From: Centroscyllium fabricii | Lineage: Eukaryota | DNA length: 64,000 bases | Reading direction: 5' to 3' | Assembly: GCA_051313645.2 (NCBI GenBank) | Contig: JBNRSN020000009.1 | Span: 216,814,001 to 216,878,000, forward strand | Shown here: in pieces, positions 1 to 64,000 of the stretch | How positions within the stretch are numbered: position 1 is the first letter of the stretch | Layout: every line of letters begins with the position of its first letter | Notes under the pieces: generated by a model | The model's input: the letters and a program-made list of their open reading frames with translations, nothing else | Databases searched by the model: none | Told to the model about the DNA's origin: nothing | Program-made: the position numbers and the translations under genes

Positions 1-524
1 TTATACCCGGCAGATGACAAAGATTAGGCTTTGCCCAGGTGATACAGCCTGTAAGCTATTAGTACATAACATAGAAACATAGAAGATAGAACATTATTTA
101 TTCTCAAAAATGTAAGCAAGGTGATCATAAATGGATAATTGGTTATTCACGGCAACAGTTGCACAAGCTTGTTCGATGGAAAGTTACATTCTACGTGAGA
201 GACTGTCAATTTCCCCCCTCTGCTCCGTCTAGTTATTTCCCTTTGGTAACCATGTCACAGGATAGAACTAATGTGCAATACTCGGGAGACAACTGCAGGT
301 TCTATTTTAACTCAAAAAACGTTTTTTGCAGAAACCGTTTTCATTGCAGTTCCAAGAACACCCGAGCAGCTGCTCCCCTCACACATGCATGTGCACACGT
401 ATCTACACATTTGCACTCACATGCAACCATATACAGGAAACTCTCTTTTAACCATCACCTAAATATCCGGAAATCTCTCTTAACCGTCAAAATTCAGGAG
501 TAGGTTCAGTTAAGTTTTACTATA

Positions 525-998
525 CACGTTGAGCACCGGTAATCCGGCACTGGTGGGACCAGGCCCGTGCCGGGAAAGTGAAAAAACCGGCAGAATGAAG
601 TCGGTCAGTGCGCATGCGCGCACCATTCAAAATGGCAACATTGGAAATGGCCGCCGAACGTCCTTGCTGAGTCTCAGCTGCAGTTTGTGCCTCCTGATGA
701 CGGCCTAGAGGCTGCTCCGGGGAACCGCGCGTTTCACCATGGTGGGCGCTCGGGACTCGCACATTCAAAACGCGGCGCGAGCTGCCGCGCCCTAACACCA
801 CGGAAGGCCCGGCTCGTCCGGCGGCCGTTTTGAATGATCTGCGCATGCGCTCGCCGTTCGGCAGCGCATGCGCAGATCATTCGCCGAAGCCTCGATCGCG
901 GCTGCCATTTTGCGCATGCGCAGGGCAGTCGGGGCGATTTATACCGGACCACTGAAGTTGCCGGCGTTTCGGGTAACGGATTACCGGTGCTCAACCTG
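525..998. mobile_element. Tc1/mariner (pogo/Tigger-like) MITE
   Basis: TIRs CA(C)GTTGAGCACCGGTAATCC / GGATTACCGGTGCTCAACCTG with TA on both sides (523-524, 999-1000); CpG-rich interior; related copies at 1006, 20841, 22434, 53250. Confidence 0.85.
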
Positions 999-1005
999 TA
1001 TATTA

Positions 1006-1699
1006 CAGGTTGAATACCTTTAATCCAGCAGGGTTGGGACCAGCACCATACCGGATTGTTGAAAACACCGAATGATTGAAGCCACGGTGGCGCATGCGCA
1101 GAGCATTCAAAATGGCCACCGTGATATTTTCAATGCTCAGATCATTCAAAATGACCGCCAAAGTTTTCAACGGTCTGCGTATGCGCTCGCCGTTCGGGGA
1201 AAGCGCTGACGGGCTGGGGGAGATTCTCTGCTGCAGGTGCAGCTGTTTCTTGCCACCGTCACATCGCTTTGCATTGTAAGTTCGGAAAGATTTAAAACGC
1301 TTGGTACTTGAGTGATGACCGCGGCTCTTCCCTCAAACTCTCCCTGTCTCCCATGGCAGCCGCACCACGCGACGGAACATCCTGAGGCACAAAAAGGCAG
1401 CCAGACACGGGCGCGAACAAAATAATTCAAAATAATGTCGCTTGGGAATGGAAGGGAGCAAACTGGGCAGGACGGAGCTCCGTGCATTTCTCAACCAGCT
1501 TTTTACAGCCAGGGTGCAAAATTGGAACGTTTTTAACATTGTGTATGTTTATGGCCGCTGGAAGGTTTGAATGCAGACCATTCACCGAAGCAGCAAGTGG
1601 GACGGCCATTTTGCGCTTGCGCAGGGCAGTTGGGGAAATCGTTGCCGGACGTTCGAAGCTGCCGGTTTTTCGGGTAACGGATTAACGGTGTTCAACCTG
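1006..1699. mobile_element. Tc1/mariner (pogo/Tigger-like) MITE, related subfamily
   Basis: Begins TA|CAGGTTGAA and ends TTCAACCTG|TA; right end shares sequence with the 525-998 copy. Confidence 0.8.
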
Positions 1700-1701
1700 T
1701 A

Positions 1702-2070
1702 GTGGCTGTGTAACAGAGGTTCCTGCACCTGTGGCCGTGTAACCGTGGTTCCTGCACCTGTGGCCGTGTAACCGGGGCTCCTGCACCTGTGGCCGTGTAA
1801 CCGCGGTCCCTGCACCTGTGGCCGTGTAACCGCGGTTCCTGCACCTGTGGCCGTGTAACCGCGGTTCCTGCACCTGTGGCCGTGTAACCGCGGTTCCTGC
1901 ACCTGTGGCCGTGTAACCGCGGTTCCTGCACCTGTGGCCGTGTAACCGCGGTTCCTGCACCTGTGGCCGTGTAACCGCGGTTCCTGCACCTGTGGCCGTG
2001 TAACCGCGGTTCCTGCACCTGTGGCCGTGTAACCGGGGCTCCTGCACCTGTGGCCGTGTAACCGGGGCTC
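1702..2070. repeat. 29-bp minisatellite, ~12.7 copies (GTGGCCGTGTAACCGCGGTTCCTGCACCT)
   Basis: Direct reading of contiguous units with no spacers; explains the repetitive minus-strand ORFs. Confidence 0.95.
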
Positions 2071-3129
2071 TCGTACCTTGCTAAGTATACCTCTCTGTAA
2101 TCCGGACTTTTTGATCAACCAGCACCACGTCGATCCCGGATAAAAAGAGTTTCCTGTATACTCACTCCCCTCAGGTCATGCTGCTTTGTTCTGGGAGTCT
2201 ATCTAAAAACTGCAGTTCCTAATATCCATTGCAGACTCATTGCCAGAAACTTGTATACAAGAAACATATATACTCAGTCACCCAAACAGCAACGTTTGTT
2301 ATTTTCAAATAACACATTAATTGGTAAAATTAGAAAGAATGTGTCGATTTGCAGGAATCTTTGAACTTCATCAACATGGATGGCCATGTTCCGAGGAACA
2401 GATCATCCTCCCCAGGAAATACAGCAAGTCCCAACCCAAGCAGCTTATTGTGATGCTTAAGTTCTGGATCCCACAACCAGAGTCCTATTCATGACACATA
2501 TTTTACAGCCTCTTGTGTCTCCTCAGAGACATGGAACAAAACAATTAGACCCTGACTGAAAAGACTAGGTACAATCTAGCTCAAGTCAACTGTTGAGAGG
2601 CAAATTGAGAGTGGACAATGAGCGGGGCGAAGAGACACAGTGGGGTGGGGCACGGAGGGGGAAAGAGATCGAGAAGAGGGAATCACTTGACACTCACTTC
2701 TCCACCCTTCCTTGTATATGTGGAGGGGGAACATGATGCACTGACGATTTGCTCGACGCGGTGTCGTCACTGGAAATGTTTAATACACTGAAGGAAAAAT
2801 CTCACCAAAAAACCAATAGATTGTGTTATGTGATGTGCTTCGTGTGACATTCTTGATCATCACCTCAAACTGCTTCTACCAATGATACCAGTACTTTGCT
2901 CTAGTATTGAACCATCTCAAAATGTGCTCTCTAGATACATTCCAAGGTTAGAGGGGTCAAATCTATAACTGCATCACTGGGTGGTTTTCTTTTAGTTCAA
3001 AATTTATGTATCACCTTGTGCTGTTGAAACAGTACTTCAGAATGAAACACCTTAAGTGAAGTGACCACTGTGTGCAGCCGCTCTGCACTAGCAACACCCC
3101 ATAAACTACAACCACAAGCTGATGATTTT

Positions 3130-3210
3130 GGTGGTGGCGGAGGGAGATACAGTGGTCAAGACACTGGGAGAGCTCTCTGCTCTTCTTTGAATAGAGCCAT
3201 GAGATCTTGG
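3130..3210 (-). mobile_element. DeuSINE (SacSINE1-like) fragment, piece 1 of a SINE split by LINE insertions
   Basis: ctgctcttctttgaatagagccatgagatctt resembles the Deu core seen at 45790-45830; continues at 4246-4277 and 12566-12700. Confidence 0.6.
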
Positions 3211-3214
3211 AGTT

Positions 3215-4243
3215 GGAATTAACGGCTCTTTTTCCGAGTGGTAGGCAGTGACTAGTGGGGTACCGCAGAGATCGGTCCTTGGGCCCCAGCTATTCAAAAT
3301 ATATATTAAATGATCTAGACGAAGGAACTAGATGTAATATCTCCAAGTTTGCAGATGACACAAAGCTGGGTGGGGGCATGTGTGCTGTGAGGAGGATGCT
3401 GAGAAACTCCATGATTTGGACAGGCTAGGTGATCGGGCAGAAGCATGGCAGGAGCAGTATAATGTGGATAAATGTGAGGTTATCCACTTTGGTGGCAAAA
3501 ACAGGAAGGCAGATTATCTGAATGGCAGTAGATTGGGAGAAGGGGAAGTGCAACGAGACCTGGGTGTCCTTGTGCACCAGTCGCTGAAGGTGAGCATGCA
3601 GGTGCAGCAGGGTATGTTGGCCTTCGTAACAAGTGGGTTCGAGTACAGGAACAAAGATGTCCTGCTGCAGTTGTACAGGGCCTTGGTGAGATCAGAGTAT
3701 TGTGTGCAGTTTTGGTCACCTTATGAGGAAGGATGTTCTTGCCATGGAGGGAGTGCAGCGAAGATTCACCAGACTGATACCTGGAATGGCAGGAAGGACG
3801 TATGAGGAGAGATTGGGTCGATTGGGCTTATACTCGCTGGAGTTTAGATGAATGAGAGGGGATCTCATTGAAACTTATAAAATTCTGACAGGACTGGACA
3901 GACTAGATGCAGGAAGAATGTTCCCGATGGTCAGGGAGTCCAGAACCAGGGGTCACAGTCGAAGGATAGGGGGTAACCCATTTAGGACAGAGATGAGGAG
4001 GAATTTCTTCACCCAGAGAGCGGTGAACCTGTGGAATTCTCTATCACCGAAGGCCGTAGAGGCCAATAGATTAAATATATTCAAGAAGGAGTTAGATATA
4101 TTTCTTAAGGCTAAAGGGATCAAGGGATATGGGGAGAAAGCAGGGACAGGGTACTGAATTTCAATGATCAGCCATGATCACATTGAATGGCGGAGCAGGC
4201 TCGAGGGGCCGACTCCTGCTCCTATCTTCGATGTTTCTATGTT
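3215..4243 (+). mobile_element. CR1 LINE (HER1-like), 5'-truncated, RT C-terminus plus 3' tail
   Basis: Peptides [45 protein letters not shown]; tail atgatcagccatgatc...ctcctgctcctat...tttctatgtttc; frameshifts. Confidence 0.92.
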
Positions 4244-4599
4244 TCAACAGGCAGACAGTGTCTCGGTTTAACGTTTCTATAGGTATATAAAAAGGAAAAG
4301 ATTATTGAAAGTAAATGTGGGTCCCTTACAGACTGAGACAGGAGAAATTATATTGGGGAATAAGGAAAAGGCAAAGAAATGAAACAAATACTTTGTGTCC
4401 ATCTTCACGGAAGACGTCGCAAAAAACTTCCCGGAAATAGTGGCGAACCAAGGGTCTCATGAAAATGAGGAACTGAAAGATATTAGCATTAGTAAAAAAT
4501 ATAGTACTGGAGTAATTAATGGGACTGAAAGCCAATAAAATCCCCTGGACCCGATGGCCTACATTGTAGAGTTTTGAAAGAGGTGGCTATAGAGATAGT
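4061..4599 (+). repeat. Copy 1 of a ~540-bp direct duplication flanking the Gypsy element
   Basis: Near-identical to 9383-9917 (about 4 substitutions and one 4-nt indel by eye). Confidence 0.95.
4278..4599 (+). mobile_element. CR1 LINE fragment (target of the Gypsy insertion)
   Basis: CR1 ORF2-like sequence (aaatactttgtgtccatcttcac, ccctggacccgatggcctaca) continuing at 9598-10121 and 11282-12565. Confidence 0.85.
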
Positions 4600-4890
4600 T
4601 GTGGTAACCCTTTTATGTAACTGTTTTACCACTGTATTATTGTGCCAATAATGGGCTGTGCAGATGTAAGGCACAGCCCTGTAACCTGTGTAATACTGTT
4701 GGGAGCCAGGTCAGCCACACCTCTAACTCCTCCCCCAGGTGAGGCCCTTTATAGGTGGAAACTGACCGAGGCTCCTCATTCCTGTACAGAAGTTCGTTCC
4801 GGAGGGTAGCTCCGTTCTTAGCGATTAAAAGCCTTTAGTTTCGGTAACTACTCGTCGACTCTTTTAATCCGAGATATTGACGATACGTCA
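4600..4890 (+). repeat. 5' LTR (291 bp, TG...CA)
   Basis: TGTGGTAACCC...TACGTCA; TATA-like tttata near 4748; ATTAAA at 4824-4829; 4 visible differences from the 3' LTR. Confidence 0.93.
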
Positions 4891-4914
4891 ATTTTAATCG
4901 CTAAGTATTTTTAA

Positions 4915-7900
4915 ATGGAGAGCAGCGCAGTTAAACCTGAGAAGCTGGACATCAGTCCCCAGGACCTGGCCGCTGCTACCACGTTCGAACACTGGTTCGG
5001 CCTCCTGGAGGCCTACATGGACGCCGCCAAGGCTACATCGGACAGGAACAAACTGCAGGTCCTCCGGTCGAGGATCTCCAGCAGGGTATTCTCCCTCATC
5101 AGAAACGCCTCAACCTACACAGCGGCTGTACTACAACTACGAAAATGCTACGAGCGCCCGGTCCATTCGGTCTACGCCCGACATGTGCTTGCGACCAGAT
5201 CTCAGCTACCGGGTGAGTCCAATGAGCAGTTCGAGCAAGCGCTCCAGGCCCTGGTACGGGTCTGTGGCTGCCAAGCCAGAACAGCTGAAGAGGAGGCGAA
5301 TCTCCTCGTTCGGGACGCTTACGTTACGGGACTAAGGTGTGTGGAAGCCCGCCAGCGGCTACTGGAAAGAGACACTCTGTCCCTCGAGGAGGCGATTAAG
5401 ATAGCCAACTCAGTAGAGGGGGCCCGAAACAAGTTACAGGCGTACAGCGGCACTAACCCGCAAGCCTACGACATATGGGCCGCGCCACAACGGGCCCAGG
5501 CCTGGGCAGCACCACAACGGGCCGAGACCCCCACGATGGCTGCGACAGCCACAAAAGATAAGCGCTGCTACTTCTGCAGCCAGGGACTGCACCCAAGAGC
5601 GAGATGCCCAGCCAGGACAGCGACCTGCGAGAGATGCGCTAAGAAAGGTCATTACGCTAAAGCCTGCAGATCAGCTCCAGCAGCGCCTAACCCAAGGTAC
5701 AACAGTGCAGCCTGTGAGAGCACCGACAGACACCAGGTAAGCTGCAATAGCAGCGCGATCCAGCGACGGTCCGGGGGTAGACAACAAGCGCCCCCATCTC
5801 CCACCCCGATGCGGCAAAGGCCGGCCAAGCGCGACCCAACGCGGCCGGCTGCGTGCGAATCACGGGCACCGCCAACCCGACCACCACGGCCCTCTGCGTG
5901 CGAATCACGGGCACCGCCAACCCGATCACCGCGGTCCGCTGCGTGCGAATCACGGGCGCCGCCAGCGCGCTCACAGCGGCCCACCATGTGCGAACCCCCG
6001 GCGCCGCCATTTTGTATCCAGGGCCCCTCCATGTGCGCCGCCATTTTGTATCCAGAGCCCCGCCATGTGCGGGCCAGGGGCGCCGCCATCTTGTATCCAG
6101 GGCCCCACCATGTGCGAGCCAGGGGCGCCGCCATCTTGTGTACAGCCCCGACCAGCAAGGGCCCCACGCACACGGAAACACACGGCTGCGGCAGCCAGAA
6201 TCAGAGTGAACCAGGACAGGCCACATACCCTGTCTAACTCTATAATGACAATTAAGATTAACGACTACACTGTTAACTGCCTTTTTGACACAGGAAGCAC
6301 TGAGAGTTTCGTACACCCCGATACAGTGCAGCGCTGCGGACTGCAGGTCCGGCCCACTAACTACCAAGTCTCCCTAGCTTCACAGTCCCACACCGCGGAC
6401 GTCACCGGCTACTGCTCCGTCACGCTCACCGTCAAGGGGCGCGTGTACCATAATTTTAAATTGTATACCCTCCAGCAGTTGTGTGCCCCAGCCTTACTAG
6501 GTTTGGATTTCCAGTGCCACCTCAAGAGCGTGACAATGGAGTTCGGCGGGACCTTGCCCCCCCTCACCGTCAGTAGCCGGGACAATCCCTTCCCAAAGCG
6601 GAGCCCGGCCTGCGGCCTGTCCACCCTGAAAATCGACCGCCCCTCGCTGTTCGCCAACCTCGATCCGAAGTGCAAACCCATTGCTACTAAGAGTCGGCGG
6701 TACAGTGAGGGGGATCGCACGTTTATCAGGTCGGAGGTCGGGCGGATGCTGAAGGAGGGGATAATTGAAGCCAGCACCAGCCCCTGGCGTGCCCAAGTTG
6801 TAGTGGTGAAGTCTGGCGAGAAACAGCAGCTGGTTATCGATTACAGCCACACTATCAACCGCTACACCGGGCTCGACGCCTACCCCCTTCCCCGCATCTC
6901 AGACATGGTCAACCAGATCGCCCAGTACAAGGTGTTCTCCACGATCGACCTTAAATCGGCGTATCATCAGATCCTGATTCGGAAAGCCGACCGCCCCTAC
7001 ACCGCCTTCGAGGCGAACGGTCGGCTCTACCACTTCCTCCGGGTCCCCTTTGGCGTGACCAACGGAGTGTCAGTGTTCCAACGGGAGATGGACCGTATGG
7101 TTGACCAAAATGACTTGCAGGCCACTTTCCCTTACCTGGACAACGTGACCATCTGCGGCCACGACCAGCAGGACCACGATGCCAATCTGGCCAAATTCCT
7201 CGACAAATGTGTCTTTAATACGGACCGGCTCGCCATCCTCGGATACGTGGTGGAGAACGGGGTCCTCGGCCCCGACCCACAGCGTATGCGACCCCTGCAA
7301 GAACTGCCCCTACCTCACAACCCCAAAGCCTTGAGGAGATGCCTAGGATTTTTCTCCTATTATGCACAATGGGTCCCACAGTTCGCAGATAAGGCTAGAC
7401 CACTCCTCAAGGCTGCCGTCTTCCCCCTTTCTGTAGAAGCCCAAACGGCATTCACAAGGATAAAGGAAGATATTATCAAGGCGACCATGCTCGCTGTTGA
7501 TGAATCCATCCCTTTCCAGGTGGAGAGTGACGCTTCGGACTTTGCCCTTGCTGCCACCCTGAATCAGGCAGGCAGGCCCGTAGCGCTTTTCTCCCGCACC
7601 TTACAGGGACCCGAAACTCGCCACTCCGCAGTGGAAAAGGAGGCCCAGGCCATCGTGGAGGCAGTGCGCTACTGGCGTCATTACCTGGCCGGTAAGCGTT
7701 TTACCCTGCTCACCGACCAATGGTCGGTGGCGTTTATGTTCAATAATAAACAACGGGGTAAAATCAAGAATGATAAGATCCTGCGGTGGCGGATCGAACT
7801 CTCGACTTACGAGTATGACATTCTTTACTGACCAGGTAAACTCAATGAACCCCCGGACGCACTGTCCAGGGGAACGTGTGCCAGTGCCCAGCTAGACCGG

Positions 7901-9103
7901 CTGAAGGACCTCCACGACCGCCTTTGCCACCCGGGTGTCACCAGACTCGCCCACTTCGTTAAGTCCCGTAGCCTCCCCTACTCCATCACAGAGATCAAGG
8001 CTATGGCCCGAGAGTGCCCTGTCTGCGCCGAGTGCAAACCCCACTTTTTCCGGCCAGACACGGCGCACCTCATTAAGGCCACCCGCCCCTTTGAACGTCT
8101 CAGCGTGGACTTCAAAGGCCCCCTCCCTTCCACCGACCGCAACTCATACTTCCTCACGGTAGTGGATGAGTTCTCCCGCTTCCCCTTCGCCTTCCCCTGC
8201 GCAGATATGACGAGCGCAACGGTGATCAAACACTTCACCACGCTGTTCGCCATTTTCAGTCTCCCCAGCTACATCCATAGCGACCGGGGGTCATCGTTCA
8301 TGAGCGATGAACTGCGCCAGTTTCTGCTCCAGAAAGGGGTTGCCACGAGCAGAACGACCAGTTATAACCCCCGGGGGAACGGCCAGGTAGAAAGGGAGAA
8401 TGGGATCATTTGGAAGGCGGTCACCCTGGCTCTCAAGTCCAGAGGCCTTCCAGTGTCCCATTGGCAGGCAGTCCTCCCAGACGCGCTGCACTCTATACGC
8501 TCTCTATTATGTACTGCTACTAACGCCACCCAGCACAATCTGATTTTCTCCTTCCCCAGGAAATCGACTTCGGGGACAGCTCTTCCTCCATGGCTGACAA
8601 CTCCGGGGCCGGTTTTGCTTAGAAGACATGTCCGAAGCCACAAGACAGACCCCCTGGTGGACAAGGTACAGCTCCTACACGCAAACCCACACTATGCATT
8701 CGTGCAGTTCCCGGACGGGCGTGAGGACACCGTGTCCATCAGGGACCTGGCTCCCGCAGGAAGCACCACCGCAGAGCCCCTGGCCGGCCAGCAGGCCGCT
8801 CAGCCACTGCATCCAGAAAACCCACCAGACACACAATGGCCCCTGAGCTTCCCAGAGCCCCGGCAGTGGCCAGTACAGAACTACGACCCGGACCAGCCGG
8901 ATCCATCGCCACCAGAAGCCACGGCACCCGATCAGCGGTCACCACCGGCAGATGCGAGTGGTACGAACCAGGAGGCACCACCACCAACACCGGAACGCCG
9001 GCGGTCCTCCAGGCAGACACGACCGCCGGACAGACTGATCATGAACTGTTCGACCCATTCACCCCCCCCCCCCCCGGACTTAAAATTTTCAAGAAGGGGT
9101 GAA
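4915..9103 (+). pseudogene. gag-pol polyprotein of the Gypsy element (disrupted)
   Basis: Gag with CYFC..H..C and CERCAKKGHYAKAC; protease LFDTGS; RT LPRI, PFG, YLDN; RNaseH SDASD, EKEA; IN HHCC, DFKGP/HSDRG/QVERENG. Frameshift from a shortened linker repeat near 6030, TGA at 7829-7831 (likely CGA>TGA in YRPGK), apparent short in-frame RT deletion near 7200. Confidence 0.9.
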
Positions 9104-9383
9104 TGTGGTAACCCTTTTATGTAACTGTTTTACCACTGTATTATTGTGCCAATAACGGGCTGTGCAGATGTAAGGCACAGCCCTGTAACCTGTGTAATAC
9201 TGTTGGGAGCCAGGTCAGCCACACCTCTAACTCCTCCCCCAGGTGAGGCCCTTTATAGGTGGAAACTGACCGAGGCTCCTCATTCCTGTACAGAAGTTCG
9301 TTCCGGAGGGTAGCTCCGTTCTTCGCGATTAAAAGCCTTTCGTTTCGGTAACTACTCGCCGACTCTTTTAATCCGAGATATTG
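9104..9383 (+). repeat. 3' LTR, lacking the terminal 11 nt
   Basis: Matches the 5' LTR up to ccgagatattg; terminal acgatacgtca absent. Confidence 0.93.
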
Positions 9384-9917
9384 GCCAATAGATTAAATAT
9401 ATTCAAGAAGGAGTTAGATATATTTCTTAAGGCTAAAGGGATCAAGGGATATGGGGAGAAAGCAGGAACAGGGTACTGAATTTCGATGATCAGCCATGAT
9501 CACATTGAATGGCGGAGCAGGCTCGAGGGGCCGACTCCTGCTCCTATCTTCGATGTTTCTATGTTTCAACAGGCAGTGTCTCGGTTTAACGTTTCTATAG
9601 GTATATAAAAAGGAAAAGATTATTGAAAGTAAATGTGGGTCCCTTACAGACTGAGACAGGAGAAATTATATTGGGGAATAAGGAAAAGGCAAAGAAATGA
9701 AACAAATACTTTGTGTCCATCTTCACGGAAGACGTCGCAAAAAACTTCCCGGAAATAGTGGCGAACCAAGGGTCTCATGAAAATGAGGAACTGAAAGATA
9801 TTAGCATTAGTAAAAAATATAGTACTGGAGTAATTAATGGGACTGAAAGCCAATAAAATCCCCTGGACCTGATGGCCTACATTCTAGAGTTTTGAAAGAG
9901 GTGGCTATAGAGATAGT
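9383..9917 (+). repeat. Copy 2 of the ~540-bp flanking duplication
   Basis: ggccaatagattaaat...gagatagt repeats 4061-4599, after which the CR1 continues (ggatgcattgg). Confidence 0.95.
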
Positions 9918-12565
9918 GGATGCATTGGTTATCATTTTCCAAAATTCCAGAGCTTCTAGAACGGTTCCCGTGGATTGGAAGGTAGCAAATGTAACCCTGA
10001 CTATTTAAGAAAGGAAGGAGAGAGAAAACGGGGAACTACAGACCAGTTAGCCTGACATCAGTAGTAGGGAAAATGCTAGTATCTATTACTAAGGACGTGG
10101 TAACAGGGCACTTAGAAAATAGAAAATGCTGGAAACACTCAGGTCAGGTAGCATCGTGGAGAGAGAAACAGAGTTAACGTGACCCTTTGTTAGAACTGGA
10201 AAAAGTTAGAGAAGTAACAGATTTATAAGCAAGTGCGGGGGTGGGGAAAGGGAGGAAAGAACAAAGGGAAGCTCTGTGATAGGCTGGAAGACAAGATTAA
10301 AAGTCAAAAGGGATAATGGTGCGAGGCAAAAGGAGATGGTAATGGCACAAGTTAAGAAACAAAGGATGACTAGATGAGGTGGAAATGGAAATGGCAGAAT
10401 CAACAGCTGCCATCTGAGAAAGAAATATAGGGGCCGAAGTTGTAGTCTGAAATTGTTGAACTCTGTAGTGTCTAATCGAAAGATGAGGTGCTGTTCCTCG
10501 AGCTTCATTGAACAGTGCAAGAGGCCGAAGACGGAGAGATCAGAGTGGGTGTGGAGCGGAGAATTAAAGTGACAGGTGACCGGAAGCTCAGGGGCATTCT
10601 TGCGGAATGAACGGAGGTGTTCCGCAAAGTGGTCACCCAATCTGTATTTGGTGTCCCCAATGTAGAGGAGACCGCATCGTGAGCAGCGTATACAGTATAC
10701 TAAATTGCAAGAAGTACAAGTAAATCGCTGTTTCACCTGGAAGGGGTGTTTGGGGCCCTGGACAGTGGGAAGGGGGGGAAGTAAAAGGGCAGGTGTTGCA
10801 TCTTCTGCTCTTACACAGGAAGGTGCCGGACAAAGGGGAAGGGTGTTGGGGGTGATAGAGGAGTGGACCAGGGTGCTGCAGAGGAAGCAGTCCCTTTGGA
10901 ATGCTGACAGGGGAGGGTTGGAGAAGATGTGTTTGGTGGTGGGATCACGCTGGAGGTGGTAGAAATGGCGGAGGATGATCCGTTGAATGTGGAGGCTGGT
11001 GGGGTGAAAGGGGAGGACAAGGTGAACCCTATCGTGGTTCCGGGAGGGGAAGGGATGAGAGCAGAAGTGTGGGAAATGGAACAGACATGGTTGAGGGCCG
11101 TGTCAACCACGGTAGAGGGGAATCCTCGGTTGAGGAAAAAGGAAGACATTTCGGAAGTACAAGTATGGAAGGTGGCACCGTCAGAACAGACGCAGTGGAG
11201 ACGGAGAATGGAATAGAATTCTTACAGGAAGCGGGCTATTTGTTATTTCAGCTTTCCAGCATCCGCAGTAATTTGCTTTTGACTTAGAAAATAATAGGAT
11301 TGGGCAGAGTCAACACGGATTTATGAAAGGAAAATCGTGTTTGTCGAATCTGTTTTTTGAGGTTGTAACTAACAATAGGTAAAGGGGAACCAGTGGATGT
11401 GGTGTATTTGGATTTTCAGAAGGCATTGGATAAGGTGCCATGCAAGAGGTTATTAAACAAAATTAGGGCTCATGGGATTGGGGGGGTAATACACCAGCAT
11501 GGGTTGAGGATTGGTTAACGGACAGAAAACAGAGTAGGAATAAACAGGTCATTTTCCGGTTGGCAGACTAACTAGTGGGGAACCGCAAGGATCAGTGTTT
11601 GGGCCTCAGCTATTCACAATCTACAATGATTTGGATGAGGGGACCAAATGTAATATATCCAAATTTGCTGATGATACAAAGCTGGGTGGGAATGTAAGTT
11701 GTGAGGAGGATGCAAAGAGGCTGTAAGGGGATATAGACAGGCTAAGTGAGTGGGCAAGAACATGGCAAATTGAATATAATGTGGAGAAATGTGAAGTTAT
11801 CCACTTTGGTAGGAAAAATAGAAAGGTGAATATTTTTTTAACGGAGAGAGATTGGGAAATGTTGGTGTTCAGAGGGACCCAGGTGTCCTTGAACATGAAT
11901 CACTGAACGTTAACATGCAGGTACAGTAAGCAATTAGGAAAGCAAATGGTATGTTGGCCTTTATTACAAGAGGATTTGAGTATAAGGTGTCTTACTGCAA
12001 TTATATAGGGTCCTGGTGAGACCACACCTGGAGTATTGTGTACAGTTTTGGTCTCCTTTCTGAAGGCTATACTTGCCATAGAGGGAGTGCAACAAAGGTT
12101 CACCAGGACTGATTCCTGGGATGGGGGGATTGTCCTGTGAGGAGAGATTGAGTAGACTAGGTCTATATTCTCTGGAGTTTAGAAGAATGCGAGGTGATCT
12201 CATTGAAACATAGAGAATTCTTACAGGGCTTGACAGGGTAGATGCAGGGAGGATGTTCCTTCTGGCTGGGGAGTCTAGAACCAGGGGTCACAGTCTCAGA
12301 ATAAGGGGTCGGCCATTTACGACTGAGATGAGGAGAAATGTCTTCACTCCGAGGGCGGTGAATCTTTGGAATTCTCTACCCCAGAGGGCTGCGGAGGCTC
12401 AGTCGTGAGTATATTCAAGACAGAGATCGACAGAGTTTTGGATATTAAGGGAATCAAGGGATATGGGGATAGTTCAGGAAAGTGGAGATGAGGTAGAAGA
12501 TCAGCCATGATCTTATTGAATGGCGGAGCAGGCTCGAAGGGCCAAATGACCGACTCCTGCTCCTC
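9598..12565 (+). mobile_element. CR1 LINE, degenerate ORF2 RT plus 3' tail, interrupted by a Penelope element
   Basis: Motifs [31 protein letters not shown] and the CR1 tail at 12500-12565; many frameshifts. Confidence 0.9.
10122..11281 (-). mobile_element. Penelope-like element (GIY-YIG endonuclease end), 5'-truncated, with short inverted terminus
   Basis: ORF 10206-10736 FTCTSCNLVYCIRCSRCGLLYIG..RL..H; upstream FLNRGFP; flanked by the repeat acttagaaaata (10110-10121, 11282-11293). Confidence 0.9.
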
Positions 12566-12705
12566 CATCCAAAGGACAGCAGTTCGTACAATACAGCACT
12601 CCCTCAGTACTGCCAGAGAATGCCAATCCGACTAGATTATGAGCTCAAGTGATGGTGCTTGTACGGTTCACAAGGGAGAGAGACTATGCTGCTAATTGAG
12701 CCACT
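12566..12705 (-). mobile_element. DeuSINE 5' piece (continuation of the split SINE)
   Basis: cagcactccctcagtactg and a degenerate tRNA-like head resemble the reverse complement of 58449-58600. Confidence 0.55.
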
Positions 12706-13904
12706 ATTGCACAGGTGGACACACACACACCCTATTAAACAGCATGCCAGTGGCAAGCAATGCCATTGTGTCACCTTTCATTAAGTATAGATTTTTTTTA
12801 CTACCTGTATTGACCACAGCTCCGTGATGACAATATAGTGCAATCAAACCACTTTTCATGCATGTGTTCTGTGAAGGGTTTAAGTGACTGTGAAACAACC
12901 CAGCCCACAAGCTTCCTTGGAATCATGGTGTTGTTTTAGTGAAAGGGGCATGTAATTGGAATAAATTAAGTATTATTCAATGTTATTTTGTATAGATCAG
13001 CTTTAGCCGTAAGCCAGACTGTCACTCTCAATGTTTCACCAGGTTACAACGAACAGTGAAGTTTCTCAGCAAACAGTCTCTCCATTGTTTTATCCACTGA
13101 GTCAAGGCTACAGCAGTGAGCTCACCAACTCCAAGGAGGACTGGTTGGTGCAGTGCCACACGGGTATACAACTGAATCACTGTCCGTTCATCTCCAGGAC
13201 TTGGAGTTCCAATCCAGTCAGGAGAAGGGGTGAAAGCCCCCCCCGCCCCCCACCAATCGATATCTCCGGTATGGAGGAGGGGGAAATGGGGAAGGCAGAG
13301 TGCCTTGATGATAGGGATTCCAGAAGCCTCAAAGACACTCGTGGTTACAGGCTTAAAGACCTAAACATTTCAGCCGTCATTCTCAAGCTCATTAAGGATC
13401 AGAGCCAATTGCAATTTACATCGCGAGGAATGGAAATAACAGGTCGAGGCAGGAAGATGCACGTTTCTAACATTCAGATGGAGATGTAATGTCAGTACAG
13501 AGTAGGGGGAGGGCAGAGCTCCAAAATTACAACAGATGAATCCCCATTACACCTAAACAGGTGTTGTTTTCTGATTTGAAGCAAGTGTTTCAATGACAAC
13601 AATCCAGCTCAATTAGGCCTAAAGTCGTCACCACGGAAACCATGATTGCCAAAGCAAAATAATGCCACATACACTCAGTAATTTACCCACATCTCCAATG
13701 AGCAGTCTGCCACTGCTCTCTTGCTTGGTCAGAGGCCATATCTTTCTAAAGGTTGTCAGCTACTCTCCCGGTAACATGTAGGTAAAATATAAAATCGAGA
13801 CACTTTGACATGACAAACACACGCGCGACATCAGCTCAAGTGATTACCACAATGTATGCCATCATATGATCTGTATGGGCTCAGAAAGAGAAAATGAAGC
13901 TTAC

Positions 13905-14258
13905 CAACGGAGAGGAAGGCCTCTGCTTGTACTGAACCCATTTTGTTGGAGGCCTCGCAGATGTATTGCCCAGAACTTTCCAGCGATGCCATGCGTATGT
14001 AAAGAGAACTCGATCCAGCCCTGGACATGGTGAGGTGAGGGGTATTGGAGCTTGGGCTGCCCACGCCAGATAGTTGAGAGTTTCGAGATTTCGACCGGAG
14101 AATGTGGGAAGGGTGGCTGGTGATTAGTCCGTGGCGATCAAACCAGCGGATGATAGGTGCCGGCTGGCCAGTGGCATTGCAGGTCAGTGTAACAAACTCC
14201 CCTTCAGTCACTCTCAAATTGGTGGGAGGAGAGATAATCAAAGGTTTCGTGCCTCTGT
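13905..14258 (-). CDS. CDON: CDON exon encoding Ig5 (354 nt, phase 1-1)
   Basis: KPLIISPP..VTLTCNATGQP..RWFDRHGLITSHPSHILRSKSR..YICEASN; the GLITSHPS..LRSKSR insert is diagnostic of CDON Ig5 (BOC has four Ig domains); acceptor ttctacag, donor gtaagc. Confidence 0.96.
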
Positions 14259-14344
14259 CTGTAGAAAGGAATAAATCTGGAGTCACTCACTAAAATAAAT
14301 GATTTTTGAATAAACACGAATTTCATACATTAGCACAATTAGCC

Positions 14345-15012
14345 TTTGGAATATTGCTGCTCAACCCCGAAAGAAATTTAACTGGGCCAGCCACATAAAT
14401 ACTGAGGCAACTAGAGCAGGTCAGAGGCTGGGTATTCTGCAGCGAGTGTCTCACCTCCTGACTCCCCAAAGTCTTTCCACCATCTACAAGGCACAAGTAA
14501 GGAGTGTGATGGAATACTCTCCACTTGCCTGGATGAGTGCAGTTCCAACAACACTCAAGAAGCTCGACACCAGGCCGCTTGATTGGCACCTCATCCACCA
14601 CCTTAAACATTCACTCCCCCCACCACCGGCGTACCGTGGCTGCAGTGTGTACCATCTACAAGATGCACTGCAACAAATCACCAAGGCTTCTTCGGCAGCA
14701 CCTCCTAAACCCGCAACCTCTACTGCCTAGAAGGACAAGGGCAGCAGGCGCATGGGAACATCACCACCTCCAAGTTCCCCTCCAAGTCACACACCATCCT
14801 GACTTGGAGGTATATCACCGTTCCTTCATCGTAGCTGGGTCAGAATACTGAAACATCCTCCCTAACAGCACTGTGGGAGTACCTTCACCACACAGACTGC
14901 AGCAGTTCAAGAAAGTGGCTAACCACCACTTTCTCAAGGGCAATTTGGGATGGGCAATAAATGCTGGCCTTGCCAGCGACGCCCACATCTCATGAATGAA
15001 ATTTAAAAAAAA
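14345..15012 (+). mobile_element. LINE (CR1/L2 group) 3' fragment with A-rich tail
   Basis: LSTIYKAQVRSVMEYSPLAW RT C-terminal peptide; tail gggcaataaatgctggccttgccagcgac...aaaa; same tail inverted at 51662-51790. Confidence 0.8.
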
Positions 15013-16009
15013 GACCTGCCATTTAACACAATAATCCCACTACAGAAACAAGTTGCTGTTCCTTTCTGCCCAGTGCTCCCCAAATCGGCACGCTGAATAA
15101 TCTCATTACCTGTGGTCACTGGCCTCTGTTCCTTGTGCTACCTAGACCACAAACTGCCAATGCCACTCTCCCTACCCTCGTTGCCTGCAGATTTTGGGCA
15201 CGCCCTCACTCATTTTAACCATACAACAAATCTCAGAAAAAGCTCCCGTACGTCTTGCAGTGTCAGTGACTATGTATTAATTGCATTTTTCTTCAATAAT
15301 ATCAAGTTGGAAGTTGGACACAGGTAACAGACTCCCTGCTTTCCCTTTGTTAATTTTCTTTTCACAACTTTCTCCCTTTTGTCGAGGTACTGATGGATGT
15401 GCTATCTCACCAAAGTGGTTATTCCTTATGTGTGAGCCTAGACAGTGAAGGGGACAATTTGACCATGGTGGGAGGGGATGGGAGACAACCGCCAAGCCCG
15501 ATTCGAAAGGCCAGAGACCGACTTTCCAGTAGTAGTAGCAGAAACCCAGTGAATTTCCACCCCCCCCCCCTACCTAAATCATGGATTCCAAGGCCAATTG
15601 TAGCACGCCCTACTGTCATTCCAGCAGAGACGCACAAACTCAGCACAGACCGGGAATTGACCCTGGGACCTTTCTCGTCTGCGACTCAGTATTATACAAG
15701 GCAGTGCCTGCAATCGCAGAGCCACTGGGTAAGCTCTATTTTATCATTAACAAAGTGTATGAGGATGCATCAAAGATTTTACAAAGCAGGAGCAAATGGC
15801 AAAAAGGGAAACAAAGGTGAATTAGAGGTGGGAGCATAGTTTTAAGGCAATAACACCTTGCAGGGCTTTTAAAAGGAAGACTTTTGGAGGTGGTGGCAGT
15901 TGGAGAGACGGAAGTGCTGAAAATGAGTTTTTTGAAGAGGGGCTAATAATGGTGGTCTTGTCGGAGGTAGAAACAGTGCCAGAGGACAGAATGAACAAGC
16001 TTGCATTCA

Positions 16010-16290
16010 CTGTTGTAATGTAGGCAAACACGCCAGTCAACGTGCAGAGAGCAACACCTCACAAATCAAACAATCGGTTTTCGTTGGTGGGTGAGGCAAG
16101 AATGTTGGCCAGGGCATCGGGAAAGCTGCCTTCTCCTCTTCTAGGTGGATCCCTCAGTCCAGTATAATACTGAGGGAGTGCTGCATTGTTGGGAGTTGCC
16201 ATCAAACCGAGGCTCCATCCATCCACCTTTCTCAAGTTCATAGTAGTGATTTAACCCATAACCTTTTGGGCAAGAGGTGAATGCTACCAT
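16010..16290. mobile_element. DeuSINE remnant with internal inversion
   Basis: Minus-oriented core and head flank a plus-oriented tactgagggagtgctgca...aaaccgaggc segment. Confidence 0.5.
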
Positions 16291-16552
16291 CTGAGCCAAA
16301 CTGACAAGATGATAATGTCAGCTAGCTTGGGGCAGCAGAGGTAAATTTTCAGGACAACACCAATTCAAATCTTGGCCAGATACCAGGTATGCACAGGCCA
16401 TCTCTTTTATGTGTTGCTGATCTAATGTGCGGAATGGTCATATATAGATTCTTATTTTAAAATATATTACGCAATTCAGACTGATAATAATGAGCTTGAC
16501 GTCTGTGGTGGGAGAGGGTGGAAGAAACCTTCTCTGTTAAGCTGCTGTGTAC

Positions 16553-16822
16553 CTGATTGGACCATGAGCCTAGCTGACGATTGCATAGAACCAATCCCAT
16601 TTTCCACCATGCATTGATACATCCCAGCATCCTCAGCACCGAGTCCCACAATCTTCAGTCTGTTCCCAGAGACCAAGTGTCGAAGGTCAGCTTGGACAGT
16701 GGCTGCGTTGTGGTACCAGGTGATATTGGGCCGCGGATTTCCGCGAGAATCGCAAGTTAAACGTGCTGTGGATCCCACGGACAGAGTCAGCTCTCGCAGC
16801 CCTTTGACGATTGTAGCAGGTT
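16553..16822 (-). CDS. CDON: CDON exon encoding Ig4 (270 nt, phase 1-1)
   Basis: EPATIVKGL..LTCDSRGNPRPNITWYHNA..DAGMYQCMVENGIGSMQSSARL; acceptor tttttgtag, donor gtacac. Confidence 0.95.
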
Positions 16823-18029
16823 CTACAAAAAGAAAGTAAAATAACTTTACATTCAAGTAGATTCTTCTAGCAGAAGTGCTGAATGTAATATCTCTCAGTC
16901 CGGGTCTCGGTGTCAGTGAGTCTCTCTCTGTTGCACCACCCACACACTCTATACTGGCCTGTTCCTGTTCCGCCTGGCTGCTCAGCCCCTGATGCTGTGC
17001 ACTTGCCATGCTGACAGTGCACCCACTTTTTCACTCTGTAGGGTAGAAATCACAATTGGTGCTGTTCTTGTAACACTCACATGCTCGGAGATATTTTATA
17101 TGCAGGTGACCGTAATTTCTACCCTAGTACGTCAGATGGTAAATCTAACTCGGGTGATTACTACCAACCTATAGGACTTTTTAAACAGAAGTTCAGTACT
17201 CAGACAGCCAATGGCACTACCTACAGTGATTTGTCACAAGATGTTGCACCACAAAAATTACTTGCCTTACTTATTGGACAAATAAAAATGGTCTGCATTG
17301 TTGGCACTCTGTGGGCCACAATGAATCCCTGTGATGACCCATCAGGATCCCATGACATATACATCCACGTACACCAAGCCAGGGAATTAAATAGCTTTTA
17401 AAATCACATTTAAATGGGAAATCATCTCGTTCACGACTGCGTGTGTGACCCAAGTTGATAACTACAGAGGTTTTTAGTCAGTCAGCTTACTGTTGTATTT
17501 GGCTTCACCATATTGTACTTCACCTTAAAGTAAAAACGAGGGCAATTTTTTCAAATTTGTGCACCCAATAGGCAACTGTGTGTGCCAGGAGCTCAAATCA
17601 AGAGTTCAGTTGCTCAACCGGTCAAATTCTGCAGAGTTCAGTACTGAGCCATGCAGGAAGCTTTCATCTGCAGTCTGTGCAAAGCCAGCCAGCGAAGGGC
17701 CTCAATGCCCCTATGGGAATATAAACCAGACAGATTCCAGCTCCCGATTGGCCTTCCAGGGCCTCAGCTGGTATGGGGAAGTGGGGGAGGGGGGTGGGGT
17801 GCTGAATGTTGGGTCTGGACAGGATCGGGCACAACTGTGATGCCAAATATCTTTCCAACACTAAACATCAAGGCTCACACATGAAGAATGTCCACTTAAG
17901 ATGAGGTATTGGAGGGGTTAGCTGGCACAGTGGGCTAATATGCCAGTATAAGTCAGCACCCTCAGCAGAGGAGGGAGGAAACTGGAAAAGAGGAAAACAA
18001 AAAAGATATAAATAAAGGAACTCACTCAC

Positions 18030-18317
18030 CATGAACAGTCACTGTGTAGCTTGCAGACACGGGCTCCCCCACTCCATTTTCAGCGATACACAAGTAGCTC
18101 CCAGCATCCATTGCTCCGGCTTGATCGACAACCAGGTTACTGTGAAAGAGTTTCCACCGCTCATTCCTAGACACGTCGATACCATCTTTTAGCCATCGGA
18201 CGCGCGGGGTTGGGACTCCACTTGCTACGAATTCCAGGATCAGAGGACCGTGTTGCATCACCGTTACATTCTGTGGGATTGTGGGGTAGATGACGTGTGC
18301 AGGGTTGGCTGCAGAGC
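18030..18317 (-). CDS. CDON: CDON exon encoding Ig3 (288 nt, phase 1-1)
   Basis: HVIYP..LILEFVASGVPTPRVRWLKDG..DAGSYLCIAENGVG; acceptor ttccccacag, donor gtgagt; in frame with neighbouring exons. Confidence 0.94.
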
Positions 18318-18577
18318 CTGTGGGGAAAGATAGGAAGAAATCACATTGTGCAGTGTCCAACCACCTCGAAACATCTAGGCCAAGTTGCTCATACACATCC
18401 CAACACTCACCATACAGCGGGCATACAAAGAAAGAAAGAGAATGCACGCAAGAGAAATGGGAAGAATGTACAGGAGAAAGCTGCTGCTGATAGGGCAATA
18501 AAGGCGACTGGAGTGCAAGCGAAGGAAGGCTACAGAGAAAGCAAGAGCATAAGCAAGGGAAAGTAAAATGTTGAAGT

Positions 18578-18965
18578 ACGGTGGCACAGTGGTTAGCATT
18601 GTTGCCTCACAGCACTGGAGACCCGGGTTCAAATCCAGCCTCGGGTACTATCTGTGTGGAGTTTGCACATTCTCCCCGTGTCTGCGTGGGTTTCCTCCGG
18701 CTGCTCCGGTTTCCTCCCACAGTCCAAAGATGTGCGGGTTAGGTTGATTGGCCAGGATAAATTGACCCTTAGTGTTAGGGGGCTTGAATATGTGGGGATA
18801 GGGTGGGATATGTGTCAGTGTAGGCTCGATAGGGATCGAGGGATATGGGGAGAGGGCAGGGACGGGGTGCTGGGTTTGGATGATCAGCCATGATCTCATT
18901 GAATGGCGGAGCAGGCTCGAAGGGCCGAATGGCCTACTCCTGCTCCTAGTTTCTATGTTTCTATG
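18578..18965 (+). mobile_element. HE1-type V-SINE, full length
   Basis: tRNA head (A box tggcacagtgg, B box ggttcaaatcc), V domain gtgtggagtttgcacattctccccgtgtctgcgtggg, CR1-derived tail. Confidence 0.92.
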
Positions 18966-20840
18966 AGTGAGGCAAAGTGAAAGAATGGGTGACTAAAAGG
19001 GAAAGAGTGCGCTGTGGAAAAAGAAAGCCAAGGACAACATGGGATAGAAAGTAAAAGAGCACGCAGAGGAACATGAGTAAGCAAGAAAATGGAATTGTGA
19101 GGGAACTTGAGAGAGAGAAACTAATGGAAAGGCTCTGGTACAATTAGAGGGTAGATGTGAGTTTTGAGACAACTTTATAATGAAGTCTCCTTTCAGAAAT
19201 CAGACTGAGGACAAGATCAGATAACATAGCTGTTTATTTGTCAGATGAATAATATAGTGAGATGTAACCATGCTAAAAGAAAAACAAACAGTTATAAAAA
19301 TCAAGATTTAGGCCCTCATTTCCCAAGGTTGCTTTCATCAGGCAAGCTTTAAGTGGTTTTTCAGACACACAGCTGGTTAGAGATTAACTCTGAGGAAGAA
19401 CAAACTTCCGTCTGTTTGGCTTTTTAATCGCCCTTATAATTTGTCCATGTTTTCATCCGAGGAGTGGAGATGATGTCATCCAGCACACAGGGATGGGACA
19501 GTGCTTGTTTCAGGGGTTGTGGGTGCCGGAGATTTGGAGGGGGGGTGGGGAAAACAGTGGGTGCCTGCTCACCTAAACATTAAATTTAAGCGTGCATTTC
19601 AACATCATTTAAAAAGGTGACTGAGGAAGTGGATGCTTTGGCAACATAAGATGTATCTGGTCATGCCAACAAAGCAATTTGAATTGACTTGATTCTGTAA
19701 TTTATCTCATTTAATTTATAAATAGTGAAATGCTTGGCTATCAAGCTGGGTAAAGAGCTTAGAACCAGACAAATTTACAGGGAAATAAAATGGAGTCAGT
19801 CACACTTGTGGGAAAAGAGGACTTTGTGGTCTAACCCTGGCAAACTAAGGCATGCAAGGATGTGGCTGAGCAACACTGGAGTCAGGGTACATGAATATTC
19901 AACAAGCCTCATTTAATATGCAGGAAACATCAGAGGGGTCAGCTCATGTGATGGATGAAAAACATTAGCTCTTTAAAAATAAATGCCACACAGACGAGGA
20001 AAACCCCATCTGTGCCAAGTTCAGCCAGGATAGCAGTGGAGGTGCTACAATGTGCCTTAGTGCCCCAACTGGTGAAAAATGTCACTCCTTATTGCCATTC
20101 ACAGTTGAAAAGTGCATGTGTAGGTGTTGGTGTGGACCCGATCAGGATGTGAGCCCCCACCACAGTTGAATAGCTTGATGCTCTGAGCCCGCGTGAAGAA
20201 TGAACACTTGAAACATGTACTGGAGGGTACAAAACGTACCGCAGCACGAGTCAGCGTCTCCAAGAGCATAGCTGGGAAAACTGGGAAAGGAATGTGCGGA
20301 ATTCCAACATGCCATGTGACTGCAGTCCTGTTTTCCTCATCCTTAGGTTTTGCAGCCAATATCAGTACCAAGCATTCCCAAGTCAGCTTTAGTGCAGGTT
20401 AGAGAGAGTAAAAATCTCCTACTGCTCAATAACGTGCCTTACCCACAACTACAGAATAGCATCTCCCATTGCACTAACTTGACATTTATTTCTCACTCCC
20501 GCCATTATGGTCTTCGAATGAGACTGCCCATTTAATGCTTAATTATGTGTAGTTTGTAATGTGTATTAAGACTGCTCCAGCGTCATTACATGTAGAAGTT
20601 TGTAGAAAGCAGACAGAGACATATTTGTCCCAGCAGTTATGGCTGCATTCAAACCCATAATCCAAAGGTGAAAGGCCAGTACTTAACCCACTGCACCATC
20701 TAGATTCCTTCCCACAATGGCAACAGCACCTACCACACCAAACAGTTCAATATCCTTAACCTTAACCGGGTGCTACAAGGGGCACAGCAATCCCTTTAGC
20801 TGTCTGTATTGGCTGAAACAGCAATGGCAGAGACTGGGTA

Positions 20841-21152
20841 CAGGTTGAAGTTCGTTAATCCGGCACGGGCGGGACCAGGCCCGTACCGGACAAGTGAAAA
20901 TCCCCAACAATTGAAGTTTCGGCGAGCGCATGCGCAGACCATTCAAAATGGCCGTGCGAAAGGCCGGAGGCCAATTTGGGCTCGGGGAGGCTCGCAGCGG
21001 CCAGGCTCGGGGAGGCTCGCAGCGGCCAGGCTCGGCCATTGTGAATGATCTGCGCATGCGCTTGCCGCACAGGGCAGGGCAGTCGGGGATATTATTGCCG
21101 CACGTTCGAAGTTGCTGGTTTTTCGGGTGCCGGATTAACGAACTTCAACCTG
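20841..21152. mobile_element. pogo/Tigger-like MITE with perfect 26-bp TIRs
   Basis: caggttgaagttcgttaatccggcac / gtgccggattaacgaacttcaacctg with TA TSD; lies 35 nt from a CDON donor site. Confidence 0.9.
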
Positions 21153-21187
21153 TACATTGTGAAAATACATCTGGGCTGCACACTTAC

Positions 21188-21331
21188 GCCTAATCAGCAG
21201 CTTATGCCCCGTAGGCTCCATTTTCATTTCGTGCGTGACAGGATTGTACGCTGCACACTTGTAGGTTCCTTTGTCCTGCTGTGTGGCATTGAGCACTTGC
21301 AAGTTTCCAGAGGGAAGGATCAGGTAGTTAT
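21188..21331 (-). CDS. CDON: CDON exon, second half of Ig2 (144 nt)
   Basis: [31 protein letters not shown]; acceptor ttttccag, donor gtaagt. Confidence 0.96.
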
Positions 21332-22433
21332 CTGGAAAACAAGAGCATGTTAAGGAAAATGATTGATGGAACTGGATTAGGGAGCTCCTGAAACTGCAAA
21401 GGGTCAGGGAACAGGGATGCCAGTTCAGGCCCATTGTATTCATAATGTGGCCCAGTTGGTTTCTGACAGACTTGCTCTGGGCCAAAGTATCAAGTCCAAG
21501 TCCAGGCTTTTAGGAGAGCTGATGCATTCCAATAAAAACTTTAATGAAGGTGTTAAAAAGAAAATTCAGTGGATATATTTAATTGCGTTATTGTAAAATG
21601 TGCAATTTTAAAAAAATGTTTCATTTTGTTTAATCCCTCACTTTAGAAATTTCAGTCACTGAGGGGAAAGAATGGTGAATGAAAAAGTTCAGAAATCATT
21701 TTGAGCAATCTGTAATAACCCAATCACAAGGTAATATACCCTCACTATAAAACAGCAGTTGTAGCATATATACTGCGTGACACCTTTAACATTGAAAAGG
21801 CTCATCACAGCAACCCTACATGAGTAACCGGTAATGCAAGGATTTGAGTTTTCAATGAAACGCATGTCCCACAAATTTAACATATTAATAGACTAGGCGA
21901 TTTCCAGTGGTGTTGCACCCAAGAAGCCAAAAGCAATTGTAGACTTCAGATAAAAGTGTGATTAAAGGGCAAGGGATAATTGGAGCAAGGCACGTTGACA
22001 TAACTCAATCTCCATTTTAAAGTCCCATATTCGGTCTTACTTTTACATAATATTTTTATTTTTGTATTAAAATTTATAGTTGAAGAGCAAGACTTCAAGC
22101 AATTTGGGAAGTAGAAAAGTAGAGTTAGTTGGAGCATAAGAATATCTATCCAGCACAGGCTGAAAAGCTGGAGATGCAAAAGTGAGATGTTTTGGTGCCA
22201 CAAGTTTACATAGGCAGCTTTCATTAGAAATGCAGACACAGGAATTTATAATGGAAAAAGATAAAAATGTGACAAAAACCACAGTAACAGGTAACAAGGT
22301 TTTGTACGATGAAAGTGCTTACAAATTTTAAAATATTTTATAAATGAATTACAAATAAGTAACACCTGAATTTATGTAGCACCTTGTCATGTTCGAATAT
22401 CTCAAAAGTGCTTCAGTGAATTATTTTGATCGA

Positions 22434-22780
22434 CAGGTTGAGCACCGGTAATCCGGCACGGGCGGGACCAGGCCCGTGCCGCGAAAGTGAAAAAAACGGC
22501 AGAATGAAGTCGGTCAGTGCGCATGCGCGCACCATTCAAAATGGCCGCGCGCATGCGCACAACGTTGGAAATGGCCGCCGAACGTCCTTGCTGAGTCTCA
22601 GCTGCGGTTTGTGCCGCCTGATGACGGCCTGCAGGCTGCTCCGGGGAACCGCGCGCTTCACCATGGCGGGCGCTCGGGACTCGCACATTTAAAACGCGCC
22701 GTGAGCCGCCGCACCCTGACGCCACGGAAGGCCCGGCTCGTCCGGCGGCCGTTTTGAATGATCTGCGCATGCGCTCGCCG
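22434..22780. mobile_element. pogo/Tigger-like MITE, right end missing
   Basis: Highly similar to 525-857; stops abruptly at gcgctcgccg. Confidence 0.85.
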
Positions 22781-23507
22781 TCTTACTTGCAGACAGTTAT
22801 TAAGTATCACAGGCCTGGGTGAAGAGTGTGACTTATATAGGCAACTGAAGCAGCTGTGCTGTCCCAACCATATTCCACACACAGCTACGGTTCATAGTCT
22901 GGTAAAATGACAATCTTATTTTAACGCAGTGATAAACACTTTTACAACTACCAGTGGACATTAAACCCATATAGCGTGCACTGTATTACAAATCTACAGA
23001 GCCGTGAATGGGTAGGAAGCAGAAGATTGGCAGACAGAGCATGCCCCGCTCACCCAGCAGCACTTAATAACTGTCTGCAAGACAGAGTACAAGTATCACA
23101 GACCTCGGTGGACAGAAGAGGGTGATGCATGGTGACCACAGAATCACCTAAAGAATGGGTAAAAATTACTTTAAAAAAAAAAGTGAAGCCCTTTTAAGAC
23201 AAGTCTACATGGTTTGTCAAAGCTTACAGCACTGATGTCTCCGGTAAATTTGGCTCAGACTACTGGGATGAGTGTCCTCCATGTAAGGTTGCTGTGAAGG
23301 TCCTTACTGAAATGACTTAGGGACACTTTCAACCCAACTCAAGGTGGCAACATATCCAGACCACAAAACTGCCTATGACAGGCACATACATTTTCAGTCT
23401 CCGAGTGATCACAATGACGGATGGATGAGAAAGAGAAATATCACACTGGTGCAGTAGAGGGCACACTTCTGAAGTGAAGGCATATTGCTGGAGTAGGAGA
23501 AAATATT

Positions 23508-24239
23508 CGGCCTGAATTTGCGGTCGGAGGCTTCCCGCGGGCAAATGCCTCCGAACCACAAGAAAAGTACGAACCTATCTGATGGTCCTGGAGCTTCGTA
23601 GACTCGCACTCTTGGGCCTCTACGCATACTCATGTGTAAAGGTCCATGTATTCAGGGGCGCATGCGGTTCGCAAGCGCCCCGGGATCACGTGGGCCAGCC
23701 CAACCAATTAGAAAGGGGGATCCCCATTATGCTTATGGGGATTCCATTTACGTACGGAATACCCATAAGCTTAATAGGAATCACCTAAAAAGCACAAATT
23801 TCACACAACTTGAATAAAAAGTAACCATTACATGTTCAAAATTAATTAAAATCCAATTAAATTAAACATTTAAAACAAAAATGTAACTTTTTGAAAAATA
23901 AATGTAAACTTTCAAAGGGGCTAAAAAACCTATAATTTTAAAGTTTTTTATATTTAAATAATTCAAAAAACATTTTAATATTTAAACTCTTACGCTGGTA
24001 AAAGGCGGCCCTGTGCCTGCTTTTACCAGGTGTAAGAGTTTCACAAGCATTCGCTGGGCAGTAGTTGGGCAAATAGCCCAACTCTCCGCCAGCGAATGTC
24101 CATTCCCTGGGGATGCGGAGGATCAGTCAAGCTGAAACTTGACAGATCTCAAGTACCAGGTTTTCGCGTATGCGCAGCACATGAGGAAACCCAGAACTTA
24201 GTTCCATACGCGGTCAAAGGCCCTGGAAAATCCGGGCCT
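23508..24239. mobile_element. Non-autonomous DNA element (PIF/Harbinger-like MITE)
   Basis: Imperfect TIR ggcctgaattt / aaatccgggcc; GC-rich arms with an AT-rich core; internal hairpin aaactcttac..tggtaaaag / cttttacca..gtaagagttt. Confidence 0.55.
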
Positions 24240-24401
24240 CTGTAGCTAATCTGTGCTGTATGAGCCCTGGGAGTGTTTGAAGGGACAGACGATGGCCAAA
24301 AGCAACTGCCCACAATACCTCAAATACAGTTTTTTTTAAAGTTACTGGGCTCGACCAGTAGTATTTTTCACATGCCTGCCCTAATGCAGACACACACTTA
24401 C

Positions 24402-24548
24402 CTGTAGATTGCTCAAGCCATTTGCCCCTCACTCGGTAACGGATTAGTGCTGTGGGTTTACTGTCAGGTAAATGACATTCTATGACGCCCGTGCTTCCTT
24501 CATCTACTGTAACTACTCGCTGGCTGGGTGCCTGGAAATCACTTACAC
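24402..24548 (-). CDS. CDON: CDON exon, first half of Ig2 (147 nt)
   Basis: Manual translation (S)VSDFQAPSQRVVTVDEGSTGVIECHLPDSKPTALIRYRVRGKWLEQST; acceptor tttgcag, donor gtaagt. Confidence 0.95.
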
Positions 24549-26701
24549 CTGCAAAGGCAGAGGAAAGAACTATAATCAGCTTTGGAAATGATTAGTTACC
24601 CTGATGGGCTTTGCAACTGAAAACTGGCACACAACAGCAGCACTGACATTTCAGCTAGCAGCTTCCCTCCTCTGGAGCGCTCTCAGATACTGTGGGAACC
24701 CGACACTCTGTCCCAGGAATGCAGAAGTTCAAACTCAGAGTCAGGGTTACTTGAGTGTGTATTATGTCGGTTTACACTCCTGCTAACATTTTCACAAACA
24801 GTAAATGGAGGGAAATGTACCCCAATAGTGCCACTGGATACATATATACAGTTCTTGAGCAGCCAGAAGCAATATCAAAATAAATTTTCCAGACTTGGCA
24901 ACCCTGGTGCCCAGAATAGCAGAAGAGTAATATAGGGGTGAACAATTCCACTTGTTTCACCCCGGTCCACTCTGGCAGCACACATCTCAAACGACCTGTG
25001 ATTTTCATTCATTAATTTTAAATAGACTGAAAATCATGGGTTGCGATTATGCGATATGTTCCCATTGTGTGCCACGACTGCAGAAACAGAACTTTTAGTT
25101 TTAAAGCCAAATTTTCCACTTGTGTGCCCCCTCAATAAGGAGCCTCATCTGCCAGGAGTGCAAATCAAAAGATCGACTCTTTAGTCTTTCTAAACTTCTG
25201 GTAACTGTTGGGTTCAAACTCACAGCACCTGTCATTTTCTTTGCTTCTGACTACACAACCTGTTGTTATGCGGAAGGACATTATTAAATATGTAAAGGTG
25301 CATCAGCATCTACTGATCTGTGCTGCAAGACTCACGGACACAAGAGTGCTAGTTTGCCGTGCTGACATCACTGCATCGAGCACTGTATGTTACTCATTTT
25401 ATTTTGGCTATAGGGATGACTGGCTTTAATGTGCGCCTGTGATTTTCTGATATGTGCTCTATGCAAGTGCCACTCCCCACTGGGAGTGTCAGATCACAGA
25501 GTTACCCCCTATATTTAATCACGAAAACATCAGGGGTAAATGAACTGCTCGGTGTGGCACTGAACCACGATGGTCTTGTTTGTTCCCAGCCTGTATGTAA
25601 TTTACTGATCTCAGCTAAGGTGGCCTTAGGGGATGCTGTGATCTTTGCACCAATGGGCTGGGGAGGGGAGAATTAGCCAAAGCTCATGCTCTTGATTGTG
25701 ATCGAGTGAACTCCGCCGTTCTCCCCCCACCACTACAAAGTACGCATGTACGTGAATGCCAAGTGAAACCGGGTTAGGCTTGAAGCTCCACTATAGAGTA
25801 GCCAGCTGGCACACACTGCCAAGACTGACTTGAGAAAAATGGCTGCTTGAATGAGCTTCAAGAGACCGCCACCATAGATCCCAGCAAGTCAGTGCTTTGG
25901 GGAGTGATGGGGTGGGGGGGAAAGGAAAAAAAAGGAGTTAAAGCTGGAAAATAAAACGGAGAATTGAGAAATATTTAACGCTCTGATAAAATCAGATCTG
26001 CGGTTGTGTTTTCTCACTGCTTAGGTGGAGGCAAAGAGAGAGAGTTTTTCTTACCACTTCTTTGGACCTTCCACCTGTTCCAGGATATGACCTGCTCATG
26101 GGACTCTGAACATTTAGCCTTCCAGCCAAATTAAGGCATAGCTTGCGTCTCCTCCCCTCTGCTTTTCTCTTTCTTGGGGGCAGATGAGGAGAGGCTTACA
26201 TCTACTGTAGGCCCCAGTTATGCAACCTGCCTGTGTGGTCTGGTTAAAAGTCAGCGGAATTAAGACTTCATCACAGTTTTTATATGGCTGATTCCTCAAT
26301 TTGGTAGTTTGGGCAGGGGGGGGAAAATCACAGGTTTCTAACATCTACAGCAAATCATTTTTGGACAGGAATATGGATTGCAAACGTACAGACAGAGCCA
26401 CACTCTCCCTTCCTGTATTGGATAGGGAATGTTTCCTTCAGTGCTCCGCTCAGCAGGTCATTCCCTGGGTCACTTCCCTCTACATCAGCTTCCTTCGAGT
26501 GGTCGGCTGTATTTTTATAATTCTAACTGCTCCCATTGATTTCTCTCTCCGAGTCCGGAGTCCGGACCAGGTCTGCTCACAGGATGGAATGTCTCACTAA
26601 TGCCCTTGGAAGAGGCGGCTATCAAGTTGCCAAAATTCAGTATCTTTCCTTTTTTCTTCCCTGCCTTCCCCAATTATTTGCTGAGGGGATGTGCACACAA
26701 A

Positions 26702-27511
26702 GGGGGGGAGATTTCGCCGGAAGTGCGGGAACCTGGCGGGGATTGGTCTGGACCGCTTCCGGTCCCGCCCACCCAAACAGCTGGGAAGGCCACGCAATTT
26801 TAGTTTAATTAGGTTGTTAAATCCACACCGGCGGCAGCGGGAGGTAATTACCTCAATCGAGTTGGGCTGCATCGGGGCTGCGAGGAGTTTGATTGACAGT
26901 TCCAGCACTGATTGTTGACAGTTCCCATGGAAACACTCCACTGTGACATCACAGTCGAGTGGAACCAATGGGAACGGTCAAGTGCTGGTGACTGACAGGT
27001 GGGTGGGTGGGCTCAGAATCCTTGACAGCTCGGCACCGGCTGTGAGCAAATGTTCAGAGCTGAGTTTTCTCAATTTTTGCTCACAGCTCCTGCAGACAGA
27101 ACGGAGTAACTTACTCCTCTAAGGTGCTGGAGGCATGCCAAGCATTTGGCAGCATGTCCTTCACACCTTGAAGGAGAAAGTGATAACCAGCGCTCTGCTC
27201 CCGCTGGGTTTCACCCAGCGGGGTTTAAGGTGACGGGGTTAGGGCGGGAAACAGGGCAAAATGGCCGAGGGCCCTTAAAATGGCATTAAAGATGCCAATT
27301 AAGGGCCCTTAACGAGGTGACAACCCATCCCCGCCGGCGGGAAGGTTTCGGGGCGGGGAAAATAACCCATCCCCGCCGGCGGGAAGGTTTCGGGGCGGGG
27401 AAAATGAGAAAGCGGCGGGGGGGGGGGGGAGAAAAGAGACCCGCTGCTCCTGCTATTTTGCTGGCCGGGCCGCCCAAAACTCTGCCTCATGGCCAGATGA
27501 AATTCACCCCC
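26702..27511. mobile_element. Non-autonomous DNA element (Harbinger-like MITE), diverged
   Basis: Ends gggggagatttc / gaaattcacccc; CpG-rich arms; internal duplication of ~44 bp at 27321-27404. Confidence 0.5.
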
Positions 27512-28473
27512 AACGTTACTGCCCGTTCAGAATATGCTTTGTTAAAACATCAATCTCATGGGCAAAATGAAACCTAATAAAAAATAATTTTTATTATTGA
27601 GAAACCTAAGAGAAGCCCCGGGGTCCTTTGGTTGTAAAGGAGGAGGATAAAGAAAAGATAAATAATTGATGAAAAATAGTCAGCTGCACACCATCATTTC
27701 CTGATATGTGTTCCTAGTGGGCAAAGCTCCATGCTGGGAGTGTGCAATACCAGAACAGGAAGAGTCTCATTGACCCAACAAACCGGTCTCTTCCCAATTA
27801 ACTGTTAGATTACTGCTCCAGTTTTCACCCCTCCTCTCCTGAACATACTCACTCGTGCTGGGGTACGGTTCCATGGGTGCTGGCAGTTCTTCTGTGTCAC
27901 TCCCAACCATTAATTCTCCATGAGTGACCCTGGACGGCGGGTGTCAGCAAGCTACTCCAGCACGGGAGGAATCACAGACAAGCCCTGTCCCTTGCCCGAC
28001 GTCCACAAATGCACTTTCCAGCAATGATCAGGAGCAGGAACTCTGGCTGAATTTCTCCTCCCTTGCCCATGGGTCATGAGGTCAACCTCAGCATCTGCCA
28101 CTTTTATAAGGAAAGCTTGAGAAAATGGGACATAATTTCTTTGCAACAGAGCGATCCATAAGAAAGGCTTTTTCTCTAGTTCTGAAAAATGTTGCTCTGC
28201 TCCTATATCTCTACCATTCTACAGCCACAATAAGGTAGATGCGAGTAGCTTGGCACTGGACAATCCAGCCAAGACAGCAAAGTGGCATGCAGAGAAGAGT
28301 GGGCTCAAACGACTGCCCTACTACTACGTGGGTGTTGAATGATGGTACAAACAGTCAAAAGGGTCAAGTTCTCACAGAATATCAATAGATCTGAGGGTCC
28401 CCATAAACTACAGCTCATCCGACAGTCAGACAGGCTGGAGTGAAGTGCCTCCCATTTCCGGAACGATACTCAC

Positions 28474-28749
28474 TTGCAATGGTAATGGAAGAAGGGCTGC
28501 TCACTATTGCACCAACAGAACTGCTTGCCACACACTGGTACCTCCCAACATGGGACATTTGTAGATTTGAGATAGTCAATGACCCAGATCGGATCACTAT
28601 TCCATTCTGTCCACTGTCTGTTAATTTCTGTCCACTGAAGTGCCACGTAATGCGTGCCCAGGTGGGCTCCGCAGCACAGCGAAGCTGAACCCGTCCGCCT
28701 AGTTTCTGTATTGTGGAGCGGGGCTCTGCTGAGAAGTGAGGGGCCAGGT
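28474..28749 (-). CDS. CDON: CDON exon encoding Ig1 (276 nt, phase 1-1)
   Basis: DLAPHFSAEPRSTIQKLGGRVQLRC..W..GRYQCVASSSVGAIVS resembles CDON DLAPYFTSEPLSAVQKLGG; acceptor ctccacag, donor gtgagt. Confidence 0.96.
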
Positions 28750-29265
28750 CTGTGGAGGAAGAATGAGACACACTGGTTAGGAACTGTCCTATCTTCTGAT
28801 GATATTCTTACTGAAACAGTGGGTCGGCCCTCTTAAATGGGATTCATCATCATTTGTATGAGATGGGGACTAGAAGAACCATCATAAATATAACAAGATT
28901 AACATCTCCAGCCCAGTGGCATGGAAACCACTTCTAGTGCTCATTCCAACTTGAACCGAGATCAGTTAATACAGACATGGGGTTCAACCTGGATCCTTCC
29001 TGGTCTGCATGGTACCACACAAGAAGCCAGGACTTGTCTTTGTGAGCCACATGGAGTGTCAGATGTCACAGTTTATTCCCTGTTCCCATTATTCTACAAC
29101 AGATCTCATGTTCTGAATTACGGTTTGCCGACCACTGAAGCAACAGCCCTTTCCAAACCTCCAGGCCAGCAAAACTTAAAACAGGACAAACCAGTGAAGA
29201 AGAAACAGGACAAACCAGTGAAGAAGAAACCTAAGAGGAAAATCTGCAAATCCTAAAAATAGAAA

Positions 29266-29400
29266 CAGAAAATACAAGAAATACACAGGTCAGTCAGTAA
29301 TTGCAAATAAAAATACAGGTTATAACATTGTGGGTGCGTAACTGTGCATCAGTGAAGATATACAAATGCTGACTGACCTATGTATTTCCAACATTTTCTG
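29266..29400. repeat. Small palindromic element resembling Penelope termini
   Basis: cagaaaat..gaaatacacaggtcagtcag inverted against ctgactgacctatgtatttc..attttctg; resembles 10122-10150. Confidence 0.5.
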
Positions 29401-29879
29401 TGAATAAGAAATACAAGTGCCAATAAGACTGCGTTGCCTGTGCGAGATTGCCAGAGTTCAGGGGCTATGTGTAAACGAACAGGTAATGCTTCATTTAAAT
29501 AGAAATGCCAGATGGACCCATTAAACATTTGAACACTAATACAGTACTGCAAACAGTAAGCCCTTAAAAACTAAGTTTAACAAATTTACTACTAGTTTAT
29601 ACCAATTGGTGGTTAATAATTTTCTTAAGGAATACGTTGCTAGATGGGGGGAGTAGAGGCCACAATAATGGGATTACTCAAATTACAGTTGGATGTTATA
29701 ATGGGAGAGTTGGGTACAAGGAGGATGAACTTTAATATCCTTCTTATTTATCTCAGGCTTTCCCTTTATTTTTACAGTGTGGAGCAGGGCCCAGTGGGAA
29801 TGCGCTCAGCGTTGCACCTTGACACTTCAAAAAACTCTTCAAATTAAGCAAGTCATACACATTGGGTAACATGGCTTAC

Positions 29880-29955
29880 CTGCCCTGATACAGGAGAGAA
29901 GAACGGTCAGCCACACGCAGAACACCGATTGCAGAAGCCCTGTCTCTGGATCCAT
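29880..29955 (-). CDS. CDON: CDON first coding exon (signal peptide, 76 coding nt; exon 29880-30017 including 62 nt 5'UTR)
   Basis: MDPETGLLQSVFCVWLTVLLSCIRA + G, donor gtaagc, phase 1 joins to DLAP; Kozak gcaATGG; acceptor ctttctctctcag at 30018. Confidence 0.88.
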
Positions 29956-32900
29956 TGCACTGTGACAGGGAAGCGAAGTTGAAGAGGTCCGCAGCAAGAC
30001 AGGGTGGCCAGCACGATCTGAGAGAGAAAGAGAGATCTTAACTGTAAAACTTGGAGGGAAGCAGTTAGCTCCACTTAACACCCACGACAGACATGGCACA
30101 ATTCTGATGCTTCAATTACAACTCAAATGCTACAGCACACATCAAAAACCAACTGGACGACAAGAATGTGACAAGTTAACATTTTTCTCCCTCTTTCCCT
30201 AGAGGTGCCGACTCCTGCTAGGGTACATGCTGGTATACCCTATACCTTTTGAGACCACTGTAAAACAGAGAGCAGCTCGTGTATGGTTTCAATATCCTGG
30301 AGCAACAAGTGTCTCAAGCACTGAATGAAATTTAACGGCAACATCTTTAGCCCAATACTATAAAAATAAGATTCAAAGAAGCAGGAAAAAGACAGTTCCC
30401 GTACAATATATCAGGTTCAGCATTTAGAAACATGCCCTTAAATATCAATATTTCAACTGAGCTACAAGAAACTGAACAGACAGGCAAGTCTACAAGACTG
30501 AAGTGAAAAGTTGAGCTGTTGAAAAGGATGCCTGTAACCATATTAAATCTATTTTTTCTCTCCTTTATCATACAACCCTGGATTACTAGGGACCCCTAAA
30601 GCAATCTAACACAGGAACCATACAGAGCGGCAGAGATGGAGTAAGAGAAACAGAGAAGCTGCCAATCTCGAATGTGAAGCAATGCAGCCCAACTCTGTGG
30701 CAGGTGTTAACATGCCTGTGGCGGTCACTTTCATCAGCACTGACAACATTTGAAACCAAAGACATCTAAAAAAGGCGAACACTTCAACGGAGAGATGGCA
30801 TGTTGCCATTTAATAGCTCAGAGACCTCAGGCACCAAAACTGAAACATAAACAGCAGCCTAACAGTCTACTGTACAAAAGCAACTCTAACCACTCTGAGC
30901 TCGTTAGTTACATAGGGGTCTCTCATTAAAAAAGTTTAACATTTTCTTCTCATTCTCCCGGCCCTTCCACTTACAACATCCATTCCCTCAGTCAGGGCAG
31001 CGGGCAGTACTATGGGTGCTCAAACATCATCAGGCTTTTGATGATGGCACCACCAATCAACTGCTATGAGCTGCATGAGTGGTCAGTGATGAGAAGAGGT
31101 AGCTGGCTCTCTGCTCAATCTGGTCTAGACGCTACTGCCTCCATTCCCTTCCACTTCCATCTCTCAACAAACACAAACTAAATCAGTTTTCGTGCTTTGT
31201 GTTGTTTGTGGAATACGACAAATACGGTTAATTTAGAAAGGAACAGAATCGGCCTCCGGAGACAGATTATTCTGGAATCAGTCTGGTGCCAAAATGGCTC
31301 AAGAGGAAAGATCGAAGGTGAGTAGTTAATATCAGACGGTGCTAGTCAACTTCCTCAGGAATTAAACATCTTCATTCCACCAAGCTCCTGGGGGCACGTC
31401 ACCTCTGGACAGAGACAAGAATTCTCCAATACTGGAGGCCCCTCCACTACAGTGTTTCCAACTCCACAGAAATACCAAATCCTTACATTCATCACCACAT
31501 AACATACACCACAATAGCCAAATAAGTAGAGATCGTGCATCAATTTTTCTTTAAGTTCTTTTGAGCGATGGGAAGAGCCACTGTGCGGGTGTCAATAAAA
31601 ACAGAAATGACATACGTTGTTGGGAGTTATTTTCGTTTACTTTTCCAACTGCTTTCCCTGACTACGATCCTAGTGAGGACTGGACTACTGGACTGAAGGA
31701 ATGCAATTGTATCAGAATCAGCTATTTTTCCTTGTATGAAAGCAGTGCACCTCTAATACACGGAATAGGGCCCATGAAGAAACGTTGCTGTTCCACCGTT
31801 ACAAGCTACTCCCTGTCCCCTATCCCCGACTCAGTGTTTACTGACACCAGCGCCTCACACAAGGCTACTGTTTTGTACTACAGTCCACAGTTAAGGCAAA
31901 TAGCCTAGCATTAGGGACCCCAATCAGCAGAACCACCAGTTAGATATGATCCTCTTGAATTCTGGGATTCAGTTGGACCAGGAAAGCAAGAATAAATAAA
32001 TTGCTCAAACCTGAACCCCCCCCCCCCCCCCCCACCAAGCTTAGCCAGAGAGTAAGAAGGTCCCAGAACCCACGATTCAATGCCTGGTTTGTGCCGAGTT
32101 AGCTAATCCCAACTGGGAATGGCAGTAGGAATGCTACGGATAGGGCCAGTGCGGAGTAAAATAAGCCCGGGTTCCTGCTCTTGATCACTGTCCAGTGACT
32201 CCTGCTGGATGTGCACGTGTGCGATGTGATGTCCCTGGAGAACAGCTTCTGTCAAGTCTCACATATTAATAATGGTTCTTTGGGCAAGGAATTTGAAGGC
32301 AGCTAGTACTAGTAAATCTGTACCACAGAAAGGAGTTGATGCCTTGGGGTTGGTGGGAAAATTGGAAGAGAAAAGTAAAAAAAAACTCAATCCCTATTAA
32401 CATAAATCCACAGTAAGTAGTCCAATTTATTAATGTTACCTTTTTGCAAGAACCGTCCAATCGAAATGCATAGTTTCATAAAACATACACGTGTTCTTGA
32501 AATTCATACACTTCAAAAAAAAAAGCAGCCTGTACTGCAGTATAAGGGAGAGAAAGCCTGTAAGGTTGGCCTGATATTAGCACAATGGCTTTCTACGAGT
32601 TTCATGACTGAGACAGTGGAGGTCTGCAGTGTCTGATGGATGAAGTCACAACCCAATAAATTTACCAAGGTCCCTGAAATACCCTTACTGCAAACTTTGC
32701 AACAGGTCTGCAAAAATAAACTCCTTGGTAAGGTAACAGCAACATATGCAATGCGTACGGTGGTGTGGACAATGATATAACTTGCACCAAGTTATGCTAA
32801 CCGTCAAATGTTTTAGTTGACAAGTTTTTAAAAAAGTAGTACGATTAATGGCAATTGCATCACCAATTCTATCTGCTTAGAAAGCAAATTACTCAGTGAT

Positions 32901-34565
32901 CCAATTATGGCAAAAAGCAACTTTTAATAGACTATGCAAAATAGTGTGCGCAGGAATTAAAACACAAATCAAACAGAGGAAAAGAGGTTTATTAAAAAAA
33001 TACTTTAGCTCTTAGATTATGTAATGGTTAATTGCTTGATTTGTAATATCCTTGTTTTTCCCCACCCGCTTCTTCCCCCTCACCCAGGCTGTCAATGACT
33101 CAGATCCTGAGCTGACGCTGTCCCTTCGCCATCAACTTCTCAGCACAAGGAATGATTCTGTTCACCTCCCCCTCCACCCGTCAGGAAGGCCCTGCTGTGA
33201 GTAAAGTGCTGCGTTTGCTTAAACACTCTGGCCTCTGCTAGAGGAAGAGCCATCCATCAGCAGAGTGAACCCACACTGAAAGGAAAGCAAATACTTCAGC
33301 CCGTTAACACAAAAGCACTGCTTGCCCAAGGCAGCGTGCAGTTCCACCATGCTACAAAGTGAACAGCTGCCTCAAAGCCAAACCTAACCCAGCTACCGTT
33401 TCAGTATGGGGACGGGGGGAGGTCTGACTGTCATTCTGTTGGCTGGTCTGTGTTTTTGCATTCATCAGTTTAAATGCAGAACATTTTGTGTGTGCATTAA
33501 ATGTTAACAAGCGGGCAGTCAGGGACAACTGGAAAAAGGGCAGACACCTTGGGAAATTCAGCCTAGGAGCACAGGAAAATTTAAAGAAACAGTATTTAGG
33601 GAACCAACAGGCAACTGGACTCCCGCAGATAATAAATGGGCCCACAGCCCAGTGATGCACAACTCTGTGTTTAATGTTCCGGACAAGGAGTGACCTTCGC
33701 CCTATCAACTCGTAACCCCACCCCAATGTCTGATTGTATAGGTGCCTCTACGATAGATCTACAAGTACCACATAATCTGCATGTACTCTGCCATTCTGCA
33801 TTCCACCATGCTTTGCTCTTGTACAACTCAACAATAATACAGAATTATATATTTGGAAAAAGAACCATATTTAAACTTGTGAGAAAGGACAGAATTCCAG
33901 CTAACAGCAGCAGGCAGGAGCAGTGTGTAAAAGTCCGTCACTTGTATTCCATGAGGAGTTTTATGTTTTGACACAAAGTGTAGGCTCAATTGCACCCATG
34001 CAATGTGTTCCGGACATAAATATGGGGGTCTAGCTTATGTGCTACTAACTTCTTCCTGGATCTCTGACTGATGGGATACAAGAAACAGCACCCCAGAACT
34101 CACTGAAACCCTCGTAATGCATTCAACCAACTTGAGTATCTGTGGGCATCCTTTTATTCTCTCCATTCCAGCTCAGTTTTTCTGAATTTCTCCAATGGGA
34201 AAAAATTAAAAATTGGCTTATGACTTTCATATGGACCCTACTGTTGGAAGGCAGCACACTCCAAGGGGATCTGCTCAGCTGGTGTCACTGGCACGCAGCA
34301 ACTGATACTCGTTTTAATGGTCCAGTCAGAAACACACTAGGGAGCAGGGGTAAATACCATTTAAAATGTGACATTGAACAAAACAATTACAAAATCAGCA
34401 ACAATGGCAACTTACATTTATAAAGCAGCTCTCGGATACACAGCCCTTTACAAGGGAGAGTGCAGGGCACAGCACAGGAAGTGGGCGACATTAAAGAAGG
34501 AAAAAACAAAAAGCTGGTTAAAGAGGAAGTTTTTAGGAGGGGGTTGAAGGAAGGGATGAGATGCG

Positions 34566-34739
34566 AAGATGGCGCCGAAGGATGGCTGACGTCTTGCGGG
34601 CTCGTTCGCGCCGGGCAGCCTAATTGTTGCGCGGTTGTTGTTGTTGTTGCTGTTGCACGGTGTGTCGGGTAGCAGTAAAGCATTTCGCTGTATGGTGTTT
34701 GTTCGCTGTACAATGACAAATAAACTAAACTGAACTGAA
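34566..34739 (+). mobile_element. Short non-autonomous Rex1-like element inside an old L2 fragment
   Basis: Starts aagatggcgccg; ends caatgacaaataaactaaactgaactgaa, similar to the Rex1 3' end at 43131-43163. Confidence 0.5.
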
Positions 34740-36109
34740 GAGGCAAACGTTTGTTTTGGGAGAGTGTTCCATGAAGCATGGAGATAATGCGCGGGGGGGG
34801 GTGTAATTTGGCTTGCTCCCCCTTTGGGGCGATAACTTCGCTGGGGTGCTACTTTTAACACCCAGAAAAAGTTACCATCCCCGCACCCGAAATTGAATGG
34901 TAGCGACTCACACAGGAGGCGGGGCTACTGGAAGCACTCCCCCTCCCTCGTGGGGCGCGCCCATTGAATATCACGGTGCTACGTGCAGCAGCAGGCAGCA
35001 CCGCGGTACTGCAGGCCTCCCTCACCAGGGCCGTGCTGGACCACCGGAGAGTGGGGTGCCACAAAAACAGAGCCCAGACCCTGTTGGACACAGCGTTCGG
35101 CGATAGGTCAGGAGGCACGAGCTACGTTTGAGGCTCGGGCCTGGATAAACTGGGAGAAAACTTGTGGAATGATTTTAAAACAGTTAGACACGTATATGCA
35201 CATGCACCTATCCACATGTCTCAATGTGTATGTGCAGAGCCAGGAATGCTGCCGCCTGATCACTGAACCCAAGCAATGCTGCATATCACACACAAGGGCT
35301 CCAACCATGGATTGCTTGAGGCCCTGTTAAAAAGAAAATCATAAATGCCAGCACTGTATTACTAAACTGTACCACAGATTTAACATTGCAACACCATGGT
35401 GAAATAAGACTGGCAGCAGGAACAATGTAAAGATATTGGAGAAATAACAGCTAACTGAAATCAATTTTCAATTCTATCCTGTCTGTAAGCGCCACACTCT
35501 GGCCACTTGAGGCAAGTGCGGCTTTAGGTTAGTTTATTATTTTGCAACTTTGTTCATTTTTATTAAAAGGGATTTTAAAATGTTTTGCAGCAGTCGGTGT
35601 AAGATTCGCTTTAATGTGAAGTAACCGTGAGTGCCAAACACATGCTATTTACGTGGGGATTTAGAGCTGGCTATTCCTGACACTGATCTGCCTTCAAAGA
35701 TCATTAATAAGAAAGGTATCAAAGGGTCATTAATACCACACAGCAGGCACAGCTTAGCAAGGAAACACAGCGCACCGGTTATACATGTACCGACAACGCT
35801 TAATATTTATTCTATTCTCAGCATGTTTTACAGCGGGACGAGTCAGTTTTTACATTTGCCCAACCTGGTCTAGTTGATGGGAGCTGCTTAAATTAATTTA
35901 AGAAGAGCTGTGCATCCTATAGCACATGCTTACGGCAGTTTAGCAGCTTTCACACACTGAGTGGGAAGAAGGGCAATTACACAGCAGACACCAAATTCCT
36001 AAACAACAGTCCAAGGCAAAGAAACAAAATGTTAATTAGTGACTTGGCTGCTCATTGTCCACACACATTTTTGGAAAATACGCTGTTATTTGTTATTTCA
36101 AAACTCACG

Positions 36110-36400
36110 TGAAGAAAGAACTATTATTTATATAGCAACTTATTACAATGCTCAGAAACATCCAAAGCACTTCACATACAATTAGTTACTTTGTGCAGTG
36201 ACTGTTGTGCGGCAATGTGGCAGCCATCCTTCAAACAGCAAGGTGCCACAAACAGCAATGAGATGGCCAGTTAACCTGGGTTTTCTTTCTCCGGCAATGT
36301 TGGTGGAGGGAGGAATGTATGTTGACTGTAACACCAGGTGAACTCCTGGCTCCTCTTTGTACAACACTGTGGGATCTTTTTAACATCCATCTGAATCATC
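36110..36400 (-). mobile_element. DeuSINE 3' portion
   Basis: Reverse-complement similarity to the tail and core of 58449-58878. Confidence 0.6.
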
Positions 36401-38332
36401 GCCCAGTAACAGCTGCCATCCTCAGGAAGGAGAGGGAGAAAAACAAATCCCCACCAAAATGCTTTAAACATGCGGAAAATATTTGCATTGCCACTGGCTG
36501 CTTCTGGTGCTGGAATTTTCACCGCAATCTCCTTCTGGCCATTTAGGTAATTGACCTCATGCAAAATAAAGTGCCATGGTTAATACAGTAACCTTCATTT
36601 TAAATGGCAGCTTCTAGTCCTGCCCGTGAGGTTTTTTTCATCTTAGCCAGAGTAGGAAGTTGTTACTGTTAAGGCACCAAGCAGCTGCTGGCCCATGAAT
36701 CTCACCGGTCTCAGTCAGGGTTTTTGCCTCCTGAAGCCAGTCACACGCTTTTTGTCACTGAGTTTTCGAAGCCACAGGGAGAGAAAAACTGGGATTACTG
36801 CTCCCTTCTTTCTATGTGTGTCTTCGGCCGTCTGCAAGCCTTTGATCAATGGCATCGCTCCGAGCTGTAGCGATTTTTCTCTCTCTCTCTCCACTCTGCT
36901 TATTCCTGGGGTCTGGGACAATGAGGAGAGCAGCTGCGGCCTTCTAGAGCATGATGTTCCCTGTCCGTAGGCTTCTTGCATTTCACAAACCTTCCCCACC
37001 CCACCCCCAGCCCCCCGCCTCCCTCCCAAAAGCTGCGGTGGAACCAATCAAGCATGCTTATCGTCCAAATGCCAACAAAGACATTTCCTTTCATGCCAGC
37101 CAGCTAAGTGGGAAGAAAATGGAAGTGACTTGGATAAATTGTAGCAAAGACAGAGAAAACAGAAAATAATCAACTCCACATGATCCACTTCTGCCTGCAC
37201 AATGGAAGCCCCTCGACCTCCGGGTAACCTGGGAGAGGTCACTGCCTGGGTCAGAGGTTAGTCACAGATAAGGCAATATTGAGTGGCTGCCAGTTACAAT
37301 GACACTCAATGTGTTCCTAATTAGATTCAAGGATGTGCCTAGGCTCCAAGCAGTAAATAAGCGTGGCACCTTGCTCTAAAGCACAATAACTAAAAGATCA
37401 CATCTGAACAGTGCGCTCCACTCGCTGAATCTTAACACTTCAGTAATTTTTAAATTAGCAGACATTTTACAAAGCAATAGCAATGAGCAAAAAACTCCTT
37501 TTAAAACAAAATGCATTCCCTGCCCCCAACAGAGTTTTCTTTGCTCCCCTTTTCTAGTCATGGACTCTCGTTGGGGGATTGTTCCATAAGCACCAACGGC
37601 CTTCCAGGTCCTCAGTCAAGACGGCACTCAGCCGAGATAGTGATTATTGTTTTGGGGGAGGTGTGCTATTTGACAATGGAGGCATTACATTTGAGCTCAA
37701 TCCAGCTCTCAAAGTTTCCAAACGTGTGACTTGCAGTAGAATTCAGGAACTGAAACCATGATTGACTTTTTCCCCTTCCTAGACAAGGACACAGAGTGGC
37801 TGTAGCTCTGCAACCACGTCCCCAATTGAGGTCAACCAACTTATCGGGCCTGCATGGCCCAGTTCCAAAGTTGGCACTGTATTTACCGACCAAGCCAGTC
37901 AACATAATTAACACATGCTCAGAAAAGCACTCATTTGTTGTTGTTTTGGGTCTCCCTCCCCTTCTCTCCCAAGCAAGCCTCCTTTCGATATGTGCCTTCG
38001 TCACCCTGGAACTGCTATGGTAGAATGCCTTCCCAGGCAATTCACCATCTGAAGAATAGAGCGCTTAATAATTTAATCTGCGAGTGACGTTACCAATTAC
38101 CCATTGCAATTTTTTAAGTTGAAACAATATAAAAGTTCACGAATCAGTGCACATAACGCCTGCTATAGTGTAGTTGTCATAGCAATAAATATGGCACTTC
38201 TGCAATAGCATTTTGAGAGCAACATGGTCCAAGAAACCAGCCAGATTGAAAACTCCCAGTTAAAAAGTTGTATTGCCACTTTAATGCTCTGTTTTTGTGG
38301 GTAGTGAATGGTTTTCTCTCCACCCCACACAT

Positions 38333-39715
38333 CAACAGCTTGTATTTATATAGCGCTGTTAATGTAGTAAAACGCCCCAAGGCGCTGCACAGGAGTATTT
38401 TAAGACAACAAATCCACATAAGGATAAATTAGGACAGGTGACCAAATGCTTGGTCACAGAGGTAGATTTTTAGGAGCGTCATATAGGGAGGAAAGAGAGG
38501 TGGAGAGGTTTAGGCAGGAAATTCCAGAGCTTAGGGCCCAGGCAACAGAAGGCACGGCCACCAAAGGTTGAGCGATTAGAATCAGGGATGCTCAAGAGGG
38601 CAGAATTAGAGGAACGCAGATATCACGAGGGGGGGGGGGCTGGAGGAGATTGCAGAAATAGGGAGGGACGAGGCCATGGAGGGATTTGAGAACAAGGATG
38701 AAAAAATTTGAAATTGAAGTGCTGCTTAACCGGGAGCCAACGTAGATCTGCGAGCACAGGGGTGATGGGCAAACGGGACTTGGTGCGAGTTAGGACACGG
38801 GCAGCCGAGTTTTGGATGACCTCAAGTTTACATAGGGTGGAATGTGGGAGGCCAGCCAGGAGTGTGTTGGAATAGTCGAGTCTCGAGGTAACAAAGGGAT
38901 GGATGAGGGTTTCAGCAGCGGATGAGCTGAGGCAAGGGCGGAGACGGGCGATGATACGGAGGTGGAGGTAGGCGGTCTGTTATGCTGCGGATATGTGGTC
39001 GGAAACTCATTTCAGGGTCAAATATGACACCAAGGTTGCAAACAGTGTGGTTCAGCCTCAGACAGATGTTAGGAAGAGGGATGGAGTCAGTGGCTGGGGA
39101 ACGGAGTTTGTGGTGGTCTTCCTAATATTTAATTAGAGCAAATTTTGGCTCATCCAGAACTGTATGTCGGACAAGCAGTCTGACAATTTGTACACCGCGG
39201 AGGGGTCGAGAGAAGAGGTAGTGAGGTAGAGCTGGGTGTCACAAAGTTACACAGAAGATAGGAGCAGGAGTAGGCCATTCGGCCCTTCGAGCCTGCTTCA
39301 CCATTTTGATGAGATCATGGCTGATCATCCAAACCCAGCACCCCCCTCCTACCCTCTCCCCATATCCCCCGACACCCCCAACTCTAAGAACTATATCCCA
39401 CACACATACTCATGGGCAATTTTAGTATCTCCAATTCACCTAACCTGCATGTCTTTGGGTACTTGTGAAAACTGATGCTGTGTTTTCGGATGATGTCACC
39501 AAGGGGGCAACATGTAGATGAGAAATAGGAGGGGGAGGGGCCAAGGATAGATCCTTGGGGGACACCAGAGGGAACGATGCGGGAGCGGGAAGAGAAGCTG
39601 TTGCCGGTGATTCTCTGGTTACGATTAGAGAGATGAGAATGGAACCAGGCGAGTGCAGTCCCACCCAGCTGGACGACGGTGAAGAAGGATGGAGTGGTCA
39701 ACCATGTCAAAAGGT
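38333..39715 (-). mobile_element. L2 LINE 3' portion with an inserted HE1 SINE fragment (39243-39460)
   Basis: SGVPQGSILGP, ALAWFHSHLSNRNQ; L2 tail; antiparallel similarity to 50720-52080. Confidence 0.85.
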
Positions 39716-42491
39716 ACAGGAGGCAGCATTCGCAATTACTAAAAGCACCGCTCCACATTTGGCCACAGATCGGAGTACAGATAGCTGCACTGGAAGGGCA
39801 GGGAGCATTAGTGAGGGTGGGGTAGTGGGAGAGAAAATAGATGTCTCAGCTTTGGACAAGTTGGAGTTCATAAATGAGAGGCTGGGAAGGATAACATTGG
39901 AGAAATTGAGCCTCAAGGTGACCAAGTGTGGATAAGAGATTCAGTGATGGGTGTGAAGTTGGGCAATGTCACTGTCTTGGTCTTGATTACAATGTGGGAA
40001 TTGAAGCTGAACTCTGGGCCAAGGTTTCACACTGTCTGATTTGACCAGCGTAGCCAAGGAGGGGCACAGACTCTTTATAGTGGGTCTGAAAACAAAGACT
40101 TCAGTATTCCTCATTGAGCCGCAGGAAATTTTGACTAATCCACAACTTGACATCAGACAGGCACACTGTCAGCATAGAAGCGGCAGCAACATAAAACTTG
40201 ATTTCATCATACTGATGTGTCTGGAATTACATCTCTGAGAAACAGCATGCAGAGGAGGAAGGAGGGATCAAGGAGAGATTCTGGAAGGACTCCAAAAATG
40301 ACCATGCAGAAATAAGAGAAGCTATTGCTGGAGGTGCACTGCTGTGTTTGAACAGGTTGGAGTGGAATCACATGAGGGCAGCCCCGCAGAGATAGGCAAT
40401 GAAGGAGGATGGTATGGCAACTGTATGACCGGCTGTGTAGAGGTCAAGAAAGAACTCCGAACTTGCTTCCTTTTTTAAAATGCCGTTCACAACCTGAGGA
40501 CATCCCAAAGTGCTTTACAGCCAATGAATTACAAGGAGAGATAATGCACCATGGTCACAGTCAGAGGATGTTATCAGCACTAGCATTCTTTACTAGGACA
40601 TCAAAAGTGACAAAATTAGGTTTTATAAAAAATTTAATAGATTAAAAATTAATTTCACTGTGACCTGATTAAATGTACTCATCGACTTGTCTGTTGGGTC
40701 TTTCAGTGCTTCCCTTAGCTGTTTTATTTCAAGGTTTCAGCCAATTTAATACTCCTAACATCTGACTGGATATCCCCCACCCCTGCTCTCTCCCCCCCAC
40801 CCCCACAGAGTGTTTACAACATCTCCTAGCATGCACCATAATTCTTTACCTTTTTGAAAAGGACTTTGGAACAAACTGCAGTGAATGCTCAAAGCTTTAT
40901 TTCGATAAGTGTCACATTATGAACAAAAACTCATTCTGTTATGATCGTACACAACAACTGAGATTAACACCTGAAGTTTCTTTGTTGACAGAAAGCAAAA
41001 TAACCTTTATTTCAAGAATGGATTTATTTTTTTCAGCGGAAAGATTGAAGATGATTTCAATTTAATTAACCAGGAGATTTTAAACATAACTGGAAGATGA
41101 ATTTTAACTATTAATGGTGTACTTGTGTGCATGTGCATTTATGAGAATTTGTTTATGGACATTTGTGTTTATTAAAATCTGTATGTCAGCAAATTCACTA
41201 ATGGTGCACTAAGTGTTTTATGTCAGGAACACAAAGACAGGAATCTCTGATGATGAGAAACGCAGTGGGAGTAGGCACAGGAGTGGTGTGAATAGAAGAA
41301 TGAAATGTGGGAACTCAGTGGGGAGGTTATCAGATCCCAGCAACCCCCAATGCTTCCAGTCCCCCTCACCAGGACACAACCCCCAATGCTTCCAGTCCCC
41401 CTCACCAGGACACAACCCCCAATGCTTCCAGTCCCCCTCACCAGGACACAACCCCCAATGCTTCCAGTCCCCCTCACCAGGACACAACCCCCAATGCTTC
41501 CAGTCTCCCTCACCAGGACACAACCCCCAATGCTTCCAGTCCCCCTCACCAGGACCCCCCCCCCCTCAATGCTTCCAGTCCCCCTCACCAGGACACACCC
41601 CCCAATGCTTCCAGTCCCCCTCACCAGGACACAACCCCAATGCTTCCAGTCCCCCTCACCAGGACACCCCCCCCAATGCTTCCAGTCCCCCTCACCAGGA
41701 CACCACCCCCAATGCTTCCAGTCCCCCTCACCAGGACACCCCCCCCCCTCAATGCTTCCAGTCCCCCTCACCAGGACACAACCCCCAATGCTTCCAGTCC
41801 CACTCACCAGGACACCCCCCGCAATGCTTCCAGTCCCCCTCACCAGGACACCACCCCCAATGCTTCCAGTCCCCCTCACCAGGACACCACCCCCAATGCT
41901 TCCAGTCCCCCTCACCAGGACACCCCCCCCCCTCAATGCTTCCAGTCCCCCTCACCAGGACACAACCCCCAATGCTTCCAGTCCCACTCACCAGGACACC
42001 CCCCCCTCCCAATGCTTCCAGTCCCCCTCAGCAGGACACAACCCCCAATTCTTCCAGTCCCCCTCACCAGGACACAACCCCAATGCTTCCAGTCCCCCTC
42101 ACCAGGACACAACCCCCAATGCTTCCAGTTCCCCTCACCGGACAACCCCCCCAATGCTTCCAGTCCCCCTCACCAGGACACAACCCCCAATGCTTCCAGT
42201 CCCCCTCACCAGGACACCCCCCCCCCCAATGCTTCCAGTCCCCCTCACCAGGACCCCCCCCCCCCGCAATGCTTCCAGTCCCCCTCACCAGGACACCCCC
42301 CCCCCAATGCTTCCAGTCCCCCTCACCAGGACACCCCCCCCCCAATGCTTCCAGTCCCCCTCACCAGGACACAACCCCCAATGCTTCCAGTCCCCCTCAC
42401 CAGGACACAACCCCCAATGCTTCCAGTCCCCCTCACCAGGATACAACCCCCAATGCCTCCAGTCCCCCTCACCAGGACACCCGCCCCAATG

Positions 42492-43163
42492 GAAGCAGAA
42501 GACACACCCCCATCTTCATCCAAGGGGCTGAGGTGGAAAGGGTGTCCAGCTTCAAGTTCCTCGGGGTCCACATCTCGGAAGATCTCTCCTGGTCACTAAA
42601 CACCTCCTCTCTGGTTAAGAAGGCCCAACAGCGCCTGTACTTCCTAAGGAAGCTGAAGAAAGCCAGGCTGTCATCTGGCATCCTCTCCAACTTCTACCGC
42701 TGCACAATAGAAAGCATACTGACCAGCTGCATCACTGTCTGGTATGGTAATTGCACTATCTCGGACCGGAAAACCCTGCAGCGGGTAGTCAAAACTGCCC
42801 AACGAATTACCGGTACACAGCTACCGTCAATGGAAAGCATCTACCTCAAACGCTGCTTACGGAGGTCTATGAACATTATTAAAGACCCCACACACCCCAG
42901 CCACAGTCTGTTCGCCCCCCTGGAGACGCTACAGAGTAATTCGCACCCGCACGACTAGATTTCAGAACAGCTTCTTCCCCAGGGCTGTCAGACTCCTGAA
43001 CTCTAAAAAAGAAACTCCGGTACCTGCACGCCTGATAATGTACTTTACTGTATGCAATTTGCATGTAATTTATTTGCACTACTCTCGGGAGAGTCGAGTC
43101 TTCGTCTCGTTGTATTGTACTAGTACTCTGCAATGACAATAAAACTTGAATTGAATTGAATTG
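42492..43163 (+). mobile_element. Rex1/Babar LINE 3' fragment, copy 1
   Basis: VERVSSFKFLGVHISEDLSW..KKAQQRLYFLRKL..FYRCTIESILT; (TTGAA)n tail. Confidence 0.92.
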
Positions 43164-43502
43164 AATGCTTCCAGTCCCCCTCACCAGGACACAACCCCCA
43201 ATGCTTCCAGTACCCCTCACCAGGACACCCCCCCCCCCCCCAATGCTTCCAGTCCCCCTCACCAGGACACCCCCCCCCCCCCAATGCTTCCAGTCCCCCT
43301 CACCAGGACACAACCCCCAATGCTTCCAGTCCCCCTCACCAGGACACAACCCCCAATGCTTCCAGTCCCCCTCACCAGGACACAACCCCCAATGCTTCCA
43401 GTCCCCCTCACCAGGACACAACCCCCAATGCTTCCAGTCCCCCTCACCAGGATACAACCCCCAATGCCTCCAGTCCCCCTCACCAGGACACCCGCCCCAA
43501 TG

Positions 43503-44174
43503 GAAGCAGAAGACACACCCCCATCTTCATCCAAGGGGCTGAGGTGGAAAGGGTGTCCAGCTTCAAGTTCCTCGGGGTCCACATCTCGGAAGATCTCTCC
43601 TGGTCACTAAACACCTCCTCTCTGGTTAAGAAGGCCCAACAGCGCCTGTACTTCCTAAGGAAGCTGAAGAAAGCCAGGCTGTCATCCGGCATCCTCTCCA
43701 ACTTCTACCGCTGCACAATAGAAAGCATACTGACAAGCTGCATCACTGTCTGGTATGGTAATTGCACTATCTCGGACCGGAAAACCCTGCAGCGGGTAGT
43801 CAAAACTGCCCAACGAATTACCGGTACACAGCTACCGTCAATGGAAAGCATCTACCTCAAACGCTGCTTACGGAGGTCTATGAACATTATTAAAGACCCC
43901 ACACACCCCAGCCACAGTCTGTTCGCCCCCCTGGAGACGCTACAGAGCAATTCGCACCCGCACAACTAGATTTCAGAACAGCTTCTTCCCCAGGGCTGTC
44001 AGACTCCTGAACTCTAAAAAAGAAACTCCGGTACCTGCACGCCTGATAATGTACTTTACTGTATGCAATTTGCATGTAATTTATTTGCACTACTCTCGGG
44101 AGAGTCGAGTCTTCGTCTCGTTGTATTGTACTAGTACTCTGCAATGACAATAAAACTGGAATTGAATTGAATTG
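43503..44174 (+). mobile_element. Rex1/Babar LINE 3' fragment, copy 2
   Basis: Same breakpoints as copy 1, offset 1011 bp, 5 visible substitutions. Confidence 0.92.
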
Positions 44175-44619
44175 AATGCTTCCAGTCCCCCTCACCAGGA
44201 CACAACCCCCAATGCTTCCAGTACCCCTCACCAGGACACCCCCCCCCCCCCCCCCAATGCTTCCAGTCCCCCTCACCAGGACACAACCCCCAATGCTTCC
44301 AGTCCCCCTCACCAGGACACAACCCCCAATGCTTCCAGTCCCCCTCACCAGGACACAACCCCCAATGCTTCCAGTCCCCCTCACCAGGACACCCCCCCCC
44401 AATGCTTCCAGTCCCCCTCACCAGGACACATCCCCCATACTCCAGTCCCAGATCCGAGGTCCCCCTCAGTGCTCACAAATCCCTAACCCACACTCCCAGA
44501 CCTTTGTATCACACATCATGCTTGGAACTCACCTGTTCTTCCTACTCCTCCACTGCTGCCTGACCCCAGGACCACCCCCAATGTTCCGACACCCTGTGAC
44601 CTTCCTCTCCAATGCTCCG

Positions 44620-44720
44620 AGATCCCAGGACCCCTCTGCCAGTGATACCAGATCCCAGGAACCCTCTGCCAGTGATACCAGATCCCAGGACCCCTCTGCC
44701 AGTGATACCAGATCCCAGGA
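44620..44720. repeat. 30-bp tandem repeat, ~3.3 copies
   Basis: agatcccaggacccctctgccagtgatacc repeated. Confidence 0.85.
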
Positions 44721-45589
44721 TCTGACCCACTGTTCGGAGATCACTCTGCTTAGCCCCTAGACCCTCTCCCATCACAACTAAACCCCAGGATCCCTTTAAT
44801 GTACGACTAAATCAAAGATCCCATCCCAGTCCTGCCAAGCCCCCAGATCCTCTTTCCAGTGCACCCAGATCCTAATACATCTCCCTGAACATAGATAAAT
44901 CAGTGATCCGATAACATCACTTGGACATAACAATTATAAAGTCATTGACTTATAGTAAACAATGCAACAAGAGATCTGCTAGTATTATAAGAGAGCACTT
45001 TTCCTGCAAGGTCAAACATTTCCTGTAGCGTTTTCCCTACCACTTTGTTGGTAACACCCCTATTATAAAACAGGGTATTCTCCAATTCAAGAGCAATACA
45101 CACACACAGAATAATGCTTATCTTAAATAGATTTGTACTATAGCCCATGTATCCCAGTGCTGAGGAACCTGCCCCGTTTATATTGTATGGCAGTTTCCAC
45201 AACATGGGACAATGAAAAAATAACTACACAGATCCACCATTATCTATTTCAACCAGCTTAAGGACAAGTGGTCAAGCTAGTGAGCAAGCATTTGCAAATT
45301 GGACTGTGTCAACTGACAGCCTCTCAGCCCACTGGCATCCAGAAAATATGGCAGCCTTCACCTCTGGCAGCAATATTTAGATCACTGCTCAGGATACATT
45401 GGAGTGTCGGTGATATATCAGAGCATGACAATGAAACACAGCAGAGTTTAAATGAATACATGTTACAGCAAGGGCCAAGTTATAGCACAGCATTAAAAAG
45501 TGAGGCATAGAAGAAATTGTAGTACATCTACAATCTTTATAGAATAGGCCTGTGAAAGTTGGAGAGTAGTATACGAAAATATTACAGTG

Positions 45590-46000
45590 AGGGCTCTGTC
45601 ACATCTCAGAAACATTGCAAAATGCTCGATATACAAGGAGTTACTTACAAGGAAGTGCGGTTACTGTTACACAGGCAAGCATAGAAGTCACTGCACAAAA
45701 GATCCCACTAACAATAAGATGAATGACCAGTTAATTTGGTTTTCATGATACTGGTTGAGGGAGGAATGTTGTCAGGACACTGGAAGAATGATGGCTCTTC
45801 TTCGAATAGTGCCATGGGATCTTTAACATCCAACATGCAGACAGGCCTTACCGTCTCATCTGAAAAAATGGCATCTCTATCAATGTAGCAATCAATCAGT
45901 ACTACACTGGTGCGTTGGCCTAAATTAGATGCACATTTCTTGGAGAGGGACTTGAACCCACAACTTTCAGGCGAGTGTACTACCAAATGAAACAAGCTGA
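45590..46000 (-). mobile_element. DeuSINE, diverged near-full-length copy
   Basis: gctcttcttcgaatagtgccatgggatcttt core and ggacttgaaccc B-box complement. Confidence 0.7.
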
Positions 46001-47017
46001 CTGTGGTATATTACTAAGCAATACACTAAGGAGCATTCTATGTTACAGCAGCAATATCACATTATCAAGACTTTATGATGTGAATTTACAACAGAAACGA
46101 TCTTTTTTCAAATGTCAGATATTGTTACTCAAAACAAACAGGCAGTCAGTCACTGGTCTGCAACAATAAGAGACACAACCACACATTCAGTGAATTATGT
46201 TTCATCTATCAGTTAAAAAGCAGGTATGAAACTCTGCTCTTGCAGAACAGCTCAGTCCCAGTAGAACATCCCTTTTATCAAGATACCCTGTACTTCACTG
46301 GTACACCATATTCCAATGATTTGACTTCAAAGTTCTCATCCTAACTTTCAAATCACTTTATGGTATCACCCTACCCGACATTAGTTATATCCTCCTGTGT
46401 TATGTACCGATGTGCACCTACCATGCCTCTGACACTATTCTCATCTCCACTCCTTTTCCTCCACCATAGGTGGCAACTTTTTCAACCATTATGCTTCTGT
46501 TCTCCGCATTTCAATGTCCAGTAACCTCCGCCTTGCCATCTCTATTCCTGCTTTTAAAACCCTTATCTTCACCCAGGCCTTCAATTCCCCACCACCCCAA
46601 TCTCCATTTTCCTCTCGTTGCCCTCCTGCTTGGCACCCATTGTTTTACCCCCTTTATTACAAAAATATTTTGAGATGTCTTCCTGCATATATAAATGCAA
46701 GTGGTCAGTGGTGTCCCTAAAGCCAGTGTGGTCTTCAGAGATAGCTCTGTAACACAGAACAGGTGCAATACATACTTCAAGAGGCACAGACCATCACCCT
46801 GTTGCAAACAGCTGCCACTACTTGCCATGAGGCAGTTACTTATTCTGGCATGCTGTCGGACTGAGTTTTCAGGCTGAACAAACCGACTAGCAATATGATT
46901 TTTATATCTGTAGCCGGTACACAATTTCACCCACCCCTCCCCCACACCACTGGGCATGTCCGCTGCTGAATTGGGAAAGATGCGTACACAATCTTACTAC
47001 AGCTAGCCAGACACAAT

Positions 47018-47821
47018 GGGCCAGAATTTCGGGTGTCTCAAACCAGATGCCCACGCACGAACGGGTCCAAAATGCCCCGTGCGATGAACGCACGGGAGAT
47101 GCCCACGGATCCGAGATTTCTGATGCTGAGGGAGAAGGGCCCTCAGCATCAAACGCAGGAGTGAGTTGCACCCAGAATTTGGGCTCCAAAAGGGTGATTT
47201 TTGGTCAGTGATTCTGTGGGCAACGGGCCCACAAGCTGCACGGGAGAAAACCAGTTGTAACTCGTGCGTGACGGAGTAAAATGCATTTTTAAACAAGGTA
47301 AGTTATTTTTTTACCTTTAATTTTAAGTTTTAACAGTTTTGGGGAGTAATGTGGCCAGATCGGTATCAATAAATTTGGATGTTAAGGTTTTAAAAAAAAA
47401 TTACAAATCAGATTTTGAATTGCTATACCTATTCCAAATCGCTAATTTTTAAATTTAGAGTTCTGAAATTTTTAACTAATTTAGTGAAGTTAAAAAACTA
47501 AGAAAAAATCGCTGACTTACCTTCGGTCAAAAGCTGGTCTGGCCGCGCTGCTCACTGCTGAGTCTGTGAGCGCAGCGCCTCACGTCCCTGCTCTCACAAA
47601 GGTCCGACTCGGGATCTGTGGGCGTTTTTAAATTTAAATTGGGGATCTGTGGGCGGGGCATACACTGCGTTCCTAGCGTGGCTGGACTGCCACGTTGCGC
47701 AGGAAGGGGGCGGAGCCGAGCCGAAATGCTGGGAGTAAAAAAAGTGCGATGTTGGTGCGGTTCGTTAGGGATCCGCATGGTCCTAGTTCCCCACCAACCG
47801 GCAAACCCGAAATTCTGGCCG
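47018..47821. mobile_element. PIF/Harbinger-like MITE
   Basis: Perfect 16-bp IR ggccagaatttcgggt (47019-47034) / acccgaaattctggcc (47805-47820); AAT on both sides as a putative 3-bp TSD. Confidence 0.75.
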
Positions 47822-48290
47822 AATAAGTTGGTATTGGCAACAGAAAATGCTGGAAGTTGGTATTGGCTCCTAGTCTGCAAATCTGTCCTGCAGGGAAAAC
47901 CAGGTAAATTCCAAAATGTTGGAAAACCAGTAAGTGTGGAAGTACATCCAATGGATGAGGCGCCACAATATAAATGGGACATAAAATTCCAATACACAAT
48001 TCCCTGCCACTCCATTGCATAGAAATCCCAGTAGGATCTGTTCTGCAGTAGCTATGTTTATTCGGCCCCAAATGCACTTAAACATTCAGCGAGACATCTG
48101 GCCTCAGCAAGTATACATTCACCCAGAGATGTCAGGTCACAGTAAACAATATAACTGAAGAACGGCAAGGCTGCCCCATCTTATGATTACTAGAACGTGG
48201 GAATCACAATACATTAAAGGGAAAATAACCTTATTTTTAAAAATGGAGGTTGTTCTCCTTAGAGCAGAGAATGCCAAGAGGAAATTTGAT

Positions 48291-48411
48291 GTGGAGATGC
48301 CGGTGTTGGACTGGGGTGGACAAATGCAAGAAGTCACACAACACCAGGTTATAGTCCAACAGTTTTATTTGAAATCACAAGCTTTCGGAGCACAGCTCCT
48401 TCCTCAGATGA
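48291..48411 (-). mobile_element. Penelope-like terminal-repeat insertion with 15-bp TSD
   Basis: Flanks aagaggaaatttgat (48276-48290) and aagaggagatttgat (48412-48426); contains AATAAA and a hammerhead core on the minus strand. Confidence 0.75.
48375..48411 (-). ncRNA. Minimal type I hammerhead ribozyme motif
   Basis: ucau-CUGAGGA-a-ggagc-ugu-gcucc-GAAA-GC-UU-guga: core, 5-bp stem II, palindromic AAGCUU stem III, 4-bp stem I. Confidence 0.65.
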
Positions 48412-49282
48412 AAGAGGAGATTTGATAGATGTATTTAAAATCATGAAGGATTTAGATAGAGTTAATAAAGAGAAATTGTTTCTAATGGCTGTCGGGTTGA
48501 TAATGAGAGGGCACAGATTTAAGGTGATTGGCAAAAGAACCAGAGGCTACATGAGGAAAAGCCTTTTTACGTAACCAGTGATGAGGATTTGGAAACACTG
48601 CCTAATAAGGTGGTGGATACAGATTCAATAGTAGCTTTCAAAAAGGGAATTGGATCAATACTTGGGAGAAAAAACTGCATGGATACGGGGAAAGAGCGGA
48701 GGAGTGGGACTAACTGAATTGCTCTTCGAAAGGGCCGGCGCACTCGATGGGCTGAATGGTCTCCTTCTGTGCTGTACTATTCCATGATTCTATAATGCAG
48801 CTACAAGGACCTTCCATTAGAAACTTTGCAACAAAAAGTGAAGATAAACCCCAAGTTCAAGTGCAGGATATCACCAGGGCTGCAGCAAGTAATAGGGGAG
48901 GAGGCCAGGTAGTAATGGTTAGGTGATCGTAACTTTTGCAAAACTGAAGATTCTAGGAGGAAGGGAAGATTAAGAGAGGCAAGGAACTCCACACAGTTCA
49001 GGTCCTTGGAAACGCAGTGATGCCCCTTGCATCAACGGTGGCAATGTAGGGTGAAGGGAGAGAGTAGGATGTTGCATTACGCAGCAGTTGTATCAAAAGA
49101 CAGCATCACCAGACTCTTAAAGCACTAGTGATAGAGATGGAATGCCCCCCTAAATTTAAAACCATTTTAAATTCTGCGCAGTTTGTAAATCCCACTGCCT
49201 CTGCATTGTGAACTGCACGATCAGAACAACTTTAATTAAAAATAAAAATCATACAAACAAATGATGTATTTATTAGCTCCAA

Positions 49283-52082
49283 GTGCCAAGTCCCTCACCT
49301 CCAACAAGTGCAAGGAGCTCATGGACTTCTTGGTCACTAAGATGGAGACCTTCCGATCAGCTGTCTCTGCCGCGTCCCTTCCTTCCCCTAACCCACTGGA
49401 CCAAACTTTCGCTAAGGCTCCCCCCTGCCCTAGCCCTGAACTTGCATCTTTCTCTAGTTTCTCTCCCATCTCCAAACTCATCTTGTCCATGAGATTCACT
49501 TCCTGCTCCCTCAACCCTATTCCCACCAAACTGCTGACCACTCAACTTCCCTTCCTGGCCCCCATGTTCGCGGATATTGTAATGGTTCGCGCTCATCGGG
49601 TACTGTCCCCCTCTCCTTCAGATCAGCAGTCATCACCACTCTCCTCAAAAAAAAACCTAGACTCTTCCATCCTAGCAAATTACCACCCCATCTCCAACCT
49701 TGCTTTCCTCTCCAAAGTCCTTGAACGTGCTGTTGCCTCCCAAATCCGTGACCATCTTTCCCAGAACTCCATGTTTGAATCCCTCCAAATCAGGTTTGAT
49801 CCCCTACCACAGTACCAAAACAGCTCTTATAGAAACATAGAAAATAGGTGCAGGAGAAGACCATTCGGTCCGTCGAGCCTGCACCGCCATTCAATTCGCT
49901 CATGGCTGAACACAAGAACACAAGAACAGAAGACACAAGAACACAGGAACACAAGAACACAAGAACCCCATAAATAGGAGCAGGAGTAGGCCAATCGGCC
50001 CCCCGAGCCCGCCCCCTCACCCATCAAGATCATTGCTGATCCTACCCTAACCTTCGTACCACTATCACCCTTCTCCCACCCAAAGAACCGTGTGATCTCC
50101 TGGGAGAGGCGAAAAACCGGATAAAAACCCAGGTCCAATTTGGGAAAAAAATCCGGGAAATTCCTCTCCGACCCCAATCCAGGCGATCGAAACTTGTCCA
50201 GGAGATCACTCAGGTCTCACTATACTAACCATAACTCAGGTCCACTTCCCTGCCCGCTCCCCGTAACCCCTAATTCCCTTGTCTGCTAAAAAATAGTCTA
50301 TTTCGGTTTTAAATTTATTTAATGTTCCCGCTTCCACAGCTCCCTGAGGCAGTGAATTCCATAGATTAACCACCCTCTGGGTGAAGAAGTTTCTCCTCAT
50401 CTCAGTTTTAAAAGAGCCCCCCCTTATTCTAAGACTATGCCCCCTAGTTCTAGTCTCCCCGATCATTGGAAACATCCTTGGCGCATCCACCCGATCAAGG
50501 CCCCTCACGATCTTATACGTTTCAATAAGATCGCCTCTCATTCTTCTGAACTCTAAAGAGTAGAGTCCCAACCTACTTAACCTTTCCTCATATGTCAACC
50601 CCCTCATCGCTGGAATTAACCGTGTAAACCTTCTCTGCACTGCCTCCAGGGCAAGTACATCCTTTCTTAAGTATGGACACCAAAACTGCACACAGTATTC
50701 CAAATGCGGTCTCACCAATACATCCTATTTGACCGTGACAAAGGTAACGATTCCTCCTCATTCTTCTCGATCTGTCTGCAGCCTTTGACATGGTTGACCA
50801 CTCCATCCTCTTCCAACGCCTCTCCATCGTTGTCCAGTTTGGTGCGACTGCACTCGCCTGGTTCCATTCTTATCTATCCAGTCATAGCCAGAGAACCACC
50901 TGCAATGACTTCCGCACCATTACCTCTGGTGCCCCCCAAGGATCTATCTCTGGCCCCCTCCTATTTCTGATCTACATGCTGCCCATGGCAACATCATCCG
51001 AAAACTCCGCGTCAGTTTCCACATGTACGCTGACGACACCCAGCTCTACCTCACCACCACCTCTCTCGACCCCTCTACAGTCTCTAAATTGTCAAACTTC
51101 TTGTTCAACATCCAGTACTGCATCAGCATAAATTTCTTCCAACTAAATATTGGGAAGACCTAAGCCATTGTCTTTGGTCTCCGCCACAAATTCCGTTCCC
51201 GAGCCACCAACTCCATCCCTCTCCCTGGCAACTGTCTGAGGCTGAACCAGTCTGTTCGCAACCTTGGTGACATATTTGACCCCGAGATGAGCTTCCGACC
51301 ACATATCCGCGCCATCACTAAGATTGTGTATTTCCACCTCCAGAACATTGCCCGACTCTGCTCATCTGCTGCTGAAACCCTCATCTATGCATTTGTCACC
51401 TCTAGACTTGACTATTCCAATGCACTCATGGCTGGCCTCCCACGTTCCACCCTCCGAAAACTTAGTCATCCAAAATTCGGTTGTCTATCCTCACTCACAC
51501 CAGGTCCTGTTCACTCATCACCCCGGTGCTCACTGACCTACATTGGCGCCCGGTTAAGCAACGCCTCAATTTTAAAATTCTCATCCTTGTTTTCAAATCC
51601 CTCCATGGCCTCGCCCCCTCCCTACCTCGGTAATCTCCTGCAGCCATAGAATCTTCTGAGATTTTTAAAAATATTTGTTCCTGGGATGTGGGAGTCGCTG
51701 GCAAGGCCAGCATTTACTGGCCATCCCCAATTACCATTGAGAAGGTGGTGGTGAGCCGCCGCCATGAACCGCTGCAGTCGGTGTGGTGAAAAGATATCTG
51801 TGCTCCTGGCCTCTTGAGCACTCCGATATGAATCGCTCCACCATTGGCGGCTATACCTTCAGCTGCAAAAGCCTCAAACTCAGGAATTCCCTCCCTAAAC
51901 CTCTCCATCTCTCTCTCCTCATTTAAGACGCTCCTTAAAATCTACCTCTGACCAAGCTTTTGGTCACCTGCCCCAATGTAGCTCGGTGTCAAATTTTGTT
52001 TGTTAATGCTCCTGTGAGGCGCCTTGGGACATTTTACTACGTGAAAGGCAGTATATAAATACAAGTTGTTGTTATTGTTGAT
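49283..52082 (+). mobile_element. L2 LINE (degenerate RT to 3' tail) with nested insertions
   Basis: [52 protein letters not shown]; tail tatataaatacaagttgttgtt. Confidence 0.9.
49908..50720 (-). mobile_element. Young CR1 3' fragment nested in L2
   Basis: Intact ORF2 end 50236-50718 (VRPHLEYCVQFW..RGDLIETYKI); octamer (ACACAAGA)n tail at 49908-49966; a second CR1/HE1 tail abuts at 49830-49907. Confidence 0.92.
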
Positions 52083-52794
52083 ACTAAAATATTTGAAGAG
52101 TCATGCACACTAGATCAATCTCCCTTTTCCCCCACAGGGCATTTTGTTTTTGAAAAGCTAGTGTTAACTTCATTTAATAACAGCTTTTCCCTCAAAGCTT
52201 ACAAAACAAATTACAGGAACCAGGATAGCGAAGTGTGAATTTGTCAGATAATCCCGCTTGATCCTATTCAGAATGATATACACTCAAATAATTCAGAACA
52301 ATTAAAAAAATTAGAAAACCACACAATGAAGAGGGGTTAATTTATTTTACTATAATGTATGTTTGCTGTTAACCTGTGCTTGGAACAAGATGCTGTGTGT
52401 GGCACGCTTCACTCTCAGAAGCCTGCCTGAACACTGCTTGGAACTCAGTCTTACTCTGGCAGTCTCTGTCCCCCTCGGAGAGACTTTTAATGTGGCTTTT
52501 TTTCCATTATTTCCTCCTGGAGAGTTTAATAATCTTGGTTCCACATGGTCTGACTGATGGAATGTCAGGAGACTCGAACAAATCCCTCTCGCTCCCCCTT
52601 CCCCTTATTTTTTTCATTTCCTCCCCATTTCAAACAGACTGCCTGGCTCCAGTAGCCTAACACACACTGGCATTCCCTACCCAGCTGCCTTCTTTAATAC
52701 GATCAATGTCAGTAAGGATTAGCTGAGGCCAGGCTTGAGTCAAAGTTAAAAAAAAACTTAATTGTAACCAAGAATATTTAATGGGACTGGAAAC

Positions 52795-52960
52795 AGTGGG
52801 TTTGACACTGCCCTTTCACCTCTAGGATCAAGGTTCAAACACAGCCCATAAGGGGGGTATGAAAGTCTCCACTGACTGAGGTCCAGGTGAAAGGGGTGTG
52901 GGAAGTTGCGTATAGTTCCCAATGGACAGTGGCACATGACAGGACCACATTGAACTTCTA
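52795..52960 (+). mobile_element. LF-SINE-like remnant
   Basis: cactgccctttcacctctagga..ggttcaaa head and agttcccaatggacag..cacat core recall the LF-SINE consensus. Confidence 0.55.
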
Positions 52961-53249
52961 AGGAACAACAGAGGTGGTCAGTGGAAAACAAGAGGTATTT
53001 CTGTACATGGAGCAAAAATTGTAGCCGTGTAAACTAGGATTGTCAAGTCTGGTTGGATGTATCCCAGGGCGTTTTATCACATAATCATCCTCGCCCCACG
53101 CTCCTGCCATTGGTCACCTGACATATTCAACTTAGGGGCGCGTCGCCTTTCCACGCCAATTGGAAAGCCAACAGACTCACTACCCGAAAGGATGATTCTT
53201 GAATGTTCGGCTGCCATTTTCCCCAATCTCCAATATTTTTTAATAACTA

Positions 53250-54112
53250 CAGGTTGAGCACCGGTAATCCGGCACCCGATGGTTCGGCACGAATCGAAAC
53301 CGGCGGTCTGCAGTTTGCGGAGCAGCCGCTGGCCGGCCCACGTGATCCCATGGATGCTCGTGAACCGCCAGCACCCCGCGATACGCGGGCCTCTAGCCGC
53401 CAGCACCCCGCGATACGCGGGCCTCTAGCCGCCAGCACCCTGCGATACGCGGGCCTCTAGCCGCCAGCACCCCGCGATACGCGGGCCTCTAGCCGCCAGC
53501 ACTGGAGAGTCCCAGGACCACAAATCTCCGTACCTCCCGGACCACCAGGTAGGCGGGCAATTTATTTGTGGAAGCCTCTGATCACAAATTCAGCCGCATC
53601 AATTATCTCTGCCATTCCCTCACTCACCGTGCGGGACGACACGGTGGCGCAGTGGTTAGCACTGCTGCCTTGCAATAAGGAGCTCCTGGGTTCGAATCCT
53701 GCTTGGCCCGGGACACCTCTGCGTGGAGTTTGCATGTTCTCCCCATGTTCGTGTGTGTTTCCTCCGGATACTCCGGTTTCCTCCCACCACCCAGACACGC
53801 AGGTTAGGTGAATTGGAGATACTAAAAAAAAAAATTGCCCATGAGTATGTGTGTGAGATAGAGTTGGGGGTGTCGGGGGCTATGGGGAGAGGTTAGGAGG
53901 AGGGTGCTGGGTTTGGATGATCAGCCATGATCTCTTCAAAATGGCGGAGCAGGCTCGAAGGGCTGAATGGCCTACTCCTGCTCCTATCTTCTGTGTTTCT
54001 GTGTTTCAAGGTAGCTCTGCTAATCAGTAAGTTTTCGATCCCTTCTTCAACCTTCAGTGGTTCGGAATTTTCAGTGGTCCCGAGGGTACCGGGTTACCCG
54101 GTGCTCAACCTG
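53250..54112. mobile_element. pogo/Tigger-like MITE with an internal 32-bp tandem repeat and an HE1 insertion
   Basis: TA|caggttgagcaccgg ... ccggtgctcaacctg|TA; ccgccagcaccccgcgatacgcgggcctctag about 4 times at 53365-53501. Confidence 0.85.
53633..54007 (+). mobile_element. HE1-type V-SINE, full length
   Basis: A box tggcgcagtgg, B box ggttcgaatcc, V domain, CR1 tail. Confidence 0.9.
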
Positions 54113-54419
54113 TACTAAATAAAAGCGACTGAGCAAAAAGAAAGATAAAAAATCCACTTTTTTTTTTTAAAACGCGCCTATGATTTTTCTCATGGGATGC
54201 TTGTAACAGATTCTTTAATTCAAGCGTTAATTCCTGGAGACTCCAGGACAATTCTGAAGGGTTGGCAGCCCTAGCGTAAACCTGTGGAATTCTCCGGTTT
54301 CTCTGACCATCCAGTTACAGAAGGGGGCCAGGAACAGGGGTCTTGAACATTCTTGGTCGGCAAAGGCTGACTGGCTGTGACGAAAAAATTTCAAGTTGTG
54401 ATCTACATGCTTATTATAA

Positions 54420-54716
54420 CGTGGGTTTCCTCCGGGTGCTCCGGTTTCCTCCCATAGTCCAAAGATGTGCGGGTTAGCTTGATTGGCCATGATAAAAAAA
54501 AATTGACCCTTAGTGTAAGGGGGATTGAATATGTGGGGTTACGGGGATAGGGTGGGATATGTGTCGGTGCAGGCTCGATAGGGATCGAGGGATATGGGGA
54601 GAGGGCAGGGACGGGGTGCTGGGTTTGGATGATCAGCCATGATCTCATTGAATGGCGGAGCAGGCTCGAAGGGCCGAATGGCCGACTCCTGCTCCTATCT
54701 TCTATGTTTCTATGTT
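54420..54716 (+). mobile_element. HE1-type V-SINE, 5'-truncated
   Basis: Closely similar to 18685-18965. Confidence 0.9.
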
Positions 54717-55873
54717 TTCCATCCCTCCTAGCAGTTAATTTCCGGGCTTTGCCATGCAGGCCCTGGCAGCAGGTCCCTACCCCTGCACCTTCCAGATGTT
54801 GCTGATGCAGAAAAATTGAGAAAGAGGAAAGGGATAAGCTGGGAATGAACCATAGCACTTATGCAGACAGTAGATGTAAAGTGGAATCTGACACGACAGA
54901 AAACTTTACTAAGACAGAACTCGACACATTAACTCTAAAGTGGTGGAAGCGGATTCCACTGTACTTGTGAACATGATCTAAAAATATATTGAGGATAATT
55001 GAGTTAATAGATTCTCATGGGAGTTAGGATGAGAGTGTAGAGGTCTTGGCTGAGGATGGCAGTCCACGGTTGAGGTCATGCATGGAGTGTGAAAGGAGTT
55101 TGTCTGATGGGTCGAATGGCCTTTTGGTGCTCCACGTTTTCTGCCGTTCCTATTTGCCACACACAGTTCTCCTCTATATTGCACTGGTGCACGAGATTAA
55201 AGGGGACATGATTCAGGTTTAAAGAATAACATGGATGGGAGTTATTTATCTTGGACAAGTCTGTTATCACGAGCATAAAGTTAACGAGCCTCAAACAAGA
55301 CTGAAGATTAGCAAATATAAAATTCCCAATGAGCAGTAGATCCATGGAATAGGATTACAGCAAAAGCAGTTAATTCTGTGTTGATTAACAGCTTAAAAAA
55401 AAGCCTGGATCAGGAAGGTTTCAGAATAAATCACTTGGCCCAGGAGGTATTGCAGCTTTTGTTTTGAGGGCTGCGTAGGTGCGTACCAAAGAGCATCGGG
55501 GCCACATATTTAAATCAATTTTCCTACTCATTTGCATATATCCCAAATTGCTTATACTAATGGTTTCTGGTGTTCTAACTTTAGATATATCCACCAAAGA
55601 GGCAACAGCCCTTTCCAAACCCACAAAATTCAAACAGGCCAAACAAGCGGGCAGAAACAGAAGGGGAATTTTTTTGTTTTGCCTTCCCAGCATAGAGCAA
55701 CACATGCTGGGAGCACGTACATGAACGTTAAATCCAGAACAGATAGCTCACCATTTATGCGGGCCACCTGACTTTCTGTTCATTACGGATGGAAAATTGG
55801 GTGGGCTGTGTAATGTGCAATATTCCAATATGCAGTCCTGGTGCGTGATGGGCAAAAGTGGAAAGTTATCTCC

Positions 55874-56234
55874 AGAAACATAGAAGATAGGAGCAGGAGT
55901 AGTCCATTCGGCCCTTCGAGCCTGCTCCGCCATTCAATGAGATCATGGCTGATCATCCAAACTCAGTACCCTATCCCTGCCTTCGACCCATATCCCTCGA
56001 TCCCTATCGAGCCTGCACCGACACATATCCCACCCCATCGCCGTAACCCCACATATTCAATCCCCCTAACACTAAGGGTTAATTTATTATGGCCAATCAA
56101 CCTAACCCGCACATCTTTGGACTGTGGGAGGAAACCGGAGCACCCGGAGGAAACCCACGCAGACACGGGGAGAATGTGCAAACTCCACACAGATAGTACC
56201 CGAGGCTGGATTTGAACCCGGGTCTCCAGTGCTG
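55874..56234 (-). mobile_element. HE1-type V-SINE
   Basis: Reverse complement of 18612-18965. Confidence 0.9.
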
Positions 56235-58448
56235 AAGTACTCCAGAAGCTCAAACAGAAGTAACTTGCCTGGGCTCAGGGGCTGCACATGGCCCGTAGGC
56301 TGCAGATTTGACTGCCTTAGCCTATGCCATTAGCGGATCTCAGCTGGTCTAGTGGTGCTGTGCTACAACTGGTCTTCACTTGTTAACTAATCCCTGCTGG
56401 AACATGTGCAGGAATTTACAGAATTGGACTTGGCTCTTCATATCCACTGTGGTCAAATAAAGCGCCAGCATTTACTGCCTAGGTTCACAATGAAGAATGG
56501 CTGCTTGGGTAAGGTACTGGATCCTCAGAAAAAGGAATTTCATATTAATGTCAATGCTTTAGTTAACTGTATAGGGTTTATTCAGCGATCCTTTGCTCTG
56601 AACCTCACTTTAGAACAGTGTGGGTGGGCAAATTGATATGACAGCATTGTAGCTCTATCTCTGCCCTGTGCTCCCACCTAACAAAACTCCATGCAGGGAG
56701 TGCAGGATGGTTAATTTTACCCTCAAGCGCCATACAACTCCAAGTGGCCAGTTACTTAGCTATACCAACAGATATCTGCATGTCCTCAACAGTAATGGGA
56801 AGGGAAAGTGAGCTACCCTATCTCTGTTATTAGTAATAAATCAGTGCAGTCCTTGTAATTCAGAGATCTTGGATATCAATGCTGTAACTACAAACGCAGA
56901 GGGAAGCAACATCATGGAGACATGGAGAGAGGAAATATTAAGATGTATTGAGAGATCGACAGGCTCGGCCAATTGGCTCAGCTGTTTTTAGTTTCTGCTG
57001 ATCCCACTTCACTTTCCAGTCTGTGTATAACTTATGTAATGTTGCATGAAGTCCCATTTCCTGAAAATGGAAGTTGCAATTCCCAGTCGAACTCACTGCT
57101 GTGAGATACTCTCGTTCATGGCAATTTTCATTGACCAGCTCAAGATGTAGATTATGAAATGTCGAGGAACCCTCAGGGTAAATTACTGCTTCCCTTGCTC
57201 TGCCTCAGTTTTTTAAAAATGATTAAAATCTATTTTCTTCTCCTAGCTCAGCGCCATGCTCCAGAGAGAGCACATGGACTGTTCCCAAGCCAACAGTGGT
57301 CTGGCACCAGCTGTGTGGAGGTATGTGACAGAGGTCCTGGGGTATATAATTCACACTCCAATCTTTGCTCTCTCCAGTATGAAGTCTGGTCATGCCACGG
57401 ATTAAGATGCACTCCAATGGCACTGGAGGTATGCGTTTATGTCTCAAGGGTAAGAAAAGACCATCGCCCAAAGTTTCTTTCCAAGGAACCAATGTGGTGT
57501 GACTCCATTGCATGGCTACTGGATTAATGTTCATAAGACAATGATTCCTAGAGAACTTTCTTTTTCATTCAACTGGTTTCAACTAATATCCTTCATTATT
57601 TGGGAGATAATAGCTAAACTAGGATCCAAACCCTTGCAAAATTAAAGGTCATCCAATGGTTATAACCTTCATAAAGGGCAGCAGTGAAGCTATTCTTGTT
57701 TCCCTTCACATATTAGGAAAACTACCCGAAAATTCATGGCACACCAAGCTCCCCATTACCCAAGATGCCAGTCAAACAATCTTTAACCGCAGAACCGGAG
57801 GAAGCCAACTCCTTCACGCAACTTGGCCCACCTCCAATATTACGGTCTTAAAGAGGTACACCTTCTATTGATGGAGCCTAACCAAAAGAAGCCCCTTCTT
57901 CAGGAAAGACTTCACCCACTGAAGCTCCCGCCTTCTTCAGGGAACCTCACAGTTAGAAGCCCCTTAACATTCTCTCCTTTGTTCCCCAATTCAAAACAAT
58001 TAAACTTTAATGTACAGACAACAACAAAAAGTCCAGAAATTACTGGGACCAATATTAGCAGAAGAACACAACATTCTTCTATCTGCTATTTTAGCTGAGC
58101 GGTTAACTTAATTAAAATAAACAGTAGCCTGTATTAAAACAGCAGACTAACTAATATTATATGAACGCATTAGCGCCAACTGTAATTCCCAGTGTGTGAT
58201 TTGAGTTCTTTGTGGGTGCTGAGATGCCACTATCAAAATATGTAATATCCATGAGTGTCACTTATTAAAGATGGTGCTCTCCAAGAGACTCCCTCGCCCT
58301 CTAACAAGGAAACTAATCCATGAAACCCTGCCCTGCTCTTGGGAACAAGAGAACCCTTGCTGTAGGAACAGGAACCAAGAAACCCTCCTCCCTAGAGTAC
58401 TGGCTCGAGAGGGCCTCGAGAGGCCTTAGGATCAGAAGGTTCCGAGAA

Positions 58449-58879
58449 TGTGTCAGCTGTGGCTCAGTTGGTAGCACTCTCGCCTTTTAGTCAGAGGGTT
58501 GTGGGTTCAAATCCCACTCCAGGGACTTGAGCACATAAAGCTAGGCGGACACTCCAGTGCAGTGCTGAAGGAGTGCTGCACTGTCGTGGGTGCCGTCTTT
58601 TGGATCTCTCAGATGGACATAAAAAATCCTCCTCGAAGAGGAGCAGGGAAGCTATATTTATCCTGGCCAATATTTATCCCTCAACCAACATAAAAAAATT
58701 GATTATCTGGTCATTAGCACATTGCTGTTTGTGGGACCTTGCTGTGCACAAATTGGCTGCCGCGTTTCACCACATTACAACAGTGACTCCACTTCAAAAG
58801 TACTTAATTGGCTGCAAAGCGCTTTGAGACGTCCGGTGGTCGCGAAAGGCGCTATATAAATGCAAGTCTTTCTTTCTTT
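58449..58879 (+). mobile_element. DeuSINE (SacSINE1-like), near full length
   Basis: tRNA head (tggctcagttgg, ggttcaaatcc), Deu-like core, L2-like tail aaaggcgctatataaatgcaagtctttctttc. Confidence 0.82.
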
Positions 58880-60500
58880 AGTTTGGGTTTCGGTAGGTTA
58901 GGTTCCCCCACACCAGCTATTTAGTTCAGCATAGGTGAAGCACCAGAAACATGATGGTAGGGCACTGCAGACCTGCCCACATGCACGAGTCACCTAGATG
59001 CCTTTACTCAAATCCATCATTCGGGACAATACATTGGAATAAAACTACCCGATTGTGATTCTCAAACTTTTGAGGATAGGCTGCACCAAAAACTAGTGGT
59101 AGGTCTGCAAAGAAAGTGACTCCTCTCTCCTCCAATTCCCATGTTACACTCTGTTCCTTCACTCTTGTTTTATTTTCTCTCTCACTTCACTTGATATCGC
59201 TCCTCCACTTTTTTCTAATTTTCCTCCATTTTTCTCTTTTTACTGTCCCTTTGTCCTTATTCACTTCTTCCTCCTGTAATTCCATCTCTTTACTTGGTGT
59301 TTCTTCCTCCTCTACTTTCATTAAGATGCTAATTCATGTCGTTCCTCCCCTTCCTCTCTTCTTTTGTATTGCCTCTGCAAGTTTTCTTTTCTGTTCATAT
59401 GGCAGCACTGACACTATAGAGGGGGGGGGGGGGGGGAACAGCCTGGAAGAGGAAACCAGGGAGCAGGACTTTACACAGAGCCAAGGGGGGGACTGCTGAA
59501 ATAAAAACTGACATGCACGTACAGAATGGCTGCAGCTTCAGAACAGACACTGCACTTCAAAGTGTAATTCATTATGTGAAACCCTTTGACGCGTTTCAAA
59601 GAAGTGATAAAATGCTGTATAAATATACTACTCTCATCCTCCCCAACAAATCTGAGATGCACTAGTGTCTGTCAGAAGTACACCTTCAGGGATAGGGATT
59701 AGAAGCAGATGAATGATCCCTCTGGGTTGGTAAGATACTGAGATGTGGAGTTTCAAGGGTTAAATACTGATCGTGCACCACAGAAACCAGACTCAAACCA
59801 ATAAAACCACTGAATGAGATTAAGGTTCCCACACAACCAGCTGACAAAGCAGCACTTCCTGCCACAACCCTTTCCAATTCAAAATAAACAGTTTCTCACC
59901 TCCAGGCTCAGCTGTCTGCCCACAGCCTTTTGGTAGGTGACTCGCTGCTTTAACTACTACCACTCTGAGGGCACAGAGTATCCCTTCTTGTCTGTTTCTT
60001 TCCCATTCTGTTTCCTGTCATTTTGTTTGTTACCCAAGAGATTGAGCAGCCCAAATTAAATCCTTGTTAATATTAGCATTTAGAGCAATGTTTCATATTA
60101 CTTTAGAGTGCCTGACATTTCCTAATGAATGTCAGTTACCCAATTAATTTCTTAATTCGTTTTCTTGAGTTTCAAACTCAGCAGCAACTAGCCCATCAAG
60201 GACTGTGGGGGCTCTCAGGACACAGGCCCCACAGCTTGCTTTATTAAAACTTTAATTGGAATTTGGTGTCTCTGGGATTATTTAATATATCAGCACCAAT
60301 CACTCGGGGTGGGGGTGGGGGGGGGGGGGGGGGGGGGAGAGAAGAGAGGGGGAGTGGAAGGGAATCACATGTCCTATTACACTTTAACGATGTTCAATAT
60401 AGTTCTTGTGTGATACTTTTAATTCATCATCTGAAATTGCTCCCAGCACTGTCACCATCGGTGACAAGCTCCTAACCACCAATACTTCCTCCCAGTGTTA

Positions 60501-61260
60501 AGGGGCTGTCACACCTTGACGTTTTAGCCAGCGTATGCAAATTTGGCTAAAACGCTGGTTTACGTCGGATATGTTATGGGTACGTTTTGTATACGTTATG
60601 AGCACGCTGGCATACGCTGGCCATACGTTGCATACGTCATTGTACTTCGAGTAAGTCGAGATTTTTTGAGCATGCACAAAAAATCTCGACATATCTAGCG
60701 TATGATTCACACGTTCCGCATACGCTGGCCATACGTTGTAGGCACGTTAGGCGATCGTTGACACACGTTACTTGTAAGTTAGTCATACGTCAAAATACGT
60801 CGAGATAATGTCTAGCGTACCCGGAACTTATGTCTAACCTATGAGTAACGTGCTTTGAACCTATGTGTAACGTATCTCCAACGCATATTGACGTATTTGA
60901 CGTCTTCCGGACGACCACAGAACTTATGCCCCTGTCATGCCCTGTCACACCTTGACGATTTAGCTAGCGTATGCCGACGTATCAAAATTTATCTAAAGCG
61001 TCGGCGATACGCTGCCGCGCGCTATGCATACGTTAGACTATCGTTGGGCATAAGTTGTGAACGCCGACAACACGCTAAGCATTCGTTGGTATAAGTTATC
61101 TGTAACTTATCGAAACGTTCTGTGTACGTTACTAATACGTATGCATACGTCCAATACGTTATGAATACGCTATTATACGCCCAAAACTGAAAAAAAGGTC
61201 GAAAGTTCAGCGTTTTAGCCAAATTTGCATACGCTGGCTAAAACGTCAAGGACAGGGCCT
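60501..61260. mobile_element. PIF/Harbinger-like MITE with long TIRs and an internal TIR copy
   Basis: ccttgacgttttagccagcgtatgcaaatttggctaaaacgctg is inverted perfectly at 61208-61251; terminus-like gccctgtcacaccttgacg repeated near 60939; TSD not clean. Confidence 0.78.
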
Positions 61261-62883
61261 TTCCACAGAATGCTCTCGTCAGGTTTTTTTCATTCAAAAT
61301 GATATAGTCTGGAAAGCACTGAGCGATGCCATTGCACAACATTTACTGCACTCATATCAAAATCCTCTCTATTAAACGTAAACCAAATGGGTCGGCATCT
61401 CAAAATATTGGAGAGGGGGATTTGATATGAGGGAGGTGAACTTTTGTAACGCCGTTCAGTGACCTATAGACTCATCGTTGTACTGCTGGGTGTTTTTCAT
61501 AGTTCAAGTGGACACAATTGGGGTAATTCTGCGAGTCTGTGCTGCCGGTGCAAAGCCTCACTTGTCCGTATTGAGAAATTGCAGGAGTGCTGGCAACGAT
61601 TTTGATATACGCGCTCGGCATGCAAGGCTCCCCCCACTGGTAGTGTGAAATAGGAAAAAAAAAAATCAGAGTATAAAAATACCCACTGCTGCACTTGACT
61701 GAAACTTCAGTGTCAATGCTGGCATTTATTCCCAGTGTCCAGTGATTTCTGAAATGTATTAAACATCCCTGGAATTGTTTCCTTCCTCTGCACAGCACTT
61801 TTCCCCCTTATCCGTTTTTGGGGAGCCCCTGAAAAGACGGGCGATTTGTCCATAAGGCTCTGTCACTGCCGTTCGTGAGGTTATTGGTGTGGCTCTTGCT
61901 ACACTGGCGCTTGGTCCAAACGGATTCCTCTTTATATTTTATTTTTCTTCCAAATATTCTCCTCACCTCTCCTAAAGCTGATGACTTCTTGCTGGTGATA
62001 TTTGCTGTCTAAGCTGACGTAGAACTATCAACAGGCTTTTGATGGTGGAAGGTTGTCAAAGTCAACCCAATCCTATCCTATCCTAGCCTGATGATCACAC
62101 ATGCATATTTCCAGGAAGGGCCCCTAGATAGTGATCAGGAAAGGGAACCTCAGGCAAATATCTCCTCCCTAACCAAAAGGTCACCGAGGTCAACCGTAGT
62201 GCCCCCCTCTAATGCAACACTCAACCAAGCACAGGCTAAGGGTGGAACTTGGGACCATCCTACTTTGTTAGACTCAGTACAGTCAGACTTGGTGAACAAC
62301 TGCGTAAAATAGCAGTAGACCTAGGTGGCAGCAGAACAGCCTGTGATTCAGTGATGTAGGATGTGAAATAGTCACAGAGTGAGTTCCCACCATGCAATCA
62401 GTGTTTGTTAGCTGCAAACTGTTTTTACAGAATTGGCCAGCTGGCATGCAAAATTTTTATATTCTGGCTGATTTTCCTGGTCCACACTACCAGTTGCGAG
62501 CCTTACCTGCTGGGCACATAGATCAGAGAATTGCAGACGGCACACCTGCAATATGCGTGACCAGTGGGCGAGGTTTCCCGCAGGCAGTCCAAACTCTGAA
62601 AATTACACCAATGTCCACTTGAACTGCAAAAAGCACTCAGCCGTACAGCTATGACCTCTCAAATCACTGGCCTGCTGGCATGGTACCCTATCACAGGGGA
62701 GTGGCACACTACCAGGAAATGGATATCAACAATGCACACCAACCATACATGTTGGGGGTTTGCAATATTTGCATAACTTATATAGCCACTGGTAATACCA
62801 TGCTAATGAAATGCAGTTTCACTATTACCAACTGTCCTACCCTGCGATAGCAGCAGCTGGCATATGAGCACAGAGCTGTCATA

Positions 62884-63134
62884 GAGGGTTGGCAACTCTG
62901 GTTAGACATATTCTTGAAGGTTTCATCACCTCCTCACCCCAAACAGCCTCCCCCCCCACCCCCAAATCTCCAATATTTTTATAACTAATAAACAAATGTG
63001 TTTGAAGAAAATGAAAAAAACCCACTTTTTAATGCCCCCATGAGTTTTCTCAAGGGGTACTAGCAGCAGTGTCCAGCAGATTTATTTTTAATTCCTGGAA
63101 ACTATAAAACAATCCTGGAGGGTTGGCAACCCTA
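62884..63134. mobile_element. hAT MITE (TAGGGTTGCCA-type)
   Basis: agggttggcaactctgg ... ggagggttggcaacccta; interior matches the outer parts of 53035-54273. Confidence 0.7.
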
Positions 63135-64000
63135 GCCACAGAAAAACTAAAGAATTGGAAACTTTTACTCAATATTATATGGATACATTGACACCACCGC
63201 CGTAACTACGGAACACAATCGCATAATGCACAAGTGTTATGCTTCCATGGACCATACTGTTGTTCCACGGGACTCTGTGAAAGGCAATCAAATTAGTACC
63301 AATTAGTGTCAAATTTGAGGTGCTGGTGTTCTACTGACTCACATGGCTGAACTTAACCAGCCCAGCACCAATTTCATTCCAGACTTGCCCCAGTACAGAG
63401 CAAAAGAGCCCATTAACGAGTGGACCCCAGAGTGAGAGGACACCCCTTTATCCAGCCTTTGTGAATCAAACCAATCTCCCAATGCAGAAAAGGACTTAAT
63501 TGATAAGCAAATGTTTTCAAAATGGTTGCTGCTACAGCCAGCACCTTGCTAAATCACTTTGCCCACCTCTGAGCAGGGGGAGAAGTGATTGTTTTGTGCT
63601 ACAATGTCACGCCATGTACTTTCTGAACACGATTGCGGCAAAGCCTGGCCTCAAAGTGGTGTGATCTACACATGATATATCTTACAAATTAGCTTTTAGT
63701 AACATAATACAATACAGCCACCAGAGCTCCTACTCAGTTATTAAAATGTGGACGTCTGGAATGTTCTTTGTAGACACACTGGCCGTGGGTTGATGTGTCC
63801 AGGCCAGTGCTACTTGTGAAATGCAGGAACTGGAGATGGAAACTCAGACCCTGATAAGGGCGATGCTCTGACACAATTGCGATGGTCCCCCAACTAGGAA
63901 ATGAAGCAAATCAGACTGTACACAACTAATCTCATTACAACATAAATCAATTTAACACAGCCGTGAACAACTCCAAGTCCCCAACCTATTCCAGTTGTGC

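Follow-up and report, generated by a model that had tools for sequence, protein, structure and literature searches.

A Ty3/Gypsy element of Centroscyllium fabricii between direct host duplications of about 540 bp, clipped at its right end: a probable one-ended integration, with a leader suggestive of self-priming

The window, that is, the whole stretch of DNA analysed, is 64 kb long, derives from Centroscyllium fabricii and contains no N characters. It carries a 4.8-kb Ty3/Gypsy element (4600-9383) between direct host duplications of 539 and 535 bp. Host DNA before the duplication is designated A, the two flank copies B and B', and host DNA after the second copy C. The parts of the locus are as follows.

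3210 to 4244, plus strand: 3' part of a host LINE, unbroken across 4060/4061 and collinear with another copy.
4061 to 4599, plus strand: flank copy B, a LINE 3' end followed by part of the interior of a second LINE.
4600 to 4890, plus strand: complete 5' LTR of 291 bp, TG..CA, its end set by analogy with three related loci (L003, L005 and L007).
4915 to 6237, plus strand: gag open reading frame, containing tandem repeats and two knuckles of the CCHC type.
5741 to 7831, plus strand: protease-RT-RNase H frame, ending in an in-frame stop (7829-7831) and with a gap of 12 codons near 7200 when aligned to relatives.
7832 to 9124, plus strand: integrase frame (rve, Integrase_H2C2), with no chromodomain detected.
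9091 to 9103, plus strand: polypurine tract and GAA linker ahead of the 3' LTR; the GAA/TG pattern also occurs in relatives.
9104 to 9383, plus strand: 3' LTR without its last 11 nt, delimited by LTR alignment.
9383 to 9917, plus strand: flank copy B', delimited by alignment to B.
9918 to 10070, plus strand: C, the native continuation of a LINE RT fragment, with an open frame across 9917/9918 and ungapped homologues.

In pairwise alignment B and B' are identical in 531 of 539 columns and differ by four substitutions (4145, 4163, 4552, 4566) and one 4-nt indel near 4250. The LTR pair (4600-4879 and 9104-9383) is identical at 276 of 280 positions. With two minisatellite arrays set aside, these are the only two same-strand, non-overlapping pairs of at least 95% identity and at least 100 nt in the 64 kb, and they are not a product of chance. 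No further LTR copies were found within the window. The left junction of the element is precise (ATAGT/TG). At the right junction a single G is common to LTR and flank (4879 = 9383 = 4061), an overlap of 1 nt. The size of the clip presumes an LTR end at 4890, which is placed from relatives and is not readable from the window alone: in L003, L005 and L007 a terminal CA closes the LTR, and next to it comes an ATTT leader after the 5' copy or the target-site duplication (TSD) after the 3' copy, which puts the end here at 4890 and therefore the clip at 11 nt. An earlier note on this DNA had described the flanking duplication of about 540 bp, the precise TG junction, a 3' LTR short of its last 11 nt including CA, flanks differing by about four substitutions and a 4-nt indel, and LTRs differing at four positions; each of these observations is confirmed. 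A normal integrase product has both TG..CA ends intact and a TSD of 4-6 bp; the window copy does not.

The host sequence is native at both outer boundaries. Positions 3210-4223 align collinearly at 73% with another LINE copy at 11532-12564, passing through the A/B boundary; at the B'/C boundary the RT frame is open, and alignments of LINE homologues run across it ungapped in 16 of 17 cases, with no host loss at the left TG junction. The LINE is presumably of the CR1/HER1 type; named LINE matches include Callorhinchus and Hypanus, and a PDB search with the LINE peptide gave 0 matches. The composite junction near 4250, where the LINE 3' end meets the internal fragment of the second LINE, is present only in B and B'. 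Both also have an 8-nt gap that is absent from four other aligned LINE copies, and the remaining LINE copies of the window share at most 157 nt with the flank, at 71-86% identity. The possibility that B' is an unrelated LINE copy is rejected on the shared composite junction and gap; by these marks B' is a true copy of B. From the native A/B and B'/C boundaries, the unique composite junction and the shared gap it follows that the empty site would have been A-B-C, that the left end involved no loss of sequence and that B' was copied from B.

Elsewhere in the window, exons of immunoglobulin I-set domains lie on the minus strand at 16479-17030 and 18025-18606, and the element may be in or near a multi-Ig gene. 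A tandem unit of about 1 kb, 97% identical, is formed by 42153-43441 and 43164-44449; it is composed of a 36-bp minisatellite and a repeat ending in TTGAA units.

Two direct LTRs, a polypurine tract and the order gag-PR-RT-RH-IN identify a Ty3/Gypsy LTR retrotransposon, and the best PDB match is Ty3 Gag-Pol (E 7.6e-42). An atlas search returned generic integrase clusters only; the nearest named integrases among the matches listed are from stingrays. The copy is broken, because of the 12-codon gap near 7200 and the in-frame stop. Tandem repeats of 45, 34 and 22 bp occupy the gag-pol overlap region (5840-6139). No chromodomain was found at the integrase C-terminus of the window element or of the six relatives scanned, and among 120 listed matches none carries PF00385, taken here to be the chromo accession. 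By pattern, Gag has two CCHC arrays in the window element and in four of six named relatives, and one array in the other two. According to PMC2577118, Mag and Micropia/Mdg3 elements usually have two such arrays. The likeness to the Mag lineage (PMC2577118, PMC6238403), as those sources characterize it, extends to the PR-RT-RH-IN order, metazoan hosts and an env not seen; the LTR start TGTGG resembles, unlike Mag, the CsRN1 motif (PMC3601003). The element is tentatively called Mag-like and without chromodomain, a label taken from the Gag CCHC arrays.

A scan of GTDB contigs gave 46 pattern matches, among them seven related loci (L001-L007). Their contigs contain animal-type Gypsy elements and satellite arrays, and the loci are probably animal DNA present as host contamination in bacterial MAGs. 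The relatives are distant, with 47-64% integrase identity, and do not belong to the same family. L001, L002 and L004 are circular collapsed contigs without readable flanks, and L006 is a fragment. In the three loci with readable flanks (L003, L005, L007), both LTRs are present, the TG..CA ends are intact and the TSD is 5 bp. All three measurable relatives being normal, the window copy is aberrant and not typical of its lineage. In L007 the start of the 3' LTR and the polypurine tract recur as about three degenerate tandem repeats (8078-8300).

The earlier note's account of the element had passed over a second feature of the lineage, the absence of a tRNA site and a self-pairing leader.

4892 to 4905, plus strand: leader at the primer-binding-site position, without a TGG-type tRNA site.
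4817 to 4830, plus strand: LTR arm with ATTAAA (4824), exact complement of the leader and candidate self-primer.
Paired-arm sites in relatives: L001 372-385; L002 3275-3287; L003 4361-4374; L004 3746-3760; L005 4341-4354; L007, within the LTR at 5555-5672.

By sequence inspection rather than comparison with a tRNA library, the leader starts with ATTT or TTTT, not TGG, in seven of seven elements. Rfam and tRNA scans of the 64-kb window gave 0 matches. Pairing between LTR and leader is present in seven of seven elements (window, L001-L005, L007), is 13-15 nt long, starts 1 nt after CA and covers an AATAAA-like hexamer. The window arm matches its leader over 14 nt; a match of 13 is reached by 1 of 5000 shuffles and one of 14 by none. 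Across six elements (L007 was not shuffled) the observed length is reached by 0 to 2 of 2000 shuffles. The arms were found by seeking complementarity, and weight is placed on the shuffles and on the fixed offsets. In six distinct elements, L005 being left out with an arm identical to that of L003, 78 of 78 pairs form over 13 positions, against 21-38 of 78 in slid controls; at 10 of the 13 positions more than one Watson-Crick pair type occurs, as compensatory changes. The self-primer definition of PMC6317226 asks for at least 10 nt of LTR complementary to a leader whose start lies 0-5 nt past the LTR; here all seven elements have 13-15 nt at offset +1. Tf1-like self-priming would also have the arm at the 5' end of the RNA, with RNase H cleaving it; a TATA-like motif (4748) and an Inr-like one (4776) could place the transcript start about 40 nt before the arm.

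On this evidence it is likely that the lineage primes its own copying without a tRNA, by Tf1-like self-priming. As a rival function, the pairing over the hexamer would mask the 5' poly(A) signal instead of priming. Known self-priming elements (Tf1/Sushi, Tcn1, TAR; PMC7175516, PMC6317226) likewise have no tRNA site and a post-LTR leader complementary to an LTR segment; the present elements differ in the lack of a chromodomain and in an arm of 13-15 nt over the poly(A) hexamer. One LTR difference (4820 against 9324) falls within the arm, where the match to the leader is present in the 5' LTR but lacking in the 3' LTR. There is a second near-complement of the arm inside the LTR (4862-4870), by which the RNA 3' end could be modelled to fold differently from the 5' end.

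The aberrant copy itself agrees with a published mechanism. As described in PMC5041404 for integration of one end only, synthesis by the host starts from the free 3' end, with neighbouring DNA as template; the other end is normal, the aberrant end is often truncated, duplications are hundreds to thousands of bp in length, and short homology at the aberrant joint is usual, not universal. Here one end is precise and the other is truncated and joined to a long local duplication. The earlier note had proposed a one-ended integration finished by host repair, and this is still the best reading: probably the U3 end was inserted by integrase, and the U5 end was attached by host repair at a point 539 bp upstream. 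From the empty site A-B-C, the U3 (left) end of the Gypsy cDNA would have been joined by integrase exactly at the B/C boundary; the U5 (right) end would have stayed unintegrated and lost 11 nt; and the clipped end would have been joined by host repair synthesis to the start of B, giving A-B-element-B'-C. Beyond the anatomy, the scheme would have the event take place at integration and the U5 end fail as the self-primed end. The clipped U5 end is the one whose position a self-primer would set. In Tf1, about half of the cDNAs retain a single-stranded primer-site tail at the self-primed end (PMC11042837), and by analogy such a tail may be linked to the clipped junction.

Timing is not readable from the sequence alone. 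An event at integration is favoured mainly because the break lies 11 nt from the element end; a random later break in an element of about 4.8 kb would have a chance of only 0.2-0.6% of hitting the final 11-30 nt. The earlier note had also taken the similar divergence of flanks and LTRs as a sign of one event. The divergences (4/535 and 4/280; Fisher p 0.46) are consistent with a single event but carry little power, with wide intervals of 0.2-1.9% for the flanks and 0.4-3.6% for the LTRs. Clustering of three of the four LTR differences is not significant (p 0.14). Against a one-ended integration stand the direct microhomology of 1 nt, though sites of 4-6 nt are available within 1 kb upstream, and the tandem duplication at 42153-44449, by which local duplications arise here by other routes too.

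Two local structures lie at the clipped end.

4876 to 4892, plus strand: 7-bp hairpin across the LTR end, absent from the folded relatives.
9379 to 9390, no strand assigned: 12-nt palindrome across the new junction, arm of 6, with a 1-nt direct overlap.

The clip does fall inside a terminal hairpin, as the earlier note had remarked, but the full 7-bp hairpin requires 2 nt past the LTR end and is found in none of five relatives folded (L007 not among them); as a conserved cause of the clip it is not supported. The palindrome, also described there, is present and rare under one null (0.2% of random joins), in a test made post hoc. The join site also has a 5-nt inverted match, of a kind seen at 2 of 1000 positions upstream. 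When the clipped end is folded back on B', the energy is ordinary: 399 of 1980 nearby joins, and 22% of 4819 joins farther away, are as stable. The inverted duplex is in the top 2% by rank, and fold-back is retained only as a lead. Palindrome and inverted match could reflect brief wrong-strand priming followed by a switch across GGCC, and the palindrome is weak evidence.

Unlikely, but the strongest of the rivals to a one-ended integration, is a later rearrangement: a normal insertion with a 5-bp TSD, then a break close to the end of the 3' LTR, mended with the empty allele as template, or insertion into a pre-existing segmental duplication followed by deletion ('pseudo-TSD', PMC5488345). Its final structure would be identical, B and B' do have changes of their own, and the flank divergence is nominally below that of the LTRs (0.75% against 1.4%, not significant); the nearby tandem duplication of about 1 kb is also in its favour. 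It requires two events, not one, with a breakpoint arising independently no more than 11 nt from the LTR end, at the low frequency given above if random, and no TSD remnant is seen at the junction. Quite improbable is an assembly artefact, in which an element-carrying haplotype was joined to an empty one or a read was chimeric. The difference between B and B' is at a possible level of heterozygosity and the break is close to a repeat edge; yet the window has no gap and no other such pair outside tandem arrays, and the element looks old (four LTR differences, the stop, the 12-codon gap), which makes it less likely that the same animal also has an empty allele. Overlap and k-mer assemblers are not known to join sequences through a 1-nt overlap, which likewise counts against an artefact. 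Very improbable is a family habit of long duplication, or of joining the right end through primer-site homology, the route of integrase-independent Tf1 insertion (PMC11042837). The leader does resemble a self-priming site; yet long duplication as a lineage trait is rejected on the 5-bp TSDs in three of three measurable relatives, the start of B' is not leader sequence, and the LTR end is lost, not retained.

One-ended integration with a long duplication is a known kind of event, natural germline cases included (PMC5488345, PMC4422153). Aberrant ASLV and HIV-1 integrations, as presented in PMC5041404, share one normal end, one truncated end and a host duplication of hundreds of bp; the present case differs as a natural germline Ty3/Gypsy event, with no drug or engineered end and with 1 nt of direct homology. 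Eight HERV-K(HML-2) loci with duplications of 13-450 bp are listed in PMC5488345, which offers the pseudo-TSD alternative; among HERV-K duplications are 7p21.2 (250 bp), 6p25.2 (111 bp) and 21q21.1 (450 bp) (PMC5488345, PMC4422153). In PMC4422153 such loci are ascribed to inefficient integration, and the 450-bp case is a 3'-truncated provirus. These are likewise germline elements with long direct host duplications, some 3'-truncated, and with the same pseudo-TSD ambiguity; here, in contrast, the element is a Gypsy, both LTRs are present, 539 bp exceeds all eight rows tabulated in PMC5488345, and the empty allele is reconstructed only.

A literature search, with subscription papers and Repbase outside its scope, found no prior reports of long host duplications at Gypsy elements or of self-priming in a Mag-like lineage. 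Repbase notes are said to contain self-primed Gypsy families in marine invertebrates. By integrase similarity the lineage would extend over rays, cnidarians, echinoderms, nematodes, flatworms, insects and crustaceans. A wider proposal, speculative and rather unlikely, is that a widespread non-chromovirus lineage of animal Gypsy elements self-primes through an arm of 13-15 nt, with masking of the 5' poly(A) signal as a second function of that arm, and that its error-prone U5 cDNA end leads at a measurable rate to one-ended insertions with long host duplications, making it a natural local-duplication mutagen; on the link between self-priming and frequent aberrant ends bear one aberrant locus and three normal ones.

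Read as a one-ended integration, the locus would add a natural Ty3/Gypsy insertion, in the germline of a fish, to the retroviral cases of this process and its completion by host repair. Copies of this kind would escape LTR finders based on TSDs, and the element could be lost by B-B' recombination, which would leave what looks like an empty allele. The conserved, covarying pairing of LTR and leader offers a testable, probable case of self-priming outside the groups treated in the cited self-priming papers.

Follow-up and report, generated by a model that had tools for sequence, protein, structure and literature searches.

Self-priming of reverse transcription has been placed in the Tf1/sushi group, in Tcn1 and in the plant TAR copia elements (PMC3601003, PMC6934838, PMC4600332, PMC11042837, PMC6317226, PMC6238403). 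Among Ty3/gypsy elements it has so far been tied, in the portions of the literature available to us, to Tf1/sushi chromoviruses with a primer at the 5' end (PMC7175516, PMC11042837). Similarly, wherever the available text gives the position of the primer, it lies at the 5' end of the RNA (PMC3587641, PMC13524379, PMC7175516, PMC5006619, PMC10085805, PMC5341516 and other papers cited). Tf1 and Tf2 of Schizosaccharomyces pombe, Tj1 and the Tf1/sushi elements use no tRNA; their primer-binding site (PBS) lies 1 nt past the LTR and is complementary to their own LTR, a helix stands beside the PBS and the primer is copied into the cDNA (PMC7175516, PMC10085805, PMC11042837). The element described here has a PBS of this kind at this position and is predicted to resemble them in the other respects. 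No report of self-priming in its lineage was found in the literature text searched, which lay outside Repbase and most subscription journals. Repbase entries reportedly call some animal Gypsy families self-primed.

The window, a stretch of 64,000 nucleotides from the 7.2-Gb genome of Centroscyllium fabricii, carries a 4.8-kb Ty3/gypsy LTR retrotransposon with TG...CA LTRs, gag followed by protease, reverse transcriptase (RT), RNase H and integrase, and a polypurine tract. The best relative with a solved structure is Ty3 RT. The annotated parts are as follows.

4600-4890, + strand: 5' LTR, 291 bp, TG...CA, direct repeat with 9104-9383
4748-4755, + strand: TATA-like box TTTATAGG, 30 nt above A4778, called from sequence
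4776-4780, + strand: Inr-like TCATT, with A4778 the probable transcription start as judged from fold-back copies
4778-4816, + strand: unpaired leader of 39 nt before the primer segment, its reverse complement found behind the PBS in faulty copies
4817-4830 (core 4818-4830), + strand: candidate self-primer segment, including ATTAAA at 4824-4829, with a predicted cut after 4830
4831-4833, + strand: GCC directly behind the primer end, predicted start of the repeat for the first-strand jump (putative role)
4861-4869, + strand: 9-nt alternative partner of 4823-4831, not conserved
4876-4892, + strand: hairpin spanning the LTR end, which in the predicted fold stacks on the primer duplex
4892-4905, + strand: PBS without TGG, 1 nt (A4891) beyond the LTR end
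4915-6237, + strand: gag ORF of 440 aa with its ATG 10 nt past the PBS, coding for two zinc knuckles of CCHC type
5042-5048, + strand: ACAGGAA within gag, a microhomology at which most start-site read-through copies rejoin
5741-9124, + strand: pol frame that codes for protease, RT, RNase H and integrase
9091-9103, + strand: polypurine tract and 2-nt spacer
9104-9383, + strand: 3' LTR without its final 11 bases and with 4 differences to the 5' LTR

Since the 3' LTR of the window copy lacks its final 11 bases, the LTR end was set from other copies, 29 of 30 of which have a 3' LTR that reaches a ...CGTCA-type end (4890), with point changes in a few of them, and then diverges. A 5-bp target duplication was seen in 6 of 7 matched copy pairs. 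The window copy is defective, with a stop in pol at 7832, and it is shorter than other copies near 7202. A duplication of about 538 bp of upstream LINE-derived sequence flanks the element (window 4062-4599 and 9384-9917), its second copy taking the place of the missing 11 bases at the end of the 3' LTR and continuing through the empty insertion site. The gag-pol overlap (window 5825-6150) holds 45-bp and 39-bp repeats that vary among copies. Elsewhere in the window, a tandem array with a 29-bp unit (1615-2136) lies inside a region of short inverted repeats noted at 500-1200, and a strongly C-skewed stretch with overlapping long ORFs (41213-44760) is probably another retroelement. In the genome at large, several copies seem to have inserted within copies of the same or a related family, as their 3' flanks consist of gag or pol (L032-L060). 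The closest named proteins come from catshark and rays, and protein relatives were found in sharks, rays, corals, a sea cucumber, crustaceans, a spider and a nematode; the viral contigs searched held no close relative.

As the preliminary description had stated, no TGG follows the 5' LTR, which the single base A4891 separates from the PBS. The PBS (TTTTAATCGCTAAG) and 4817-4830 are exact reverse complements, giving 14 of 14 Watson-Crick pairs with a mismatch at either side; when the LTR was put through 10,000 dinucleotide shuffles, no complement as long as 11 nt arose (maximum 10). The overlap with the ATTAAA signal was also borne out: 4824-4829 lies inside the paired segment and is the only AWTAAA of the LTR. 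The perfect 14-nt complement described earlier stands for the window copy, but not as a trait of the family, in which the fourteenth pair is mismatched in 6205 of 11,908 copies; the conserved duplex is 13 bp long (4818-4830 with 4892-4904) in about 11,900 copies. The LTR/PBS letters at the fourteenth pair are C/G in 2481 copies, C/A in 6205, T/A in 3205 and T/G in 17, counted with a C/G search pattern that lacked the three-base anchor present in the other three. A G at PBS base 14 thus occurs nearly only together with an LTR C (2481 against 17, where independence would predict 676). This linkage fits copying of the primer into the PBS, and descent alone may account for it.

Compensation within the family was sought at 4820/4902 and rejected, as 22 single changes and no compensating double were found; these changes look confined to single LTRs, since copies with C in one LTR show A in the other. 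The A-to-C change (window 4820, 9324) was counted in 30 of 7012 3' LTRs and 2 of 2503 5' LTRs, and the mirror T-to-G change (window 4902) in 20 of 2503 PBS (Fisher P 0.008, in a comparison that does not include the background rate). The hairpin across the LTR end and the 9-nt partner cttttaatc, both noted in the preliminary description, are present, the latter pairing with 4823-4831. In sister families the hairpin is kept with one pair altered. The 9-nt motif is intact in 93 of 108 LTR reads and shortened by a sublineage variant in 13; its proposed role as a competing, conserved switch was rejected, the complement being only 4-7 nt long in 23 of 25 families.

Covariation of the LTR and PBS segments, proposed at the outset as a check on the pairing, was found both in this genome and beyond it. 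Five sister families of the same genome change both arms jointly and each carries its own mirror PBS, the segments being TTTAGTGAATAAAA, TTTTGTTAATAAAA, TTTAGCTAATAAAA, TTTAGTCAATAAAA and TTTAGCAATTAAAA. A Gag alignment search gave 249 metagenome loci, the best 80 of which formed 27 clusters, 24 with sufficient upstream DNA. Scored by the best member per cluster, 18 of these 24 showed a perfect complement of 11-18 nt within the upstream 110 nt, starting one base past a CA, and 6 had less than 11 nt; at least 9 nt was reached in 20 of 24, and at least 10 nt at 0 of 437 control positions. Where a contig held both LTRs, the CA before the pairing start was at or near the LTR end. Pairing is therefore kept with changed letters in 18 of 24 clusters and in the five sister families.

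A wider set of 25 families and subfamilies was chosen for having the duplex, so that self-pairing is there by construction and six members are close kin. These 25 have 25 distinct PBS, and pairing the segment of one family with the PBS of another reaches 12 nt in only 4 of 600 combinations. All four pair types are seen at positions 6-11 of the duplex. The paired segment ends in AWTAAA or AWTAAAA in 20 of the 25, and RCC stands directly behind the primer end in 23; the five families with no canonical hexamer at the primer end include one with AATAAA in the loop. An additional helix behind the primer, looked for because a three-duplex 'pretzel' surrounds the PBS in the Tf1/sushi group, was enriched overall (sum 91 versus 66, 0 of 500 shuffles), but not in the sublineage of the window. 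A matching host tRNA had been named as one of the observations that would speak against self-priming. None was found, either as an Rfam match over 4700-5000 or, in a partial test, as a tRNA gene at 30 of the 72 non-canonical genomic sites of the PBS 14-mer. A host tRNA is implausible as primer because it would have to follow 25 different PBS.

Faulty copies of the element provide information on the start of its RNA. At one locus (L071) the sequence behind the PBS is not gag but the LTR part above the primer segment, in reverse complement. A genome-wide pattern search returned 42 such fold-back places of PBS plus inverted LTR, and all 42 were read. In 16 of them (one ambiguous) the inverted sequence extends as far as 4778/4779; 12 stop short of this point, 3 reach slightly beyond it and 11 span the whole LTR. 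Two near-identical copies start at A4778. Among the 16 start-site fold-backs, 13 rejoin gag at the 7-nt microhomology, which could by itself create a junction hotspot. Ten of these thirteen carry a T mirroring A4778, where ordinary gag copies have C in 50 of 50. Junctions of this kind number 25 genome-wide and are drawn from several sublineages, and the same 4778-type end was reached through other acceptor sites at three loci (L089, L096, L213). A search with the leader only gave 133 matches; of 30 read, 10 showed a junction and 20 were ordinary LTRs with point changes.

A similar picture emerged in sister families that differ in their leader sequence. Eleven of their 30 fold-backs end 40-41 nt up, via six junctions, at the A of a TCAGT that lies 31 nt below TATAAA; 7 of the rest end earlier and 12 run for at least 98 nt, with none between. 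For four of these copies, which the script had extended to 43 over a mismatch, the break was read at 40. Some 9-10 of 29 distinct junctions fall within one base of the Inr, and for 10 of 29 a flat null gives P near 2e-7, with counts entered by hand and a drop-off that need not be flat. No fold-back copies were found by pattern search in sushi-type elements, a result that is uninformative as a control.

The simplest reading of the fold-backs is that plus-strand synthesis did not stop at the PBS and went on until it reached the 5' terminus of an RNA begun at the Inr. Together with the spacing of 30 nt between TTTATA and the Inr base, they place the probable RNA start at A4778, upstream of the primer segment by 39-40 nt. 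They tell where the RNA begins and not how long the working primer is, and they could arise by annealing to a second RNA; the whole-LTR class requires DNA snap-back only. Two 521-bp palindromic mini-elements (L084, L088), composed of LTR, PBS, inverted leader and U3 and bounded by 5-bp target duplications, were read as snap-back products inserted by two U3 ends. Three double fold-backs (L100, L374, L375) have an inverted leader that turns again at 4782 within the palindrome CTGTACAG.

The covariation and the fold-back ends at A4778 both support the earlier proposal that the primer is a segment inside the RNA, some 40 nt downstream of its start; the element very probably primes itself from an internal LTR segment, the PBS pairing within its own RNA. 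Among other explanations, the one that survives best, though it is quite improbable, is a Tf1-like arrangement in which the first base of the paired segment is also that of the working RNA, by initiation or by trimming, so that the primer would have 13-14 nt and no leader. The Tf1 primer is formed by the RNA's first 11 bases (PMC7175516) and alternative start sites exist in Tf2 (PMC5341516), according to the parts of these papers at hand, and ordinary copies of the present element retain a complement of only 13-14 nt. A comparison within the genome argues against such a start. Chromodomain elements are found there too, and in 7 of the 8 fetched that were readable an 11-nt LTR segment mirrors the PBS. 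Four sushi-type elements have TATAAA 29 nt above the primer segment, which places their primer at the start site as in Tf1. In the lineage of the window, the TATA lies 69-71 nt above the segment (TATAAA at 71 nt in four sister families) and the hexamer lies within the segment, and the fold-back copies end 39-41 nt further up than a Tf1-like start would have it. In the young sushi-type chromoviruses at L293-L300, which carry an 11-nt 5' self-primer, primer and PBS vary between families yet stay paired.

It is very unlikely that the duplex serves only to regulate polyadenylation or packaging and that priming falls to a fragment of a host tRNA or to another small RNA. Half-tRNA priming is described for copia lineages in the accessible part of PMC6317226, and a canonical poly(A) hexamer lies inside the paired segment in 20 of the 25 families; against this, the 25 different PBS each match their own LTR, the pairing begins exactly at the required primer end, and the Rfam search and the partial survey of 14-mer sites point to no host small RNA. 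Equally slight is the chance that the 3' copy of the segment supplies the primer (the RNA tail closing a circle) or that trimmed short 5'-poly(A)-site RNAs do so in trans: a short 5' RNA used in trans would give identical fold-back copies, but the 3' copy has no 5' end at 4778, where read-through nonetheless stops, whole-LTR fold-backs end at the LTR start with no run-on into pol, and the 5' copy sits 61 nt from the PBS.

Under internal self-priming, the following course can be proposed. The RNA would begin at A4778, and 4818-4830 would pair with 4892-4904 beside the LTR-end hairpin, a pairing for which covariation was found and a fold that is predicted. A cut at AUUAAAA/GCC (4830/4831) would free a 3'-OH, most likely through the RNase H of the element by analogy with Tf1, in which an RNase H cut frees the primer (PMC7175516, in the portion available). 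The primer would then be the front ~53 nt of the element's own RNA, ending just behind the poly(A) hexamer. RT would copy from 4891 to 4831, yielding a strong-stop DNA of 61 nt, and the first jump to the 3' end of the RNA would rely on no more than the 10-30 nt that separate 4831 from the poly(A) site. Plus-strand synthesis would copy the primer back into the PBS, usually keeping 13-14 nt; the DNA copy of its primer that Tf1 cDNA retains (PMC11042837, in the part available) provides a precedent. Occasional run-on to the 5' end of the RNA may have produced the fold-back copies observed in the genome.

The preliminary description had also suggested that the duplex masks the 5' poly(A) signal. 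That the duplex hides this signal, and so allows full-length RNA to be made, is plausible, with the balance about even. What makes masking attractive is that the RNA carries the PBS partner at its 5' end and nowhere else. Its geometry fits 20 of the 25 families, and some families depart from it. A poly(A) signal that lies 46 nt behind the cap may in any case be weak. A coupling of priming to polyadenylation control, as had been proposed, falls slightly short of an even chance. The full combination, in which this widespread animal lineage evolved self-priming independently of Tf1/sushi and the duplex masks the poly(A) signal until a cut leaves a capped primer of ~53 nt and a repeat of 10-30 nt, is offered tentatively, as the chances are somewhat against it. 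If it holds, priming and polyadenylation control would form a single switch.

With respect to classification, a quick tree gathered the members of the clade, which share 45-82% identity in RT-RNase H, on a single branch (SH-aLRT 100) and placed both a chromovirus and a two-knuckle TGG family of the same genome off it. This tree gave long-branch warnings, included no named reference sequences, and its rows L296, L298 and L299, labelled by chromovirus loci, are neighbouring elements of other families. The chromovirus and the element are 29% identical in RT-RNase H, and a Pfam search found no chromodomain in the element's pol. The Mag lineage (A, B and C clades) is characterised by a Gag with two CCHC-type knuckles, a short LTR, a 5-bp target duplication and a tRNA PBS starting with TGG. 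The element shares the first three of these traits, so that the earlier label 'Mag-like' holds for the two Gag zinc knuckles; it does not hold for the PBS, which has no TGG, or for the RT-RNase H, which is only 27% identical to that of the two-knuckle family with TGG-type PBS (L364, L368). We take the latter family to be Mag-type by its traits. An abundant two-knuckle Gypsy family with LTRs of ~205 bp and a TGG-type PBS is seen at L363, L364 and L368. Judged by these comparisons, the element would be neither a chromovirus nor Mag proper; most likely it works like Tf1, yet is not a member of the Tf1/sushi group. The available part of PMC6238403 names the clades Cigr-1, Tor2 and MolGy, and three peptide motifs were absent from 5 of the 6 supplements of that paper.

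These observations indicate that a self-priming signature occurs in a separate and abundant animal Ty3/gypsy lineage with a different layout. LTR finders that require a tRNA PBS miss such elements, and the elements would escape silencing by tRNA fragments. With faulty copies, transcription starts and primers can be mapped from nothing but genome sequence, and these copies also point to the base at which the predicted cut may be sought.

Compared with the systems described so far, the primer of this element is predicted to be internal, behind a leader of 39-40 nt, and pairs over 13-18 nt, whereas the Tf1/sushi primer consists of the first 11 nt. It would end at the poly(A) hexamer, unlike in the four sushi-type elements of the same genome, in which AATAAA lies 348-399 nt below the primer. 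The lineage also differs from Tf1/sushi chromoviruses in its loop of 24-72 nt and the lack of a chromodomain. In HIV-1, the poly(A) hairpin hides a 5' AAUAAA-type hexamer by base pairing; the partner of the hexamer in the present element is the PBS, found at the 5' end only, so that masking would be asymmetric, unlike that by the HIV-1 hairpin. For the TAR lineage of plant copia elements (Houba, Osr-1) and the Tcn1 clade, self-priming was predicted from LTR-PBS complementarity; these belong to another superfamily or to the chromoviruses, and the available part of the source gives no internal primer or poly(A) overlap for them (PMC6317226).
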